64,000 bases of DNA from the NCBI GenBank assembly GCA_963840385.1, contig CAWIYS010000009.1, positions 313,100 through 377,099 of the forward strand, read 5' to 3'. A program made the translations under genes and the position numbers. Below the pieces are notes generated by a model, which worked only from the letters and a program-made list of their open reading frames with translations, searched no databases and had not been told where the DNA came from. Shown in pieces: positions 1 to 64,000 of the stretch. Within the stretch, counting starts at the first letter, position 1. The number at the start of each line of letters is the position of its first letter. The stretch comes from an uncultured Chloroflexia bacterium. Lineage in GTDB: Bacteria; Chloroflexota; Dehalococcoidia; DSTF01; JACRBR01.

Positions 1-797
1 GTAGTCGATATCGATGCCGGCGAAGTTGCCGGTCTTCACGGCGTCGGCGATGGATGCGACGTGCTTGGTGGTGAGGTCGGTCGATCGCAGGATCGTGTCG
101 ACGACGTTTGGAGTCCGGTGCGACGACGGACGGCACGACCTTGTACCCGGCGGGCGGCACGGCGGGCGGCTGGCCGCCGATCGCGCCCGTATCGCCCGGG
201 ACAAACACGATGGGATGCAGCGTCGTGATCGAGGCCTCGGCCTGTTTGTCGAGGTTGGTGCCGGCCGGCAGCGATCCGGCCACCTGCAGCGCGGCCTTGC
301 TCCGCCGCAGCACGACGACGTTGCCAGGCAGCGCGCCGACTTCGCCGCGGGCGGCGGCACCTCCGGACACCAGCTGTGCATCGCCGAGGCGCTGCCACTT
401 GCCGTCGACGTACGAGTAGAGCGCGAGGTTGTGCTGGTCGCTCTGCTTCTCCTTCAGCGGCACGGTGACGCGAGATGCGCCTCGCTGGTTCTCCGGCGCG
501 GCCAGGTCGAAGAGCGCGCTCACGGCGGTGAGTCCGGCGGGCAGCTTGGGAATCCCGCTTCGCACGGTCGACGTATATGTATCCGCGAGGCCGGGGCCAC
601 TGGGGATGTTCGAAGCGCCACCACCGCCGCCGCTGAGGATCGAGATCGGCGGCAGCACGAGGATCAGCAGGAGCAGACGCCAGGCCGATGATCGTACCGA
701 CGATGAAGATCGGCGCGCGATCGCGCTGGCCCGGCTCGTCGGAGGACGTGGCCTTGAGGATTCGGTCGAAGGGGCCGCGCTTTTCGTCGCTGGTCAT
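1..797 (-). CDS. Membrane-anchored protein with a probable GH18-like glycoside hydrolase domain (runs off left edge; frameshift near 680)
   Basis: ATG at 797 (MTSDEKRG), then a TM segment (IFIVGTIIGL...LLILVLPP after correcting an indel). The corrected frame reaches GNFAGIDIDY at the window edge, resembling the GH18 DxDxE motif. Confidence 0.55.
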
Positions 798-1036
798 GGG
801 CACATCGCAGAGCCGGCCAGCCGGCCGCGGCTGCTACCTCCAGGTGTCGCCAGAACATGGTCGCCGGAGCATTCCCGTCGCGCCGCGGGGGCGCGCCTGC
901 CGCATCGCCCCCGCCGGCGCGACCGCGGGCAGGGCCGGTCGCCGGAACCGAGGCATTCTAGCAGAGCCGCAACGGGATGGTGCGAGACCTGCCGATCATT
1001 TGTCACGGAATGGAAATGTATTTGGCGCGCACCCGC

Positions 1037-1066
1037 TTTACACGTTGCCGAGGACGCCGGTATACT
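1037..1066 (+). promoter_or_regulatory. sigma70-type promoter for greA
   Basis: TTTACA (1037-1042), 18-bp spacer, TATACT (1061-1066) in an AT-richer intergenic patch. Confidence 0.6.
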
Positions 1067-1080
1067 CGGGGCCACATCGG

Positions 1081-1112
1081 ACTGGGGCTTGCGGCGCCTC
1101 AGTTCTTTTTTT
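1081..1112 (+). terminator. Intrinsic terminator inside the greA leader (attenuator-like)
   Basis: ACTGGGGC/GCCTCAGT stem followed by TCTTTTTTT, located between the promoter and the greA start at 1180. Confidence 0.65.
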
Positions 1113-1179
1113 CACAAGTGGATCGCGCTCCGTACCGCCCTCCATCGCAATCGAGCGCACCGCCGCGCCGGGAGGAACC

Positions 1180-1659
1180 ATGGTCGAGAAGACCCAGCCC
1201 ATCACGAAGGAAGGACTCGCCCGGATCGAGGAGGAGCTGAACTACCTCGAGACGGAGCGCCGCCGCGAGGTCGCCGCGCGCATCCACCAGGCGAAGGAAC
1301 TCGCGAGCACCCAGAACAACGCGGACTACGAGGACGCCAAGAACGAACAGGCGATGGTCGAAGGCCGCATTCAGACTCTGCAGGCGCTCATCCAGCACGC
1401 CGAGATCATCGACGAGGCGGGCGCGCACAAGTCGAAGCGCGTGATCCTCGGTAGCACCGTGCGGGTGAAGGTGAGCGACGGCGACGGCAAGGCGCAGGAG
1501 TTCACCATCGTCGGCCCGGCCGAGGCGGACCCGCGCGAAGGCAAAATCAGCAACGAGTCGCCGGTCGGCCGCGCGCTCATCGGCAAGAAGATCAATGACG
1601 AGGTGCAGGTGAGCGTGCCGAAGGGCATCCTCACGATGAAGATCATCAAGATCAGCTAG
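1180..1659 (+). CDS. greA: Transcription elongation factor GreA
   Basis: GGAGG RBS; NNADYEDAKNEQ and ADPREGKISNESPVGRALIG motifs; 159 aa. Confidence 0.95.
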   Translation: MVEKTQPITKEGLARIEEELNYLETERRREVAARIHQAKELASTQNNADYEDAKNEQAMVEGRIQTLQALIQHAEIIDEAGAHKSKRVILGSTVRVKVSDGDGKAQEFTIVGPAEADPREGKISNESPVGRALIGKKINDEVQVSVPKGILTMKIIKIS

Positions 1660-1688
1660 CAGCGGTCGCGGACGACAGTCCAGACACC

Positions 1689-1714
1689 GTGGCGCGGGCT
1701 TTCAGCCCGCGCCA
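1689..1714. repeat. REP-like hairpin, family A (GTRG-CGCGGGCT-loop-AGCCCGCG)
   Basis: GTGGCGCGGGCTTTCAGCCCGCGCCA; related copies at 13241, 23259, 23444, 32325 and 54413. Confidence 0.75.
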
Positions 1715-1820
1715 TGCTGTTATCGGAGGGTTGCGCCGCCAGACTCGGACGAGCTGAGGCACGTCCCACACGACTGTCGAGCTGATTGCCGCGCCTCGCC
1801 GCCCATGATACGTTCGCCGC

Positions 1821-2853
1821 ATGACGAAGCCGTTCGTCTCGGTACTCGTCCCCGTGCGCAACGAGGCGCGCTACATCGAGCGCTGCCTGCGGAGCCTCGC
1901 CGAGCAGGATTACCCGCGCGACCGGTTCGAGGTGCTCGTCATCGACGGCCGCTCCGACGACGCGACGCGCGAACTCGTGTCGCACTTCGCCGCCGAATCG
2001 ACGCTGGACGTTCGGCTGCTCGACAATCCGCGGCGGAAGACGGCCGCCGGCCTGAACCGCGGCCTCGACGAAGCGCGCGGCGAGGTCATCGTTCGCGTCG
2101 ACGGCCATGCGACCGTCGCGGAGGACTACCTGAGCCGAGGCGTCTTCGCGCTGTTCGATACGGGCGCCGACTGCGTCGGCGGAGTCATCGAAGCTGTGGG
2201 CGACACCCGTATGGGTCAGGCGATTGCGATCGCGATGTCGTCGCGCTTCGGCGTCGGCGGCGTGGCGTTTCGCGTCGGCGGCGAGGGGCCGGTCGAAACC
2301 GTGGCGTTCGGCGCATACCGCCGCGACGTCTTCGACCGCATCGGCCGCTTCACGGAGGACATCGACAAGGGCGAGGACGACGAGTTCAACTATCGGCTGT
2401 GCGACGCGGGCGGCCGCATCCTCCTCGTGCCCGAGATGCGTGCGCAGTACACGGTGCGCGGCAGCCTGCGCGGCCTCGCGCGGCAGTACTTCGGCTACGG
2501 GCGCGCGAAGCCGGCGGTGCTGGCCCGGCACCCGTCGCAGGCGCGCACACGACAGTTCGCGCCGGCCGCGCTGGTCGCTGGCGCTCGCCTCGGCCGGCGC
2601 GATGGCGCTCGCGGGACGGTCGGGGCTGCTGAAGTTGCTAGTCGCCACGTACGCCACGGCCGCTGTAGCCGCCTCGCTGGCCGCGGCGCCGCGGCACGGC
2701 GTGCGATATGTGCCGGTACTGCCGGCGGTATTCGCCTGCCTCCATGTGTCCAACGGACTCGGCTTCATCGCCGGGCTCGCGGATCTCGCCGGCCGCAGCA
2801 TCGGCGCCCTTGCAGACTCGAACGCGGACCGGGACAGCGAGCCGGTGCGGTAG
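1821..2853 (+). CDS. Glycosyltransferase family 2 (ExoA-like); frameshift near 2580
   Basis: VSVLVPVRNE, VIDGRSDD, RVDGH and EDDEFNYRL motifs; hydrophobic C-terminus continues in the ORF 2224-2853 frame. Confidence 0.9.
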
Positions 2854-2989
2854 CTTCGGATTCGCCCCGAAGCGTGGCGACAGGCGCGGCCGCCGCGGCC
2901 TTTCCATCGGCCCGTTACAGCGGCCTCGGCATGCTCGTGGCCGTGATACCATAACGGCGACACTGGCCCGGGCGCTTCGGAGGGCGAGC

Positions 2990-3334
2990 ATGCTCGTCGC
3001 AAGGATCGGGTACGTCCTGATCATCCTGGTGATCGCCACCGCCGTGGCCGCCGTCGCGATGGTGCTGCGGCCTGATGACGCCACACATCCGCCGATGCTG
3101 GAGTTCCAGGACGTGGTCAACTACAGCCATTTCGGCGTCATCGACCGAATCGACGTTCGAGGTCAGACACTGACGGTACATTTCCGGGACAGCTTCGACA
3201 CGGCCGAGCGCTTCGGCACCGGCACACACACGTTCGAGGCGCCGGTGCCGTCCGGTCAAGACATCATGTCGGCGCTCCAGGCGGCCGGGATTGAAGTGAA
3301 CAAGACGGGCGGCCTCCAGGTCTCCAGCCATTGA
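2990..3334 (+). CDS. Small single-TM membrane protein resembling the FtsH extracellular N-terminal domain
   Basis: MLVARIGYVLIILVIATAVAAVAMVL TM, then LEFQDVVNYSHFGVIDRIDVRGQTLTVHF; stop overlaps the next start. Confidence 0.55.
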   Translation: MLVARIGYVLIILVIATAVAAVAMVLRPDDATHPPMLEFQDVVNYSHFGVIDRIDVRGQTLTVHFRDSFDTAERFGTGTHTFEAPVPSGQDIMSALQAAGIEVNKTGGLQVSSH

Positions 3335-4497
3335 ACGAGCACGAAGCCTTCCTCCCCTACAACCTCCCCGACATCTCGGAAGCCGAGATTGACGCCGTCG
3401 TCGATACGCTTCGGTCGGGCTGGCTGGCGCCGGGGCCGCGCGTGCGGGCATTCGAGCAGGAGTTCGCGGCGTACACCGGCGCGAAACACGCCATCGGCCT
3501 CGACTCCGCGACGGCCGGCATGCACCTGGCGCTTATCGCGAGCGGCATCGGCCCCGGCGACGAGGTGATCACGACGCCGACGACGTTCGCTGCCACGGTC
3601 AACGTCATCATCCATGCCGGCGCGACGCCGGTGCTCGCGGACATCCGGCTCGACGACTATTGCATCGACCCGGCGGCGATCGAGCGGGCGATCACGCCGC
3701 GCACGCGGGCGATCATGCCGGTGCACCACGGCGGCTCGGCGTGCCGGATGGACGAGATCATGGCCATCGCCGCTCGCCACAAACTCCTGGTGATCGAGGA
3801 CGCGGCGCACGGGCTCGGTACCTACGTTGGTGAGCGGCCGGTCGGCGGCATCGGCGACGCGACAGTGTTCAGCTTCTACCCGACGAAGAACGTGACGAGC
3901 GGCCGCGGAGGGATGTTGACGACGGACGACGACGCGCTCGCCGAGCGCTGCCGGCTGCTGGCGCTGCACGGCATGAGCAACGACGCATGGGACCGATATA
4001 CCGAGCGCGGCAGCTGGGCATACCGCGTGCTCGCCGCCGGCTACAACTACGCGATGTATGACTACCAGGCCGCGCTCGGCCACGCGCAGTTCTCCCGCCT
4101 CGACGAGTTCCAGCGCACACGCACGCAGCTGGCCTCGCGGTTCAACGAGCAACTGGCCGCGGTGCCCGGCATCGTGCTGCCCATCGAGCGGGCGGGCACG
4201 ACGCACGCCTGGCACCTGTACGTTGTGCGACTGCAGCCGGAGGTGCTAACAATCTCACGCGACGAGTTCATCGTCGCGATGAAGGAACGCGGGATCGGCA
4301 CCTCGGTGCATTTCATCCCGATCCACCATCATCCGTATTATCGGGAGACCTACGGCTGGGCACCGGGAGACTTCCCGGTCGCCGACGAGGCGTTTGAGAC
4401 GATGCTGTCGCTGCCGCTCTACACGCGCATGTCGGAACGCGAAGTCGACCGCGTCGTCGTGGCGGTCGACGAGATCGCGCGAGAGCACCGGAACTGA
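3331..4497 (+). CDS. DegT/DnrJ/EryC1/StrS PLP-dependent sugar aminotransferase
   Basis: SGWLAPGPRV, IEDAAH, FSFYPTKNVT (Schiff-base Lys) and GYNY motifs. Confidence 0.95.
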   Translation: MNEHEAFLPYNLPDISEAEIDAVVDTLRSGWLAPGPRVRAFEQEFAAYTGAKHAIGLDSATAGMHLALIASGIGPGDEVITTPTTFAATVNVIIHAGATPVLADIRLDDYCIDPAAIERAITPRTRAIMPVHHGGSACRMDEIMAIAARHKLLVIEDAAHGLGTYVGERPVGGIGDATVFSFYPTKNVTSGRGGMLTTDDDALAERCRLLALHGMSNDAWDRYTERGSWAYRVLAAGYNYAMYDYQAALGHAQFSRLDEFQRTRTQLASRFNEQLAAVPGIVLPIERAGTTHAWHLYVVRLQPEVLTISRDEFIVAMKERGIGTSVHFIPIHHHPYYRETYGWAPGDFPVADEAFETMLSLPLYTRMSEREVDRVVVAVDEIAREHRN

Positions 4498-4502
4498 AAG
4501 CG

Positions 4503-5094
4503 ATGCTGGTGAAGATCTTCGACGCCGTGGTCGCCATCCTGGGGCTCATCCTGTTTCTCGTGACGTACCCGATCATCGCCATCGCGATCCGGCTCGATTC
4601 GCCGGGGCCGGTGATCTACTCGCAGAAGCGCGTGGGGCTGCGCGGGCGCGTGTTCACGTTCTACAAGTACCGGTCGATGTCGCACGAGGGACACAAGCCG
4701 TACGAGACGCCGAAGCTCGACCACCACCACTTCAAGACGTTCGTCTTCGTGACGCCGACATCGCGCCTGACGCGCGTCGGCCGTTTCTTGCGCGCGACGA
4801 GCCTGGACGAGCTGCCCAACTTCTGGAACGTGCTGAAGGGCGACATGCGGCTCGTCGGCCCGCGACCCGAGATCCCGGAGCTGGTGCATCAGTACCCGCC
4901 GGAGTACCACCGCCGGCATGACGTGAAGCCCGGCATCACCGGACTGGCGCAGGTCGAGCGGCCGCGCGGATTTGACGTACGAAGAAACGATGACCTACGA
5001 TCTCGATTACGTAAACAATCACTCGCTGGCACGCGATCTCGCTATCCTGTGGCGGACGTTGCCGGCCGTGATCACGCGAAAGGGCGCACGGTAG
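4503..5094 (+). CDS. Bacterial sugar transferase (initiating phosphoglycosyl transferase, PglC/WcaJ-type); frameshift near 4957
   Basis: DSPGPVIYSQKRVG, FYKYRSM, SLDELPNFWNVLKGDM, VGPRP, KPGITGLAQV; corrected tail DLDYVNNHSLARDLAILWRT. Confidence 0.9.
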
Positions 5095-5173
5095 CGCCCC
5101 GCAGGGAGGCGTCGTCACGAGCATTCAGCCGAAGGACAGGCTGCCAGCCCCATTGCGAGGTGCCCGGCAGTTG

Positions 5174-7090
5174 ATGAACAGGGGTCTCCCGCCGAGCCTC
5201 CGCGATCTCCTTCGGCTCGTGCCGGTGCTGGTGCTCGATGCGGCGATCGTCCTCGCTGCCTACGCGGCAGCGCTGGCGCTGCGGTTCGACGGCGACGTGC
5301 CCGGCGAGTCCATCCGCTTCTTCGCCGCCGTGTCGTGGTTCATCGCGCTGGCGTACCTCACCGGCAACTTCTTCTTTCGCATCTACCGCACGTCGTGGAA
5401 ATACGCGGGCATCGTCGATGCGCTCAACATCGCGCTGTCCATCGGCGTCGTTTCCATGATCCTGTTCGCGATCAATGCCTTCCTCAGCCCGCGCCACATC
5501 CCGCTGACCGTCAACGTCGTTGCGCCGGCGCTGATGCTGATCGTGATGGGCGGCATCAAGTTCTGGCCGCGGCTCTGGGCGTCGCGCAACCCGTTCGGCG
5601 GCTACGACGCGGGCGTGAAGAACGTACTCATCGTCGGCGCGGGGCACACGGGGCAGCTACTCGCGCGCGAATTCCTGCAGAATCCACGCTGGCAGTACCG
5701 GCCGATCGGATTTGTCGACGACGACCGCCGGCTGCGCGGCGTGCGCATCCATTCGGTGACGGTGCTCGGCGACCGGATGGACATCCCGGAGATCTGCGCG
5801 ACGAAGCAGGTCGACCTCGTCGCCCTCGCCATCCCGTCGGCCGGCGGCGCCGTCATGCGCGAGGTCGTTGGCATCGTCCAGTCGACCCACGTGCCGCTGC
5901 GCACGGTACCCGGCCTGCGCGATCTCGTCCGCAGCGAGTCCGAGGCCGCGCAACTGCGCGAGGTCACCGTAGACGACCTGCTCGGCCGCGAACAGGTTGA
6001 GATCGACGCCGAGATGTGCGCTGCGACGATACGCGGCAAGTCGGTGCTGATCACCGGCGCGGCGGGATACATCGCCGCCGAGCTGGCGCGACAGGTGTTC
6101 GCGTTCGAACCCGCCCGGCTCCACCTTGTCGACGTCAACGAGACGGGCCTCTACGACCTCGAGCGCGACCTCGAGGCCGACGAGGGCGAATCGCGCGTCA
6201 GCATCTGGCTCTGCGACGTGACCGATCCGCTGCAGGTCGACGAAGTGTTCCGGCAGACGCGGCCCGACGTCGTCTTCCACGCGGCGGCCTACAAGCACAT
6301 CCCGGTCATGGAGGACCACCCGGACGCGGCGTTCCGCACGAACGTCGTCGGCACGCTCAACGTCTGCACCGCCGCAAGCGACCACGGCGCCGAGCGTCTG
6401 GTGTTCGTTTCGACGGACAAGGCGGTCAACCCGGACAATGTCTACGGCGCGACGAAGCGGATCGGCGAACTCCTCGTCGGCGCCATCGGAACCGAGAGCA
6501 AGACGACGTTCGCGGCCGTGCGCTTCGGCAACGTCATGGGCAGCCGCGGCAGCGTGGTGCCGCTGTTCCTGCGCCAGATCGAGCGCGGCGGCCCCGTGCT
6601 GCTCACCGATCCGGAGACGACGCGCTACTTCATGTCGGCCGAAGAGGCGGCGAGTCTCGTGATCCAGGCAGCCTCGTTCGCGAAACAGAGCCAGGTCTTC
6701 ATCCTCGACATGGGCGAGAAGGTGCGCATTGCCGACCTCGCCGAGAAGATGATCCGCCTCAAGGGCCACGAGCCCGGGCGCGACATCCAGATCGTCTACA
6801 CCGGCATGCGCCCCGGCGAGAAGCTGCACGAAGAACTCGTCGGCACGTCCGAGAAGCTCCTCAACACGCACCACCCGAAGATCTTCCTTACGCAGGGCCG
6901 GCCGATCGTCACGCGCGACGAGCTCGTGGCGAAGATCGGCGAACTGGCGAACGTACCACCGCGCAACCGTGAGGCGATCGCCGCGCGGCTGCACGCGCTC
7001 GCCCGCATCGACCTCCGCGACACCGGCGGCGACGACGCGCACAACGCGAACGCGCCGGTCGATGAACTCCGCCGCGGCTCCGAGAGCTGA
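5174..7090 (+). CDS. Nucleoside-diphosphate sugar 4,6-dehydratase (CapD/PglF/WbpM family)
   Basis: Four N-terminal TM helices; VLITGAAGYI, VFHAAAYKH, STDKAVNP, VRFGNVMGSRGSV and GMRPGEKLHEEL. Confidence 0.95.
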   Translation: MNRGLPPSLRDLLRLVPVLVLDAAIVLAAYAAALALRFDGDVPGESIRFFAAVSWFIALAYLTGNFFFRIYRTSWKYAGIVDALNIALSIGVVSMILFAINAFLSPRHIPLTVNVVAPALMLIVMGGIKFWPRLWASRNPFGGYDAGVKNVLIVGAGHTGQLLAREFLQNPRWQYRPIGFVDDDRRLRGVRIHSVTVLGDRMDIPEICATKQVDLVALAIPSAGGAVMREVVGIVQSTHVPLRTVPGLRDLVRSESEAAQLREVTVDDLLGREQVEIDAEMCAATIRGKSVLITGAAGYIAAELARQVFAFEPARLHLVDVNETGLYDLERDLEADEGESRVSIWLCDVTDPLQVDEVFRQTRPDVVFHAAAYKHIPVMEDHPDAAFRTNVVGTLNVCTAASDHGAERLVFVSTDKAVNPDNVYGATKRIGELLVGAIGTESKTTFAAVRFGNVMGSRGSVVPLFLRQIERGGPVLLTDPETTRYFMSAEEAASLVIQAASFAKQSQVFILDMGEKVRIADLAEKMIRLKGHEPGRDIQIVYTGMRPGEKLHEELVGTSEKLLNTHHPKIFLTQGRPIVTRDELVAKIGELANVPPRNREAIAARLHALARIDLRDTGGDDAHNANAPVDELRRGSES

Positions 7091-7099
7091 ATGAGCGGA

Positions 7100-7164
7100 G
7101 ACAACAGACAACAGATAACGGACGACAGACCCTTGGTCGACTCTCTGTTGTTTGTCGTCGATTC
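7100..7164. repeat. Degenerate heptamer-period intergenic hairpin
   Basis: GACAACA GACAACA GATAACG GACGACA ... TCTGTTG TTTGTCG; the two arms are roughly complementary. Confidence 0.7.
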
Positions 7165-7209
7165 GCGCCCCGGTGGCCGCGGCATTCGCCTCGGGCGAGA
7201 ATGCCCCCA

Positions 7210-8268
7210 ATGAAACTCTTGACCGTCGTCGGCGCGCGACCGCAGTTCATCAAGGCCGCCGCATTCTCGCGCGTCGCTCGACAGCGGCACACCGAGATCC
7301 TTGTGCACACGGGCCAGCACTACGACACGCAGCTGTCCGACATCTTCTTCGACGAGCTGGCGCTGCCCCGGCCCGACTATCACCTCGGCGTCGGCTCCGG
7401 CAGCCACGGCATGCAGACCGCGCAGATGTTGGAACGGATCGAGCCGGTTATCGCGAGCGAGAAGCCGGACCGCCTCGTCATCTACGGCGACACCAACAGC
7501 ACGCTCGCGGGCGCGCTCGCCGCTGCCAAGCTTTCTGTGCCGATCGCGCACGTCGAGGCAGGGCTGCGCAGCTACGTGCGCGAAATGCCGGAAGAAGTGA
7601 ACCGGATCGTCGCCGACCGGCTCTCGACCTACCTCTTCGCGCCGACGAGCACCGCCGTCGACAACCTCGCGCACGAGGGCATCGTCGCCGGCGTCACGCT
7701 GACGGGCGACATCATGTACGACGCGCTGCTCCAGCACGCACCAGTTGCGGCCGAGAAGTCGCGCATCCTCCCCGACCTCGGCCTCACGCCTGGCGGCTAC
7801 GTGCTCGCGACGGTGCATCGCGCGGCGAACACCGACGACCCCGCGCGTCTCGCCGACATCATCGACGCGCTGCAACTGCTGCACGAGCCGGTGATCCTGC
7901 CGATGCACCCGCGCACACGCGCCGCGCTCATGGGCACGGACATCGAGGTAGAGCCGCCGGTGCGGATCATCGAGCCGGTCGGCTACCTGGACATGCTGGC
8001 GCTGGAGCAGGCAGCGCGCATCGTCCTGACCGACTCAGGCGGCGTGCAGAAGGAGGCGTACCTGCTCGGCGTGCCGTGCGTCACGCTGCGCGAAGAGACC
8101 GAGTGGACCGAGACGCTGGAGGGCGGCTGGAACGTGCTCGCCGGCTCGGACACGGAACGTATACTGGCGGCGGCGCGGCGGCCCCGGCCTGAAGGCGTAC
8201 CGGCGCCCGTCTTCGGCAACGGCCACGCCGCGGAGCTGATGGTGGAAGCGCTGGAGCGGAGCGAGTAA
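7210..8268 (+). CDS. wecB: UDP-N-acetylglucosamine 2-epimerase (non-hydrolysing; WecB/WbpI family)
   Basis: VVGARPQFIK, HTGQHYD, GDTNSTLAG, HVEAGLRS and DSGGVQKEA. Confidence 0.9.
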   Translation: MKLLTVVGARPQFIKAAAFSRVARQRHTEILVHTGQHYDTQLSDIFFDELALPRPDYHLGVGSGSHGMQTAQMLERIEPVIASEKPDRLVIYGDTNSTLAGALAAAKLSVPIAHVEAGLRSYVREMPEEVNRIVADRLSTYLFAPTSTAVDNLAHEGIVAGVTLTGDIMYDALLQHAPVAAEKSRILPDLGLTPGGYVLATVHRAANTDDPARLADIIDALQLLHEPVILPMHPRTRAALMGTDIEVEPPVRIIEPVGYLDMLALEQAARIVLTDSGGVQKEAYLLGVPCVTLREETEWTETLEGGWNVLAGSDTERILAAARRPRPEGVPAPVFGNGHAAELMVEALERSE

Positions 8269-8315
8269 GGCGTCTCGTCGCACTTGGAGTAGCTGATCCC
8301 TTGATCTTCTCGACG

Positions 8316-8392
8316 GACAACAACAGACAACAAACAACAGGCGACAGATCATTGGCCGAAGTTCTGTTCTCTGTTGTCTGCTCTCTGCTCTG
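8316..8392. repeat. Degenerate heptamer-period intergenic hairpin
   Basis: GACAACA AACAACA GGCGACA ... TCTGTTC TCTGTTG TCTGCTC TCTGCTC. Confidence 0.7.
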
Positions 8393-8416
8393 CGCCGAGC
8401 GAAGCGAGGCGCCCTG

Positions 8417-8998
8417 ATGCCGCCGACGATTCACCCGACAGCCGACGTCTCGCCCGATGCGCGCATCGGCGACGGCACGCGCGTCTGGCACGAGGCGCAG
8501 GTGCGCGAAGGCGCGAGCATCGGCCGAGACTGCATTCTGGGCAAGGGCGTGTACGTCGATGCCGGCGTCGTCATTGGCGACCGCTGCAAGATCGAGAACC
8601 GCGCGTCGCTCTTCCACGGCCTCGTCGTCGAAGACGGCGTCTTCATCGGCCCGCACGCCGTGTTCGCGAACGATCGCTTCCCTCGTGCCGTGAACCCTGA
8701 CGGCAGCCTGAAGACCGGCGCCGACTGGACCGAGGAGCCGGTGCTCGTCCGCCAGGGCGCGTCGATCGGCGCGGGCGCCGTCGTCCTGCCCGGCGTGACC
8801 ATCGGCGCGTGGTCGATGGTGGGCGCGGGCGCCGTTGTCGCGTCGGATGTGCCGCCGCACGCCATCGTGAAAGGCAACCCGGCGCGCATTGCCGGCTGGG
8901 CGTGCACGTGTGGCCGGCCGCTGCGGATCTCCGAGGAGCGCGAGTGGCACTGCGAGCGCTGCGGCCGCTCGTTCCACGTCGGGGAGTTCGGCGAGTGA
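8417..8998 (+). CDS. Hexapeptide-repeat N-acetyltransferase (WbpD/WlbB-like) with C-terminal Cys cluster
   Basis: IHPTADVSPDARIGDGTRVWH, FANDRFPRA, ASIGAGA, VKGNPARIAGWACTCG...CERCG. Confidence 0.9.
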   Translation: MPPTIHPTADVSPDARIGDGTRVWHEAQVREGASIGRDCILGKGVYVDAGVVIGDRCKIENRASLFHGLVVEDGVFIGPHAVFANDRFPRAVNPDGSLKTGADWTEEPVLVRQGASIGAGAVVLPGVTIGAWSMVGAGAVVASDVPPHAIVKGNPARIAGWACTCGRPLRISEEREWHCERCGRSFHVGEFGE

Positions 8999-9056
8999 GC
9001 CGGGCGACAACAGATGACAGACAACAGACAACACACCGTGCGCGGCGCATGGCGCG

Positions 9057-10175
9057 ATGACGGCCATGACTCCGATTCGCATCCGTATCGCCCAGCCGAT
9101 CATCGAAGACGAAGAGAAGCGCGCGGTCATCGATGCGCTGGAATCGGGCCAGTTGTCACAGGGCCCGCGCGTCGCAGCGTTCGAGGAAGCGTTCGCGCGG
9201 TACACCGGCGCGCGGCACGCCGTCGCGTTGAATAGCGGCACGGCGGCGCTGCACCTCGCGCTGCTCGCGCACGGCATCGGACCCGGCGACGAGGTCATCG
9301 TGCCGGCGTTCAGCTTCGCCGCCACGGCGACAACCGTCCTTCATGCTGGTGCCCGTCCGGTATTCGTCGACGTCCGCGAGGACGACTTTGGCATCGATCC
9401 TGTGCTCATCGAGACGGCCATCACGCCGCTCACGCGCGCCATCGTCGCTGTGCACCTGTACGGCCAGGCGTGCGATGTCGAGGCCGTGCGGGCGTTGTGC
9501 GCGCGGCGAGAACTGGCGCTCATCGAGGATGCGGCACAGGCCGTCGGCGCGGAGAGCAGCGGGAGGCGATGCGGCAGCTTCGGCACCGGGGCGTTCTCGT
9601 TCTATGCCACGAAGAACCTGCAGACGGGCGAGGGCGGCATGCTCACGACGGACGATGACGCGCTCGCCGACCGCGCGCGCGGGCTCCGATCCCAGGGCGA
9701 GCGTATTCGTTATGTCACTGAGGAGGCAGGCTACAACTACCGCATGACCGAGGTGGCGGCGGCGCTCGGACACACGCAGCTGCCGAAGCTCGACGCGCGC
9801 AACGAGGCGCGCCGCGCGAACGCCGCGCGGCTCAGCGAACTGCTGTCGGGCGTCGATGGCATTGTCACGCCGCGCGAGTTACCAGGCCGGCGGCACGTCT
9901 GGCACCAGTACACCATTCGCGTCAGCGCAGGCCGCGAGGTGCGCGACCGGCTGCAGGCGTCGCTACGCGCGGTCGGCATCGAGTCCGCCGTGTTCTACCC
10001 GACGCCGATCCACCGGCAACCGCTGTACGAGCGCCTCGGCTACGCGAGCGCGCACCTGCCCGTCGCCGAGCGGCTGGCCGGCGAGGTGCTGTCGCTGCCC
10101 GTGCACCCGGCGCTCTCGACGGGCGACGTCGATGCCGTGGCGGAGGCCGTGGTCGACGCGATGCGCGACAGGTAG
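9057..10175 (+). CDS. DegT-family aminotransferase (WbpE/WlbC-like)
   Basis: SGQLSQGPRV, IEDAAQAVGA, FSFYATKNLQTGEGGM and GYNYRM. Confidence 0.93.
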   Translation: MTAMTPIRIRIAQPIIEDEEKRAVIDALESGQLSQGPRVAAFEEAFARYTGARHAVALNSGTAALHLALLAHGIGPGDEVIVPAFSFAATATTVLHAGARPVFVDVREDDFGIDPVLIETAITPLTRAIVAVHLYGQACDVEAVRALCARRELALIEDAAQAVGAESSGRRCGSFGTGAFSFYATKNLQTGEGGMLTTDDDALADRARGLRSQGERIRYVTEEAGYNYRMTEVAAALGHTQLPKLDARNEARRANAARLSELLSGVDGIVTPRELPGRRHVWHQYTIRVSAGREVRDRLQASLRAVGIESAVFYPTPIHRQPLYERLGYASAHLPVAERLAGEVLSLPVHPALSTGDVDAVAEAVVDAMRDR

Positions 10176-10221
10176 GCGGAGACAGGCGCGGGCCGAGATC
10201 CCCGGGCGTGCACGGGCCCCG

Positions 10222-10698
10222 TCAAGCGGTCAGCTTGGCGAGGGCGGCGACGAGTTGGCCGACTTCGGTGGGTGTCAGGGCGGACAATGCGCAGGCGAGC
10301 TTGGCGTTCACCTTTGCCAAGAGCGACGCCGCCAACTCGCGGCCCTCGTCGCTGAGGTCGACCGTGACGACGCGATTATCGCGGCGGCTCCGCTGCCGGC
10401 GCACCAGTCGCCGCTCGCGAAGCCGGTCGACCAGCACGCTCGCCCCGTTCGGGCGGATGCCAACCGCGCGGGCGATGCCGGAAACGGGCAACGAATCGCG
10501 GGTGAGCGCGATCAGCGCCAGCGCTTCGGATGGCGCGAGGCTGAATGCGCGGCTTTCCGCGCCGACCAGCGACGCGAGCTGCCCCTGCGCCTCGAAAACA
10601 CGCAGCAGCACGTCGAGCGCCTCAGTGGGCGCGGCTTGCGGGGATGCGAACCTCGGAGCAGCCAACAAACGCTCGGGTTGAGCGGCGGTTGCGGCCAT
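10222..10698 (-). CDS. MarR-family transcriptional regulator
   Basis: HTH (LPVSGIARAVGIRPNGASVLVDRL) and wing RSRRDNRVVTVDLS; AGAGGG RBS. Confidence 0.85.
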   Translation of the reverse strand: MAATAAQPERLLAAPRFASPQAAPTEALDVLLRVFEAQGQLASLVGAESRAFSLAPSEALALIALTRDSLPVSGIARAVGIRPNGASVLVDRLRERRLVRRQRSRRDNRVVTVDLSDEGRELAASLLAKVNAKLACALSALTPTEVGQLVAALAKLTA

Positions 10699-11062
10699 CC
10701 TGCCCTCTTTGTCTGTACACCACCGTCGATCGCCATGATACGCGTGGTCCCGATGGGTGAACGCCTGAGCCGCGTGGGGATTGCGTCAAAATGAGAAAGG
10801 TGCGATGGACGCGAGATGCGAGAGGTGGGAAGGGCTAACACTCTCGCACTCGCTATTGAGCAGGGTCGGCACGATCCAGCCTCCCGAGTCCAGCGTTTGC
10901 CGTCTGCGGACTCTCTGATTTCTGGCTTCCGGCATCCTGGAACCGGCCTCACCGCCGCTGATCCTTGCCGCCATCCGCGCGTCCGGCTAACATGCTGATG
11001 GGCGGCATCCCCCGGAGATGCCGCCATTCGCTTTTGCCGGCCCCCTCGGCCAGCGGGAGAGT

Positions 11063-12727
<1,665 letters not shown>

Positions 12728-12731
<4 letters not shown>

Positions 12732-13207
12732 GCACCAGCGAAGAGATCCTCCGCGCTCTCCATTTCCTGTCCCTCTTTCTGATGACAGCCGGGCTCGGCG
12801 CGGTCATGATCGCCTTGTGGCGCGGCTGGCGTGAGGACGACATCGAGCGGCAACTCGTCGCGTTCGAGGACGCGTCGACCGGGCACAAGGCGCTGCTCAT
12901 GCCGGGTACGATCGCCGTCGGCGCGACGGGCATCTTCCTGGCCGCTGACGCCGGTTTCAACTTCATCACGACGGGCTGGCTGCTGGCGCTCGAGGCGCTG
13001 TACTTGCTCGTGCTGTTCGTCTGCCTGCCCGTGCTGGGGCATGCGCTGAACCGCGTCGAGGTCGAAACGCTGAAGTCGCGTAAGCACGGCAAACGCAGCG
13101 AGGAGCTGCAGAGCCTGATCGACGACAACGTGCCGATCGTGATGTGTCTGGTCATCCTCGGCCTGCTGCCGATCATGGTCGCGTTGGCGGAGTTCGAGCC
13201 CTTCTGA
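12728..13207 (+). CDS. Integral membrane protein (DUF2269-like)
   Basis: Four hydrophobic segments; GTGA overlap with the pyrG stop. Confidence 0.7.
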
Positions 13208-13240
13208 CCTGCCGCCGAGCCCAATCGCTGCCCGCGCCCC

Positions 13241-13264
13241 GTAGCGCTGGCTTTCAGCCCGAGC
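13241..13264. repeat. REP-like hairpin family A (degenerate)
   Basis: GTAGCGCTGGCTTTCAGCCCGAGC. Confidence 0.55.
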
Positions 13265-13276
13265 AATACTGCCGGC

Positions 13277-13954
13277 GTGAGCGCCGAGACCGACTTCAGG
13301 GCGTTCGAGTTTCGCACGGTCGAGGCGGCCCGCCTGTCCGATGCCGACCGGGACATCGTATTCGGACTGTTCGACGGCGCGTACCGGCAGGCGAATCACG
13401 CGTACCTCGACAAGTCGCTGCATCGCCTTCGCTATCTCGCCATCGCCACCGACGACGGCCGGCCAGCGGGATTTGCCCTCGCCGACGCGCTCGTCATGGA
13501 CCTGCCCCGGCTGCCGGGCACGACGGTGATCCTCGCCGGCATCTGCTGCATCGACGGGGCGTACCGGCGGCGCGGGCTGTTCTCCCAGCTGGAGCGGCTC
13601 GCCGCGATGGCTGCGGGCGTCCGCCCGGCCGGGCGCGCGCTGACAGCCGGCCGCATGGCGCATCCCGCCAGCTACCGGCTAATGAGCCGCAACCCCGCCG
13701 CCGTGCCGCAGCCTGGCGTCACGCCGACGGAGTGGCAGCAGCAAGTTGGCGCGGCGATCGCTGATGCGTACGGCGTCGAAGCGTTCGAGCCCACGACGTT
13801 CGTCTGTCGCGGCTCCGGCACGCCGATCGGCTACCCCGTGATCGAGATCGACGTGCCGCCGGAGGAGTGGGAGGTGTTCCGGCCGGTGAACCGCGACCGG
13901 GGCGATTCGCTGCTCGGCATCTCGTGGATGGGCGGGCCGCCGGAGGGCTGGTAG
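13277..13954 (+). CDS. Hypothetical protein with GNAT-like fold
   Basis: CCIDGAYRRRGLFSQL resembles the acetyl-CoA-binding R-x-x-G motif; coding-like codon use. Confidence 0.6.
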   Translation: MSAETDFRAFEFRTVEAARLSDADRDIVFGLFDGAYRQANHAYLDKSLHRLRYLAIATDDGRPAGFALADALVMDLPRLPGTTVILAGICCIDGAYRRRGLFSQLERLAAMAAGVRPAGRALTAGRMAHPASYRLMSRNPAAVPQPGVTPTEWQQQVGAAIADAYGVEAFEPTTFVCRGSGTPIGYPVIEIDVPPEEWEVFRPVNRDRGDSLLGISWMGGPPEGW

Positions 13955-13982
13955 GGAGCTATCAGTCGTCAGCTTTCAGCGA

Positions 13983-14279
13983 TCAGAGCTCGGGGTACTC
14001 GAAGTCGTCGACCTTGACGGCTTCGACTATCTTCACCTGCGGGAAACGATCCTGCACGATGCGCTCGATGCCGAGCCGCATCGTCACCATGCTCATCGGG
14101 CAGCCATGGCACGAACCAGCGAGTTGGAGGCGCAGCCGGCCTTCGTCCGGCAGCCAGTCGATGAGGTTGAGCTCACCGCCGTGGGAGTGGACGTACGGAC
14201 GCATCTCGTCGAGGCAGGCGTCGATCTCGGCGAGGAAGGCGTCGTGGTCGGTCGTGGCGGCGGTTTCGGGACTTGTCAT
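13983..14279 (-). CDS. NifU/NfuA C-terminal domain Fe-S carrier protein
   Basis: RPYVHSHGGELNL and LAGSCHGCPMSMVTMRLGIER (CxxC). Confidence 0.88.
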   Translation of the reverse strand: MTSPETAATTDHDAFLAEIDACLDEMRPYVHSHGGELNLIDWLPDEGRLRLQLAGSCHGCPMSMVTMRLGIERIVQDRFPQVKIVEAVKVDDFEYPEL

Positions 14280-14365
14280 GGCTGATTACAGCGTAGGCGG
14301 GCGGACGGCGGAAGGCAAAGGCGGGAGGCCGTCAGCGGTCAGCTGTCAGCTCGCCGAACGCTGGC

Positions 14366-15625
14366 TTAGCGGCCGACACCGACGTATGTGAGGCCGAGCG
14401 CGGCGACGGTCTCCGGATTGAGGGCGGCGCGACCATCGAGGATGGCGCGGAGGCCGGGGAAGGATTTCAGGTCGAGGGTTTCGTATTCGGGGTGCCAGGC
14501 CTGGATGACCAGGGCATCAGCCGGGCAGGGGAACGCCGGTGGCGGCTCGAGGCCGTGGGCGCGGATCTCGTCGGGCGTGTATAGCGGGTCGTGGACGTAG
14601 ACGGTCGCGCCGGCGGCGACGAGTGAGCTGGCGAGCCCGAGCGCGCTCGAGTGGCGCGACTCCTTGACGCCCGGTCGGTACGCCAGGCCAAGAACCACGA
14701 CGGTGCGCCCTTCGAGCGACCCCATCGCGGTCGTTAGCCGGCTGACGGCGTAGTGTGCCATGTCGTCGTTCAGACGACGGGCGGCGGCGATGATCTCGGT
14801 GTCATCGCCGACGAGGAAGTACGGGTAGACGGGGATGCAGTGTCCGCCGACGCCGACGCCAGGCGCATGAATATGCGAGTACGGCTGCGAGTTCGCCGCC
14901 TCAATCGCCTGCAGCGCGTCGACGCCGAGACGGTCGGCGATACGGGCGAACTCGTTCGCCAAGGCGATGTTGACGTCGCGGTACGTCGTCTCTGCGAGCT
15001 TCGAGAACTCGGCGGTCTCCGCGTCGCGCACCTCCATCACGCTCGCATCGAGCATGGCGCGGTAGAACTCGGCTGCGCGCGCGGTGCTGTGGGCGTCGAT
15101 GCCGCCGACGATCTTCGGATACGTGGCGAGGTCGCGCAGGACGCGGCCCGACGAGACGCGCTCCGGGCTGAACGCTGCCGAGAAATCCGCGCCCGGTGCC
15201 ATGCCTGTCAACTCGCGCACGCGCCCGGCGACGCGGCCGCGCGTCGTGCCGACGGGCACCGTGGTCTCGACGATGATCAGCACGCCGCGGGGCAGGTGCG
15301 ACGCGACGGCGTCGACCGCCGCGTCGAGGAGCGCGAAGTCGGGGCGCTGCGTCGCGTCGACGTCGGCCGGCACGATCAGGACGACGACATCGGCGGACGC
15401 GACGGCATCGCGCGGGTCCGCCGTCGCGCGCAGATGCCCGCTCACGACGAGGCCGGGGATGCGCTCTTCGAGGCCCGGTTCGGCCGGCAGCGGGTTGTAC
15501 TTGTCGTTGATCAGCGCGACGCGCGAGGCATCGACGTCGTAGCCAACGACCTTCGCGCTCTTCGAGGCGAACTGCACCGCGAGCGGCAGGCCGATCTTGC
15601 CGAGGCCGACGATCGCCACTTTCAT
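14366..15625 (-). CDS. Nucleotide-sugar 6-dehydrogenase (WbpA/WecC/Ugd family)
   Basis: MKVAIVGLGKIGLP, ETTVPVGTT, FSPERV, GVGGHCIPVYP and GLAYRPGV. Confidence 0.93.
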   Translation of the reverse strand: MKVAIVGLGKIGLPLAVQFASKSAKVVGYDVDASRVALINDKYNPLPAEPGLEERIPGLVVSGHLRATADPRDAVASADVVVLIVPADVDATQRPDFALLDAAVDAVASHLPRGVLIIVETTVPVGTTRGRVAGRVRELTGMAPGADFSAAFSPERVSSGRVLRDLATYPKIVGGIDAHSTARAAEFYRAMLDASVMEVRDAETAEFSKLAETTYRDVNIALANEFARIADRLGVDALQAIEAANSQPYSHIHAPGVGVGGHCIPVYPYFLVGDDTEIIAAARRLNDDMAHYAVSRLTTAMGSLEGRTVVVLGLAYRPGVKESRHSSALGLASSLVAAGATVYVHDPLYTPDEIRAHGLEPPPAFPCPADALVIQAWHPEYETLDLKSFPGLRAILDGRAALNPETVAALGLTYVGVGR

Positions 15626-15644
15626 AGAGTGGTGCCCGTTGCGT

Positions 15645-15722
15645 GCAACAACCAACGCCAAACAACAGACAAGAGACCGTGAAGAGGCTCTGTTGTCCGC
15701 GGTCTGCTCTCTGCTCTCGTGC
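15645..15722. repeat. Degenerate heptamer-period intergenic hairpin
   Basis: CAACAAC CAACGCC AAACAAC AGACAAG ... TCTGTTG TCCGCGG TCTGCTC TCTGCTC. Confidence 0.65.
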
Positions 15723-16742
15723 TCATCGAGCGCGCTCCAGCGCCACGTGCTCGCCCGTGCGGGCGGCGCGGACGAGGGCTTCGGCGGCGGCCATGGCGGC
15801 GATGCCGTCGTCGGGCGAGACGGGGGGCGGCGTGCCTTCGCGCACGGCGGCGACGAACGCCTCGAGCTCGACGCGCAACGGCTCCCGCTTCTCGATCTCG
15901 ATGAAGTGCACGGGGCCCTCGGTCACGCCCTTCAGGTGGCGCGCCGCCCAGTCCGTCTCCTGGCCGCGCGCGTGGTCGTTCTCGTAGAACGTCAGCTCGC
16001 GCGCCAGGTAGTCAACCACGAACATCCCGCGTTCGCCGAGCACGGAGAGTTCGCGGATCTTCGTCGGCGTCAGCCAGTTGACGTCAAGCACGCCGACAAC
16101 GCCGTTCGTGAAGCGCAGGAGGCCCGAGAGCATGTCCTCGTGCTCCGTGTTGACGCGCTGCTCCGTCTCGGCCTGGACGCGCGCCACTTCGGCGCCGAGC
16201 ACGAAGCGCATCACGTCGATGTCGTGCGGCGCCAGGTCGAGCACGACGCCGACGTCGCGGACGCGCTGCGGGAACGGCCCGACGCGCCGCGCGTGGACCT
16301 GGAACACGCGGCCCAACTCTCCGGCCTCGATGCGCCGCTTCAGCTCGATCACGGCGGGATTGAAGCGCTCGATGTGGCCGACGGTCATCGAAACGCCGGC
16401 GGCCGCGGCACGGTCTCGGAGCCGCACGCCCTCGTCGATGCTGGCGGCCAGCGGCTTCTCGACGAGCAGCGCCACACCGGCAGCGATGACGCGCTCGGCG
16501 ACCTCGGCGTGGGTGCGCGTCGGCACGGCGACCGTCACGACGTCGGGATGCTGCTCCGCGAGCATTTGGACGTAGTCGGTGTAGCCGCTGCCGCCGTGCT
16601 CGCACGAGACGGCGCGCACGCGATCGGGGTCGACATCGGCGACGGCGGCCAGCTCGACGCCGGGCAGCTCGGCGTAGACGCGAGCGTGGTTCGTCCCCAT
16701 AGCCCCGAGGCCGATAACGGCGGCGCGGAGGGTGCTCGGCAT
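15723..16742 (-). CDS. Gfo/Idh/MocA oxidoreductase (WbpB/WlbA-like)
   Basis: AAVIGLGAMGTNHARV, VEKPLA, VGHIERFNPA and LDLAPHDID. Confidence 0.9.
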   Translation of the reverse strand: MPSTLRAAVIGLGAMGTNHARVYAELPGVELAAVADVDPDRVRAVSCEHGGSGYTDYVQMLAEQHPDVVTVAVPTRTHAEVAERVIAAGVALLVEKPLAASIDEGVRLRDRAAAAGVSMTVGHIERFNPAVIELKRRIEAGELGRVFQVHARRVGPFPQRVRDVGVVLDLAPHDIDVMRFVLGAEVARVQAETEQRVNTEHEDMLSGLLRFTNGVVGVLDVNWLTPTKIRELSVLGERGMFVVDYLARELTFYENDHARGQETDWAARHLKGVTEGPVHFIEIEKREPLRVELEAFVAAVREGTPPPVSPDDGIAAMAAAEALVRAARTGEHVALERAR

Positions 16743-17002
16743 GAGGCAAGTGTAACGGGTGGGGTACGCGCAGCGGCTCACGTGCAATTTCCGAAGCCTG
16801 GATTTCGTTTTCACACTTTTTATTTGCGGCGGCCACGGCACTCTCGGGCTGCCGGAGGGTGCAGTGCCATACGGCCAGGGGGTCCAGGCTACCTGCGGCT
16901 GGCCTGAGCTCCAAACGGGCGTGTCACTCAGCGCGCCTGTCATGCGATGCTTGACGAAACGGCGCGGTCGATCAGGATTGCCGGGGATTGGGAGCGGGTC
17001 GC

Positions 17003-17437
17003 ATGTGGAAACTTCTGGCAGCATTGTGGCTACTGGCCCTGCTTGTCGCGGGGTGCAATTCGGGGAATAGCGACAAGAGCAGCAGCAGCACCCCGGCAAC
17101 GACCGCAGGCGCCGGAACGGTCAGGCTGCTCGATCCGGCAGACTACAAAGCGGCGATCGCGAACCCGGGCGCGTTCGTCGTTAACGTGCACATCCCGTAC
17201 GAGCGCGAGATCGCGGGGACGGACGCGTTCGTCCCGTACGACGGGATCGCGGAGCACGCGAGCGAGTTACCAGCGGACAAGTCAGCGCCGCTGTACATCT
17301 ACTGCCGGTCGGGGCGGATGAGCGCGCTGGCTACTCCGGCGCTCCAACGCCTCGGCTACACAAACGTCGTCGACCTGAAGGGCGGGATGCAGGCGTGGGT
17401 GGACGCGGGGCTGCCGCTGGTGGACCGGAAGTCATGA
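17003..17437 (+). CDS. Rhodanese-domain lipoprotein
   Basis: Lipobox LVAGC; YIYCRSGRMS active-site loop; LKGGMQAW. Confidence 0.88.
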   Translation: MWKLLAALWLLALLVAGCNSGNSDKSSSSTPATTAGAGTVRLLDPADYKAAIANPGAFVVNVHIPYEREIAGTDAFVPYDGIAEHASELPADKSAPLYIYCRSGRMSALATPALQRLGYTNVVDLKGGMQAWVDAGLPLVDRKS

Positions 17438-17916
17438 GCGATCCCCTCTCGTTGCGCTTTGAGTCACAGCTGAGCGCCTCCGCGGCCCGGGTCTGGGAGT
17501 GGATCACATCCACCGACGGAGTCTCCGCTGAAATGCGCCCGTTCCTTCGCATGACGTGGCCGAAGGGCCTTCGGTCACTGGAGGAACTGGACGTCGTACC
17601 CGGCGTGCGCATGTTCCGCAGCAATGTCTTCCTGTTCGGAATCCTGCCAATCGACTACTCGGATATGACCCTGCTGGAATTCAGCCGGGGGCAGGGCTTC
17701 ATTGAGCAATCGCCCATGGGCTCCATGACGTTGTGGCGTCACGAGCGGCGGATCGCTCCCTCTCCGGCCAATCCGGCGGCGGTCCTGCTGATCGATCAGC
17801 TCACGTTCCAGCCGCACATGGCGAAGCGTCTCGTCAGTTGGTTCATTCGCCGCTTCTTCATGCACCGGCACGACGTGTTGAGAGCCAGGCTTGGCGGCGT
17901 TGCACGAAGCACCTAA
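17434..17916 (+). CDS. SRPBCC-like hypothetical protein
   Basis: ATGA overlap; SAARVWEWIT and WRHERRI...DQLTF pattern typical of SRPBCC-fold proteins. Confidence 0.65.
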   Translation: MSDPLSLRFESQLSASAARVWEWITSTDGVSAEMRPFLRMTWPKGLRSLEELDVVPGVRMFRSNVFLFGILPIDYSDMTLLEFSRGQGFIEQSPMGSMTLWRHERRIAPSPANPAAVLLIDQLTFQPHMAKRLVSWFIRRFFMHRHDVLRARLGGVARST

Positions 17917-18061
17917 CGCCGACGGCTCATCCCCGGACGGCTCCAGGGTTGCGAGACGCGAGCGACCCGTTCAGCCGTTGTGAACAGCGGCCTGGCTCGA
18001 GACCCTCACGCGGACGCGCGCTCGCCGCGCACCAGTGCTGTGCGCTACCACCGTTCGCTCC

Positions 18062-19192
18062 TCACCATTGGACGAACATCGGCATGACGACGTGGATGTA
18101 GTTGTCGTTGTCGACGGGGCGGATGACGCCGGGCTGTGAGGGGCCGGTGGTCTCGAGCGCGACGCGGCCGCCGTCGAGCACCGCCAGCACTTCCTGCAGA
18201 TACTTGCCGTTGAAGGCGATCTTCGACGGCTCGCCTTCGACCGTCGCGTCGAGGACGCCGGAGTTGTCGCCGATCTCCTCGGCGCGGGCGGAGATGGTCA
18301 TCTCGCCGGGCTGGCCCTCTTCGCCGGCAAGGAAGGTGATGCGAACGATGCCGCTGCCGTCGCGCGCAAAGATCGACGCGATCTTCGTCTCCTGCAGGAA
18401 GTCGCGCACCTCGACGACCGCGCGGCTGCCCCACTCCTTCGGGATGAGGCGGCTGTAGTCGGGGAAGGTGCCCTGGATCAGCTGCGCCACCAACTCGACG
18501 TCCTTGAGCCGGAAGAGCACCTGCGTCTTGTTCGCGTTGAAGGTCATCTGCACCGGCTCGTCCTGGTCCTGCAGCAGCCGGTTCAGCTCCGCCAGCGCCT
18601 TCGCCGGCACGATGACCTCTTGCCGCTCGCCGACCTTCTTCTTGAGGTCGAGCGTACGCACGGCCAGCCGGAAGCCGTCGGCGGCGGCGAGCGTCAGCTT
18701 GTTGCCCTCGACGACGAGGTCGACGCCGGTGAGGACCGGACGCGAGTCGTCGGTCGCGGCGGAAAAGACGACCTGGGCGATCGCTTCGCGGAGCATCTTG
18801 GCATCGAGCTCGAGCGTGTCGCCCTCGACCGCCGGGATCGGCGGGAAGTCGTCGGCGTCCATGCCGCCGATCGTCGCCTCGTTGCGCGCGCAGACCAGCT
18901 TGACCTGCCGCGAGCGGGGTGCCAGCGTCATCTGGATCTTCTCGGCCGGCAGCGAGTTGACGAAGTCCGTGATGAGGCGCGCCGGCACCGTGATCGCGCC
19001 CTCGTCCTCGATCTGGCCGCCGATCCAGCAGCTCAAGGCGATATCCAGATTCGTGGCCGCGAGCTTGATGCGCCCGTGCTCGGTCGAAATCAGGACGTTC
19101 GAGGTGATCGGCAGCGTGCTGCGCAACGCCACCGCCCGGCCGACTATGCCAAGCCCGCGCGCCAGGTTCTCCTGGAGACAAGTAACCTTCAT
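18062..19192 (-). CDS. dnaN: DNA polymerase III beta sliding clamp
   Basis: MKVTCLQENL, LAATNLDI, SRPVLTGV, AAADGFRLA, FPDYSRLIP, IAFNGKYL and VVMPM. Confidence 0.97.
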   Translation of the reverse strand: MKVTCLQENLARGLGIVGRAVALRSTLPITSNVLISTEHGRIKLAATNLDIALSCWIGGQIEDEGAITVPARLITDFVNSLPAEKIQMTLAPRSRQVKLVCARNEATIGGMDADDFPPIPAVEGDTLELDAKMLREAIAQVVFSAATDDSRPVLTGVDLVVEGNKLTLAAADGFRLAVRTLDLKKKVGERQEVIVPAKALAELNRLLQDQDEPVQMTFNANKTQVLFRLKDVELVAQLIQGTFPDYSRLIPKEWGSRAVVEVRDFLQETKIASIFARDGSGIVRITFLAGEEGQPGEMTISARAEEIGDNSGVLDATVEGEPSKIAFNGKYLQEVLAVLDGGRVALETTGPSQPGVIRPVDNDNYIHVVMPMFVQW

Positions 19193-19222
19193 TGCGCTCA
19201 CCTGTGTAATCACTTTCCAAGG

Positions 19223-19251
19223 AGTATAAGAATATGCCGGACAAGCGACAA
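19223..19251 (-). promoter_or_regulatory. sigma70-type promoter for dnaN
   Basis: On the minus strand TTGTCG (19251-19246), 17-bp spacer, TATACT (19228-19223). Confidence 0.6.
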
Positions 19252-19328
19252 TAGATCAAGGCACTTGAACAATTGGAGGAGGGAGGTCGAAGGGCGCAAG
19301 CCAGAGAGCAGAAGGCAGAGAGCAGGGC

Positions 19329-19829
19329 TCAATTCGAGCGGGCGCTATTGTCGAAGGACTGCATGAGCCAGGCGCGGTCGTCGAGCCAGCGTTCGTCGAA
19401 TCGGCCGGCGGTGTAGGCGGCAATGACGCGGCGCCAGAATGCGTGCGCCGGCAGGTTGGCAGCCATCGCACGGACTTCCCATCGGCCGGGGAAGGCATCG
19501 AAGGCGCGGCGAGCCGCCTCGGCACCGACGCCGCGGCGGCGGTACTTGCGCATGACGAAGAACTCGGCCATGTCCGCCACGTCGCCGGCGCCAGCGGCCG
19601 ACGGCGCGCGGCGAACCAGCACGAAGCCCGCGAGCTGGCCGCCGGCCTTGATGAGGAACGCGTGCCGGTCCGGCTCGGTGAAATATGCATCGAGATACCG
19701 GTAGCCGAAGCGGCCGTCGGGGCCGAGGTCGTCGTCGGTGTATTCGGTGAAGTCGTACTGGTACAGCTCGAGCAGGTTGCCGAGCACGGGCGTGTCGGCG
19801 GGCGTGGCCTCGACGAGCTGGATCTTCAT
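19329..19829 (-). CDS. GNAT family N-acetyltransferase
   Basis: LLELYQYDF, MAEFFVMRKYRRRGVG and FPGRWEV. Confidence 0.85.
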   Translation of the reverse strand: MKIQLVEATPADTPVLGNLLELYQYDFTEYTDDDLGPDGRFGYRYLDAYFTEPDRHAFLIKAGGQLAGFVLVRRAPSAAGAGDVADMAEFFVMRKYRRRGVGAEAARRAFDAFPGRWEVRAMAANLPAHAFWRRVIAAYTAGRFDERWLDDRAWLMQSFDNSARSN

Positions 19830-19839
19830 CGCCGGGTGC

Positions 19840-20565
19840 CTAGCGCGCGGTCCAGCCGCCGTCGACGACGTACGCCGAGCCTGTGACGAACGAGGCCTCT
19901 TCGGACGCGAGGAAGAGCGCGACGGCGGCGACCTCTTCCGGCCGGCCCATGCGGCCGAGTGCGCTGTTCGATTCCATGAACGGCTTGCCGCCCGCCTGAG
20001 CGATCGGGTCCGTCATCGCTGTCTCGATCCAGCCGGGGTTGATGCAGTTGACGCGGACCCCGCGCGCACCGTAGTTCGTCGCGTAGTGTTTCGTCAGGCC
20101 GACGACGCCGTGCTTGGCGGCGGTGTAGCCCTCGACACCCGGGAAGGGGACGCTGATCAGGCCCAGCATCGACGACAGGTTGACGATCGCGCCGCCGCCG
20201 CGACCGGCCATGGCCTCGCAGCCGTGCTTGCAGCCGTACATGACGCCGCTCAGGTTGATGGCGATCATCCGATCCCACTCGACGCCGCCGCCGACGCCGG
20301 CGTTGTTGACGAGGACGTCGATCGTGCCGAACGCCTTGATCGTAGATTCGATCGCTCCGGCGACCTCGGACTCGACCGAGGTGTCGCAGTGGTTGACGAG
20401 CGATGTCTCGCCGACCTCGGTTGCGACGGCCCGCGCCGCCTCGTCGTTGATATCGGAGACGACGACGTTCGCGCCTTCGGAGGCGAAGCGCACGGCGATC
20501 GCGCGGCCGATGCCCATGCCGGCGCCCGTCACGAGCGCCACCTTGCCCTGCAGCCTGTCTCCCAT
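19840..20565 (-). CDS. Short-chain dehydrogenase/reductase
   Basis: TGAGMGIG, NNAG, YTAAKHG and VNCINPG. Confidence 0.93.
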   Translation of the reverse strand: MGDRLQGKVALVTGAGMGIGRAIAVRFASEGANVVVSDINDEAARAVATEVGETSLVNHCDTSVESEVAGAIESTIKAFGTIDVLVNNAGVGGGVEWDRMIAINLSGVMYGCKHGCEAMAGRGGGAIVNLSSMLGLISVPFPGVEGYTAAKHGVVGLTKHYATNYGARGVRVNCINPGWIETAMTDPIAQAGGKPFMESNSALGRMGRPEEVAAVALFLASEEASFVTGSAYVVDGGWTAR

Positions 20566-20766
20566 GGCGTTCTCCTCGCCTTCACAGCGCGCCGAGCCAC
20601 GAGTTCCGGCTCGATCCGCGTTCGTTTGATGCTCCGCAACTGTGCCACGCGGGCGCTACTCGCGCCATGATGCTTGCGTACAGCTTCCTTGTCCGACTCT
20701 TGGCAGTCATCGATAATTTCCGAGGCGCCGGCGTCCGGCGCGTTCGTTTCTCCGCGGAGTCTGCCC

Positions 20767-21376
20767 GTGACTGTCGTGATCGGCCTGACCGGCGGCATCG
20801 CCAGCGGCAAATCCGTCGTCAGCCAGATGCTGGCCGAGCACGGGGCGCTGGTCATCGACGCGGACAAAGTGGGGCACGAGGCGTACGCGCCCGGCAGCGG
20901 CTGCTACGAGGCGGTCGTCGAGGCGTTCGGGCGGGATATCGTCGCTGCGGACGGGTCGATCGACCGGAAGGCGCTGGGCGGCAAGGTGTTCGGCGATGCG
21001 GGCCAGCGGAAGCGGCTGGAGGGCATCGTCTGGCCGTGGATGCGAACGACGATGGAAGGGCGGCTGGCCGGCCTTCGCGCCGAGGGCGTGCCGGTGGTCG
21101 TGCTGGAGGCGGCGGTGCTCATCGAGGCGGACTGGATCCCGATCGTGGACCAGGTCTGGGCCGTCGTCGTGCCGCCGCGAAGTGGCACGAGAGCGCATCG
21201 TGAGCCGGAATGGTCTGACGGCCGAGCAGGCAGACGCGCGCATCGCGGCGCAACTGACGAACGCCGAGCGCGAAGCGCGCGCGCAAGTTGTGATCGACAA
21301 CAGCGGGTCGATGGAGGAACTGCGGCACCGCGTCGATGCGGCGTGGGAGCAGCTCCAGGCGTCGGCCGCCGGCTGA
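20767..21376 (+). CDS. coaE: Dephospho-CoA kinase; frameshift near 21178
   Basis: [20 protein letters not shown] and IDRKALG; C-terminus RIAAQL...VVIDNSGS lies in a second frame. Confidence 0.92.
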
Positions 21377-21407
21377 GCGTCGGGCAAGGGCGAGGGAGGA
21401 TGGAGAG

Positions 21408-22316
21408 ATGACAGTCGAAGACCAGCTGGCCGACGAGACGGCGTACAAACAGTACGCGGTTGAGGAGTATCACCCACACGTCGAGCCGTACTACGTGCCG
21501 ACGAGCGACGAGGTCGAGCTGTTCGAGGCGGCGTTCAACTCGAAGATCCCCGTGCTGCTCAAGGGCCCGACGGGCTGCGGTAAGACGCGCTTCGTCGAGT
21601 ACATGGCGTGGCGGCTCGGCCGGCCGCTGACGATCATCAAGGACGGCGGCAAGAAGGGCAAGCAGCCCGTGACGACGCAGGCGCTGCCGCTCGTGACGGT
21701 CGCCTGCCACGAGGACCTGACCGCGAGCGACCTCGTCGGCCGCTACCTGCTCGAAGGCGACGCGACGCGCTGGATCGACGGGCCGCTGACGCGCGCGGTG
21801 AAGGCCGGCGCCATCTGCTACCTGGACGAGGTCGTCGAGGCGCGCAAGGACACGACGGTGCTGATCCACCCGCTGACGGACCACCGCCGCGTGCTGCCGA
21901 TGGAGAAGCTGGGCCAGATCATCGAGGCGCGCGAGGGGTTCCTGCTCGTGATCTCGTACAACCCGGGGTATCAGAGCGCGTTGAAGGACCTGAAGCACAG
22001 CACGAGGCAGCGCTTCATCTCGCTGGAGTTCACGCACCCACGCAAGGAGCTCGAGGCGAAGATCATCGCGCACGAAAGCGGCGTGTCGGAGGAGACGGCG
22101 CAGGACCTCGCCAAGCTGGGCGAGAAGGTGCGCAACCTGCGCGAGCACGGACTTAGCGAGGGCGTGAGCACGCGGCTGCTCATCTACACCGGCAAGCTGA
22201 TCCAGAAGGGCATACCAGCGCGGCGCGCGTGCCAGGTCGGCGTCGTCTGGGCGCTGACCGACGACGCGGAGGTGCAACGCAGCATCGAGGAAGTGGCGAG
22301 CAGCATCTTCGAGTAG
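21408..22316 (+). CDS. CbbQ/NirQ/NorQ family AAA+ ATPase (MoxR clade)
   Basis: [42 protein letters not shown] and STRQRF. Confidence 0.92.
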
Positions 22317-22405
22317 CGAGTGGCCTTTGGACGGCGCGGGAAGCTCCAATGCGGAGGTCCCGCGCCGTCTGCTATCGTTTCGCCGTTGGACCGCGGAGGA
22401 CGTGA

Positions 22406-23114
22406 ATGAAGCCGATCGTATTGCTGGCGCTCGCCGGCGCCCTGTTCGCCGCCGCCTGCACCGGCGCCAAGGATGCCACGCCGGGCAAGACGATCTCGGC
22501 GCCGTACCTGACGCCGCCCGCGACGGCGACGCCAGCGGCCGCCGAGGGCACGTCAGCTGCCGCCGGACCGACAAGCACGCCCTGCGCAACATCAGCCCAA
22601 ACTGGAGGGAACAAGACGTACAAATCACCACCGCCCATGACGATCGACGTGAACAAGACCTACGTCGCCACGATCAAGATGGACATCGGCGACATTACGC
22701 TCGAGCTGTTCGCGAAGGACGCGCCGATCACGGTCAACAATTTCGTCTTCCTGGCGCGCGAGCACTACTACGACGGCGTCACGTTCCACCGCGTCATTCC
22801 CGGCTTCATGGCTCAGGCCGGCGACCCGACGGGCACCGGCCGCGGCGGACCGGGCTACACGATCAAGGACGAGACGAACTCCCACAAGTTCCTTGAAGGC
22901 ACGCTGGGCATGGCGAAGACACAGGCGCCGAACTCCGGCGGCAGCCAGTGGTTCATCGACTTCACGCCACAGCCGTCGCTCGATGGCGGCTACACGGCGT
23001 TCGGGCAGCTGACGGGCGGCCGGGACGTGCTGAACAAGATCGAGCCGCGCGACCCGTCGTCGGCGACATGCGCCGGGCACGAAGATCAATACGATCGAGA
23101 TCACGGAGAAGTAG
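22406..23114 (+). CDS. Cyclophilin-type peptidyl-prolyl isomerase, lipoprotein; frameshift near 3' end
   Basis: Lipobox FAAAC and a Thr/Pro/Ala linker; YYDGVTFHRVIPGFMAQAGDPTGTG, MAKTQAPNSGGSQWFI. Confidence 0.9.
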
Positions 23115-23258
23115 CGGCGAAAGCTAACAGTTGTCAGCGGTCAGCGTAATGAGCCGCCGCCTTCCCCTAATGCGCCGTCATTCGCGAGCCCGGGGATCAG
23201 GGCGGTCGCGCCCGTCCTGATGTCTCGTTCACGTACGGCGATCGCCAAGTCGTGGACC

Positions 23259-23283
23259 GCGCGGGCTGGAAAGCCCGCGCTAC
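23259..23283. repeat. REP-like hairpin family A
   Basis: GCGCGGGCTGGAAAGCCCGCGCTAC (reverse complement begins GTAG). Confidence 0.75.
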
Positions 23284-23443
23284 CGCAAGAGAACTGCGCG
23301 CGTTTCCGGATCCACATGGTCGTGATGACGTTCGGGGATTCGGCGGTACCGACAACATGCGCGGACAGGTCTAACAGGGTGTTGAAATGCTCGGTATCAG
23401 ACCTGCTCGCCAGGCGATACAGCCACACTCCGAATCTGCACAA

Positions 23444-23466
23444 CGCGGGCTGAAAGCCTGCGCCAC
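23444..23466. repeat. REP-like hairpin family A
   Basis: CGCGGGCTGAAAGCCTGCGCCAC. Confidence 0.7.
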
Positions 23467-23517
23467 GAATTGTGCGGGCGCTTTCAACACGACTGCACGC
23501 AGCCCGGGCGGGCGGCG

Positions 23518-24446
23518 TTACTGGCGGACGAAGAGGCCCTTGACGGCGCGGAGGGCGCGCGTCGTGACGGGGGGCAGCGGCTCCGGGCGGGTGCAGCTCG
23601 TCGCGCAGCGCGCCGCTGTGGTACGCGAGGAAGCGTGCGCGCCAGCTCCGCACCGATGAGCAGGATGGCCGACGACAGGTACGTGAAGAACAGGAACAGC
23701 AGCACGCCGGCCAGCGAGCCGTAGATGACGTCGAAGTTGTTGAAGTTGGCCACGTAGAAGGCGAACGAGTTCTTCAGCGCCTCGAACAGCAGCGTGGCGA
23801 CGAGCGCGCCCGGCAGCGCGTCGCGCCAGCGTGGCCGCGCCGCCGGCACGATGCGGTAGAGCAGCGCGAACGTCACAAACGTCAGCACGGCGGGCAGCAG
23901 CACCGACGGGATCTCCCACAGCGGGCTGTGGCTCGCCAGCGGACCGGCGCTGTCCGGCGACAGCTCCCGTATCGCCCGCAGCACGCCGGTGAGGATCAGC
24001 GACGATAGCAGGATCGCGCCGAGCACGCCGACCTGGGCGATGTCGACGAGCTTCTGCTGCGCGAACGGACGGTGCTCGCTGATGGCCCAGACCCGGTTGA
24101 ATGCCTTGCGGATCGAGGCGAACACCGACGACGCCGTCCACAGCGTGGCAATGAGGCTCAGCGCGGCGATGGGACCGCTGACGCTGTTGACGTTGTTGAG
24201 CGCCTTGTCGAGTGCGGAGCGGCCGGCCGTCTGGTCCAGCGGCACGACTTCCAGCACGCGGTCGATGATGTCGTTGCGGACGTTGTGCTGCTCAGGAAGA
24301 AGCCCGATGACCGACACGGCCAGAATGATCAGCGGCACGATCGAGAACAGCAGGTAGTAGGAGATGGCGGCGGCGAGTTGGGGGCAGTCGTCGCGGGTGA
24401 AGCCGGCGAACGTGTGCTTGCTGATGACCCAGGCGCGTCGGATCAT
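23518..24446 (-). CDS. YihY/virulence factor BrkB family membrane protein; frameshift near 23620
   Basis: AAAISYYLLFSIVPL, IRKAFNRVW and YGSLAGVLLFLFFTYLSSAILLIGAE. Confidence 0.9.
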
Positions 24447-24605
24447 GCTCGGCCCATTGTAGGCTGCGCCGAGGCTCCGCCGCTTGTCACCTGGGGGACA
24501 GCGCTCTCGGCGTCCCGCCCTCCGGCGATCCAGCGGCGCGCGGAAGCCACGCGTACCCGCGCTGTTATAATCGGCCCGAGATCGGCGGAAGCGGGCGAGG
24601 CATCG

Positions 24606-25754
24606 ATGTCCAGACAGCGGGCGCGGGGCGCTTTGGCCGGCGGTTACCGGCGGATCGTCGCCAAGTTCGGCACGAACCTGTTGACGGCGGGCTCGGACGA
24701 GCTGGACGCGGCGCGTCATGGGCTCGCTCGTCGACCAGGTCGCCCGGCTCATCGCCGAGGGCCGCGAGGTGGTCATCGTCACCTCCGGCGCTATCGCGGC
24801 CGGCCGCCACCGGCTTAACGCGCCCGGCAAGCGGCGGGAGATCCCGTTCCGGCAGGTGCTGGCGTCCGTCGGCCAGGCCCACCTGATGCAGACGTACGAC
24901 GGCCTCTTCGCCTCGCACGGCCGCGTCGTCGGGCCAGACGCTGCTGACCCGCCGCGACCTGGCGGACCGCGTCGGCTACCTGAACGCCCGCAACACGCTG
25001 CTCGGCATGCTCGAGATGGGCGTAACGCCGATCATCAACGAGAACGACGCCGTGGCCGTCGACGAGATCGCCGGTGCGCGCATCGGCGACAACGACAACC
25101 TGTCGGCGCTGGTGGCGAACCTGATCGACGCGGACCTGCTCGCCATCCTCACCGACATCGCCGGCCTCTACACGGCCGATCCGCGGACGACGAAGACGGC
25201 GACGCTGATCCCGCGCGTCGATCGCATCACGAAGGAGATCGAGCAGATCGCGGGCGGCAGCGAGCGGCGGACGCGGCACCGGCGGCATGATCACGAAGCT
25301 GCAGGCGGCGCGCCTCGCGACGGGCGGCGGCTCCGACGTCTTCATCGCCGACGGGCGCGAGCGCGACGTGCTGTACCGACTGGCCACCGGCGACCACGTC
25401 GGCACGATGCTGCCGGCGCGCCGCAGCCGCGTCGAGAGCCGCAAGCGCTGGATGCTGTCGGGGCTGGCGACGCGCGGTGCGATCATCGTCGACGCCGGGG
25501 CGGCGAAGGCGCTCATCGAGCGGAGCAAGAGCCTGCTGCCGGCGGGCGTGCGCGACGTCATCGGGCCCTTCAAGCGCGGCGACACCGTCCACATCTCCCT
25601 CGCCGAGGGGAATCCGATCGCCTGCGGCATCACGAACTACGACGACCGCGAGCTGGCGGCGATCAGCGGCCTGCGCTCGGACCGCATTGCCGAGGTGCTG
25701 GGGCACCAGTACGGGTCCGAGGTGGTCCACCGCAACAACCTGGTGCTACTGTAG
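24606..25754 (+). CDS. proB: Glutamate 5-kinase with PUA domain; frameshifts near 24715, 24930 and 25270
   Basis: [43 protein letters not shown] and SLLPAGV...VVHRNNLV. Confidence 0.93.
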
Positions 25755-25784
25755 CTTCTGCCGCGCCCCTGATAGCCTGTAGCC

Positions 25785-26528
25785 ATGACCGCCCCGGAAG
25801 CACCCCTGATCTTTCGACAAGCCAGCCGACGGCGTCGCGCGCCTGACGATCAACCGGCCGGGCGTACTCAACGCGATGAACATGGCCGTGCGCGACGAGC
25901 TGTGGTCGGCGCTGCTGGCCGTCCGCGACGACCCGGACGTGCGCGTCGCGATCTTCCGCGGCGCGGGCGAGCGCGCGTTCTCGTCCGGCGCCGACGTGAG
26001 CGAGTTCGGCACCGCGCCGTCGTACGTCGAGTCGCGGCGAGCGCGTAGTGACCGCGACGTCTGGGGGCTGATGCTCTCGATCATGAAGCCGATGGTCGCG
26101 GCCGTGCACGGATACGCCTACGGCGCTGGTTGCGAGCTGAGCTTGCTCTGCGACATCCGCATCGCCGCCGACGACGCGCGGTTCGCGCTGCCGGAGGTGA
26201 CGCTCGGCTACATCCCGTCGGCCGGGCGGCACGCAGACGCTGCCCCGCGCTGTCCCGCCGGGCGTCGCGCGCGAGATGGTGCTGAGCGGCGAGCCGATCG
26301 ACGCGCGGCGCGCGCTCGCCATCGGGCTCGTTAGCCGCGTGGTGCCGCGTGCGCAGCTGGACGACGAGGCGATGGCGATCGCGACGAAGCTCGCCGAGCC
26401 TGCCGGCGGCGGCCGTGCGCGCGGCGAAAGAGGCGATGGTGCGCGGCGCGGACCTGCCGCTCGAGCAGGGCCTGAGGCTCGAGGCGCTGCTCGCCGCACC
26501 GTTCCAGCATCCCGCGACGGGCGAATGA
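25785..26528 (+). CDS. Enoyl-CoA hydratase/isomerase family protein; frameshifted
   Basis: [33 protein letters not shown] and FALPEVTLG. Confidence 0.88.
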
Positions 26529-27107
26529 ACGACTCCGACACAGTCGACGCGCCGCACGAGCGCCGTCGCTTCGGCTGCCTGTTGCAGCTGGCGGTCGTTG
26601 CGGTCGTCGCGGTTGCCGTCGTCGTCGCGATCGGGTTCCTGTTCGACCAGGGCAGCGACTCGGTGTCGCCCGAGCGCGGCCACGACGCGGGGGCGGAAAG
26701 CGGATACCAGAACGCCTCGGTGGTGTACGCCGAGGCGCAGCACCTGTTCATCGTGCGGCTCGAGGACGGCACGTTTCTCGCGCTGTACGACAAGTCGTCG
26801 AAGCAGCAGGAGCTGCGCAGCGACTGCCGCGTCGTCGTTCGACGACACGGCGACGCTTAACAAGCTGTCGCCGCTGCCGGGCATCACCGGCGCGTTCGTC
26901 GAGAATTGCGATGGCCTGCGGGCGGTGTGGCGCGCCGACGGTGCGTTCGCGTTCGGCGCGGACTACGGCAACCTCGACCGCTTCAACACGAGCGTCGACG
27001 GCGCGGGGCATCTGATCGTCGATACGAGCTCGCGCAGCTGCACGCGCAGCCGCGGCGTCATCGGCGTGCCGCCGTTCGACGAGAAGACGTGCGGGAGCGG
27101 GGATTAG
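26525..27107 (+). CDS. Membrane-anchored Rieske-fold-like protein lacking the canonical Fe-S ligands; frameshift near 26840
   Basis: N-terminal TM; FIVRLEDGTFLALY...DCRV; FVENCDG; DGAFAFG...NLDRF...VDGAGHLIVDT resembles the Rieske scaffold. Confidence 0.55.
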
Positions 27108-27120
27108 GCATCACCGCCAT

Positions 27121-27145
27121 GGACAGCCGAGGGCGGCTGTCCCCC
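27121..27145. repeat. REP-like hairpin family B
   Basis: GGACAGCCGAGGGCGGCTGTCCCCC; related copies at 24493, 42006 and 53090. Confidence 0.7.
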
Positions 27146-27247
27146 GTGATTCCCGTCAACTCCTCCGGAGTCGTCGAGCACGGCGACTGACTCCGGCGCG
27201 GGCTTGCCAGCCCGCGCTACGGTACACGAAACGAGCGTGCTGGCCGT

Positions 27248-27791
27248 CTACGCGGCGCCGCGGCGTTCGACGCGGAAGAGGTTGATCGGGGTCGGGATGC
27301 CCTTCATGACGACGGGGCCGAGTTGCTCGAAGTCGACGTCGGGGAGGCGGCCGTCGGCGCGCACGACGGTCTCTTCGGACGCCAGCACCTCGCCGGAGTT
27401 GGCGAGATTCATGATGCGGGAGGCGACATTGACGTCGTGGCCGATCAGGTCGTCGCCGCGGCAGGTCTGGCGGCCGGCGTGGACGCCGATGCGCACCCAG
27501 AGCGGGGCGTCGATACCCAGCGACTCCGCCTCGAACCGCTCCTGCAGCCGCAGACCGGTCTCGATGGCGGCGCAGGGGTCGGCGAACCAGAGCATCAGGC
27601 CGTCGCCGAGCTCTTTGACGATCCGCGAGTCTTCGCCGAGTTCGCTGCGGACGATGCGCTCCTGCAGCGAGAGCAGCGCGTCGGCCTCGACGTCGCCGCG
27701 CAGCGCGTTGAACTCCGTGAAGCCCGACGATGTCGGTGAACATCACCGTGCCCTCGACGACGTTTCGTGGCAACGGGGCCGTGGCGATCAT
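27248..27791 (-). CDS. Stand-alone class III adenylate/guanylate cyclase domain protein; frameshift near 27722
   Basis: VMFTDIVG(F), VKELGDG, RIGVHAG and LIGHDVNVASRI. Confidence 0.85.
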
Positions 27792-28495
27792 CCCGGCACG
27801 ACGTCGATGGAGCCGGACACGGACATCGCCTCAACGAGCACGTCGCTGCCTTCCGGGCAGTCGCAACAGATGCGGCCCGAGAGGCTCTTGAAGTGGGTAC
27901 GCGGCGCCGTGCCCTCGGGCAGCGAGAGCTGGACCTTACCGGACACGGTCTTGACGGCGATGGCGCCTTCGCCGCCGCACGCCGCGGTGATCGATCCGCT
28001 GACGCTGCGCGCCTTCAGCGGGCCCTCGACGCGTTCGATCTCGATCGAGCCGGACATGCTACCGGCGGATGCCGCGCCGACGTGGCCGGCCTGCAGCTTG
28101 CCGCTCGCCGAGTTCATGCGGCATTTTCCGCGGCATGAGCCGACCGTGATCGACGACGACATCGTGCGCAGGTCCGCCTCGTCGGCGCTGTCGACCTCGA
28201 TGGCGCCGCTGGCCGTCGTCACGGAGACCGTGCCGAAGTCGCCGATGAGGCGCACCGGGCCGGACTGGGTGCCGATGGCGACGTCGGTACCGACCGGGCA
28301 GCGGACGACGAACGACTTCCGGCCGTGGCCGTTGCGGATGCGGAGCGTCGCCCCGCCGTCATCGACCTGCGACTCGATGGCATCGCCTTCGGCTAGCACG
28401 TCATCGCGCGGCTCGGCGACGACCTCGACGCGGCCCGAGCGCGACTGAAGGCGCAGCGTCACCGCCACCGGCAATTCGAATCTGCGCACGCTCAA
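27788..28495 (-). CDS. DUF4097-like beta-strand repeat protein
   Basis: Repeated T/S-x-SG-x-I units (TQSGPV, TASGAI, SASGKL, SMSGSI, SVSGSI, TVSGKV). Confidence 0.8.
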   Translation of the reverse strand: MSVRRFELPVAVTLRLQSRSGRVEVVAEPRDDVLAEGDAIESQVDDGGATLRIRNGHGRKSFVVRCPVGTDVAIGTQSGPVRLIGDFGTVSVTTASGAIEVDSADEADLRTMSSSITVGSCRGKCRMNSASGKLQAGHVGAASAGSMSGSIEIERVEGPLKARSVSGSITAACGGEGAIAVKTVSGKVQLSLPEGTAPRTHFKSLSGRICCDCPEGSDVLVEAMSVSGSIDVVPG

Positions 28496-28647
28496 TGGGG
28501 CACCTCGCTTCCGCAGTGACCGCCATTGTGGATCGGACGAGGGAAAGTCTCAACCCGGCGCTGTTTACGGATTCCGCAGCAGCCCGCCGGCCGTGCCCGG
28601 GCGGCCTCGTCCGGGATACACTGCGCCACACCGAACAGGAGGTGCGG

Positions 28648-29517
28648 ATGGCCGCCACGACGCTCAGCCACCATTACGTCGCCGTCAACGGCGTCAAGCT
28701 GCACTACGTGCGCCAGGGCGCCGGCGAGCCGCTGCTGCTCATCCACGGCTGGCCGGGGTTCTGGTACGAGTGGCAGAAGAACATCCCGGCGCTGGCGGAG
28801 CGCTTCGACGTCATCGTGCCGGACATGCGCGGCTACGCGTACTCGGACAAGCCAGACCTGCCGCCCGAGGTGGGGTACTCGGACACGGCGTACGCCGAGG
28901 ACTTGAAGGCGTTCCTCGACTTCTACCACCTCGAGTCGGTGCGCATCGTCGCACACGACTTCGGGGCGATCTGGGTGCAGAAGTTCGCGCGGCTGTACCC
29001 GGAGCGCGTCAAGAAGCTGATGCTGTTCGACCCGCCGTACCCGGGCATCGCCGGGCGCTGGTTCGAGCTGCCGCACGTCATGCACATCTGGTACCAGCTG
29101 TTCCACCAGCTGCCGCTGGCCGAGGAGCTCGTCGGATCGAGCAAGCAGGCGACGGAGGTGTACCTGCGGCACTTCCTCACGGCGTGGTCGGCGAAGAAGG
29201 ATGTCTGGACGGACGATGATATCGCGGCGTACGTAGAGGCGTACTCGCAGCCGGGGGCGCTGCGCGGCGGCTTCAACTGCTACCGGGCGGCGCTCCGCGG
29301 TGGCGCATATTCCGGCGGCGGCGACCTGAAGGTCAACGTGCCGACGATGGTGCTGTGGGGCGACAGCGACCAGATCCTGCCGTTCGCGTGGACCGACCGC
29401 CTGCCGGAGTTCTTCACGCAGCTGACGCTGAAGAAGATGGAGGGACTCGGCCACTTCATGATGCGCGAGGATCCGGAGGGCGTGAACGCGGAGATCCTCG
29501 GGTTCATGCGGGGGTAG
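28648..29517 (+). CDS. Alpha/beta hydrolase (epoxide hydrolase-like)
   Basis: LLIHGWP, PDMRGYAYS, AHDFGA (Asp nucleophile), GGFNCYRA and GHF. Confidence 0.9.
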   Translation: MAATTLSHHYVAVNGVKLHYVRQGAGEPLLLIHGWPGFWYEWQKNIPALAERFDVIVPDMRGYAYSDKPDLPPEVGYSDTAYAEDLKAFLDFYHLESVRIVAHDFGAIWVQKFARLYPERVKKLMLFDPPYPGIAGRWFELPHVMHIWYQLFHQLPLAEELVGSSKQATEVYLRHFLTAWSAKKDVWTDDDIAAYVEAYSQPGALRGGFNCYRAALRGGAYSGGGDLKVNVPTMVLWGDSDQILPFAWTDRLPEFFTQLTLKKMEGLGHFMMREDPEGVNAEILGFMRG

Positions 29518-29656
29518 AGCCGGCGCTTCGCGCGGCACACCAGACACCAGAATGCAGAGAGCAGCAGCCAACGACGCTGTTTCGCGCGGGGTGGCGTCGT
29601 TACCATGAGTTCGAGGCGGCGACGGACCGCGGCGCTGCGACGAAGGACATCGACGA

Positions 29657-30412
29657 GTGGACCTGGAGCTTCGGGGCAAGGCGGCGCTGGTCACGGGCGC
29701 GTCGCGCGGCATTGGGCGGGCGATCGCGCTGACGCTGGCGGGCGAGGGATGTGACGTGACGCTGGTCGCGCGCGGGCAGGAGACGCTGCGCGGGGCCGAA
29801 CGCGAGGTAGCGACGCTCGGCGTCCGGACGGCGGCGATCGTCGCAGACGTGACGGTCGCGGGCGACGTCGAGAGGATGGTGGCGGAGACGGTGCGGCAGC
29901 TCGGCCGGGTCGACATCCTCGTCAACAACGCAGGCGGCTCGTTCCCGGACGACGACGACGGCTGGCAGGCGGCGTTCCACGCCAACATCGAGGCGGCGGT
30001 ACGGGCGACGCGCGCAGTCGTGCCGCACATGCGCGCGCAGGGCGGCGGCTCCATCGTCCACGTCGCGTCGATCTGGGGCCGCGAGGCGGGCGGCGGCCTG
30101 CCGTACAACGCGATGAAGGCCGCGATGATCAGCCACGCGAAGAACGCGGCGCTGACGCTGGCGAAGGACAAGATTCGCGTCAACTCCGTGGCGCCGGGGT
30201 CGATCGAGTTCCCGGGCGGATCGTGGGGGCGCCGCGTCGAAGCCGACCCGGACGGCATGGCGCGCTTCGTCGAGCAGAACATCGCGATGGGCCGCTTCGG
30301 CCGGCCGGAGGAGGTGGCGAACGTCGTCGCGTTCCTCTGCTCGCCGCGGGCGAGCTGGGTCACCGGCGCCTGCGTCAACATCGACGGCGGGCAGACGAGG
30401 AGCAACATATGA
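29657..30412 (+). CDS. Short-chain dehydrogenase/reductase
   Basis: TGASRGIG, NNAG, YNAMKAA and RFGRPEEVA. Confidence 0.92.
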   Translation: MDLELRGKAALVTGASRGIGRAIALTLAGEGCDVTLVARGQETLRGAEREVATLGVRTAAIVADVTVAGDVERMVAETVRQLGRVDILVNNAGGSFPDDDDGWQAAFHANIEAAVRATRAVVPHMRAQGGGSIVHVASIWGREAGGGLPYNAMKAAMISHAKNAALTLAKDKIRVNSVAPGSIEFPGGSWGRRVEADPDGMARFVEQNIAMGRFGRPEEVANVVAFLCSPRASWVTGACVNIDGGQTRSNI

Positions 30413-31368
30413 CCGGTGGGCGAGGGCACGGGCGTGGCTGACCGGCTGCTGACCTACGCGGCGTCGATGCTGGTCGAGTGGTACGGCGAGCGCACAGGGC
30501 GCGCGTACCGCCTGGCATCCGTCTCGGATGCCGCGTTGCCCGTCTACGTCGCCGACGCGCCCGAGGGGCGCCTGGCGCTCGCCATGGCGGCGCTGTGGGA
30601 GCCTGAGAGCGACCCGCAGGCCGAAGACGCGCGCGACATGATGCAGGAGCGGCTCTCCGGCGGCAACGTGCGCGGGCCGCACATCGTCTGGGTGCCGCCG
30701 CACGCGTCGGTGCCGGGCGAGGAGCCGAACACGTCGGACTTCGTGATGCGCGCGCAGCTGGCGGCGGCGACACTGCACCCCGGGCCAACGCGCGGAGATC
30801 GAACTACCGGTGAAGATCCACTTGCAGAAGGCGCGCGACGAGGGTGGCTACGCGAACGTCACCGGCGGCCTCAGCCGCTTCTGGACGGAGATCACGGATC
30901 GGGTCGAATGGCACGTTCAACGTCTACAGCAAGCCGATCCACCGCGCGCCGCAGTCCGAGGCCGCGCGCGCCGCGCTCTTCGACCGCATCGGCGAGCGAG
31001 CGAAGGAGATGAAGCTCGGAGACGCGGCCGAACTGGATGCCGCCGACTGCTGGACCGTGCAGCGGCTGGCCGAGGAGCCGCTCGGCGAGACGGGCTTCGC
31101 CGTGGCGCAGGCGCCGCCGCGCATCGACCCGGCCGACGGCACGCTCATGCGGCGCCTCGTGCGCGCGCGGCTGAAGGACGCGGCCGCGGCGCTCGATGGC
31201 ATCGATGCGGCGATCAAGGGCGTGGGATTCGTCGCGATCTACGAGTACGCCGAGTACGAGAACGTGGGCTCGTTCGTGAAGTCGCTCAGCCCGGGGTCAT
31301 ACGCCGGCATGCCGCTGATCGCGGTCGTCGTCGACGGCGAGGTGCGGCCGATCTTCCTGCCGCGCTAG
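30409..31368 (+). CDS. Hypothetical protein (frameshifted; start uncertain)
   Basis: Coding-like segments in ORFs 30416-31012, 30810 and 30844-31368 join into one gene of about 310 aa. Confidence 0.6.
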
Positions 31369-32090
31369 CCGCCGGCGTCAATCCGATCGACGACGTCCAG
31401 CAATTCGATGAGCGACGTCACGACGGGTGCGTCGATCGGCGGCGCTTTCCGTTCGCGGTCGATGAGCACGGGGTGCAGGCCGGCGCCGCGCGAGCCGAGC
31501 ACGTCGGCGAGGTATGAGTCGCCGACGTACACCGCCTCCTCGGGGCGGACGTTGGCGCGGCCGAGCGCGTAGAGGAAGATCTCCCGGTGCGGCTTCGACG
31601 TGCCGACGACGGCCGACGCGACGACGAAGTCCATGAGCAGCGTGATCTCGTGCGCGTGCATGATCGGCAGCAGGTCGGTGCCCCAGTCGGAGACGACGCC
31701 CTGCACGAGTCCGCGGGCGCGGGCTGCCCGGAGCGCATCGATCGTCTCGGGGAAGGGCTCCCACTGCGCGGGATCCTTGTACCAGTCGTACAACGCCTCG
31801 CCGGCCGAGACGATCTCCTCGCGCGGCACGTCGGGGGCGACATCGCGCAGTGCGTAGGCGTAGTACTCCGTCCAGAACGTGCGCGCCTGCCGGTCAGAGG
31901 CGTACGCGCCGAGGCCGTCCTCGCCGAGGCGGCTGTAGAAGAAGGCGCCGACATCGGGGAACGGCGTCCGGCGCCCGGCCTCGATGGCGATGCCGAGCTG
32001 GTGGGCGAGGAAGTCCCACACCTCGTCGATGCCGGCCCGCGGGCGGACGAGAGTGTGGCCGGCATCGTAGAAGATAGCCTTTATGGTCAC
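31365..32090 (-). CDS. HAD-IA family hydrolase
   Basis: FYDAGHTL, VVSDW, SKPHREIF and YVGDS...DV. Confidence 0.9.
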   Translation of the reverse strand: MTIKAIFYDAGHTLVRPRAGIDEVWDFLAHQLGIAIEAGRRTPFPDVGAFFYSRLGEDGLGAYASDRQARTFWTEYYAYALRDVAPDVPREEIVSAGEALYDWYKDPAQWEPFPETIDALRAARARGLVQGVVSDWGTDLLPIMHAHEITLLMDFVVASAVVGTSKPHREIFLYALGRANVRPEEAVYVGDSYLADVLGSRGAGLHPVLIDRERKAPPIDAPVVTSLIELLDVVDRIDAGG

Positions 32091-32324
32091 CCGGCCAGCG
32101 TACCGCCCCCGGCCCGAAGCCGCCTCGTACGGAAGTCAGGACTTCGAGCCACCCGCAATCCCCGAGCCCGGACATCCCGGACAAGCACATGCACATCACG
32201 TTCGACCTCGTCGACTCCGATCGCTTCGTCGATATGCTGCTCGAACGCTACGAGGAGACGACAGGACGCGGCGGCGTAGCAGCAGCGTCGGTGGCACATC
32301 GGACTGTTCTCGAAGCCGGCGGCC

Positions 32325-32349
32325 GCGCGGGCTGAAGAGCCCGCGCTAC
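32325..32349. repeat. REP-like hairpin family A
   Basis: GCGCGGGCTGAAGAGCCCGCGCTAC. Confidence 0.75.
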
Positions 32350-32424
32350 GGCTTGTATGACGGTGCGGTCGTGCCGGCCGGCGTAGATCCTTCGCTTAGC
32401 TCAGGATGACAGGGTAACGACGCG

Positions 32425-32994
32425 CTACGGCGCCTCAGCGCGGGCACGCGCCTTGATGGACTCGATGAACTCCGTTTTGCGGTCGGTGTAGCCGACGTTG
32501 ATGTCGGACGTCGCCGTCAGCGCAGCGTTGAACGCGGCGGCGAGCTGGCGCTTGAGGCGCGCGTACTCGCCGGCGGCGTCCGGGTGCGCGCGCAGGTAGT
32601 CGCGGAACAGCAGGTGCTCGACCCAGAACGGGCTTCCAACCTCAACGGCGTGGAGGTGGTACGCGCGCGCGCCATTGTCGTCCTTGCGGAAGTAGCGACG
32701 GAGCGGCATGCCGGGGCCGGACGACGTGTCGTGCTCGAACGCCTGCACGTACTCGTAACCGATTGACTCCAGCAGCGGGACGAGCGTCGGCGCGTCGTCG
32801 AGCGAGCGCAGGCCCGGCATCATGTCGATGACCGGCTTGGCGGCGAGTCCCGGCACCGACGTGCTGCCGACGTGCTCGACGCGAACGAACGCGCCGACGC
32901 CGCACGTGCGCACGATGAGGTCGCACTCGGCCTCGAAGCGTTGCGGCCAGCCGGGATCGTAGTCGGCGATGACGACGGGGCGGCCGGTGGTCAT
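32425..32994 (-). CDS. GrpB/UPF0157 family nucleotidyltransferase-like protein
   Basis: VVIADYDPGWPQRFE, EHVGSTSVPGLAAKPVID and LLFRDYLRAHP. Confidence 0.9.
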   Translation of the reverse strand: MTTGRPVVIADYDPGWPQRFEAECDLIVRTCGVGAFVRVEHVGSTSVPGLAAKPVIDMMPGLRSLDDAPTLVPLLESIGYEYVQAFEHDTSSGPGMPLRRYFRKDDNGARAYHLHAVEVGSPFWVEHLLFRDYLRAHPDAAGEYARLKRQLAAAFNAALTATSDINVGYTDRKTEFIESIKARARAEAP

Positions 32995-34176
32995 ACCAGC
33001 GTGGAGCCTGTTGCCGCCTCGATGATCCGCAAGCCCAGCTCGGCGCCCAGAGGCAGGCTCTGCTCGTCGAAGTCGAACTTCGGGTGGTGATGGGGCCAGG
33101 CCGGGCCCCGCTCCGGGTTCCAGCCGCCGAGCATGATGTAGGCGCCGGGTGCCCGCTCCAAGAAGTACGCCATGTCGTCTCCGCCCGTCGTGCGGCCCTC
33201 GACCACGTTCTCGGCACCAAGGAATGCCGCGGCCGACGCCGGCAGCAAGCGCCGCGCACGCCGGGTCGTTAACGACGGCCGGCAGCGTCGACGTGTCGAA
33301 CTGGAACGTCGCGCCCCACGCCGAGGTGACGCCGGTCAGGATCTGGGTGGCGCGTTCGAGCACACGCTCCTGCACGGCGTGCTCGAAGGTGCGGACCGTG
33401 CCGGACATCATGACTTCGTTCGGAATGATATTGCCGCGGACGCCGCCCTGGATGCGGCCGATCGTCAGCACGGCCGTCTCCTCGGGGTTGACGGCGCGGC
33501 TCACGACCGTCTGCAGCGCGACGACCGCGTAGGCGGCGACGACGATCGGGTCGACGGCCGTGTGCGGCGCCGAGGCGTGGCCACCCTGGCCGCGGATGAT
33601 GATGCGGAAGTGCGTGCTCGCGGCGAACACGGGGCCCGCCGTCACGACCGCCTGCCCGACTCGCGCAGGCGCCCAGATGTGGAAGCCAAAGACGCGGTCG
33701 ACAGGCGGCGACGACATGATGCCCTCATCGATCATCCGCCGCGCCCCGCCAACGTGCTCTTCGGCCGGCTGGAAAGCGAAGCGCACCGTGCCGGCGAGCG
33801 ACGCGCGCGATTGCTGTAGCACCGAGGCGATCGCCAGGGCGATCGCAACGTGACCGTCGTGACCGCAGGCGTGCATCGCCTTGGCACCGTCGCAGGCGAA
33901 TGGCAGGCCGGTCTCCTCCTGCAGCGGAAGCGCGTCGATGTCGGCGCGCCAGAGGACGTTCGGGCCGGGCAGCGTGCCACGGACGAGGCCGGTGGCACCC
34001 GTATCGGCGCACGGACGCACATCCTCAGCGCCGATCGCGCGCAGGCGCTCAAGGATCACGCCCTGCGTGCGGTGCTCTTCCGTTGACAGTTCGGCGTGGC
34101 GATGGAGGTCGCGGCGCAGCGCGATGGTGTCGTCGGTGAGGGCGCGGACGGCGGGCCGTACGTCGGGGAGATTCAT
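32991..34176 (-). CDS. M20D family amidohydrolase; frameshift near 33240
   Basis: RRDLHRHAELS, RADIDALP, MHACGHDGH, FQPAEE, DDMAYF and HHHPKFDFDE. Confidence 0.92.
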
Positions 34177-34206
34177 CGGGCGAAGGGTAGCGCACCGGTC
34201 AAGGTG

Positions 34207-35291
34207 CTACACGCTGTCTTCGGGCATGACGCGAGCGCCGGGCTCCAGTTCGTGACCCTCCTGCGACCTCGGCGCCGTTGCCGAGTACCGCATCGATGAC
34301 CACCGCACGGTCACCGATGCCGGCGTACGCGCCGAGGATGCTGCCGGAGATGCGCGCGCCGTCTGCCGATGCGCGCCTCCTCCCAGATGACGCTCGATTC
34401 GATCATCGTGCCAGCTCCGATGATCGTGTCGCGGCCGATGACCGTCGGCCCGCTGATGCGGCAGCCGCGCTCGATGCGCGTGCCCGCGCCGACGAGCACG
34501 TCGCCGACGAACTCGATGCCCTCTGCCTGCACCGCGCCCTCGAACACGACCGAGCGGCCCATCTGCTTCGTCTGGCGTTCGAGCAGGAGCCTGGTGGCGC
34601 GCAGGTAGCGCTCGGGCGAGCCAACGTCGACCCAGAGGCCTTCCTCGAACCCCTGCACGCGCCGCCCGGCAGCGATGATGCCGGGGAAGAGCACGCGCTC
34701 CGAGAATCCGTCGCGGATGGCCGAATCATCGTCCGGGATGCGGTCGAGCACCTCCGGCTCCCAGAGCCAGGTGCCGGCGTTGATCAGGTTGCTCGGCTCG
34801 TCGCCCTGCGGCGGCTTCTCGACGAAGCGTTCGATGCGCAGCTCGTCGTCGACGGCGACGACGCCGAAGTGCCACGGGTCCTCGACGCGCGAAAGGGAGA
34901 TGCTGAGCGCGGCACCGGTGCGGCGGTGCAGCTCCAGCATGGCGGTGAGGTCGACGTCGGTCAGGATGTCGCCGTTGCAGACGACGAGCGTGCCGGTGGC
35001 ACCGGCCGCGCGGGCTGCCTCCTTCACGGCACGGCCGGAGCCGAGCGGCCGGTCCTCGTACGCGTAACGGAGGCGCACGCCGAGCTCGGAGCCGTCGCCG
35101 AACTGGTCCTCGACCTCGCGCATGCCCTGCGAGCAGGCGAGCACGATGTCTTCGACGCCGTGCCGCTTCAGGTTGAGCAGCCGATACTCGAGCAGCGGCC
35201 GGTTGGCCAGCGGTACCAGCTCCTTACGTCGCGCGTAGGTCAGCGGGCGCAGCCGGGTACCGGCCCCTCCCGCGAGGATGACAGCGAACAT
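34207..35291 (-). CDS. Sugar-phosphate nucleotidyltransferase (mannose-1-phosphate guanylyltransferase-like) with LbH tail; 3' frameshift
   Basis: VILAGGAGTRLRPLT, PLGSG, NGDIL, FVEKP and WVDVGSPERY. Confidence 0.9.
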
Positions 35292-35336
35292 GGGAATAAG
35301 ATTAGCGGCTGGAGCCGTCGCCCGACAAAGATTGGT

Positions 35337-36857
35337 CTAGGCCGTCTGCTCGCGGCCCTTTGCGCGGCCTTCGCGATGCTGCTGCCGCGGGCCGTTCTCG
35401 GGTGCGAACTGTCGTCCGAAGGCGCCCTCTGGTCGCAGCGGGTTCGGGAACGTGACGACGAACTCCGTGCCGCGCTGCTCGCTGCTCTCCGCGTGCACGC
35501 GGCCGCCGTGCGCCTCGACGATCTCGCGCACGATCGAGAGGCCGAGGCCGCTGCTGCCGCCGCGGCGGGCGCGCGCGCGGTCGACCTGGAAGAAGCGCTC
35601 GAACACCCGCGGCAGGTCCTCGGCCGGGATCACGGAGCCGGAGTTATGCACGCCGACGCGGATGGCGCCGCCGGCCGCGGTCGCGGCGGTGACGGTCACG
35701 ACGCCGCCGCGCGGCGTGTGGCGCACCGCGTTCTCGATGAGGTTCGAGAACACCTGCTCGAGCCGGCGCTCGTCGCCGTGCACGGGCGGCACGGCGCCGA
35801 AGCGCAGGCGCGACTCGACACCGGCGTCGCGCAGCGCCCACTGAAAGCGCTCCATCGTGCGCTCGAGCAGCGTCACCAGGTCGACGTGCACGTGCTCCAT
35901 CTCGACCTGGCCGGATTCGATCTGCGAGAGTAGCAGCAGGTCATCGACGAGCGCGCGCATGCGGTTCGCTTCCTCGTTGATGATGCGGCTCGCCTCCTTG
36001 CGGTCCTCTTCGTTGCTGACTGCGCCCTCGTTAATCGCCTGGGAGTAACCCTGGATCGACGTCAACGGCGTCTTCAGCTCGTGCGACACATTGGCGAGGA
36101 GATCCCTCATCGTGCGCTGGGAGCTGCTGACTTCCTTTGCCATGGCATTGAAGGCCTCGGACAGGCGGCCAACCTCGTCCCGGCCGTGAATGGGAATATT
36201 GACGTCGTAGTCGCCGTGTGCCATCTGCACCGACGCCTGCGTGATGCGCGCCAGCGGGCCGGAGATCGATCGCGAGATGAAGAACGAGACCATGAATGAC
36301 ACCACGAGCGCGATGGCGCCGGCAAGCGCCAGGCTCGGCACCAGATCGAGCCACGCCGCCGACAGCTCGCTCTGCGGGATGGCGACGAGCGTGTCGTACT
36401 CCGGCGCGGCGAAGGTCGATCTCTCGTCGCGCTCGGGCGCGGCGAACAGCGTCAGGTGCACACCGTTCGAGTTGTAGTTCGTCCAGCGGAAACTCGTGCC
36501 GTTCTGGTCGACGAGCCGCGGGTTGTGGGTGTCGAAGGACAGTACGTACTTGCCGACGAGCTGGTCCTCGCTGTCGAACACGACAAGGAGGTCGCGGTCG
36601 AGCAGGATCACCCGCACGCCGCCGTTGTTCGCGGCACCGCGGAGGTAGTCCTTGATCGTGGCCAGCGAGTCGCCGTGGTCGAGCATCGAGGTGACGCGCA
36701 CGGCGAGCGGGTCGACGACGTGGCCGTACCGCTCGAGCGCCGTCTCCTGTTGCTGGTCGCGGAGCAGGAAGAGCGAGCCGGCGCCGGCCAGAAAGACAGC
36801 CAGCGCCACCACCAGCGAGAACGAGACGATGAGGCGGGCCCTAAGGCTCCCGAGCAT
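35337..36857 (-). CDS. Sensor histidine kinase (2 TM, HAMP, HisKA, HATPase)
   Basis: DEVGRLSEAFNAM, NVSHELKTPL, NLIENAVRH and GSSGLGLSI. Confidence 0.95.
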   Translation of the reverse strand: MLGSLRARLIVSFSLVVALAVFLAGAGSLFLLRDQQQETALERYGHVVDPLAVRVTSMLDHGDSLATIKDYLRGAANNGGVRVILLDRDLLVVFDSEDQLVGKYVLSFDTHNPRLVDQNGTSFRWTNYNSNGVHLTLFAAPERDERSTFAAPEYDTLVAIPQSELSAAWLDLVPSLALAGAIALVVSFMVSFFISRSISGPLARITQASVQMAHGDYDVNIPIHGRDEVGRLSEAFNAMAKEVSSSQRTMRDLLANVSHELKTPLTSIQGYSQAINEGAVSNEEDRKEASRIINEEANRMRALVDDLLLLSQIESGQVEMEHVHVDLVTLLERTMERFQWALRDAGVESRLRFGAVPPVHGDERRLEQVFSNLIENAVRHTPRGGVVTVTAATAAGGAIRVGVHNSGSVIPAEDLPRVFERFFQVDRARARRGGSSGLGLSIVREIVEAHGGRVHAESSEQRGTEFVVTFPNPLRPEGAFGRQFAPENGPRQQHREGRAKGREQTA

Positions 36858-37533
36858 CGCTTTCCACCACCAGCTTGTATCCGACTCCCCAGACCGTCTG
36901 GATCTTGACGCTGGAGTCACCAAGCTTGTCGCGGAGCCAGGCGACGTGGACATCGATCGTCCGGGAGTCGCCGTAATAGTCGGTCCCCCACACCATGCGC
37001 AGCAGGCGCTCGCGGTCGAGGACGGTGCCCTTGTACTGGGCGAAGGCGCTCAGGAGCTCGAACTCCTTCGCCCGCAACTGCAGGGTGCGCCCGTCGAGCG
37101 TCACCTCCCGGCTCGCCGCGTCGATGCGGAGGCCGGCGACCTCGATGACCTCGGGCACGTCGCGCTCACCCTGGGAGCGACGCAGGACGGCCTTGATGCG
37201 GGCGACGAGTTCGCGGGGATTGAACGGCTTCGCCATGTAGTCATCGGCGCCGATTTCGAGTCCGACGATGCGGTCGATGTCGTCGCCGCGGGCGGTGAGG
37301 ATGATGACGGGCACGTTGCTGGTCTTGCGGAGTTCCTTGCAGACGGTGAGGCCGTCCATCTCCGGCATCATCAGGTCGAGGACGATGAGGTCGGGCTTAA
37401 GGGAGCGCGCTTTTTCGAGCCCCTGCTTGCCGTCGTACGCGGCTTCGACGCGGAAGCCCTCGTTGTTCAGATAGAGCCTGGCAAGCTGGACGATGTTCTT
37501 CTCGTCATCGACGACGAGGATGGTTGGGGGCAT
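36841..37533 (-). CDS. OmpR/PhoB-family response regulator
   Basis: ILVVDDE, VLDLMMP, ADDYMAKPF and RTIDVHVAWLRDKL...VWGVGY. Confidence 0.95.
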   Translation of the reverse strand: MPPTILVVDDEKNIVQLARLYLNNEGFRVEAAYDGKQGLEKARSLKPDLIVLDLMMPEMDGLTVCKELRKTSNVPVIILTARGDDIDRIVGLEIGADDYMAKPFNPRELVARIKAVLRRSQGERDVPEVIEVAGLRIDAASREVTLDGRTLQLRAKEFELLSAFAQYKGTVLDRERLLRMVWGTDYYGDSRTIDVHVAWLRDKLGDSSVKIQTVWGVGYKLVVESDAREP

Positions 37534-37873
37534 ATGGCCATCAGCCTTCTATATATCGCTGGGGCCATTATAGGGGAGCAGCGAGCGGGCGAGTCGTCTG
37601 CTTCACACCCTGCCTCAAGTCGGTCACACCCTACGCCCAAACTTTAGACGCGCAGACGACCCGCCCTCAGAGGGCACGGTAGCCGCTGACCGTCAAGAAA
37701 TCACGGGCAAACCGTTGTCGAATTGTTAACGCGGGGCATATGGGGCCATACGGCCGGTAGCGAGAGTGTGCGTTTGCGGCCGTCCCAACGACGATCGCAC
37801 TGTTACCGCCTCACCGTGGCGAAGTTGCAGGCGGGTTCGCCGGGGGCGATAATCGCGCCCGAAGGAGCTGCCG

Positions 37874-38518
37874 ATGACCGTGTTACAACAGCCGCAGACT
37901 CGGACCGAGTTAACGCCCCGCAAGCTCGAGCGGCGCGAGATCCAGACGGCGTCGCGCGCGCTCGGCCGCGCCTTCTACGACGACCCGCTGATGATGTACC
38001 TCATGCCGTCGGACGGGCGGCGGACGCGTGTGATGACGTACGTCATGCGGTGTGCCGTCCGTATGGCCTTCCCCGAGGGCGAGAGCTACATCCTCGACGC
38101 GCCCGAGAACGGGGCGGCACTGTTTCTGCCGCCCGGCCGCCGGAAGTTCCCCGCCGCTCGCGTCCTCGGCGCCATCCTGCCCGACTCGTGGAGATTCGGC
38201 CTGGGACCGATCGCGCGCTATCTCGCCGTGATGAAGGAGTTCGAGGCGAAGCACCCGGCCGAGGACCACTGGTACCTCGCGACGCTGGGCATCGAGCCCG
38301 ACCGGCAGGGGCAGGGGCTCGGAGGCAGGCTGATGTCGCCCGTGCTGAAGCGAGCTGAGGCTGAGGGCACGACCGTCTACCTGGAAACGAACAAGACACG
38401 CAACGTGGTCTTCTACCAGAAGCACGGGTTCCGCGTACGCGAGCATTTCAACTGCCACGGCGGCCGCGGGCCGGAATCGTGGACGATGATCCGCGAAAAC
38501 GGCGAATTTCACACTTGA
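37874..38518 (+). CDS. GNAT family N-acetyltransferase
   Basis: HWYLATLGIEPDRQGQGLG, YLET and NVVFYQKHGF. Confidence 0.88.
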   Translation: MTVLQQPQTRTELTPRKLERREIQTASRALGRAFYDDPLMMYLMPSDGRRTRVMTYVMRCAVRMAFPEGESYILDAPENGAALFLPPGRRKFPAARVLGAILPDSWRFGLGPIARYLAVMKEFEAKHPAEDHWYLATLGIEPDRQGQGLGGRLMSPVLKRAEAEGTTVYLETNKTRNVVFYQKHGFRVREHFNCHGGRGPESWTMIRENGEFHT

Positions 38519-38648
38519 TGCTGTAATATTCGCCCCCGCCCCGCGTTTAGGAATTGACGGACTTCGCCCGTGCGGCCACGGCCGCCGGCGTCCGAAGCTG
38601 GGTGCTGCCACTGCCAAAGATCCTGGCATCCGGACCGATTCTGAGATT

Positions 38649-38855
38649 GTGAAAGACGTCAATATGGTCACCTCGCCAGAACCGAATATCAGCGACTTCG
38701 ATGACGCCGCCACCGCCCGCTGGCTCCGGCTGAAGCTGGAACCGGCCCGCCGGAACGTCGCCGCAGGCCCGACGGCCGAAGCTGTCGACCGCATCCGCGC
38801 CCGCGTCTTCGGCGACGCCGCGCCGCGTCGCCGCCACCGCTCGATCGCGGCGTAG
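38649..38855 (+). CDS. Small hypothetical protein (about 63-68 aa)
   Basis: Isolated ORF in an otherwise empty gap; helical, coding-like; ends RSIAA. Confidence 0.55.
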   Translation: MKDVNMVTSPEPNISDFDDAATARWLRLKLEPARRNVAAGPTAEAVDRIRARVFGDAAPRRRHRSIAA

Positions 38856-38974
38856 AGCCGCCAACCACAGTCCATTCGAGACACGCCCCGGCCAACCGGG
38901 GCGCGTTCATGCCCGCGAGGCGCTCAACAGCCCCGGGCTGGATGCGGGCCCGCCGGTGTGGTTCAGTTACGACG

Positions 38975-39516
38975 ATGCTTCGCGCCGCACTCGTCGTCAT
39001 GGCCATCGCGCTGGTGTCGGCCGCGTGCGGCGGCCGGTCGACGGCGTCGTCCCACGCCAGCGCCTTCGCCGCTTCCATCGAAGGCGACGTTGGTCGACGG
39101 GGAGACGTTCGTCGGCGGTGCGCACGCTGCCCCCGGCGGCGCTTTCGGCCGAGGAGCTGGAGGCCGCGGGCACGGCGACCGCGCCCGGCGGCGCGCGCAT
39201 CCAGCTCGCCAAGGCGACGTCGGCCGACGTGGAGGGTTGGGAGATGGTCTCGGCGTCGCCGGACGGCTGGCGAGTGTGGCGGCCGCAGGCCGTGCTCGAC
39301 GCGGTCGCGGCGGCGGGCGACGGCGCGACGCTCGTCTCGGTCGAGCGCACGTCGTGGCCGGACTCATGCCTCGGACTGGCGCGGCCGGACGAGGTGTGCG
39401 CGCAGGTCATCACGATCGGCTACCGCGTGGTGGTGAGCCGGGGTGGGAAGCAGTTGGAGCTCCACACCGACCTCGATGGCGGCAACGGGGGCGCGCGGCT
39501 CGTCGAACAGCCGTGA
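38975..39516 (+). CDS. Putative lipoprotein; frameshift near 39090
   Basis: Lipobox VSAAC; C-terminal WPDSCLGLARPDEVCAQVITIGYRV...ELHTD. Confidence 0.7.
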
Positions 39517-39599
39517 CGCGGCGGTCGCTCGGTCACGCCGATGGGGTGCTTGACCCCGGCGGCGGAGTGGCGTAGGACTCGGTCATGGTGAGCAAGCGC

Positions 39600-40332
39600 A
39601 TGGGTTGGTTTGTCGCTATCGAGGGCGGCGAGGGCTCCGGCAAGTCGAGCGTACATGCCGAGCTGGGCGCAACGCTGCGCATGCGCGGCCGCGCCGTCGT
39701 GCTGACGCGCGAGCCGGGCGGCACGCCGCTCGGCGAGCAGATCCGCTCGCTCGTGCTGGCGCAGACGTCGGTCGAGACGGAGGTCGACGGAGCTGCTGCT
39801 GTTCGAGGCGGCGCGCGCGCAGTTGGTCGCGACGGTCATCCGGCCGGCGCTCGCGCGCGGCGAGGTCGTGGTTTGCGACCGCTTCGCCGCGTCGTCGGTG
39901 GCGTACCAGGGGTTCGGGCGCGGCCTCGGCCGGGACCTCGTCGAGCGGGCCAACGCCATCGCGACGGGCGGCCTGCGGCCGGATCTGACGCTGCTTCTCG
40001 ACCTGCCCGCGGCCGACGGCCTCGCGCGGCGCGCGGGCGCCGGCGCGGTCAACCATTTCGATGTCGAGACGCTGGCGTTCCACGAACGCGTGCGCGCCGG
40101 CTACCACGATCTCGCGAACGATGCGCCTGACAGCTGGCGCGTGATCGACGCGTCGCGCCCAATCGATGATGTGGTCGCCGAGTGCGAGGCGGCTGTGCGC
40201 TTCGCTGATCGATTCATAGGCGCGGCGCGCGACTTCATCGACTCGATCACGGTGCGCGATTGGAGCATCATCACGTCCGCCGCAGGATCGCAGGGTGTAC
40301 CCGGTTTGACCGCGCTGGCGCCGGCTCCGTAG
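39600..40332 (+). CDS. tmk: Thymidylate kinase; frameshift near 39790, 3' end uncertain
   Basis: [24 protein letters not shown]...YQG and PDLTLLLD. Confidence 0.92.
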
Positions 40333-40365
40333 AATGCGCCGGCGGGGCGGAAGGATCCGGGGAAG

Positions 40366-41965
40366 ATGCGATCAATTCGAACTCGAGTCGCAGTTGGGTT
40401 GGCACGCCTTCTGACGCCGGTCGTTCCACTGGCCGTCCTCGCCATCGCCGCCCTCGTGAGCGTCAGCACACAATCCAGTTCGACGAACTTCGCGAGCGCG
40501 TCGGCGTCGCCCGCCGCGTACACCTTCGGCCAGGAGAACTCGTGGATCCGCGTGCAGAACATCGGCGCAGCTGATGCGACGGTGACTGTCACGTACTACA
40601 ACGAGGCCGGCAACCAGGTCGGGACAGGACGTCTGCCCGTCGGCCGGCTGTCCCGCGCTCGGCCCGGGGCAGGGGTGGACGTTCTTCCAGGCGAACAACC
40701 CGAACATCCCGCCGGGGTACAAGGGCTCGGCCGTGGTCGAGAGCGACCAGCCGATCGTCGCGCTGCAGGCGAAGGACATCGTGCGCAACGGCGCGTTCAT
40801 GATCGACGGCAACACGACGACGATGGCCGTCGGTTCGAGCACGATGTACCTGCCGCTCATCGCCAACCGCGACGGCACGCAGAACGACTCGATGGGACGC
40901 TTTGCCATTCAGAACCTGAGCGACACCGTGACGGCGTGCGTCGGCATCACGTATCTCAGCAACGCTACCGACGGTGAGATCGCGTGGGACCCGTACCAGC
41001 CGGGGACAAAGGGCACCAAGCAGTCCGGCTGTCCGAACGGCGGCCGGCCGCTGGCGCCCCACGGCACGCTGTTCCGCGATCCTGACACGTTCGGCGTGCC
41101 GGCGAACTTCACGGGCAGCGTGCGCATCCAGACGTACAAGAACGGCCAGGGCGTCGCAGCCGACAAGCAGATCCTGACAGCGACCGCCGACGCGTGGAAC
41201 ACGCTGTACAACCTCTTCAGCTCGTACCGCGCATTCGACGCGCGCGAGATGAGCCGCACCGTGCTGCTGCCGCTCGTCGACCGTGAGGTCGGCGCGTTCA
41301 ACGGCTTCAGCACGCGCTTCCAGATCGAGAACCAGGACCCGACGAGTCCGGCGCAGGTGACGATGCGCTTCGAGGGCTTCGATCTCGATAACGGCAACGC
41401 GTTCGTGGCCAAGCAGAACACGCTGACGGTGCGCGGCGCGCGACTCTGCTTCCAGGACCGCGACGACTACGCGAATTGCCTGGCGCCGGGCGACCGGCTT
41501 CCGCACAACTTCGTCGGCACGGCGCGCATCACGTCGACGCAGCCGATCGCCATCATCGCGAGCCGCGGCACGCGGTTCGGCGACACGTTCACCAATTACC
41601 GTGGCTTTCGGCCGGAGGACGGTGCGACGCGCGTGCTGCTGCCGGTGCTGAACAAGAACTACGGCCCGTACGGCGACCGCCACGGCTGGAACTCGTGGTT
41701 CCGCGTGCTCGTCGCCGATGGCGGCACGGCGAACGTCCGCATCCGCTACCTCGGCCTCGACCTGCCGGGCGGCGAGCAGTCGTACACGGTGCAGGCGTTC
41801 CGCGAGTTCACGGTGTTCCAGTTCCAGGAGCCGATGCTGCCGGACGGCTTCGCCGGCACGGCCATCCTGGAGTCCGACCGGCCGATCGTCGCGCTGGCGA
41901 ACATCTACACGGACGTGTTCGCGGGCGACACGGACCTGTTGTACAACGGCATCTCGCTGCCGTAG
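40366..41965 (+). CDS. Secreted beta-rich protein with about four internal repeat modules; frameshifts near 40625-40690
   Basis: Signal peptide; repeated modules starting (W/F)xxQN and ending G(S/T)AxxxS(D/T)xPI, joined by LP(L/V) linkers. Confidence 0.75.
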
Positions 41966-42005
41966 ACGGCAGAACTCCTACCCGAGTGGTCCGCCTGCGG
42001 CGGAC

Positions 42006-42030
42006 GGACAGCCGGGGGCGGCTGTCCCCC
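42006..42030. repeat. REP-like hairpin family B
   Basis: GGACAGCCGGGGGCGGCTGTCCCCC. Confidence 0.7.
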
Positions 42031-42073
42031 GCATGATTCGCCGCTCGCTCGGCGAGATGCCGCACCGCCTACA

Positions 42074-43549
42074 ATGATGCCGATGTCCGTCACACGACGA
42101 ATCGCCGCCAACCGCACGATGCAGCTGCCGCCGGGCGAGGCGTGGCTCGTTGCGGGCGCGGTCGGCGCCAGCGTGTTCGGCTGCGCCGCGCTGTTCGGGC
42201 ATGCGGCGCTGTTCGCTTCGGTGGCCGCCGGCTCGCTGGCTGCCGGCGTCGCGTTGTACGAGCCGCGCACCCTCGGGCCGCTGCTGGCGCTGGCGCTCCC
42301 GCTCGAGATCTCGAAGCTGGCGTTCCCGTTCCTGGAGACGCGCTCTGAGCTGGGCGGCGGCCTCGGCGCGACGTCGATCGTCGATGCGGGCAGGCTCGTC
42401 GTCGCGCTGGCGTTCGTCGTGTGGGTGGTGCGCCCGACGCGGCCGCGTGCGGACGTGCTGCCGTCGTCGCCGCTGACGCTGCCGCTGGCGCTGCTCTTCG
42501 CCGTCTTCGCGCTCTCGACGCTCTACGCGCTCGACGTCTCGGCCGCGCGCACCGAGTCGATCCGGCTGCTGTTCTCGCTCGGCAGCTTCGCGCTTGTGCC
42601 GTTCTTCGTGCGCGACGCGGCGTCGCTGCGCTGGACGTTGTACGCGTTCGTCTTCAGCGCGGGCGCGCTGGCGATCGCCGGCATCTACCAGCAGGCGACC
42701 GACACGTTCTTCTGGAACCCGGGCCTCGGCCTGTACGGCGAGCGTCGCATCAACGCCACGTTCGCCGACCCGAACCACTTCGCGCGCTTCCTGCTCGAGG
42801 CGATCGTGCTGGCGACGATGCTCTGGCCGTTTGCGCGCCGCCGCATTCGTTTCGGGTTCCTGCTGCCGGCGATCGCGTTGTCGGTGCTGACTCTCGTGTT
42901 CACCGGCTCTCGCGGCGCGTGGGCCGTCGGCGCGATCGCGCTGCCTGTGGCGGTGCTGGCGCTGCCGATCGAGCGCGCGCTGCGACTGCGGCTCCTCGGC
43001 GCAGGCGCGGCGGCGCTCGCGGTCGCGGTGCTGGTCGTCGCGGGCATCTCGCCGTACTTCACGAAGCGGCTCGACACGTTCACCTTCGGCTTCGAGGCGG
43101 CGGGCGCACGGCCGTACCTCGTGAAGGCGGGGCTGAACATGTTCGCCGACCATCCCGTGACAGGCGTGGGCGCCGGCGGCTACCAGCCGTCGTTCGAGAA
43201 CGACTACCTGCGCTACAAGGACCCAAAGATCAAGGCCAACATCACGATCTCGCACACGTCGGTCGTGACGATCATGGCCGAGATGGGGCTGATCGGCATG
43301 ACGGCGGTAGGGTTCCTCGCCGCGCGCTTCGCCACGTACGTGCGCGAGGTGCTGGCCCACGCGCCGCCTGAATTGCGAACTGCTGCGATCGGGCTCACGC
43401 TCGTAGCGGCGATCATCTTCCTTGGCTCGCAGACGGAGGGCCGCTTCCTCGAGGACCCGTACCTGTGGCTCGCGGCCGGACTGATCGTCGCCATCGACGA
43501 GATCGCGCGGCGCGAACGGGCGTCTGTAGACGACGAGGCGAGCACGTGA
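42074..43549 (+). CDS. O-antigen ligase / Wzy_C family membrane protein
   Basis: Ten or more TM helices; RINATFADPNHFA, FTGSRGAW, HPVTGVGAGGY and HTSVVTIMAEMGLIG. Confidence 0.88.
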   Translation: MMPMSVTRRIAANRTMQLPPGEAWLVAGAVGASVFGCAALFGHAALFASVAAGSLAAGVALYEPRTLGPLLALALPLEISKLAFPFLETRSELGGGLGATSIVDAGRLVVALAFVVWVVRPTRPRADVLPSSPLTLPLALLFAVFALSTLYALDVSAARTESIRLLFSLGSFALVPFFVRDAASLRWTLYAFVFSAGALAIAGIYQQATDTFFWNPGLGLYGERRINATFADPNHFARFLLEAIVLATMLWPFARRRIRFGFLLPAIALSVLTLVFTGSRGAWAVGAIALPVAVLALPIERALRLRLLGAGAAALAVAVLVVAGISPYFTKRLDTFTFGFEAAGARPYLVKAGLNMFADHPVTGVGAGGYQPSFENDYLRYKDPKIKANITISHTSVVTIMAEMGLIGMTAVGFLAARFATYVREVLAHAPPELRTAAIGLTLVAAIIFLGSQTEGRFLEDPYLWLAAGLIVAIDEIARRERASVDDEAST

Positions 43550-44604
43550 GGGTCGTGTATCTCGCCGACGCGCCGTACGTGCACACGCGCCGCTGGGTGC
43601 GACACTTCGTCGAGCGCGGCGTCGACGCGCACGTGATCTCGTTCCGGCCGGCGGCGATCGAGGGCGCGACGGTGCACTACGTCGACGGGCTGGAGGCGAT
43701 CGGCAAGGCGCGCTACGTCGTGCACGCCCGGCGCGTTCGCCAACTCGTCATCGACCTGGAGCCGGACATCGTGCACGCGCTGCACCTGACGAGCTACGGC
43801 TTCCTCGCCGGGTTGTCCGGCTTCCGGCGGTCGATCGTCTCGGTATGGGGCACGGACGTGCTGGAGGCGCCCGGCATCTCGCCGTTCCACCGCTGGGTGA
43901 CGAAGCACGCGCTGTCGCGCGCGGGCGCGATCACCGCCACGGGCATGCGCCTCGCCGAGGCGACGCTGCCGTACGCGCCGCGCGGCAAGGCGGTGACCGT
44001 GATCCCGTACGGCGTCGACCTCGACGTCTTCCGGCCGGCGCCGCGCCAGCAGCGCCCGCACCCCGTCATCGGCACCGTCGGCCGCCTGTCGCCCGAGAAG
44101 GGCATCGAGCACCTGCTGCGCGCGGTGGCGCTGTTACGCGACAACGGCGTGACGGTCGACGTCGTGCTGGCGGGCGACGGGCCGTCGCGCGAATCGCTGG
44201 GACGGCTCGCTGTCGAGTTGAAGATCACCGGCCGCGTGCGCTGGCTCGGCGAGGTTGCACACGACGACGTGCCGATCGTGTTGCAGGGGTTCGACATGTT
44301 CGCCATGCCGTCGACGTGGGAAGGGTTCGGCGTCTCCGCGATCGAGGCGAGCGCGATGCAGCTGCCGGTGGTCGCATCGAACATTCACGGCATCCCGGAC
44401 GTCGTCATCGACGACGTGACGGGGCTGCTCGTACCCCCGGCCACCGCGCCGGCGCTCGCCGCCGCGATCGCGCGCCTCGCCACCGACGCGCAGTTGCGCG
44501 AGCGCATGGGCTCGGCCGGCCGGGCGTTCGTCGAGCGGCACTACCGCTGGCGCGATAACGCGCGACTCATGGAGCGACTGTACGACGAGATGCTGGCGAC
44601 CTAG
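43546..44604 (+). CDS. Glycosyltransferase family 4
   Basis: IPYGVD, VGRLSPEKG and PSTWEGFGVSAIEASA (ExF/G...E motif). Confidence 0.93.
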   Translation: MRVVYLADAPYVHTRRWVRHFVERGVDAHVISFRPAAIEGATVHYVDGLEAIGKARYVVHARRVRQLVIDLEPDIVHALHLTSYGFLAGLSGFRRSIVSVWGTDVLEAPGISPFHRWVTKHALSRAGAITATGMRLAEATLPYAPRGKAVTVIPYGVDLDVFRPAPRQQRPHPVIGTVGRLSPEKGIEHLLRAVALLRDNGVTVDVVLAGDGPSRESLGRLAVELKITGRVRWLGEVAHDDVPIVLQGFDMFAMPSTWEGFGVSAIEASAMQLPVVASNIHGIPDVVIDDVTGLLVPPATAPALAAAIARLATDAQLRERMGSAGRAFVERHYRWRDNARLMERLYDEMLAT

Positions 44605-44635
44605 TAGACTTGCTCAGTGACCGGAGGGGACGATA

Positions 44636-45394
44636 GTGGCCGAGCGTTCGTCGATCGAATGGACCGAGGCGACGTGGAATCCCGTCACGGGGTGCACGAA
44701 GATCTCGCCGGGGTGTGCACATTGCTACGCTGAGACATTCGCCGAGCGGTTTCGTGGCGTGCCAGGGCACCCGTACGAACAGGGCTTCGATCTCAGACTA
44801 TGGGAAACACGCCTGGACCTTCCGCTGAAATGGAAACGGCCACGAATGATCTTCGTGAATTCGATGAGCGACCTTTTCCACCCGGGCGTTCCGGATGAAT
44901 TCATCCTGCGAGTGTTCGAGACAATGAACGAGGCCACACACCACACGTTCCAACTCCTCACGAAACGGCCCGAGCGCGCAGCCACGTTATCGGGCCACTT
45001 ACCGTGGACCGATAACATTTGGATGGGGACGAGCGTCGAGAGCCAGCACTTCGCTTGGCGTATCGCTGAATTGCGCCGCACCGCCGCGTCGATTAGGTTT
45101 CTGTCTTGCGAGCCGCTGCTGGGCGAGTTGCGCCTCGAACTAGAGGGCATTCATTGGGTCATCGTGGGCGGCGAATCGGGGCAAGGTGCCCGCCCGATGC
45201 GTGCAGACTGGGCTCGCTCTGCGAGGGAGCAATGCCATCAGCAGGGCGTCGCATTCTTCTTCAAGCAGTGGGGGACGTTCAACGAGTCCGGCGCACGAGT
45301 CGGAAAGCATCGGTCGGGCCGCGCGTTGGATGGCCACACGTGGAACGAATTTCCAACGCTAGCCGCACGTCAAGCGAGATCGAGCGGAAGTTGA
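44636..45394 (+). CDS. DUF5131 / phage Gp37-Gp68 family three-Cys (radical-SAM-like) protein
   Basis: SSIEWTEATWNPVTGCTKISPGCAHCYAE (Cx6CxxC), FVNSMSDLFH, LLTKRPER, WVIVGGESG and FFFKQWG. Confidence 0.92.
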   Translation: MAERSSIEWTEATWNPVTGCTKISPGCAHCYAETFAERFRGVPGHPYEQGFDLRLWETRLDLPLKWKRPRMIFVNSMSDLFHPGVPDEFILRVFETMNEATHHTFQLLTKRPERAATLSGHLPWTDNIWMGTSVESQHFAWRIAELRRTAASIRFLSCEPLLGELRLELEGIHWVIVGGESGQGARPMRADWARSAREQCHQQGVAFFFKQWGTFNESGARVGKHRSGRALDGHTWNEFPTLAARQARSSGS

Positions 45395-46146
45395 CCGCCG
45401 GCTGACGCCTGCCTGTTTACCCAATCCATGATTCTCTTCCCGGCTTCCTTCTTGCTGGCGAAGACGAGGTAGTAAAGGTGCAGGTTCCGACGGGTCTTGA
45501 TAAGCCTGTCTATTTCGGGCGTGTACTCATACCCGAGCCTTCTCAGTTCGCCTATGTAGAGATCTAGCAACCCTCTCGTGGTGTTCCACCGTCTCGCGTC
45601 GAAGAGTGGGCGCCAAGCATCCGTCCCGAAATACTCGGTGACTTTCGGGCTGTGCAGATTCCGCTTGATGCTCATACCGAGGGGAAATGTGATCAGAAGC
45701 TCAGTTCTCCAACGCGAGATAGCCTCGATCGTGCGCCACTTTGGTTCTATGCCTACGGCGTCTAGAAAGACGAAAGTCGGCGATTGCAGCGGCAAGCGTT
45801 GAACGACGCACGGAAGGGCCTCGTTGACATCGCCAATCACCACTTCAGCGCGGCGAGACGCCTCAAGATGCGCGATGGACGACTTCAGTTCGGCAGCGGT
45901 GGTCGGATCGCGTTCGATAAAGTAGAACCGCGAAAACCTCGTGCCGTTCCTCGATGCGGCCTTGAGCGCGATAAGGGGAGACCCATCTACGATGCGCCCG
46001 TCACGAACGCGGTTCGTTCCGGGCCCGGCAAAGGCATCCACGTAAATCGTCTCCATCGCACGCGTGGTTGCCTGCAAGTACCCGGGCAGATAGTCCTCCA
46101 ACACTTTCAGCTTGTCGAGGGTCCAAGGCCCTACAGGTCGGGGCAT
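45370..46146 (-). CDS. tcmP: Three-Cys-motif partner protein TcmP (methyltransferase-like)
   Basis: GPWTLDKLKVLEDYL, YVDAFAGPG, GSPLIAL, FVFLD and LYYLVFASK; adjacent to DUF5131. Confidence 0.85.
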   Translation of the reverse strand: MPRPVGPWTLDKLKVLEDYLPGYLQATTRAMETIYVDAFAGPGTNRVRDGRIVDGSPLIALKAASRNGTRFSRFYFIERDPTTAAELKSSIAHLEASRRAEVVIGDVNEALPCVVQRLPLQSPTFVFLDAVGIEPKWRTIEAISRWRTELLITFPLGMSIKRNLHSPKVTEYFGTDAWRPLFDARRWNTTRGLLDLYIGELRRLGYEYTPEIDRLIKTRRNLHLYYLVFASKKEAGKRIMDWVNRQASAGGQLPLDLA

Positions 46147-46193
46147 ACGTCACTCTTCACGACCTATCTGTAGCATGCTGGGGACTTATCTCG

Positions 46194-47573
46194 CTACGGC
46201 GTCTCGCCGCCGGGGTCGTCCGGGGAGATCGGGTCGGTAAAGGCGCGGCCGGCGTCCGTGAGGTCGCCGAGAAGGTCTTCGCCCGCGGGCTTCTGGCCGG
46301 TCTCAACCCAGTTCACCAGGTCGGCGAAGCCTCGCTCCCGCTCGGCGGCGGTGATGGCGCAGTGGCCGGGGCGACGAATCGCCCGCTGCACGAGCAGGTC
46401 GCCCGCGCCCGCCGCGTCGACGGCGCGCCGGTACTGCTGTTCGATGCTAATCGGCACGAAAAGGTCGCCGGTGCCGTGCAGCGTCAGGAACGGCCGCTGG
46501 ATCTTGCCGGACGGCGCGCCGTACTCCGGATAAAGCGACTTGTCTTCGTACGCCGGGTTCGACTCGACGCGCGGCACCTCGCGATTCAGCTGATCGGAGG
46601 TCACGCCGAGCGCGCTGTCGACTGCATAGATCGTGTCAGCGTTCTGCGCGGCGGCGTTCGAGGCGCCGGGGGCCGAGACGGCCATGAGCAGCAGCGCGAA
46701 GTTCAGCAGGTACTGCATCCGGAAGCCCTCGCGGAAGAACGGACGGGGGCCGCCGGTGAGGTTCTCGATGGCGCTCGCGAACTCCTCGCCCTTCGGTGTG
46801 AGGTTGTCCGCGGTACCGAGCGCGGGGCCGACGTCGCGCTTCAGCGCCCTCGCCAACGTGCCGGCATCCTTGGTGGCGCCGGTCAGGTCCGTGCCGCTGA
46901 AGTAGCCGCCCAGCACGCCCCAGCTGAGGATGTAATCGACGATGCCCTGGCCCGTCAGCGCGCCGCACTCGGCGAAGGCGCCGTCGTACGCTTGCGGGTA
47001 GCGCTCGAGCAACACCGTGGCGACGTTGCCGCCCATTGAGGCACCGTACAGGTACGAGCGGCGCGGGGTGCCGACCTTCGCGGCAAAGACATCATGCAGC
47101 GCTAGGGTGTCGGCGGCGCCAACGCCGGGCGCGTAGCCGTTTTGGCTGAAGCTCGACGCCGCCCACGCGTAGCCGTGCGCGATGAGGTACTCGCGCAGGG
47201 GCGGTGCGTCGACAGTCAGGTTCGGCACGGGGCCGCGGAAGCCGTGCGCGTAGTAGACGACGCTGCCGTTCCAGTTGTCGGGCACCTCGATCTGGTAGCC
47301 GGCGCCGGCGTTCGTGCCGTAGATGGCGCGCGCGCCGGGAAGCGCATCGAACTTCGGGTCGGCGACGGTGTAGTTGCCGGCGACGGGGGTGACGGGCAGC
47401 GTCTTCGGCGTCGCCCAGCCGGAGCGCGCCGCCTCGGGCGTCGTCGCCGCGGCGACGTTGGCAGCTGGCGGCGGGCCATTGCCGCCACACGCCGAAATCA
47501 GCAACGCCATGGCCGCAACGACGATCGTCGCGGCGGTGAGCCGGAAGCCTGGGACGGGACGCCGGAGGGACAT
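46194..47573 (-). CDS. Lipoprotein alpha/beta hydrolase (tannase/DUF6351-like)
   Basis: Lipobox LISAC; YYAHG, YLYGASMGG (GxSxG), TLHGTGD and RRPGHC. It is fused to the upstream gene in the ORF track only because of a frameshift. Confidence 0.8.
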   Translation of the reverse strand: MSLRRPVPGFRLTAATIVVAAMALLISACGGNGPPPAANVAAATTPEAARSGWATPKTLPVTPVAGNYTVADPKFDALPGARAIYGTNAGAGYQIEVPDNWNGSVVYYAHGFRGPVPNLTVDAPPLREYLIAHGYAWAASSFSQNGYAPGVGAADTLALHDVFAAKVGTPRRSYLYGASMGGNVATVLLERYPQAYDGAFAECGALTGQGIVDYILSWGVLGGYFSGTDLTGATKDAGTLARALKRDVGPALGTADNLTPKGEEFASAIENLTGGPRPFFREGFRMQYLLNFALLLMAVSAPGASNAAAQNADTIYAVDSALGVTSDQLNREVPRVESNPAYEDKSLYPEYGAPSGKIQRPFLTLHGTGDLFVPISIEQQYRRAVDAAGAGDLLVQRAIRRPGHCAITAAERERGFADLVNWVETGQKPAGEDLLGDLTDAGRAFTDPISPDDPGGETP

Positions 47574-47623
47574 GGATCCCCAGTCTACCTGAAGGCGCGA
47601 TAGGCCGCGCGTTCGACGAGACG

Positions 47624-49023
47624 TCAGCCGCCGAAGTGGGCGATGGCGGCGTCGAGCTGCGGGTCGACGCCGTTGACGATGTCGGCCTGGGTGCGCGTCA
47701 CGCGCTCGTCGGGGACGACGCCGACGCCGTTGAGAAGGCTGTTGGTCACGGGGCCGAGGTTGACGTGCGTCGTCACCGCCATCGATGAGCCGTCGCCGAG
47801 GTCGCCGATGTCGGTGTAACCGACGCAGCCGTTCGACTTCGCGCCGATCACGTACGGCGACGCCGTACTCCTGCAGCGCCGCCGCGAACGCCTCGGCGAC
47901 GGAGCCGGTGCCATTGTTGGTGAGCAGGACGATCGGCCGCACGACGGGCATCGTGTCACCGCTCGCGCGCGTCTCGTCGATCTTGCCGTCGCGGTTGCGG
48001 GTGCGCGTCGTGACGCCGTCCTTGACGAAGAGGCTGATCGCGTCGCCGTCGAACTGGCCGCCGGGGTCGTCGCGAAGGTCAATGATCCACTTCGTCACGC
48101 CCTGCGCATCGAACGACGTCAGTGCGTCGCGCAGCGGACCGTGGATGCCCGTCAGGACGAAGTTCCGCACGCGCACGTAGCCGATGCCGTTGCCGAGCAC
48201 GCGCGGCTCGACGTTCTGCGGGATGACGCGCGCACGGACGATCGCCAGCTCGATCGGCGCTGACTCGCCGGGACGGCGGAGCTGGAGCCGCACGGTCGTG
48301 CCCTCCGTACCGTTGATCAGCTCGAACGCGGACGCCGGGCCGAGATTCGACGCGTCGGCGTCGTCGATCTGGACGATCCGGTCGCCGATGCGCACACCCG
48401 CATGGTCGGCGGGGCCGCCGGCGATGACGCCGGTGACGAGCGGCGGCGGCCCGCCGAGCTCGACGCCGATGCCAACGGAGCCCTGGCCCTCGCGCGTCTC
48501 GATCAACGTGTCACTGGCGACGGGGCTGAGGAAGAACGTGTGGCAGTCGTGCAGGCTCTGCGCCATCGTGCGCAGCGCGGCGTAGCGCAGCTTCGTCGCG
48601 TCGCCCTTCGCAGCGAGCGGCACGTAGGCATCGCGGAAGGCCGCAAAGTCGGCCGTCGCGGTCGCCTGTGAACGCCGGCCGCGCCGGCACGGCGATGCCC
48701 TCGGCGGCGGCCTCGGCTGCCGCGCCCGCCCAGGCCTCGGCGAGCACGTCGTTCGGCGTCAGCGGGTCGATGTACTCGTCGAGGAGCCGGTCGTACGCCG
48801 TCTTGATGATGGCGATGCCGCCGTCCTTCAGCAGGACGGCCACATCCGGCGTGGGCGTCGCCGTGGGGCCGGCGGGCGTGGCCGTGGCCGGGATGGGCGT
48901 GACGGTCGCCGTCTCGGTCGACCGCGCCGGCGTGGACGTGCATGCGCTCGCACCGAGGAGGAGCGCGATAATGACGGCGAGCAGGAAGGCGGGGGCGGCG
49001 CGCGCCCTCGGCGTGTGGTTCAT
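47624..49023 (-). CDS. S41 (CtpA-like) carboxyl-terminal protease with PDZ domain, lipoprotein; frameshifts near 48665 and 47860
   Basis: Lipobox GASAC; PDZ (GPADHAGVRIGDRI), IIDLRDDPGG, NGTGSVAEAFA and GVGVVPD. Confidence 0.88.
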
Positions 49024-49072
49024 GTTCGATGCCCGGCGTGGTGTGACTGCGACAGTGTAGCGGGTCGGGGCA

Positions 49073-49750
49073 TCAACCACGGGCGGCGGGATGGCCGCCA
49101 CGGCGATCGAGGCCGCGGCGTACCCACGCCTCGCGGTCGCGGATGTCGCGGTCGAAGAGCAGGCGATTGCGCCACACGCCGGCGACTTGCGGGCCCGGCG
49201 GGCCGTTCGCGAGCAGCCGCTTCGCCGCCACGAGCGCGGCCATCGCGACGCAGCCGCCGACGACGCTCGCAGGCTCTCCGCCCGCATACGCGGCCACGGG
49301 CGCCACAACCAGGCCGATGCCGACGCCGAGCGGGCTCAGCCCGAAAGGAACGCTCGCCACCGCCACGACGATGAACGCCGGCAACGCATCGAGCGTCGCC
49401 AGCCCGAGCATGAAGCCGATCGCGGGACCGACACCGCGGCCGCCCTTGAATCGCAGCCACGGGTTCCAGTCGTGCGCGGCGATCGCGGCGAGGCCGCAGA
49501 TCACCTGCACGCCGGTCGACTCGCCGGCAAGCTTTGCCAGTTCAATGCCTGCGAGCCCCTGTCCGATCTGCGCGAGCCCCACCGGCACGACGAGCGCCTT
49601 AGAGACGCTCTGCCATACGTTCGATGCGCCGAGGTTGCCGCTGCCGAGGTCGCGCAGATCGACGCCGCCGCGCAGGCGGGCGGCCAGCCACGCCACTGGC
49701 ACCGAGCCGATCGCGTAGGACGCGAGCATCACCGCGACGGTCGAGAGCAT
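49073..49750 (-). CDS. plsY: Glycerol-3-phosphate acyltransferase
   Basis: YAIGSVP, DLRDLGSGNLGASNV and HDWNPWLRFKGGRGV. Confidence 0.88.
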   Translation of the reverse strand: MLSTVAVMLASYAIGSVPVAWLAARLRGGVDLRDLGSGNLGASNVWQSVSKALVVPVGLAQIGQGLAGIELAKLAGESTGVQVICGLAAIAAHDWNPWLRFKGGRGVGPAIGFMLGLATLDALPAFIVVAVASVPFGLSPLGVGIGLVVAPVAAYAGGEPASVVGGCVAMAALVAAKRLLANGPPGPQVAGVWRNRLLFDRDIRDREAWVRRGLDRRGGHPAARG

Positions 49751-50112
49751 CAGGCGGACGACGTCCGGTCGGGCGCGACGGCGTCGCGCTCGGGGCTGCG
49801 GAGCAACCACAGACCGCGCGCGTGGTCGAGGCCATGCTCGATCATGTGCTCGATGCCGCGGCGCGCGGCTTCTTCGAGCCCCTGGTCGTGCTCGGCAAGG
49901 TGCACCAGGACCTCGGCCGGCGACCACTCGCCATCCGGCGACCGCACGAGATGGTCGTCGTCGAGGTCGCCCAGCGCCGACTCCAGCGCTTCGTAGACAG
50001 CGCGGAAGGCACGGCGATGAGCGTCGCCGGCGTGGAAGTGCGCCATGAGCCGCTCGTGCGAGCGGCGTACGTCATCGAGCAGTCGCTTGGCCTCAGGGCT
50101 GAGGTACATCAT
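49750..50112 (-). CDS. Short DinB-family protein
   Basis: EWSPAEVLVHLAEHD and C-terminal HGLDHA. Confidence 0.7.
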   Translation of the reverse strand: MMYLSPEAKRLLDDVRRSHERLMAHFHAGDAHRRAFRAVYEALESALGDLDDDHLVRSPDGEWSPAEVLVHLAEHDQGLEEAARRGIEHMIEHGLDHARGLWLLRSPERDAVAPDRTSSA

Positions 50113-50125
50113 CGCCTCGGTGCGG

Positions 50126-50836
50126 CTAGCCGGCGCGCGGTGTGCGCTCGCGGGCGGCGGTTTCGATCAGGGCGATGGCGCCCGCCTGCGAGATGCGCCC
50201 GGAGTGGATCATGACGTTGTAGAGGCAGGGGTTCTCCGGCTCGACCTTGAAGAAGCGGCGATGGAACGCCTGGCGGTTGTGATCGCTCTGCTTGATGCGA
50301 CGCTCGGCGTCCTGCTCACTGAGGCCGTCGCGCGTCATCAGCGCCTCGACGCGCTGCTGGCGGCCGGCGACGATGCAGACGTGCATTGCTTCCGGATGGT
50401 GCTGGAGGATCGCCTGGCCGCCGCGGCCGAGGATGACGACGTTGCCGCGCGCCGCGATGCCGGTGATGACGGCCGTCAGCGTGCGCAGGTAGCTCTCGTC
50501 GTCGAGTTGGCCGCGCGGCGCGTCCGATGGCAGCTCCGCCGCCTCGCCGTAGGTCCGGCCAAGCACCATCTCCAGCCCGCCGCCGGTGATCGGGTCCGTC
50601 GCGCCGGCGGCGGCCGAGCGCTCCATCATCGTGCGCAGCACCGAGCCGATGCGCTCGCCGATGCTGCTCGGACGCTCGTCGCGGCTCTCGACGACCGACA
50701 CGCTGACGCCGAGCCGGCGCGCCGCTTCGACGAGTATCTCCTGATCGACGTAGTCGAGCTTGAGGGCGGTGGACGTCGCCTGCGCGATCTCCCTCGCGCC
50801 GCTCGCGAGACCGCCGGAGATGGTGATGACAGGCAT
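50126..50836 (-). CDS. Cytidylate kinase-like family protein
   Basis: VITISGGLASGAREIA, NVVILGRGG and RIKQSDHNR...YNVMI. Confidence 0.88.
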   Translation of the reverse strand: MPVITISGGLASGAREIAQATSTALKLDYVDQEILVEAARRLGVSVSVVESRDERPSSIGERIGSVLRTMMERSAAAGATDPITGGGLEMVLGRTYGEAAELPSDAPRGQLDDESYLRTLTAVITGIAARGNVVILGRGGQAILQHHPEAMHVCIVAGRQQRVEALMTRDGLSEQDAERRIKQSDHNRQAFHRRFFKVEPENPCLYNVMIHSGRISQAGAIALIETAARERTPRAG

Positions 50837-50991
50837 GTCGCGCCTCCATGGCCGGATGGTCGCGCGGAACGGGACGTCCGTCCAATTGTATGCCCGCGCG
50901 CAGGCGCACGCACGGCATCAAATGCCGAGGCGGCGAAAAAACAGGCGCGCCCGCTGGTGCGGGCGCTCGTTGGTGGTTGGAACGGAAGGTG

Positions 50992-51405
50992 TCAGGCGGG
51001 CGCGACGGCGAGGCGTTCGCCGCGGTTCAGCGGGATGCTCGCATCGACGTCGTGCGGGTACTCGAGGCCGCGTTCGAGCTTGTGCACGCGCGTACTCGCG
51101 AGTCCGAAGGCGTCGATGATGCGGTCAATCGCCGGGATCTCATCGAAGCCCTTGCAGGAGAAGATGTCGACCCACACCTGCTGGTGCTCGGGAAAGGTGT
51201 GGATGGCAATGTGGCTTTCGGCGATGAGGACGAAGCCCGACACGCCCCAGTCGTCCGGCTTCTCGCCCCGGTACTCAAAGACGTGCGGCTCCGAGATCTT
51301 GGTCATTCCGATTTCGTCCGGATAGCGGTCGAGCAGGTTGCGGACCAGCTCCACACTGGAGAGCTGCGCGGGGTTTCCGCCGAACCCATCGATCGTTACG
51401 TGCAT
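50992..51405 (-). CDS. speD: Pyruvoyl-dependent S-adenosylmethionine decarboxylase proenzyme (SpeD/SpeH family)
   Basis: GVSGFVLIAESHIAIHTFPE (ES self-cleavage site) and VDIFSCK; AAGGA RBS. Confidence 0.88.
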   Translation of the reverse strand: MHVTIDGFGGNPAQLSSVELVRNLLDRYPDEIGMTKISEPHVFEYRGEKPDDWGVSGFVLIAESHIAIHTFPEHQQVWVDIFSCKGFDEIPAIDRIIDAFGLASTRVHKLERGLEYPHDVDASIPLNRGERLAVAPA

Positions 51406-51454
51406 TCTCGTGTCCTTTCCCCGCGACCTCGCGGACGGAATGCCCGGGACGAAA

Positions 51455-51624
51455 CCCGGGCCGCTAGGTGAAGCCCGTCTGTTTATCGACTTCCATATGC
51501 CTTGACAACGCAAAAGGCCCCCAGCGGAACCCGCTCGTCGCGGACGCCGCCAGTCAGGCCCCGGGTCAACTCTCCTTTAGAGCGCTGTAGCCAGACAGCT
51601 GTTTACGCGGTCCCCTGGACACGC
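51455..51624 (-). ncRNA. ssrS: Probable 6S RNA
   Basis: About 170 nt that fold by hand into one rod: closing stems GGGACCGCGUA/UAGCGGCCC and CUGUCUG/CAGACGG, a central bubble, UUGAC/GUCAA and CUGGCGG/CCGCUGG, then a terminal loop. It lies directly behind a strong sigma70 promoter. Confidence 0.6.
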
Positions 51625-51631
51625 AGGCAGC

Positions 51632-51660
51632 ATGGTATCAGCGTCCATCCCGCTTCGCAA
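51632..51660 (-). promoter_or_regulatory. sigma70-type promoter for the putative 6S RNA / speD
   Basis: On the minus strand TTGCGA (51660-51655), 17-bp spacer, TACCAT (51637-51632) with an extended TG. Confidence 0.6.
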
Positions 51661-51814
51661 TGCGTTCCGGGCAGCAATTCGAGGCGAGGGGCGCGCAGCG
51701 GCACGGACGTCGCCAGAATCCGGTGCCGACGTACCATAACGGCTCAATCGACGGGCGAGTCAGCCGGGCTCGCGCTACGCTTCCCCGGGCACACACCGTG
51801 CGAATGGAGGCGCC

Positions 51815-52483
51815 CTGGAGCTGTCGATCGAGGCGGCGTCGGACGACACGGGCGTCGCGCTGTCCGTGGGCGGCGTCGCCGCGCTCACCGCGACGTGGCA
51901 CACCGAGCGCAACCACTCGGTCGAGCTGCTGCCGAACATCGAGCGCATGTTGGGCGAGGCGGGGCGAACGAAGCGCGACGTCGAGGCCGTGTTCGTCGAC
52001 ATCGGCCCGGGCGGGTACGCCGGGCTGCGCGTGGGCGTGAGCATCGCGAAGGCGCTGGCGCATGGGCTTGGCGTACCGATCGCCGGCATCGGGCGGCTGG
52101 AACTGGACGCGCACGGCGTTGCGGTCAAGGCTGCCACCCGGCGCATCGTCGCCGTGCACGCGGCGGGTCGCGGCGAGGCCGCGTGGGCGCTGTACCGCGA
52201 CGCCCCCTGGCAGGAAGAGTCAGCGCCGATCATCAGCCGGCGGGATGTTCTGTACGCCGCCATCCGCGCCGACGACGCTGTCACAGGTGACATCGACGCA
52301 GAGTTGGCCGACGTCACCCAGCGCGCGGGCGCAGTCGCGCTCACGCCGCACCGCCATCGAGTCGTCGAGCTGGCCGAGTTGGGGAACGCGCGCCTCGCGG
52401 CGGGTCGCGCAGACGACGCGACGACGCTGGTGCCGCTGTACCTGCGGGCGCCGGCGATCGGGCCGCAGACGCGTGGAGACTAG
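51815..52483 (+). CDS. tsaB: tRNA threonylcarbamoyladenosine biosynthesis protein TsaB
   Basis: LELSIEAAS, NHSVELLP, VDIGPGGYAGLRVG and PLYLR; apparent CTG start 4 nt after GGAGG. Confidence 0.88.
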   Translation: MELSIEAASDDTGVALSVGGVAALTATWHTERNHSVELLPNIERMLGEAGRTKRDVEAVFVDIGPGGYAGLRVGVSIAKALAHGLGVPIAGIGRLELDAHGVAVKAATRRIVAVHAAGRGEAAWALYRDAPWQEESAPIISRRDVLYAAIRADDAVTGDIDAELADVTQRAGAVALTPHRHRVVELAELGNARLAAGRADDATTLVPLYLRAPAIGPQTRGD

Positions 52484-52558
52484 AGGCAGGAAGCGGGAAG
52501 CGAGAGGACGCGAATGTTCTCGCTTCGCGCTTCTCGCCTCTGATTTCCGACGTCTGCT
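52484..52558. repeat. Degenerate heptamer-period intergenic hairpin
   Basis: AGGCAGG AAGCGGG AAGCGAG ... TCTCGCT TCGCGCT TCTCGCC TCTGATT. Confidence 0.6.
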
Positions 52559-52605
52559 ATCCTGCCGCGGACGTCGCGCTCTGCGACACACGAAGGAGAC
52601 CGAAC

Positions 52606-53055
52606 TTGGAGCGGACGCTGGTACTGATCAAGCCCGACGCGATGCAGCGCGGCCTCGCCGGAGAGGTGATCTCGCGGCTGGAGCGGCGCGGCCTCAAGAT
52701 CGTCGCCATGCGGCTGATGAAGGTGACGCCTGCGCTCGCGAAGAAGCACTACGCCGAACACAAGGGCAAGCCGTTCTTCGACGGGCTCATCGAGTACATC
52801 ACGGCGTCGCCGATCATCGCTGCGGTGTTCGAGGGGAGCAACGCGATCAAGGCGACGCGCCAGACGATGGGAGCAACGAACCCCGTGGAGGCGGCGACGG
52901 GCAGCATCCGTGCCGACTTCGGCCTCGACAAGGGGCGCAACCTGACGCACGCGTCTGACTCGCCGGCCAGCGCGAAGCGCGAGATCGCGCTCTTCTTCGG
53001 CGACATGCCGCCGATCGCGTGGAAGCGCGACACGGACACCTGGCTGTTCGAGTAG
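52606..53055 (+). CDS. ndk: Nucleoside diphosphate kinase
   Basis: TTG start after AAGGAG; ERTLVLIKPDA, GSIRADFG and NLTHASDS. Confidence 0.96.
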   Translation: MERTLVLIKPDAMQRGLAGEVISRLERRGLKIVAMRLMKVTPALAKKHYAEHKGKPFFDGLIEYITASPIIAAVFEGSNAIKATRQTMGATNPVEAATGSIRADFGLDKGRNLTHASDSPASAKREIALFFGDMPPIAWKRDTDTWLFE

Positions 53056-53139
53056 GCTCGGCGCTGGTCATGGCAGCTAACAACGGGACGCAGCCGCCCC
53101 CGGCTGCGCGCCCGCCGAAGACCGACCAACGGTGACCTC

Positions 53140-53844
53140 ATGACCGGCGACCCTCGACCGCCCTGGCTGTTCGACGAGTACCGCGGCCACCGCTGGCTCG
53201 ATGGTGCGGAGGTGGCGGCGTACGAGGAGATCAGCCGGCCGGACCCAGCGGCCGAACGCGAGCTGCTGCGCGGGCTCGGACTTTCGAGCGAACACAGCCT
53301 CATCGATTTCGGCGCCGGAACGGGTGTGCGAGCGCTCGCGGCAGCGGGGTTGTGCCGGCGGGTGATCGCGGTCGATCCATCGGCGGCAATGCTCGACTAC
53401 ATGCGGGTGAAGGCGGAGCGTCTCGGCGTCCGCAATGTCGAGTACGTGCAGCGCGGCTTTCTGACGTACGAGCACCACGGCGACTTCGCCGACTTCGCCA
53501 TCACCAGGCACGCTCTCCATCACCTGCCGGACTTCTGGAAGGTCGAGGCGCTGCGCCGCGTGTACGATGCGCTCAAGCCGGGCGGCGTCTTCTTCGCGCA
53601 GGAACTGGTGTATTCGTTCGAGCCGGAGGACGCTGCCGCCGCGATCTCGCGATGGATCGACAACGTCGGCAAGGACGATGGCACCGGCTTTCCGCGCAGA
53701 TTCTTTGAGGAACACGTGCGGGAGAAGTACAGCACGTATTCGTGGCTGTTCGAGGCGATGCTGCGGAAGGCCGGCTTCGAGATTCGCCAGACGTCATACC
53801 GCGACACGGGGACGTACGCGACGTACACGTGCGTCAAGCCTTAA
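53140..53844 (+). CDS. Class I SAM-dependent methyltransferase
   Basis: LIDFGAGTG, VDPSAAML, ALHHLPDFWK and LKPGG. Confidence 0.88.
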   Translation: MTGDPRPPWLFDEYRGHRWLDGAEVAAYEEISRPDPAAERELLRGLGLSSEHSLIDFGAGTGVRALAAAGLCRRVIAVDPSAAMLDYMRVKAERLGVRNVEYVQRGFLTYEHHGDFADFAITRHALHHLPDFWKVEALRRVYDALKPGGVFFAQELVYSFEPEDAAAAISRWIDNVGKDDGTGFPRRFFEEHVREKYSTYSWLFEAMLRKAGFEIRQTSYRDTGTYATYTCVKP

Positions 53845-53865
53845 CGCGGCATCGTTTATCGACGG

Positions 53866-54357
53866 TCAGAGCGTCAGCTTCATGCCGATGTGGCCGGGGA
53901 CGAACCCGAGGCGCTCGTAGAAGCGATGCGCGGCCGTCCGGCGCTTGTTGCTGGTGAGCTGGACGCGCGAGCAGCCGCGCTCGCGCGCGTTCTCGACCGC
54001 CCAGCGCATCATCGCGCCGCCGATGCCCTTGCCGCGGAACGGCTCGTCGACGACGACGGACTCGATCTCGGCGACGAGCTCCGCCTCGCGCTCAAGGTGG
54101 CGGATGAGTGTGACCTGGAACGTGCCGACGACGTGGCCGTCCATCTCGGCGACGATGATGTCGTTATCGGGATCGGCCTCGATCTCGGCCAACGCGACGT
54201 AGTAGCGCTGCGGCAGCGGCGGGCCGAGGTCCTCGCGCTGTTCGCCATCGAGCGACTCCTGCTGCAGCAACTCGACGACGCGCGGCAGGTCGTGCCTGTT
54301 CGCGCGCCGCATCACCGGCTGCGGCACGATCCGCTCGGTCACCGTCCACGATGGCAT
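53866..54357 (-). CDS. GNAT family N-acetyltransferase
   Basis: VVVDEPFRGKGIG, VQLTSNKRR and AHRFYERLGF. Confidence 0.9.
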   Translation of the reverse strand: MPSWTVTERIVPQPVMRRANRHDLPRVVELLQQESLDGEQREDLGPPLPQRYYVALAEIEADPDNDIIVAEMDGHVVGTFQVTLIRHLEREAELVAEIESVVVDEPFRGKGIGGAMMRWAVENARERGCSRVQLTSNKRRTAAHRFYERLGFVPGHIGMKLTL

Positions 54358-54412
54358 GCGACGATTGTATCAGCGGGCGAGCAGTGTGCGATCGATCCGT
54401 GAGAACCGGCAA

Positions 54413-54438
54413 CGCGCGGGCTGGAAAGCCCGCGCTAC
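54413..54438. repeat. REP-like hairpin family A
   Basis: CGCGCGGGCTGGAAAGCCCGCGCTAC, immediately downstream of gyrA. Confidence 0.75.
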
Positions 54439-54461
54439 AGCGTTAGACGAAAGCGTGACGG

Positions 54462-57125
54462 CTACCGCCGCTTGGGCTTCTGCTTGATGGGGATCGGCTT
54501 CCGGGCCGAAGTTTTCTTGCCGGCAGGTTGCGGCGGCCCGACCTGCTTGCCGCGCGCCTTCGGCACCTTGCCGGACGCGTCCATGCCGGCGAGCGGCGGC
54601 TGCTTCGGCTCCGGCTCCTTCGGCCCGCCGTTGCCCGGCGCGCCCATCTCGATCGTCGCCAGCGACGCGACGCAATCGCCCGGCGCGACGTTGATCACCG
54701 ACACGCCCTGCGCGGAGCGTCCCGTCATGCGGATGCTGTCCATGCGCGTGCGGATGACGATGCCGTCCTGGCTGATGACGATCAACTCCATCGTGGCGTT
54801 GACGGTGCGCGAGGCGACGACCGTGCCGGTCTTCTTCGTGATCTCGTAGTTGCGAATGCCCTGGCCGCCGCGGTGGTGCGCCGAATACTCCTCGAACGGC
54901 GTCCGCTTGCCGTAGCCGTTCTCGGTAATGCTGAAGAGCTCGTGACCTGGCGTCACGACTTCGAGCGAGACGACCTTGCCGCCCTTCGCCAGCTTGATGC
55001 CGCGGACGCCTCCCGACGTCCTCGACGCCGACCGCAGTTCGCTGACGGCGAAGCGAATCGCCTGCCCGTTCGATGTGATCATCACGATCTCGTCGTCGTC
55101 GTGGCAAAGCTTGGCGGCGATGAACTCGTCGTCCTTCTCCAGATCCATGGCGATCTTGCCGTTCCGGCGCACTTCCTTGAAGTCGGCCAGCGGCGTCTTC
55201 TTGACCTCGCCGCTCGCCGTCGCCATCACCATGAAGTCCTTGTCGTAATCGCGGATCGTGACGAGCGCCGTCACCTGCTCGCCGGGATCCGCATCGATCA
55301 CGTTGACGAGCGGGATGCCCTTCGCCTGGCGCTTGGCGTCCGGCAGGTCGAAGGCGCGCGACTGGAACACGCGGCCGCGCTCGGTGAAGAAGAGCACGTT
55401 GTCGTGCGTATCGCAGACGATGAGCCTGCGCACGGCGTCCTCCTCGCGCGTCACCATGCCGGTGATGCCCTTACCGCCGCGCCGCTGCAGCCGGTACGTC
55501 TCGAGCGGCAGCCGCTTCACGTAGCCGCGGTTCGACAGCGTGACGACGATCTCCTGGTGCGCGATCAGGTCTTCCTCGGCGATGTCCTCAGCGCCGGAGT
55601 CGACGATCTGCGTCTTGCGCTCGTCGCCGAACTCCTTCTTGATCTCGACCATGTCGTCGCGGATCAGGTAGTCGATCTTGCGCGGGTTCTTGAGCAGGTC
55701 TTCGAGGTAGTTGATGCGCTTAATGAGCTCGCGGAACTCATCCTCGATCTTCGCGCGCTCGAGCTTCGCGAGCCGGCGCAGCTGCAGGTCCAGCACGGCC
55801 TGCGCCTGCTTCTCGCTCATCTTCCACGGCTTCGCCATCAGCTTGTCGCGGGCGTCTTCGGCCGATTCGGCGGCGCGGATCGTCTGGATGATCTTGTCCA
55901 GGTCCTTCAGCGCGATCAGGTAGCCCTGCAGGATGTGCTCGCGCTCCCGCGCGCGATTCAGCTCGAACTCCGTGCGCCGGCGGATGACCACGCGTCGATG
56001 CTCGATGTAGGCCTCGAGCATCTTCTTCAGGCCCATCGTCTTCGGCTGGCCGGCGTCGAGCGACACCATGTTCACGGCGAACGACGACTGCATCGCCGTG
56101 TGCTTGTAGAGCTGGTTCAGCACGCTCGCCGCCTGGCCCTCGCGCCCCAGCTCGATGACGATGCGCATGCCGTGGCGGTCCGACTCGTCCCGGAGATCGC
56201 TGATGCCGACGATCTTCCGGTCCTTCACCAGGTCGGCGATCTTCTCGACCAGCGTCGCCTTGTTCACCTGGTACGGCAGCTCCGAGACGATGATCATCTC
56301 GCGGTTGCCCTTCGCCATCTGTTCGATGCGGGCGCGCGCCTGCATGATGATGCGGCCGCGACCGTCGGCGTATGCCTCCTTGATGGCGTCGCGCATGACG
56401 TCGTGGCGCTTGCCCTCGTCGTCGAGCGCGGCGTCCTTGCGCATGCGGTAGATCAGTGCGCCGGTCGGGAAGTCCGGCCCCTTGACGATGCCGGCCAGCT
56501 CTTCCGTCGTCGTGTCCGCGTTCTCGATGAGCGCCATGACGGCGTCGCAGATCTCGTTGAGGTTATGCGGCGGGATGTTCGTCGCCATACCGACGGCGAT
56601 GCCGGAGGCCCCGTTGAGCAGCAGGTTCGGGATGCGCGCCGGCAGCACCCATGGCTCCTGACGCGAGTCGTCGTATGTCGGGACCGTGTCGACGGTGTTG
56701 CTGTCGATGTCGGCCAGCAACTCTTCCGTGATCCGGGCCATCCTCGCTTCGGTGTAGCGCATGGCGGCCGGAGGGTCGCCGTCGACACTGCCGAAGTTGC
56801 CCTGGCCGTCGACGAGCGGATAGCGGAGCGAGAAGTCCTGCGCCAGGCGCGCCATGGCCTCGTACACGGGACTGTCGCCGTGCGGGTGGTACTTCCCCAG
56901 CACCTCGCCGACGATGGCGGCGCTCTTGCGATAGGCCGAACCCGGCCGCAGGTTCATCTCGTTCATCGCGAAGAGGATGCGGCGCTGCACCGGCTTCAGG
57001 CCGTCGCGGACGTCGGGAAGCGCGCGCGCCACGATCACGCTCATCGCGTAGTCGAGGTACGACGAGCGCATCTCGTCTTCGATGCCCCTGTTGCGGATAT
57101 TGCCGAAGCCGGAGTCCTGGGTCAT
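54462..57125 (-). CDS. gyrA: DNA gyrase subunit A
   Basis: [31 protein letters not shown] (catalytic Tyr), GyrA-box QRRGGKG and C-terminal beta-pinwheel repeats. Confidence 0.97.
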
Positions 57126-57407
57126 GCAGCCGTTCTCAAGCCGCGCGTAGATTCAGCGCGGGGCGTCATCCTGATAACCCAGTTTACCAGTTCCCTGCTC
57201 GAACGGGCCACTTCCGGGAGGCGGACGGGAGGGGCAGATTACGCAGAGGAATGAACGCGGGGGAACAAGGATGAGGCGGATTTCACCGATGGGTCCGAGA
57301 TGGCCGCTCAGCTCGGCGTAAACGGCTTTGGCCTCGGCCTTCGGTTCCTGAGCCCGGTGAAGGCTGACCTGCACCAGTTCGCGCAATCCGCGAAATCCCT
57401 GTTCCCT

Positions 57408-58097
57408 TCATCCGCCGGATGTGCCAGAGGGGAGCATTTCGGGGATGCGCTTGGCGCGGACGACGAGACGCTTGTCGTACTGGTGCGTGGCCGAGTTGAA
57501 GGTGCCACTGCAGGTGATGAGCGTGACCTCCTGGTCCGGCGTCGGGCCGACAATCTGGTCGACCGGCGCCGTCGACGAGTCGTACTGCCACAGCGAGTCG
57601 ACGGCGTACTTGTAGACGGTGCCGTCGGCGAGTTGCACCTGCACGAGGTCGCCTGCCACAAGGTCCTTGAGGTTCCAGAACACCGCCTTACCGACGTGGA
57701 TGTAGTCGACGTGGCCCGCGAACACGGCGTTGCCCGGCGAGCCGGGGTGGGCGCTGAAGTTGTACCAGACGGTGTCGTAGGCGTTGTCCGGCGACTGCAT
57801 CACGCCCTGCTCGTCGACGCCCTTCACGACGACCGGCGCGTCGATCTTGGCGTTATCGATGATCAGCCGGGTGATCGGAGAGTTCGAACCGGGCGGGAAC
57901 TGGTCGGCCGGGGTCGGCGTCGGGCCGGGCGTCGGCGTGCGGATGGGGTCGCCGAAGCCGGCGATGGTCTCGAGGCTGCTGTTGCCGCCATCGCCGCCGA
58001 GGATGACGCCGAACGCGATGAGCATGAGGACGATGGCGCCGGCCATCATGCCGACGCCGGCGATCATCAGCGTCAGCGAGATCCTATTCCGGTTCAC
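57408..58097 (-). CDS. Class F-like sortase 1 (N-terminal TM anchor)
   Basis: GNAVFAGH, VTLITC and RLVVRA (His/Cys/Arg triad). Confidence 0.9.
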   Translation of the reverse strand: MNRNRISLTLMIAGVGMMAGAIVLMLIAFGVILGGDGGNSSLETIAGFGDPIRTPTPGPTPTPADQFPPGSNSPITRLIIDNAKIDAPVVVKGVDEQGVMQSPDNAYDTVWYNFSAHPGSPGNAVFAGHVDYIHVGKAVFWNLKDLVAGDLVQVQLADGTVYKYAVDSLWQYDSSTAPVDQIVGPTPDQEVTLITCSGTFNSATHQYDKRLVVRAKRIPEMLPSGTSGG

Positions 58098-58147
58098 GCG
58101 CCTGTCGCTCCGTCCTCCGCCGCCTCATCCGCCACGTCGCGCACCAC

Positions 58148-58940
58148 CTACACGCGGTGTCCGCGCACGATGAACCGGTTGCTGTACTCATGCCCGCTGA
58201 ACGTGCCGATGCAGGTCACGAGCGTGATCGAATCGCCGCCGGTCTTGCCGACGTATTGCGTGAAGTCAGCAGCCGGGGTCGGCCCACTGGCTCCAATCGA
58301 CGACGTAGTTGACGGGGCCGTTGTTCGTGTTGACGGTGATCTGGGCGCCGGCGCCGAGGTCGCGCAGACTCCAGAACACGGCGGGGCCGACGTGGATGTA
58401 GTCGACGTGTCCCGCGAACACGGCGTTAGCGCCTGACTGGCCCGGGAAGCCGCCAAGCGACGGCCAGTCTTGCGAGAAGTCGTACCAGACGACGTCCCAG
58501 GCGCCACTGGGGTTGCCCATCTGCCCGTTCGTGCCGACCGTGCGGCCGTAGACGGGAGCGTTGACGCCGATGGAGGGGATGACGAGCGACATACCCGTGC
58601 CTGTCGCCGCTCCTGGACCGGTTCCCGTGTTCGCCGGGGCACGCCCCCCGCCGGAGCCAGAACTGGTACCGGGCGGCGGCGCCGTGTTCTGCAGGCCCGC
58701 GCTCGCCGGCGTTTCCGTCGGAGGCGGGATTGGAGTTGATGTCGACGTCGGCGCGGGCGTGTCACTCGGCACCTCGGTCGGGGCGACGACCTGCTGGTTC
58801 GAGGCCTCGCCGCCACCGCTCGACATCGCGAACCCGATGCCGACCGCGAGCAGCGCGATCACGACGATGGGCACGCCGACGAGCAGCGCCCGCTTGACGG
58901 TGCTGGCCTCGCGCCACAGGGCCTTGATGGTGTCGCTCAT
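58148..58940 (-). CDS. Class F-like sortase 2 (TM plus Pro/Thr/Gly linker); frameshift near 58275
   Basis: ANAVFAGHVDY, ITLVTC and RFIVRG. Confidence 0.88.
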
Positions 58941-59001
58941 CGTGTCCTCTCCCCTTCCATGGTCGGCAGCGCCATGTCGCGCCGGCTATCCGGTGGAACG
59001 C

Positions 59002-59694
59002 CTAGACCCGCCGTCCCCAGGCGATCTGGCGGTTGTTGTAATGTCCTGCCTCGAACACGCCGGTGCAGGTGATGAGGGTCACCGATTCATCGGCCGTGGC
59101 GGAGACGATGCCGCTCCAGTCGGCTTCGTTGGGGTCGAGCACCTTGTTGAACTCGATCTTATAGTTGTACTCGGTGCCGTCGGTCATGCGGATCGTCACG
59201 ATGTCGCCGGGCGCGAGCTCGTGCAATCGCCAGAACACCGCGGGGCCGTGACGGATGTAGTCGACGTGGCCCGCGATGACGATGTTGCCGCCCTTGCCCG
59301 GCAGCCCGCCAAGGTCCGGGAACTGCGAGAAGTCGTAATAGGCGACGTCGTCCCAGCTGTTGGGGTTCGGCATCTGGCCGTCGGGCGGGACGGCCTTGTA
59401 GGAGAACGGCGCATCGATCTCGAGGTTCGGGATAAGCAGCCGCGATCCGTTGAAGTCACCGCGCCCCGGCACGCCCGTGCCGCGGCCGGCCAGGTCCTCG
59501 TTGGTCAGCATGTCGCCGGGGCTGAAGGCGATGGGTGTCTTTAGGCCGATGTTCACGCCGGGCGTCGGCGTGGCGGCCGCCGTCGCACTGCCCTCGGCCG
59601 TGGGCGTGCCGGACGTCTTCGCCTTGCCGCCGCTGCACGCCGCCAGCAGCGCAGCTGCCGCGATCGCGGCAACGACCGGCGCGATGCGCATCAT
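59002..59694 (-). CDS. Class F-like sortase 3 (lipoprotein anchor; start uncertain)
   Basis: Lipobox LLAAC; GNIVIAGHVDY, VTLITC and RQIAWG. Confidence 0.88.
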   Translation of the reverse strand: MMRIAPVVAAIAAAALLAACSGGKAKTSGTPTAEGSATAAATPTPGVNIGLKTPIAFSPGDMLTNEDLAGRGTGVPGRGDFNGSRLLIPNLEIDAPFSYKAVPPDGQMPNPNSWDDVAYYDFSQFPDLGGLPGKGGNIVIAGHVDYIRHGPAVFWRLHELAPGDIVTIRMTDGTEYNYKIEFNKVLDPNEADWSGIVSATADESVTLITCTGVFEAGHYNNRQIAWGRRV

Positions 59695-59922
59695 CGCGCG
59701 CATCCGCGTGCCGCTCGTGTTCAGGAATCCCGTCGCGTACTTGTTTCGATCCATCGCCGCCCTCAACCTCACCTCGGCAAGCCGGGCCTCCGCACGACAC
59801 AACATATTGCCACATTTGCGCCGTGCGAGCCCCGCCGGATGCCTGTAACTCGGGTTTCGAGACTGTTGCGTCCCGGGATGACACGCGCAAACCACGCACG
59901 CCCGGCCATTCCGCTTGAATGA

Positions 59923-59952
59923 CAGGGGCCCTCGCTTGCGCGAGGGCCCCTG
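59923..59952. terminator. Strong hairpin downstream of the surface-protein gene
   Basis: 13-bp perfect stem CAGGGGCCCTCGC/GCGAGGGCCCCTG; GCAA tetraloop on the minus strand; U-tract weak. Confidence 0.6.
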
Positions 59953-59976
59953 ATCAAGGACCTGTGTCCTGAGCGG

Positions 59977-61368
59977 TTACTTGCCAGTGCGGCGGGTCAC
60001 CATGCCGCCACCGACGAGAACCAGCGAGCCGAGAACCAGCGCGACGAGCGTCCACATCGGGAAGCCAGCCGAGTCGTCCTGGCCCAGGAAACCGCCGGTA
60101 CCGGTGTTCGGACCGACGATGGTGCCACCGCCGCCCGCGGTCGGCGAAGCAGCCGGAGCCACGGTCGGAATCGGCAGCGAGCAGTCGACGCGGATCGACG
60201 CCTGGGCGTCGCCCGAGGTCACGATGACGGTCACACCAGCGGTCGCGCCGGAGAGCGGCGTGATCGTGCTGGAGGCCTCACCGGCCTTCGACTTCACGTT
60301 GATCGGGTTGGCGGTGCCAAGCGCGACCACGCTGAAGTTGACGCTGGTGTTGTCGACGACGTTGTTGCCAGCGGAGTCGGTCACCTTCGCCGTCACGGTC
60401 GAGGTGGCCGTGCCGTCGCAGGCGATCGTCGCCGGCGAAGCCGTCAGGGCGATGCTGGCCGGAACGCCGGTCACGGTGATGTCGGCGGTGCGGGCGACCG
60501 CAGCGGCGGCGCCCATGCCAGTACCCTCGTTGGTCGTCGTGGTGGCCGTCAGAGTGGCCGAACCGGCGGCGATGCCGCAGATAACGTCGAAGCCAGCGAT
60601 GGTCGTGCCATCCGGCAGGAGCATCGAGGTGGCGGTGAAGGATGTGCCGCCGGCGTCGTCGCCGGTGCCGACGTCCATGGTCGAGGACGAGCTGGTCTTG
60701 AACGTCGGCGCGTAGCCGACCAGCGCGTTACCGTCGATGTCGCTGTAGGTAGCGACCGCGCCGGCGCGCGTCGGAGCCGTGATCGAACTGGTCGGGCCAC
60801 AGGCGCCGGACGCGTTCGCTTCCTGGATCGTGTCCTTGGTGACGGTGAGCTGAATGTCGTGGGCCGTGCCAACGAGCTTCAGCGTCTCGGACTCGACCGC
60901 AACGGTGTCCTGGAGCGCCGTGGCGGTGACGTCGCCGGCGAACGTGCCGACGCCGGTCACCTGCCACACGACGAACTGGCCGGACGTACCTACAGTCGCG
61001 GGTGTTGACAGGTCCGTGCCATTGCAGGTCGCGGCTGAGCCCGTCACGGTGGCGCAGACCAGGCCGCGGCCGTTAAGAGACATGCCCGAGTTCGAGCCAT
61101 CGGTCTTGACGACGATGAACACGTCACCCGCGTTCGCCATGTCCGGGCCGATCTGGCCCGCACTCGCGGTGGCCCAGTCGTCGAGCTGGGCAACGTCCGC
61201 GTCCGTCAACGCGGCGAAGTTGACCGCGCCGGCGTTCAGGTATTGCGAGACGTTCTGGTTGACGACCCAGATCTTGGCCGGGTTCGCGTACGTGGTCGAG
61301 GCGTGGAGGCCTCCGAACCCAATGACGGCAACGGCCAGAGCCGCTACCGCTAGAATCAACTTCTTCAA
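59977..61368 (-). CDS. Secreted Ig-like (invasin/Big_1-type) surface protein with C-terminal sortase-type sorting signal
   Basis: TTG start after AGGAGG; signal peptide; TVTAKVTDSAGNNV Ig module; ends GPNTG, spacer, hydrophobic helix, TRRTGK. Confidence 0.85.
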   Translation of the reverse strand: MKKLILAVAALAVAVIGFGGLHASTTYANPAKIWVVNQNVSQYLNAGAVNFAALTDADVAQLDDWATASAGQIGPDMANAGDVFIVVKTDGSNSGMSLNGRGLVCATVTGSAATCNGTDLSTPATVGTSGQFVVWQVTGVGTFAGDVTATALQDTVAVESETLKLVGTAHDIQLTVTKDTIQEANASGACGPTSSITAPTRAGAVATYSDIDGNALVGYAPTFKTSSSSTMDVGTGDDAGGTSFTATSMLLPDGTTIAGFDVICGIAAGSATLTATTTTNEGTGMGAAAAVARTADITVTGVPASIALTASPATIACDGTATSTVTAKVTDSAGNNVVDNTSVNFSVVALGTANPINVKSKAGEASSTITPLSGATAGVTVIVTSGDAQASIRVDCSLPIPTVAPAASPTAGGGGTIVGPNTGTGGFLGQDDSAGFPMWTLVALVLGSLVLVGGGMVTRRTGK

Positions 61369-61832
61369 GTCTTGTTCCTCCTGGTTGGTACGCAGTCTTT
61401 CCTCAAGTCCTGCGTCAGCGGCCGATGCTGTTTCTCTTTCTTTGGCTCACGCCCTCCGGCGGATGCTTCCTCAGGCGAGCTCGTCGTCCTCGGCCGAGTT
61501 ATGGCGACGCGCTGGACCTGGATTCCGTTCCCGCCGGTTGGCCTCCTGCCCTCCTTTCCTCCTCCATTTGCGGGGCGACTACACCGCTTCCCTGCGGGAT
61601 TCGTCTGGGAGCGCCTCGTACGGGCGCCATGCCGTATAACGCCCGCGGCGGGGAGAAGGTTAACCGCCGATCGGCGATTTGCACGTCAGGGATTTCCCGC
61701 ATATCTCGCGGCAAGCTGGCCGAAGCCTGTCTCCAGCCTGAGATATCCGCACGAATGTTCGGTTCCAACACGCGATCCTGCCCCGTGCCCGCCGGCACGG
61801 CAGAGACGCGCAAGCCGGTCTGGGAGGCATAA

Positions 61833-62666
61833 TCAGGGGTATACGGCCAGGTGGGACCCGAATGCAGGGTCGGCGCCGGTCTGCTGCATCGTCTGGGCGA
61901 CCGCCTCCCGCAGGTCCAGCTGAGCCGAGAACAGGTTCTTCAGCAGCGCCTCCGCGGCGGCATCGGTGTGTTCCGCCGTCACGGAGCCGTCCCAGCTGAC
62001 GAAGTCCTTCGCCCCACGCGCCACGAAGGCCTTCGCCAGGTCGTCCGTCTTGAGCCCGGAGCAACCCATCAGCACGATGGTGGCGCCGTGCAGGTTGCCC
62101 TTCATCGAGGACGAAATGAACGCCGGCATGACGCCGAAGAAGCTGTCCTTGATCGGCCGGTCGATGTACGAGTCCACCATCAGGCGGTTGGCGCGCTGGT
62201 CGTCGACGTAACGGTCTCGGCTGTATTTCTCGCTCGTGAAGAGGCCGCTGGACTCGGTGAACTCGCCCGTGAACTTGCCGGTCGCCGGGTCTAGCTTGCC
62301 GACGCTCTCCGAGGCGTGGCTCCGCAGCAGGATGAACTGGTAGTCGCGTTTCGGCAGGTTGCGGTAGAAGTCGACGGTGACCGACGCCGACTTGTAGTAC
62401 TCGACGGTGTAGCCGGCGGCCTGCAACTCGCGCGTCGCCGCCGTCACGAACTCGGGATTGGGGTCTGTGAGCGCAAGCTGGTCGACAATAGCGGCGCGCG
62501 GCGGTCCGGGCTTCGAGCCCGACGACGACCACGCCAGGATGGCGACCGCGGCCACGATGCCGGCGACGGCCAAACCCAGCACCGCGGCCAGCACCCAGAC
62601 TCGCCTCGATTCCAGCGCGAACCGCGCGTTGGAAGGGCGTTGCTGGCCGTCTCGTCGTCCATTCAT
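61833..62666 (-). CDS. Membrane-anchored hypothetical protein with caspase/CHAT-like His-Cys pattern
   Basis: N-terminal TM; FILLRSHA and TIVLMGCS on hydrophobic strands. Confidence 0.6.
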   Translation of the reverse strand: MNGRRDGQQRPSNARFALESRRVWVLAAVLGLAVAGIVAAVAILAWSSSGSKPGPPRAAIVDQLALTDPNPEFVTAATRELQAAGYTVEYYKSASVTVDFYRNLPKRDYQFILLRSHASESVGKLDPATGKFTGEFTESSGLFTSEKYSRDRYVDDQRANRLMVDSYIDRPIKDSFFGVMPAFISSSMKGNLHGATIVLMGCSGLKTDDLAKAFVARGAKDFVSWDGSVTAEHTDAAAEALLKNLFSAQLDLREAVAQTMQQTGADPAFGSHLAVYP

Positions 62667-62849
62667 CGAGAGGTCCCGGCGCCGATGGCGCCCTCCTGGC
62701 GTAAGGCGCTGCCGGCCGGTCCTGGCGGCGGCGCGGTGTCGAGACGGGCGGGGATTGGCCGATTATAGGCGCGCTTCCGCCGCCTCGGCAACGGGCGCCG
62801 CGCCCGCGCGGCCGACGCACCTCCACGCCAAACGCTGTAGAATCGACGC

Positions 62850-63327
62850 GATGCGGAGCGTATCGCGCCTCGCCCTCGGCTACGCGGCCGCCGTCGTGCT
62901 CACGACGGCCTGCTCCGGCGGCTCATCGCCGCCTCCGGGCGCCGGAACGACGTCCACGACCGCCCAGGCGCCGCAAACGCCGGCGACGCCGGCACCCCGC
63001 CCCACGGGCGTCCCGGACGACGCCACGTACGTCGAGCTCGACCAATCGTTCGGCGGCGGCGCGACGGCGCCGGCCGAGGGGACGCCGCCACAGCTGTCGG
63101 CTCTCAGCTGCAAAGACGACGTCCTAACCATCGTCTTGCCCGGGGTCGTGGAGTTGTACGCCGCGCTACCGTGCGACCGCGCCGCCTCGCAGACGGTCGC
63201 CGATCTCTTCATCGGCCGTCCCGTCACCGTCCGCGTCATCGTGGCCGAGGCCGAGAAGCTGCGGCTCGAGTCGCCCTCGGCCGGCACGCTGGAGTTCACA
63301 ATCGCCGGTGCCTGGGCCAAAGAATAG
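62850..63327 (+). CDS. Putative lipoprotein with Pro/Thr-rich linker
   Basis: Lipobox LTTAC; two further Cys residues in the C-terminal domain. Confidence 0.7.
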
Positions 63328-63369
63328 GCGGCGCGGGCGTGCCGCGGCGGCCCTCAGGTCGGGTAAGGA

Positions 63370-63395
63370 GAAGGCCCCTCGATCGAGGGGCCTTC
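63370..63395. terminator. Perfect 26-bp palindrome between convergent genes (bidirectional terminator candidate)
   Basis: GAAGGCCCCTCGA-TCGAGGGGCCTTC. Confidence 0.65.
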
Positions 63396-63429
63396 CTGTT
63401 GCCTGTCTCAGCCGACGGCTAATCGCCCA

Positions 63430-64000
63430 TCAGTCGTCGTGGCCGTTGCGGCGATGGTTGTCGTCCCGATGCGACACTGGCGTCTTCGTCGGGGGCGCCG
63501 GAGTATTGGTCGCGTCGTGGTGGTCATCGCCGTGGTGGTCATCGCCACCGTGGTGGTCATCGCCACCGTGGCCATGTCCGCACGTGGGCGCGTTCGCCAC
63601 TTGCAGCAGGTCGAGCGCATCGATGACGCCGTCGCCGTTGACGTCGTACTTCGCCTTGTACTTCTTCTGGCCTTCAGTCGCCCCGAAGCGCTTCAAGATG
63701 CCGATGGCGAGATCGACCTTCTTGCCGAAGGTCAGACACTGGGCCGGCGTCGGCGTCGACGTGACGGTCGGCGTGTTCGTCGGCACGCCTGCCGGCGTGT
63801 TCGTCGACGTCGGAACAGCCGTGTTGGTCGATGTCGGGACGACCGGCGTGTTCGTCGGCGTGTTCGTCGGCGTCACCGGCGTGTTCGTCGACGTCGGCAC
63901 AGCCGTGTTGGTCGACGTCGGGACGACCGGCGTGTTCGTCGGCGTGTTCGTCGGGGTCACCGGCGTGTTCGTCGAAGTCGGCACAGCAGTGAACGTCGAG
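63430..64000 (-). CDS. 3' part of a Thr/Pro-rich secreted-type protein with a dockerin-like Ca loop and His/Asp-rich tail (continues past right edge)
   Basis: Frame is open to the edge; PTNT repeats; [14 protein letters not shown]; [21 protein letters not shown]. Confidence 0.8.
63817..63984 (-). repeat. Intragenic tandem repeat, 2 x 84 bp
   Basis: Two consecutive copies of [28 protein letters not shown]. Confidence 0.8.

Follow-up and report, generated by a model that had tools for sequence, protein, structure and literature searches.

The window, as we call the whole 64-kb stretch of DNA analysed here, contains a variable insert of 1596 bp (44597..46192) that consists of two intact open reading frames in convergent orientation. 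[quoted passage not shown] Two host genes converge on the cassette, which fills the variable slot between their 3′ ends. A GT4 glycosyltransferase gene (43465..44604, + strand; Pfam Glycos_transf_1, E 3e-42; 80-82% DNA identity in congeners) stops 31 bp upstream of the DUF5131 start, and an esterase-like gene (46194..47573, − strand; weak Pfam Tannase, S9 and hydrolase matches; 77-79% in congeners) stops 47 bp upstream of the TcmP start, each being co-directional with the cassette gene that follows it. The overlap codes for the non-conserved tail of DUF5131 and the final tail residues of TcmP, its predicted RNA folding does not differ significantly from that of shuffled sequences (z 0.68 and -0.56), and no terminator, including a bidirectional one, was found in the islet or the overlap. 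An earlier note, made from the sequence alone, had described this convergent, overlapping pair and had seen no mobility gene; both frames are indeed intact within the span it gave, and we detected no mobility gene at the cassette. Its term ‘self-contained module’ needs one correction, as the two genes have neither a recognisable promoter nor a recognisable terminator of their own here.

The DUF5131 protein matches PF07505 along profile positions 2-243 of 243 (345.6 bits against a gathering cut-off of 28.9, E 1.9e-103), together with the PADLOC model PDC-M41B (E 8.8e-107) and phrog_2045. Translation is predicted to begin at a GTG codon preceded by a good ribosome-binding site, the Shine-Dalgarno-like GGAGGGGA read from the sequence 5 nt upstream (44623..44630, + strand). 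The cysteine triad C20-x6-C27-x2-C30 (codons at 44693..44725, + strand), whose members are the presumed [4Fe-4S] ligands, is invariant in 40 homologues. The family assignments and motifs given in the earlier note are right. The GGE-type motif GGESG is likewise invariant among homologues, and the protein departs from consensus at just two of 126 highly conserved columns. The canonical radical SAM motif CxxxCxxC is absent, Cx6CxxC standing in its place, and with 81.2 bits (cut-off 355) the protein is a relative, not a member, of TIGR04471 (radical SAM mobile pair protein A).

SFLD lists DUF5131 as a radical-SAM subgroup of megacluster 5, beside spore photoproduct lyase (PMC9477430). Among solved structures, the AF2 model (pLDDT 83, with the cluster loop at low confidence) best matches spore photoproduct lyase (PDB 4FHC, 4FHG, 4K9R), and DUF5131 carries a GGE-type motif. 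The match is nevertheless weak (E 0.016, TM 0.38-0.50, 13-14% identity), the DUF5131 cluster motif has its own spacing, and DUF5131 is about 90 residues shorter and requires a separate partner protein. No PDB fold matched the model at E <= 0.001; the other weak matches, at E 0.016 or above, include TIM barrels and radical-SAM RNA modifiers such as MiaB. Searches of the PDB with single sequences and profiles returned no meaningful sequence-level relatives, and the family has no solved structure.

TcmP scores 159.9 bits against TIGR04474 (cut-off 53, residues 7-241) and also matches PDC-M41A (E 7.6e-26). Its AF2 model (pLDDT 91.4) has a class-I methyltransferase fold, for which the best PDB match in Foldseek is RlmJ (E 9e-9, TM 0.55-0.60), the 23S rRNA m6A2030 methyltransferase of the DUF519 family (PDB 4BLU, 6QDX, 7P9I); a BFVD fold search returned only generic methyltransferases. 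TcmP shares with RlmJ a Rossmann fold with a helical insertion, motif I and the acidic motif II. Motif I, DAFAGPG (residues 37-43; 46018..46038, − strand), is the presumed SAM-binding loop, in which D37, F39, A40, G41, P42 and G43 are invariant in 57 homologues, and both GDVN and the acidic residue (FIE/D) that follows strand 2 are also conserved; to judge from these motifs, TcmP probably binds SAM. The two proteins differ, however, in that they are only 13-15% identical with no sequence-level match, TcmP is always paired with a radical-SAM-like partner, and the catalytic motif IV, (D/N/S)PP(Y/F/W), is absent from TcmP, where the equivalent is FLD-x-x-G-I-E-P-x-W (here DAVGIEPKW). We therefore do not file TcmP as an m6A methyltransferase. 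The label ‘SAM-methyltransferase-like’, which the earlier note had attached to the DAFAGPG motif, accordingly stands for the fold and probable SAM binding; it does not extend to methyl transfer, as TcmP lacks the DPPY-type catalytic motif of its closest structural relatives. Like other members of its family, whose range includes this value, TcmP departs from consensus at some highly conserved columns (six of 89), and two of these residues, P247 and D248, lie in the overlap region.

Since the nearest folds of TcmP belong to RNA methyltransferases, RNA may be its target. A reading in which TcmP recognises a site in rRNA or tRNA that DUF5131 then modifies would accommodate the top structural matches of TcmP (RlmJ, Trm1, RsmD-like and TYW2), its weak Pfam match to Cons_hypoth95 and the MiaB-type modifiers among the weak DUF5131 fold matches. 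Housekeeping RNA modifiers, however, are not patchy, mobile, located in phage lysogeny modules or SOS-controlled, as members of this family are (see below), and the GMT-like wHTH domains that the longer TcmPs of some relatives add suggest DNA binding. We thus consider RNA modification very unlikely.

The base composition of the islet sets it apart from its surroundings, as the earlier note had observed from its codons. Its GC content of 0.55-0.62 contrasts with about 0.70 in the flanks, GC3 is 0.71 and 0.69 in the two genes as compared with 0.90-0.94 in five neighbouring genes, and the islet is the lowest-GC 1.5-kb stretch of the window, 4.3 SD under the mean. In blastn comparisons with two congeners (G001 and G002), homology ends at 44596 and restarts at 46193. 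Between the same two flanking genes the congeners have unrelated inserts of 1198 bp and 1710 bp, with a PEMT/ICMT-like gene in G001 and a GNAT gene in G002; the comparison of relatives that the earlier note had proposed therefore reveals a slot that is filled with other cargo, not empty. DUF5131 itself is patchily distributed (13 of 41 relatives). It is absent from G001, a 95% complete genome of the same genus, while G002, also of this genus, has it at another locus and has lost the tcmP beside that copy; the ORF downstream there, which overlaps a P-II gene on the opposite strand, was ruled out as a hidden TcmP by hhalign. Horizontal acquisition of the pair is thus well supported by the variable slot with its different congener cargo, the patchy distribution and the deviant GC3. 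Vertical inheritance at this locus is ruled out by the cargo swap, the sharp boundaries and the distribution. This copy illustrates well how a cassette enters a hotspot that congeners fill with other cargo. As for insertion scars, the flanks gave only short, chance-level matches to direct repeats or terminal inverted repeats, and no tRNA or ncRNA (Rfam) anchor was found at the cassette. The neighbours are envelope-polysaccharide, esterase, peptidase, PlsY and kinase genes, and this housekeeping and envelope character rules out reading the neighbourhood as a defence island. In the surrounding assembly, tmk and an S41 peptidase gene carry frameshifts; the cassette frames do not.

Within 44300-46500 we found neither a promoter-like site nor a terminator, nor any LexA box. 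Specifically, the 31-bp and 47-bp upstream spacers contain no GAAC-N4-GTTC-like LexA box, and the sole one-mismatch matches fall within coding regions. As neither gene has a promoter or LexA box of its own, this copy is probably expressed by read-through from the host GT4 and esterase genes, giving converging transcripts; both stop codons lie on the appropriate strand and close enough upstream to make these genes possible sources. The same observations, along with the shortness of the spacers, the off-consensus positions of TcmP (including P247 and D248) and the loss of tcmP in G002, would also be compatible with a silent passenger, a promoter-less remnant that is unexpressed or no longer functional. 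We regard this as very unlikely: both frames are intact and keep every invariant residue despite the frameshifts nearby, DUF5131 retains its ribosome-binding site, and Mycobacterium tuberculosis offers a precedent for a TcmP gene that is expressed by read-through of the operon upstream. The copy is nonetheless a poor experimental entry point, coming as it does from an uncultured high-GC source and having neither an SOS operator nor its own promoter.

The precedent concerns Rv2735c, whose BCG orthologue is annotated with a TcmP domain (PMC7387457) and which is co-transcribed with recA-recX by read-through (PMC3062782). Both Rv2735c and Rv2734, located between miaB and recX, respond to mitomycin C (PMC5057432). 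To judge by their names, the two genes should lie on opposite strands and so be convergent, as in the window copy; the putative mycobacterial pair, however, is wired to the SOS operon, whereas the copy studied here lies behind esterase and glycosyltransferase genes. A connection to the SOS response is also apparent in three sister cassettes (L023, L026 and L063), in which GAAC-N4-GTTC-type boxes occur between the -35 and -10 elements of tcmP and at the start of DUF5131, of the type also present at lexA and recA of the host itself. These three loci form one subclade, so the boxes count as a single origin within our sample.

Such settings would suit an SOS-induced repair function, in which TcmP would flip out the damaged base, leaving DUF5131 to reverse or process the lesion by radical chemistry in the manner of spore photoproduct lyase. 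In addition to the LexA boxes in both promoters of the sister cassettes and the mycobacterial link to recA-recX through co-transcription and mitomycin C, this idea draws on the lyase, which has the closest fold among solved structures and is also the SFLD subgroup next to DUF5131. Even so, we think it unlikely, as repair enzymes mostly pass down vertically and keep their partners, whereas this pair is patchy and mobile with a swapped partner (below), as the window copy has no SOS operator, and as SOS control is equally typical of prophage and mobile-element functions. Phages also carry the pair: in temperate Gordonia phages it lies within the lysogeny module downstream of the repressor, and in phage Fairfaxidum the repressor gene is followed by TcmP, with DUF5131 convergent to it (11-bp overlap) and beside the integrase.

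Phylogenetic comparison of the two proteins indicates different histories. The TcmP of the window belongs to a clade (support 100/99) that is convergent in nine of nine loci with unrelated neighbourhoods, the 3′ ends overlapping by up to 50 bp or lying up to 6 bp apart. Convergence with overlapping ends is therefore a stable, clade-wide and cross-phylum feature that is also present in actinophages. The DUF5131 protein, by contrast, sits in a clade (support 95/92 and 98/97) with enzymes of 71-76% identity whose TcmP partners show just 26-36% identity and belong to three TcmP clades other than that of the window protein, and AU tests reject congruence of the DUF5131 and TcmP trees (p 9.7e-5 and 8e-42). 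TcmP, the variable and AT-richer member of the pair, has thus been exchanged on a conserved DUF5131 enzyme, and this copy provides phylogenetic evidence for exchange of the partner, not of the enzyme.

Adjacent TIGR04474 and PF07505 genes are equal to the PADLOC phage-defence candidates PDC-M41/M30, and the models PDC-M41A and PDC-M41B match the two adjacent genes here, as do the PDC-M30 models. The co-occurrence of DUF5131 and TcmP stated in the earlier note is correct, since adjacency is required by the family definition and the same pairing is present in the 39 loci analysed. The family is very widespread in bacteria and phages (more than 8000 close homologues were scored), with DUF5131 in 171 phage records and TcmP in 9, counts obtained at unequal E-value limits and with TcmP diverging faster. 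The nucleic-acid modification or anti-phage role put forward in the earlier note is a reasonable idea but not a new one, the pair being catalogued already; because the pair is already listed as an anti-phage candidate, this copy is an ordinary member of the DUF5131-TcmP family. Both proteins score far over the cut-offs, they are adjacent, and the Cys triad and motif I are kept. The copy differs from other members in nothing essential: its genes are convergent with a 3′ overlap and do not form an operon, it has no promoter or LexA box of its own, and it lies outside any defence system. As the earlier note had stated, no function is established: we found no functional study in the searchable literature on DUF5131, TcmP, PDC-M41/M30, TIGR04471/TIGR04474 or IPR011101, nor any biochemical or genetic experiment on a member, so the substrate, chemistry and biological role of the pair are all what we infer.

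PDC systems were predicted by guilt-by-embedding, that is, from homologues lying within BREX, DISARM or Type I RM loci. An anti-phage role, in which the pair would restrict phages or abort infection, for instance if it modified or damaged their nucleic acid, would fit this embedding, the matches to both sets of models, the position behind the repressor of temperate Gordonia phages, the presence of TcmP beside Hna in S. meliloti, and the variable AT-richer partner swapped on a conserved enzyme, which recalls specificity subunits of conflict systems. PDC-M41/M30 are, however, candidates only; the source paper confirmed seven other systems and counts the PDC systems among 145 predicted ones. The window locus has housekeeping and envelope neighbours, LexA control suits a DNA-damage function at least equally, and many phages have DUF5131 but few a recognisable TcmP (with the differing E-value limits given above). 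On balance, we hold an anti-phage role to be rather doubtful. Such a role bears on the biology of the pair and does not conflict with the mechanism proposed below.

Selfish two-gene cassettes of the Type II restriction-modification and toxin-antitoxin kind share a similar architecture, and the resemblance is architectural only. Like the DUF5131-TcmP pair, convergent cassettes of these kinds are compact two-gene units that move without a mobility gene, with 3′ ends abutting or overlapping, separate control of each gene and a variable recognition component. DUF5131-TcmP differs in having neither a nuclease nor a recognisable toxin domain.

Taken together, these data lead us to lean slightly towards a reading of this intact, horizontally acquired cassette of the PDC-M41 type in which TcmP would provide recognition and DUF5131 radical chemistry, in a setting of DNA damage or phage conflict. 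In this proposal TcmP, with its RlmJ-like fold and intact SAM-binding motifs, would serve as an exchangeable recognition subunit that binds a site in nucleic acid, most likely DNA, and hands a base or lesion to DUF5131, which would act as a [4Fe-4S]/SAM enzyme performing the radical chemistry. The family's activity would be tied to DNA damage or phage-host conflict, given the LexA operators in sister cassettes, the prophage-repressor position and the embedding in defence systems. The weak match to spore photoproduct lyase, the low-confidence cluster loop of the DUF5131 model, the RNA methyltransferases nearest to TcmP in fold, the single origin of the sampled LexA boxes, and the lack of a defence island and of an SOS operator at this locus are points against this proposal.

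A bolder version of the recognition-plus-radical-chemistry proposal, which we advance tentatively and with somewhat less confidence than even, is that the pair represents a new damage- or infection-linked class of DNA processing, in which TcmP selects a site or lesion without methyl transfer and the Cx6CxxC-type DUF5131 carries out an undescribed radical reaction. If so, the radical reaction on DNA could amount to modification, lesion reversal or strand damage. Learning how a minimal radical-SAM enzyme works together with a methyltransferase-shaped partner that can be swapped could bring to light a new kind of DNA modification, DNA repair or immunity. The convergent, 3′-overlapping layout would then permit separate control of the two genes, for example of TcmP with a prophage repressor or host operon and of DUF5131 by LexA.

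Two intact ORFs fill the span 44605-46170, which an earlier note had flagged as a lower-GC, horizontally acquired pair: a DUF5131 gene (ORF A; 44636-45394, forward strand, 252 aa, GTG start preceded by GGAGGGGA) and a TcmP gene (ORF B; 45370-46146, reverse strand, 258 aa), with 3' ends that overlap by 25 bp as that note described. PF07505 (DUF5131) covers ORF A end to end (345.6 bits vs a cut-off of 28.9), and this protein also matches phrog_2045. The motifs that had been claimed are present in both: the three-Cys Cx6CxxC of DUF5131 (C20-x6-C27-x2-C30), found along with an invariant GGESG motif, and the DAFAGPG of TcmP, accompanied by an acidic residue after strand 2 and by GDVN. Deviations at highly conserved columns (2/126 in ORF A and 6/89 in ORF B) lie inside the range of homologues, and from their sequences neither protein looks degenerate.

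Both proteins match the PADLOC phage-defence candidate models PDC-M41 and PDC-M30. These PDCs are candidates predicted on the grounds that BREX, DISARM or Type I RM loci contain embedded homologues (bioRxiv 10.1101/2024.01.29.577857). The nucleic-acid-modification or anti-phage role proposed earlier for the pair is a reasonable idea, one already catalogued as a PADLOC candidate. As the earlier note had supposed, no function for the pair turned up in the literature searched, which gave passing mentions only, namely TcmP adjoining Hna in S. meliloti, TcmP in phiLM21-like prophages and counts of PDC-M30 in P. aeruginosa. The copy in the window is a further member of a known, uncharacterised family.

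The composition of the cassette sets it apart from its surroundings, with a GC of 0.55-0.62 vs ~0.70 in the flanks and GC3 values of 0.71 and 0.69 vs 0.90-0.94 in five neighbouring genes; no other stretch of 1.5 kb in the window has so low a GC (4.3 SD under the mean). Both flanking genes are kept in two genomes of the same genus, G001 and G002, at 77-82% DNA identity, and homology to these congeners stops at 44596 and restarts at 46193, which delimits a 1596-bp insert (44597-46192) flanked by two convergent host genes whose 3' ends face it. The slot is occupied in G001 by a PEMT/ICMT-like membrane methyltransferase (locus L020, 2805-3596) and in G002 by a GNAT acetyltransferase (locus L021, 2464-3075), so this hotspot has at least three alternative cargos, of which the insert is one. 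This exchange of cargo, the low GC3 and the patchy occurrence of DUF5131, present in 13 of 41 relatives searched, confirm horizontal acquisition. No repeat, tRNA, ncRNA or mobility gene marks the insert, in line with the earlier remark that a mobility gene was lacking. A search of G001 (95% complete) found no DUF5131. In G002 a solo DUF5131 occupies another locus, with P-II/amt genes directly after it (locus L022, 4928-5665); since two metagenome contigs (L067 and L068) carry DUF5131 together with TcmP in this same abhydrolase...P-II/amt context, G002 appears to have lost the TcmP partner.

The three-way variable slot closes an envelope-polysaccharide gene cluster. A defence-island reading of the locus was rejected on the identity of its neighbours: a Wzy-like gene and a GT4 glycosyltransferase (envelope-polysaccharide), and genes for an esterase, an S41 peptidase, PlsY, kinases and a SAM decarboxylase. 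The GT4 gene (43465-44604) has a sub-threshold-ranked match to PF20706 ('GT4 in conflict systems', 45 bits); as it scores far higher to ordinary GT4 families and is conserved in congeners, it is probably an envelope gene. Thymidylate kinase spans two overlapping frames (39585-40130, PF02223 positions 1-53; 39823-40332, positions 70-184), which implies a frameshift or indel error. An 809-aa ORF (46194-48623, reverse strand) is a read-through chimera comprising, in order, the PDZ and N-terminal S41 part, an Arg-rich out-of-frame stretch and the esterase gene; the C-terminal S41 part lies in a different frame (ORF 47624-48082). The presence of two frameshifts in 10 kb, taken together with a total of 17 contigs and a marker completeness of 70%, suggests assembly indel errors.

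The nearest TcmP homologues are 50-60% identical and derive mostly from metagenomes of Chloroflexi and Dehalococcoidia. In all contexts examined they converge on a DUF5131 gene and have unrelated housekeeping genes as neighbours; at the extremes, the two 3' ends overlap by 50 bp or lie 6 bp apart. In the TcmP tree, the nine convergent rows, including the window copy, form one clade (support 100/99); other pairs from Chloroflexota form operons, with either of the two genes first. The DUF5131 of the window falls inside a well-supported clade (95/92 and 98/97) with proteins 71-76% identical to it, which come from its own taxonomic family and from contigs of metagenomes. The TcmPs of these clade-mates share just 26-36% identity with the window TcmP and are spread over three other TcmP clades, two of which are longer forms, and the DUF5131s paired with the TcmPs closest to that of the window are only 58-68% identical to its DUF5131. 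AU tests rejected holding together both the DUF5131s of the convergent TcmP clade (p = 9.7e-5) and the TcmPs of the window's DUF5131 clade (p = 8e-42). Judged from these phylogenies, congruence is rejected both ways, the partner being exchanged and the enzyme conserved. In several relatives DUF5131 has a host-like GC3 (0.87-0.90) and its TcmP one of 0.65-0.69. A stable enzyme with a swappable, AT-richer partner fits a role for TcmP as specificity or recognition component.

The TcmP model is confident (pLDDT 91.4), with RlmJ as its best structural match (E 9e-9, TM 0.55-0.60), followed by other nucleic-acid methyltransferases. RlmJ is the 23S rRNA m6A2030 methyltransferase. We did not accept TcmP as an adenine methyltransferase because its motif IV (D-x-x-G-I-E-P-x-W) departs from DPPY. 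Some of the longer TcmPs have an additional domain, a GMT-like winged helix. The DUF5131 model (pLDDT 83, with a low-confidence cluster loop) has no match in the PDB at E 0.001, the best solved structure being spore photoproduct lyase, a weak match (E 0.016, TM up to 0.50); sequence relatives of either family were not found in the PDB. RadicalSAM.org/SFLD places DUF5131 as a radical-SAM subgroup in a megacluster that it shares with spore photoproduct lyase (PMC9477430). As the best mechanistic reading, we infer that TcmP would be an exchangeable subunit recognising nucleic acid and DUF5131 the radical-SAM catalytic subunit; the target would most likely be DNA, in a setting of DNA damage or phage conflict.

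Three metagenomic sister cassettes of one subclade (L023, L026 and L063) carry LexA-type boxes, of the same type as those in the host's own lexA and recA promoters. At tcmP they occupy the space between good -35 and -10 hexamers (GAACGACCGTTC, GAACAAAAGTTC and GAATGCCTGTTC), and others are found at the DUF5131 start (AGAACAGGCGTGC, AGAACAGGTGTAC and AGCACAGGCGTTC), at about 5960-6000 and 7505-7520 in L023 and likewise in the other two, which places an SOS operator on both convergent genes. By our own calculation chance would give ~0.0015 perfect 8-of-8 boxes in a region of 100 nt, so that two perfect boxes in 20 regions are not due to chance. The upstream spacers of the window copy (31 and 47 bp) hold no LexA box, and its only one-mismatch matches fall inside coding sequence; neither a sigma-70-like promoter nor a terminator was found in 44300-46500. 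Since a host gene in the same direction ends shortly before the start of each cassette gene, read-through from host genes would be the most economical source of its transcription. A published precedent for such expression is M. tuberculosis Rv2735c, the BCG orthologue of which carries a TcmP domain annotation (PMC7387457): it is co-transcribed with recA-recX (PMC3062782), and Rv2734, Rv2735c, recX and recA belong to a single cluster that responds to mitomycin C (PMC5057432).

The names of Rv2734 and Rv2735c imply a convergent layout. Two Gordonia phages, though far apart from the window cassette, have this layout in common with it. In Fairfaxidum, an immunity repressor gene is followed by a same-strand TcmP-like 'methyltransferase', on which a DUF5131 gene adjoining the integrase converges with an 11-bp overlap; BaxterFox is arranged in the same way, with its DUF5131 frame unannotated. 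The DUF5131-TcmP family is worth study, and actinophage lysogens, the mycobacterial pair and the LexA-box cassettes are better entry points than the window copy. The full-length DUF5131 frame of BaxterFox (L074, NC_031226.1, 32200-32940, forward strand) is 49% identical to the window protein, and the record annotates small opposite-strand ORFs 40 and 41 across it.

Follow-up and report, generated by a model that had tools for sequence, protein, structure and literature searches.

We identified a cluster of four genes that we read, with a probability of roughly 70%, as a sortase anchoring module that is specific to its lineage, in an uncultured soil bacterium of the Dehalococcoidia (Chloroflexota) that encodes peptidoglycan synthesis. 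The cluster lies in a window of 64,000 nucleotides, the whole stretch of DNA analyzed here. It is a variant of the well-known sortase-mediated anchoring of proteins to the cell wall and not a new kind of machine. Our reading draws on genes, motifs, folds, synteny, co-occurrence, and the peptidoglycan and lipoprotein pathways of the genome; from these we infer cleavage between T and G, the acceptor, and the assignment of sortases to the substrate.

All features of the locus described below are on the minus strand, where the gene order is Ig-like substrate, srt1, srt2, srt3, and gyrA. The four locus genes are co-oriented and were found where the initial annotation had placed them. That annotation proposed a dedicated sortase-substrate module, and the comparison with related genomes bears this out. 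The order substrate-srt1-srt2-srt3 is kept, with the genes adjacent, in 10 genomes from 8 genera of the same family, and the housekeeping gene gyrA adjoins the locus in most genera. The tail-bearing substrate was present in 13 related genomes, all 13 of which have the sortases, and was absent from all three family genomes without sortases. Of the species genomes sampled across the class Dehalococcoidia, about half encode one sortase or more, and our search of the literature returned no work on sortases of this class.

The substrate gene (59977-61368) encodes a secreted protein of 463 amino acids. It starts with a TTG codon, and an AGGAGG ribosome-binding site (61377-61382) lies 8 nt upstream. 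The protein consists of an N-terminal signal peptide (about residues 1-28), a variable Ig-like N-terminal part (about residues 30-300), a conserved Big_1/invasin-D3-like domain (residues 301-397; profile match 303-393), and a Pro/Ala/Thr linker that leads to the sorting tail. In profile searches, both Pfam Big_1 and Invasin_D3 matched below their cut-offs. The AlphaFold model is all-beta (mean pLDDT, 86.4), and its best fold matches were FdeC, intimin, and invasin, with S-layer Ig chains also among the matches. The strongly initiated Ig-like protein noted earlier directly upstream of the sortases is thus confirmed by its open reading frame, its ribosome-binding site, and its Big_1/invasin-D3-like domain. 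We found 158 homologues, of which the 120 listed come from metagenomes and metagenome-assembled genomes; the organism-named entries among these 120 are Dehalococcoidia or Chloroflexota. Conservation of the tail (0.82 to 0.84) is on par with that of the folded Big_1 domain, compared to 0.3 to 0.55 in the N-terminal part.

The C-terminal sorting signal is encoded at 59980-60111, with P420-N-T-G423 at 60100-60111. The C terminus runs from IVGPNTGTGGFLGQDDSAGFPMW through a hydrophobic helix to RRTGK, so that the three parts of a sorting signal are in place: GPNTG, a predicted transmembrane helix (residues 438 to 457, 59998-60057) after a spacer of 15 amino acids, and the basic RRTGK. The conserved prime side TGGFLGQDDSAGFPMW directly follows PNTG. 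T422, G423, G426, and W439 are invariant in the tail, and P420, G425, Y427, L428, R459, and R460 are conserved at 90% or more. About 108 of the 120 homologues listed (of 158) carry the consensus [GP]-P-x-T-G-[TNS]-G-G-Y-L, followed by the transmembrane helix and RR, and have Gly or Pro in place of Leu at the first motif position. Order-level relatives of the locus use PP[RKP]TG. The strong conservation of the prime-side G-G-Y-L and of the helix suggests that the recognized signal is longer than LPXTG. None of the curated sorting-signal models in NCBIfam and Pfam recognized the substrate tail. On three GPNTG tails tested, TIGR01167 gave no match and PF00746 gave one, at 7.2 bits versus a cut-off of 20. 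The LPDTG and LPSTG tails of the same genome do score with curated models, and an LPDTG tail reaches TIGR01167. GPNTG, which lacks the leading Leu and the model match of an LPXTG signal, had been described as a noncanonical variant, and the family consensus agrees with this. Since the curated models miss such tails, the surface proteomes of soil Chloroflexota are under-annotated.

Scanning the genome for further tails of this type, as had been suggested, revealed more of them than expected by chance. In a crude set of open reading frames, PNTG occurred 17 times, in 10 cases no more than 60 residues from the C terminus, and 9 of these 10 C-terminal cases have a transmembrane helix and a basic tail. 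The pattern xPNTG[ST]G plus helix plus basic tail is found in 9 proteins, and about 11 more have LPxTG-like tails, giving about 20 candidate sortase substrates scattered over the genome. We also observed about 40 orthologous secreted PPC-repeat proteins that end in PxTG[SN]GGYLPGAR-COOH and have no membrane helix. These helix-less PxTGxGGYL proteins are unexplained by the classical model of retention followed by cleavage.

The substrate gene is preceded by a conserved 5′ leader of about 235 nt (61369-61604). Within it are a CCGC/GCGG hairpin, a purine block, GGAGGAGGAAAGGAGGGCAGGAGG (about 61542-61565), and a CGCGTCGCCATAACTCGGCCGAGGACGACG stem-loop (about 61482-61510), the last two of which are invariant; a 3′ hairpin and the ribosome-binding site come next. 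The leader blocks are near-invariant in 10 loci of different genera, at which the proteins are only 40 to 60% identical, and the block ACTCGGCCGAGGACGACG occurs a single time in the whole genome. RNAalifold predicted 33 pairs in the leader, 14 of them with a compensatory change, but the covariation term was weak; there was no Rfam match. Directly after the substrate stop codon lies a GC-rich 13-bp hairpin with a GCAA loop (59923-59952). The 76-nt stretch that includes it folds at -46.1 kcal/mol (z = -6.4 versus shuffles) and gave a sub-threshold match to a hairpin-type small RNA family in Rfam (30.8 bits; gathering score, 39). This hairpin is probably a terminator, an attenuator, or an mRNA-stabilizing 3′ end between the substrate and sortase genes.

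The three consecutive genes downstream had been called class-F-like sortases, and the profile searches support this designation. All three match the sortase superfamily (Pfam PF04203, peptidase C60; gathering score, 26.6), with 67.9 bits for srt1, 37.3 (+18.3) for srt2, where the first value is that of the N-terminal part of a gene interrupted in this assembly, and 83.2 for srt3. The NCBIfam class F model NF033748 was the best class model for each enzyme, yet the scores of 73.6 (srt1), 46.9 (srt2), and 119.1 bits (srt3) all fall below its curated cut-off of 166, at 28 to 72% of it. NCBI labels the homologues of srt1 "class F sortase." The motifs AGHVDY and TL(I/V)TC and a conserved Arg align across the three paralogues and their orthologues. 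The His-Cys-Arg residues of sortases were recovered in all three, with the Cys and Arg of srt2 out of frame in the assembly, and the fold matches of the srt3 model point to the eight-stranded barrel. In the tree, the sortases fall into three orthogroups with strong support (100/96, 100/99, and 100/100). Judged by these sequences, srt1, srt2, and srt3 represent old, separate orthogroups, that is, ancient paralogues with different predicted tethers. The three types of anchor reported earlier (a transmembrane helix, a transmembrane helix plus a long Pro/Thr linker, and a lipobox) were all as described.

srt1 (59002-59754) encodes a class-F-like sortase with a lipoprotein signal peptide and retains His, Cys, and Arg. 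Its start at MDRNKY is backed by a homologue with 94% identity. The lipobox LLAA-C-SGG, with Cys at position 40 (codon 59635-59637), recurs in about 85 of 120 srt1 homologues. Between the signal peptide and the catalytic domain, a conserved segment reads GLKTPIAxSPGDxLTxxDLAxRGTGxPGRGDF. The genome encodes Lgt (PF01790, 158.9 bits) and the signal peptidase II LspA (PF01252, 114.3 bits), and the lipobox Cys follows the hydrophobic region, as predicted for a bacterial lipoprotein. On sequence grounds, the lipobox is genuine and the predicted lipid anchor is conserved. We also noted conserved lipoprotein paralogues of the sortases that appear catalytically dead: all lack the catalytic Cys, and most lack the His as well. 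To our knowledge, neither a lipid-anchored sortase nor dead sortase paralogues have been described; both are small additions.

srt2 (58148-58940) encodes an N-terminal transmembrane helix and a linker of about 77 amino acids that is rich in Pro, Thr, Gly, and Ser and ends in a conserved [ST]GPGP. The initial annotation held that each sortase keeps His, Cys, and Arg; this stands for srt1 and srt3 and fails for srt2, whose Cys and Arg sit in another frame here. Frame A (58266-58940) carries the His and stops at 58266 (WADPGC*), and frame B (+1; 58148-58276) carries TLVTC and the Arg. A single surplus base in the run CCCCGG (58273-58278) causes the break. In 11 of 11 relatives, both parts share a single frame, and once joined, they take a normal place in the srt2 orthogroup (terminal branch, 0.19; sister, 0.11). 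Moreover, when about 127 kb of orthologous coding sequence was compared with a genome of the same genus, 41 frameshift junctions were seen, or about 1 per 3 kb. Given this genome-wide rate and the single frame in relatives, the break in srt2 is most probably an assembly error, and apparent pseudogenes of this genome should not be trusted.

srt3 (57408-58097) has an N-terminal transmembrane helix (about residues 8 to 32) and a short Pro/Thr linker. Its catalytic residues His129, Cys196, and Arg210 are invariant in the alignment, and it lacks the xWPxLGG insertion that is present in srt1 and srt2. The catalytic domain was modeled with a pLDDT of 75 to 93, and the top 50 PDB fold matches were all sortases (50/50); in this model, srt3 adopts the sortase barrel.

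The search for peptidoglycan genes, proposed together with the initial annotation, returned two MraY-family genes and four penicillin-binding proteins with transpeptidase domains. Two of these genes are in a dcw-like neighborhood, with a penicillin-binding protein at C14:336838-337761 next to mraY at C14:339511-340011. The lipid II pathway on which sortase anchoring draws is thus encoded; the usual acceptor would be available, and no exotic acceptor is needed.

According to our model, the Ig-like protein would be made from its own transcription unit, with the long conserved leader, the strong ribosome-binding site, and the 3′ hairpin. After Sec-dependent export, the C-terminal helix and RRxGK tail would keep it in the membrane. 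One or more of the three class-F-like sortases, acting through His-Cys-Arg, would then cut [G/P]-P-x-T-G between T and G, and this would be the scissile bond of IVGPNTGTGGYLGQ. The product would be displayed with the conserved Big_1 stalk near the wall and the variable Ig-like head outward. Most likely, the three sortases would divide roughly 20 sorting-signal proteins among themselves or work at different distances from the membrane.

The initial annotation also raised a pilus-like polymer, in which copies of the Ig-like protein would be linked head to tail by the sortases, through a lysine or another side-chain amine, and one sortase would finally anchor the fiber, as at Gram-positive pilus loci. 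Several sortases beside one Ig-like substrate do resemble pilus islands, the gene order is conserved, and strong expression signals accompany the substrate gene itself. However, no lysine is conserved in the mature substrate across the homologue alignment (the highest values are 60%, for K178, and 50%, for K328), and the class C (pilus) model gave the three sortases only 12.9 to 32.6 bits versus a cut-off of 160, with class F scoring best. Pilins, moreover, are absent from the fold matches, which are FdeC-, intimin-, invasin-, and S-layer-like, and the locus in this genome holds a single substrate type and no minor pilins. With neither a class C sortase nor a pilin-motif lysine at hand, we regard a pilus as very unlikely. 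Alternatively, the tail may never be cleaved, leaving a permanent type I membrane protein in which PxTGxGGYL would serve as a juxtamembrane motif for a reader other than sortase. The unusual conservation of the tail helix might equally reflect retention of this helix. The helix and basic tail match a folded domain in conservation, the same motif stands at the extreme C terminus of proteins without any helix, and the curated sortase-signal models do not match. Against this, the invariant T-G with Pro two residues ahead is the pattern of a sortase scissile site, the tail-bearing protein occurs only where sortases are present and always beside them, and what the tails of unrelated proteins have in common is just the PNTG[ST]G core, with a helix and a basic tail of generic type. 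An uncleaved tail therefore seems highly improbable to us.

A reading that overlaps with the anchoring module, and differs from it in specificity only, casts the three sortases as general housekeeping enzymes that serve every one of the roughly 20 proteins, with the Ig-like neighbor being merely their most abundant or ancient client. The scatter of candidate substrates, the presence of only 4 catalytically competent sortases in the genome, and the proximity of gyrA are in keeping with it. Conversely, the substrate tail is far more conserved than a generic signal requires, and adjacency has been maintained across 8 genera. The fourth sortase lies elsewhere in the genome and adjoins LPDTG-type proteins, which suggests a division of labor. 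We consider the general role unlikely. A further possibility concerns the helix-less PPC-repeat proteins: since they end in the same core, the sortases here may also process or ligate soluble proteins. The Dehalococcoidia sortase clade might read the extended [G/P]-P-x-T-G-[S/T/N]-G-G-Y-L, cut between T and G, with the differently tethered and dead paralogues forming a multistep or multidepth relay rather than redundant anchors; this proposal is speculative, and we doubt that it holds. For the anchoring module that we favor, the clean conserved pairing of one substrate with three neighboring enzymes and the sharply defined extended motif make specificity testable with peptides.

Among known systems, the class F sortases (SrtF of Cutibacterium [Propionibacterium] acnes and SrtF1 to SrtF4 of Actinoplanes missouriensis) share with this locus the best-scoring class model, and actinomycetes likewise have several paralogues per genome. 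The motif of P. acnes SrtF is reportedly LPXTG, as Di Girolamo is said to have found in 2019. The locus described here differs in its GPxTG motif and in having one paralogue that is a lipoprotein. Its sortases are also in tandem and substrate linked, whereas the class F genes of A. missouriensis are at separate loci (PMC13251363). The P. acnes enzyme is the only class F sortase characterized to date, what the class does physiologically is still unknown, and Actinoplanes mutants that lack all four class F genes showed no phenotype (PMC13251363).

The classical LPXTG signal of housekeeping sortase A (TIGR01167/PF00746) has the same succession of motif, helix, and basic tail, the same presumed scissile T-G, and peptidoglycan available as the acceptor. 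In contrast, the tail here has Gly or Pro at P4, a longer spacer (about 15 amino acids), and a helix that is conserved in sequence. An xPxTG motif without Leu is already known from Clostridioides difficile SrtB, which recognizes (S/P)PxTG, so that Pro or another small residue replaces Leu before P-x-T-G as in our tails (PMC4155245). SrtB is a class B enzyme encoded by a single gene, whereas the present locus has three paralogues, none with a class B model among its sortase class matches, and adds the conserved prime-side G-G-Y-L. Finally, the substrate resembles the Big_1 adhesins invasin, intimin, and FdeC in its chain of Ig-like beta-sandwich domains, and it matches the Big_1 and Invasin_D3 profiles weakly. 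In diderms, an outer membrane beta-barrel anchors those adhesins, whereas the protein described here carries a C-terminal sortase-type tail in a probable monoderm.

The four genes of the system lie on the minus strand at 57408-61368 and are followed by gyrA (54462-57125, minus strand). The substrate gene (59977-61368) is read from a TTG start with an AGGAGG motif 8 nt upstream and codes for a 463-aa protein with a signal peptide. Approximately 220 nt separate it from the sortase genes, and a very stable hairpin (59923-59952, minus strand) is found 3′ of its stop codon; the 76-nt stretch containing this hairpin folds at -46 kcal/mol (z = -6.4). A scan for sigma-70 promoters found no site. All three downstream products match the Pfam Sortase family, and the three types of anchor described in the initial annotation were borne out: srt1 (59002-59754) carries a lipoprotein signal peptide (LLAA-C40-SGG), srt2 (58148-58940) a transmembrane (TM) helix with a Pro-, Thr-, and Gly-rich linker of about 77 aa, and srt3 (57408-58097) a TM helix with a short linker. 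Class F was the top NCBIfam class model for srt1, srt2, and srt3, with scores of 73.6, 46.9, and 119.1 bits, respectively, all below the curated cutoff of 166 bits.

It had also been claimed that each sortase keeps its His, Cys, and Arg residues. This was correct for srt1 and srt3; in srt2 as assembled, the Cys and Arg are out of frame. The srt2 frame ends at 58266 (..WADPGC*), and the part bearing the catalytic Cys and Arg (PAADFTQYVGKTGGDSITLVTC...RGHRV) sits in the +1 frame, with the junction at a CCCCGG run (58273-58278). The two halves share one frame in eleven related genomes, where they abut at the same codon. Programmed frameshifting was therefore ruled out, since the gene is in one frame in all relatives. 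As a check of the assembly, 118 long open reading frames (ORFs), taken from 200 kb of another genome of the genus, were compared with this one. These orthologous ORFs yielded 41 frameshift junctions in 42,193 aligned residues, or roughly one for every 3 kb of coding sequence. gyrA is broken into five frames in a sister genome that comes from a long-read project of the same kind. When joined conceptually, srt2 took a normal placement within its orthogroup. Because of the genome-wide frameshift rate, the single-frame relatives, and the normal joined gene, the break is most probably an assembly artefact; very recent inactivation of srt2 is a possible alternative. The frameshift rate probably explains the 70.5% completeness estimate of this genome (a 3.4-Mb MAG of 17 contigs, 68% GC), and it makes apparent pseudogenes and split genes anywhere in the genome suspect. 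Separately, the final residues of the srt2 linker (58560-58640, minus strand) form a conserved [ST]GPGP just ahead of the catalytic domain, here RAPANTGTGPGAATGTG, that is similar to the ...NTGSGPG prime side seen in several sorting tails of this genome. This segment could be a pseudo-substrate, or the likeness could be due to chance.

The lipoprotein sortase of the initial annotation was upheld by comparison. A lipobox (...A[AGV]-C-[GS]GG.K) is kept in about 85 of the closest 120 srt1 homologues, while about 33 have no lipobox and carry a TM anchor after a conserved cytoplasmic motif, GGFLxRLRxNETLRKLTGGRPE. Within the family, five genomes have srt1 in the lipobox form and six have it in the TM form, so the two tethers are alternative modules of one orthogroup. 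Since Lgt and two LspA homologues are present in the genome, a lipoprotein sortase is plausible in this host. The literature searched contained no description of lipid-anchored sortases, which is absence of evidence only.

Cultured Dehalococcoides are not known to have a peptidoglycan pathway. An envelope without peptidoglycan was rejected for this host, where the pathway is present: two MraY-family genes and four penicillin-binding protein (PBP) transpeptidases were found, with one PBP adjoining mraY. The related contigs all come from MAGs of uncultured Dehalococcoidia/Chloroflexota, and at least one sortase occurs in about half of the 301 species genomes of Dehalococcoidia sampled.

The substrate ends in IVGPNTGTGGFLGQDDSAGFPMW, a hydrophobic helix, and RRTGK. 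About 108 of the 120 homologues listed share the ending [IV]x[GP]-P-x-T-G-[TNS]-G-G-Y-[LI]-G-Q..S.GFP[ML]W-TLVALALGS.ALV.GG.VT-RR.GK, where the x of PxTG is D, N, S, E, V, G, or T, and T422, G423, G426, and W439 are invariant. Conservation per alignment column ranged from 0.3 to 0.55 across the first 300 residues, was about 0.8 within the Big_1 domain, and reached 0.82 to 0.84 in the tail. This profile points to a variable head on a conserved stalk with a highly conserved signal. A proteome scan for PxTG followed by a TM helix and a basic tail recovered nine unrelated proteins with xPNTG[STA]G and about eleven more with LPxTG-like tails. PNTG is enriched at C termini, where 10 of its 17 occurrences in this genome are located. 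The description of GPNTG as a noncanonical variant agrees with its being missed by every curated sorting-signal model tried: none of the TIGR01167, PF00746, GVDTG, NPXTG, LAVTG, and LPxTATN models reached cutoff on the GPNTG tails. TIGR01167 does score an LPDTG tail from this genome above its cutoff.

Ten genomes from eight genera keep the order substrate-srt1-srt2-srt3 on single contigs, usually with gyrA next, and two further genomes fit it across contig ends. In order-level relatives, one or two homologous substrates adjoin an array of three or four sortases in tandem. All 13 related genomes in which a tail-bearing substrate homologue was detected also have the sortase cluster, and no such homologue was detected in the three family genomes without sortases. 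In a maximum-likelihood tree of 62 sortase domains, srt1, srt2, and srt3 formed separate orthogroups (100/96, 100/99, and 100/100); the triplication is therefore older than the family. The His, Cys, and Arg residues are aligned in every active member. The structure model of srt3 is a sortase barrel. Its sequence had no match in the PDB at an E value of ≤0.001, its profile gave only weak matches (~1e-6) to class A, C, and E sortases, and comparison of the model with PDB structures returned neither a close solved relative nor a clear structural class.

The substrate gene has a conserved 5′ leader (61369-61604, minus strand) that is about 235 nt long. Across 10 loci from different genera, the blocks CCCGCAnGGAnGCGG, GGAGGAGGAAAGGAGGGCAGGAGG, and CGCGTCGCCATAACTCGGCCGAGGACGACG are near invariant, and the last of these is single copy in this genome. 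An Rfam search of 56500-64000 gave no match for the leader and a subthreshold hairpin match at the 3′ end of the substrate gene. Helices were predicted in the leader, with weak to modest support from structural covariation.

The initial annotation had considered a pilus-like polymer of the substrate. Weak Big_1/Invasin_D3 matches cover residues 303 to 393, and in the AlphaFold model (mean pLDDT, 86.4), Ig-like beta-sandwiches form a chain that is followed by a disordered linker and a C-terminal helix. The top PDB matches of this model were FdeC, intimin, invasin, and S-layer Ig chains; Gram-positive pilins were not among them. No conserved lysine was found in the mature part of the substrate, and class C sortase models scored poorly on srt1 to srt3. 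These results make a pilus-like polymer unlikely. Most economically, the substrate would be an adhesin-like surface protein, anchored to peptidoglycan by ordinary sortase chemistry through a lineage-specific extended motif.

A bolder reading is based on a secreted protein with four PPC-like repeats encoded on another contig (C14:324185-326078, plus strand), which ends in IIAGPDTGSGGYLPGAR directly before the stop codon. No membrane helix follows its PxTG tail in any frame, and its approximately 40 orthologues (37 to 92% identical) all end in [GLP]PxTG[SN]GGYLPGAR(R) without a helix. The PxTGxGGYL core is common to these proteins and the substrate, and the PPC tails have neither helix nor basic tail, which the classical sorting model does not explain. 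The sortases might thus read an extended PxTGxGGYL signal and also process or ligate soluble proteins, although we consider this unlikely.

Further sortase-like genes were found elsewhere in the genome. Two srt1-like lipoprotein paralogues (C8:60952-61797 and C1:8729-9406, both minus strand) lack the catalytic residues (His to Asp and Cys to Ala). Four other genera also conserve homologues that lack the catalytic Cys, and one such lineage is fused to a C-terminal cupredoxin-like domain. These proteins are probably sortase-fold pseudoenzymes. In a region 7 to 20 kb past the right end of the window (C9:383890-397132), a fourth, srt3-like sortase adjoins proteins with LPDTG and APHAG tails; a further GPNTG protein, a surface protein of 996 aa, and dockerin/PT-repeat proteins are encoded there as well. 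The window locus forms one end of a surface-protein island that spans about 25 kb. Running off the window, 63430-64000 (minus strand) encodes a protein with long TNTP-type Pro/Thr repeats, a dockerin type I domain, and a C terminus rich in His and Asp. The gene at 61833-62666 (minus strand), upstream of the substrate, codes for a 277-aa extracytoplasmic protein with an N-terminal TM anchor and no match in Pfam, NCBIfam, or PDB sequences. Only in a same-genus genome does a homologue of it lie upstream of the substrate, at a distance of about 4 kb, and because this adjacency is limited to the genus, the gene was left out of the system.

Searches of the literature on GPNTG-type motifs, Dehalococcoidia/Chloroflexi sortases, and lipobox sortases returned as relevant only papers on the Clostridioides difficile (S/P)PxTG motif and on class F. 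The roles of class F sortases are described as unknown, and the Propionibacterium acnes enzyme is the sole member characterized so far (PMC13251363). A residue other than Leu ahead of PxTG is already established for C. difficile SrtB, which uses (S/P)PxTG (PMC4155245), and the GPNTG tails resemble its motif in this respect.
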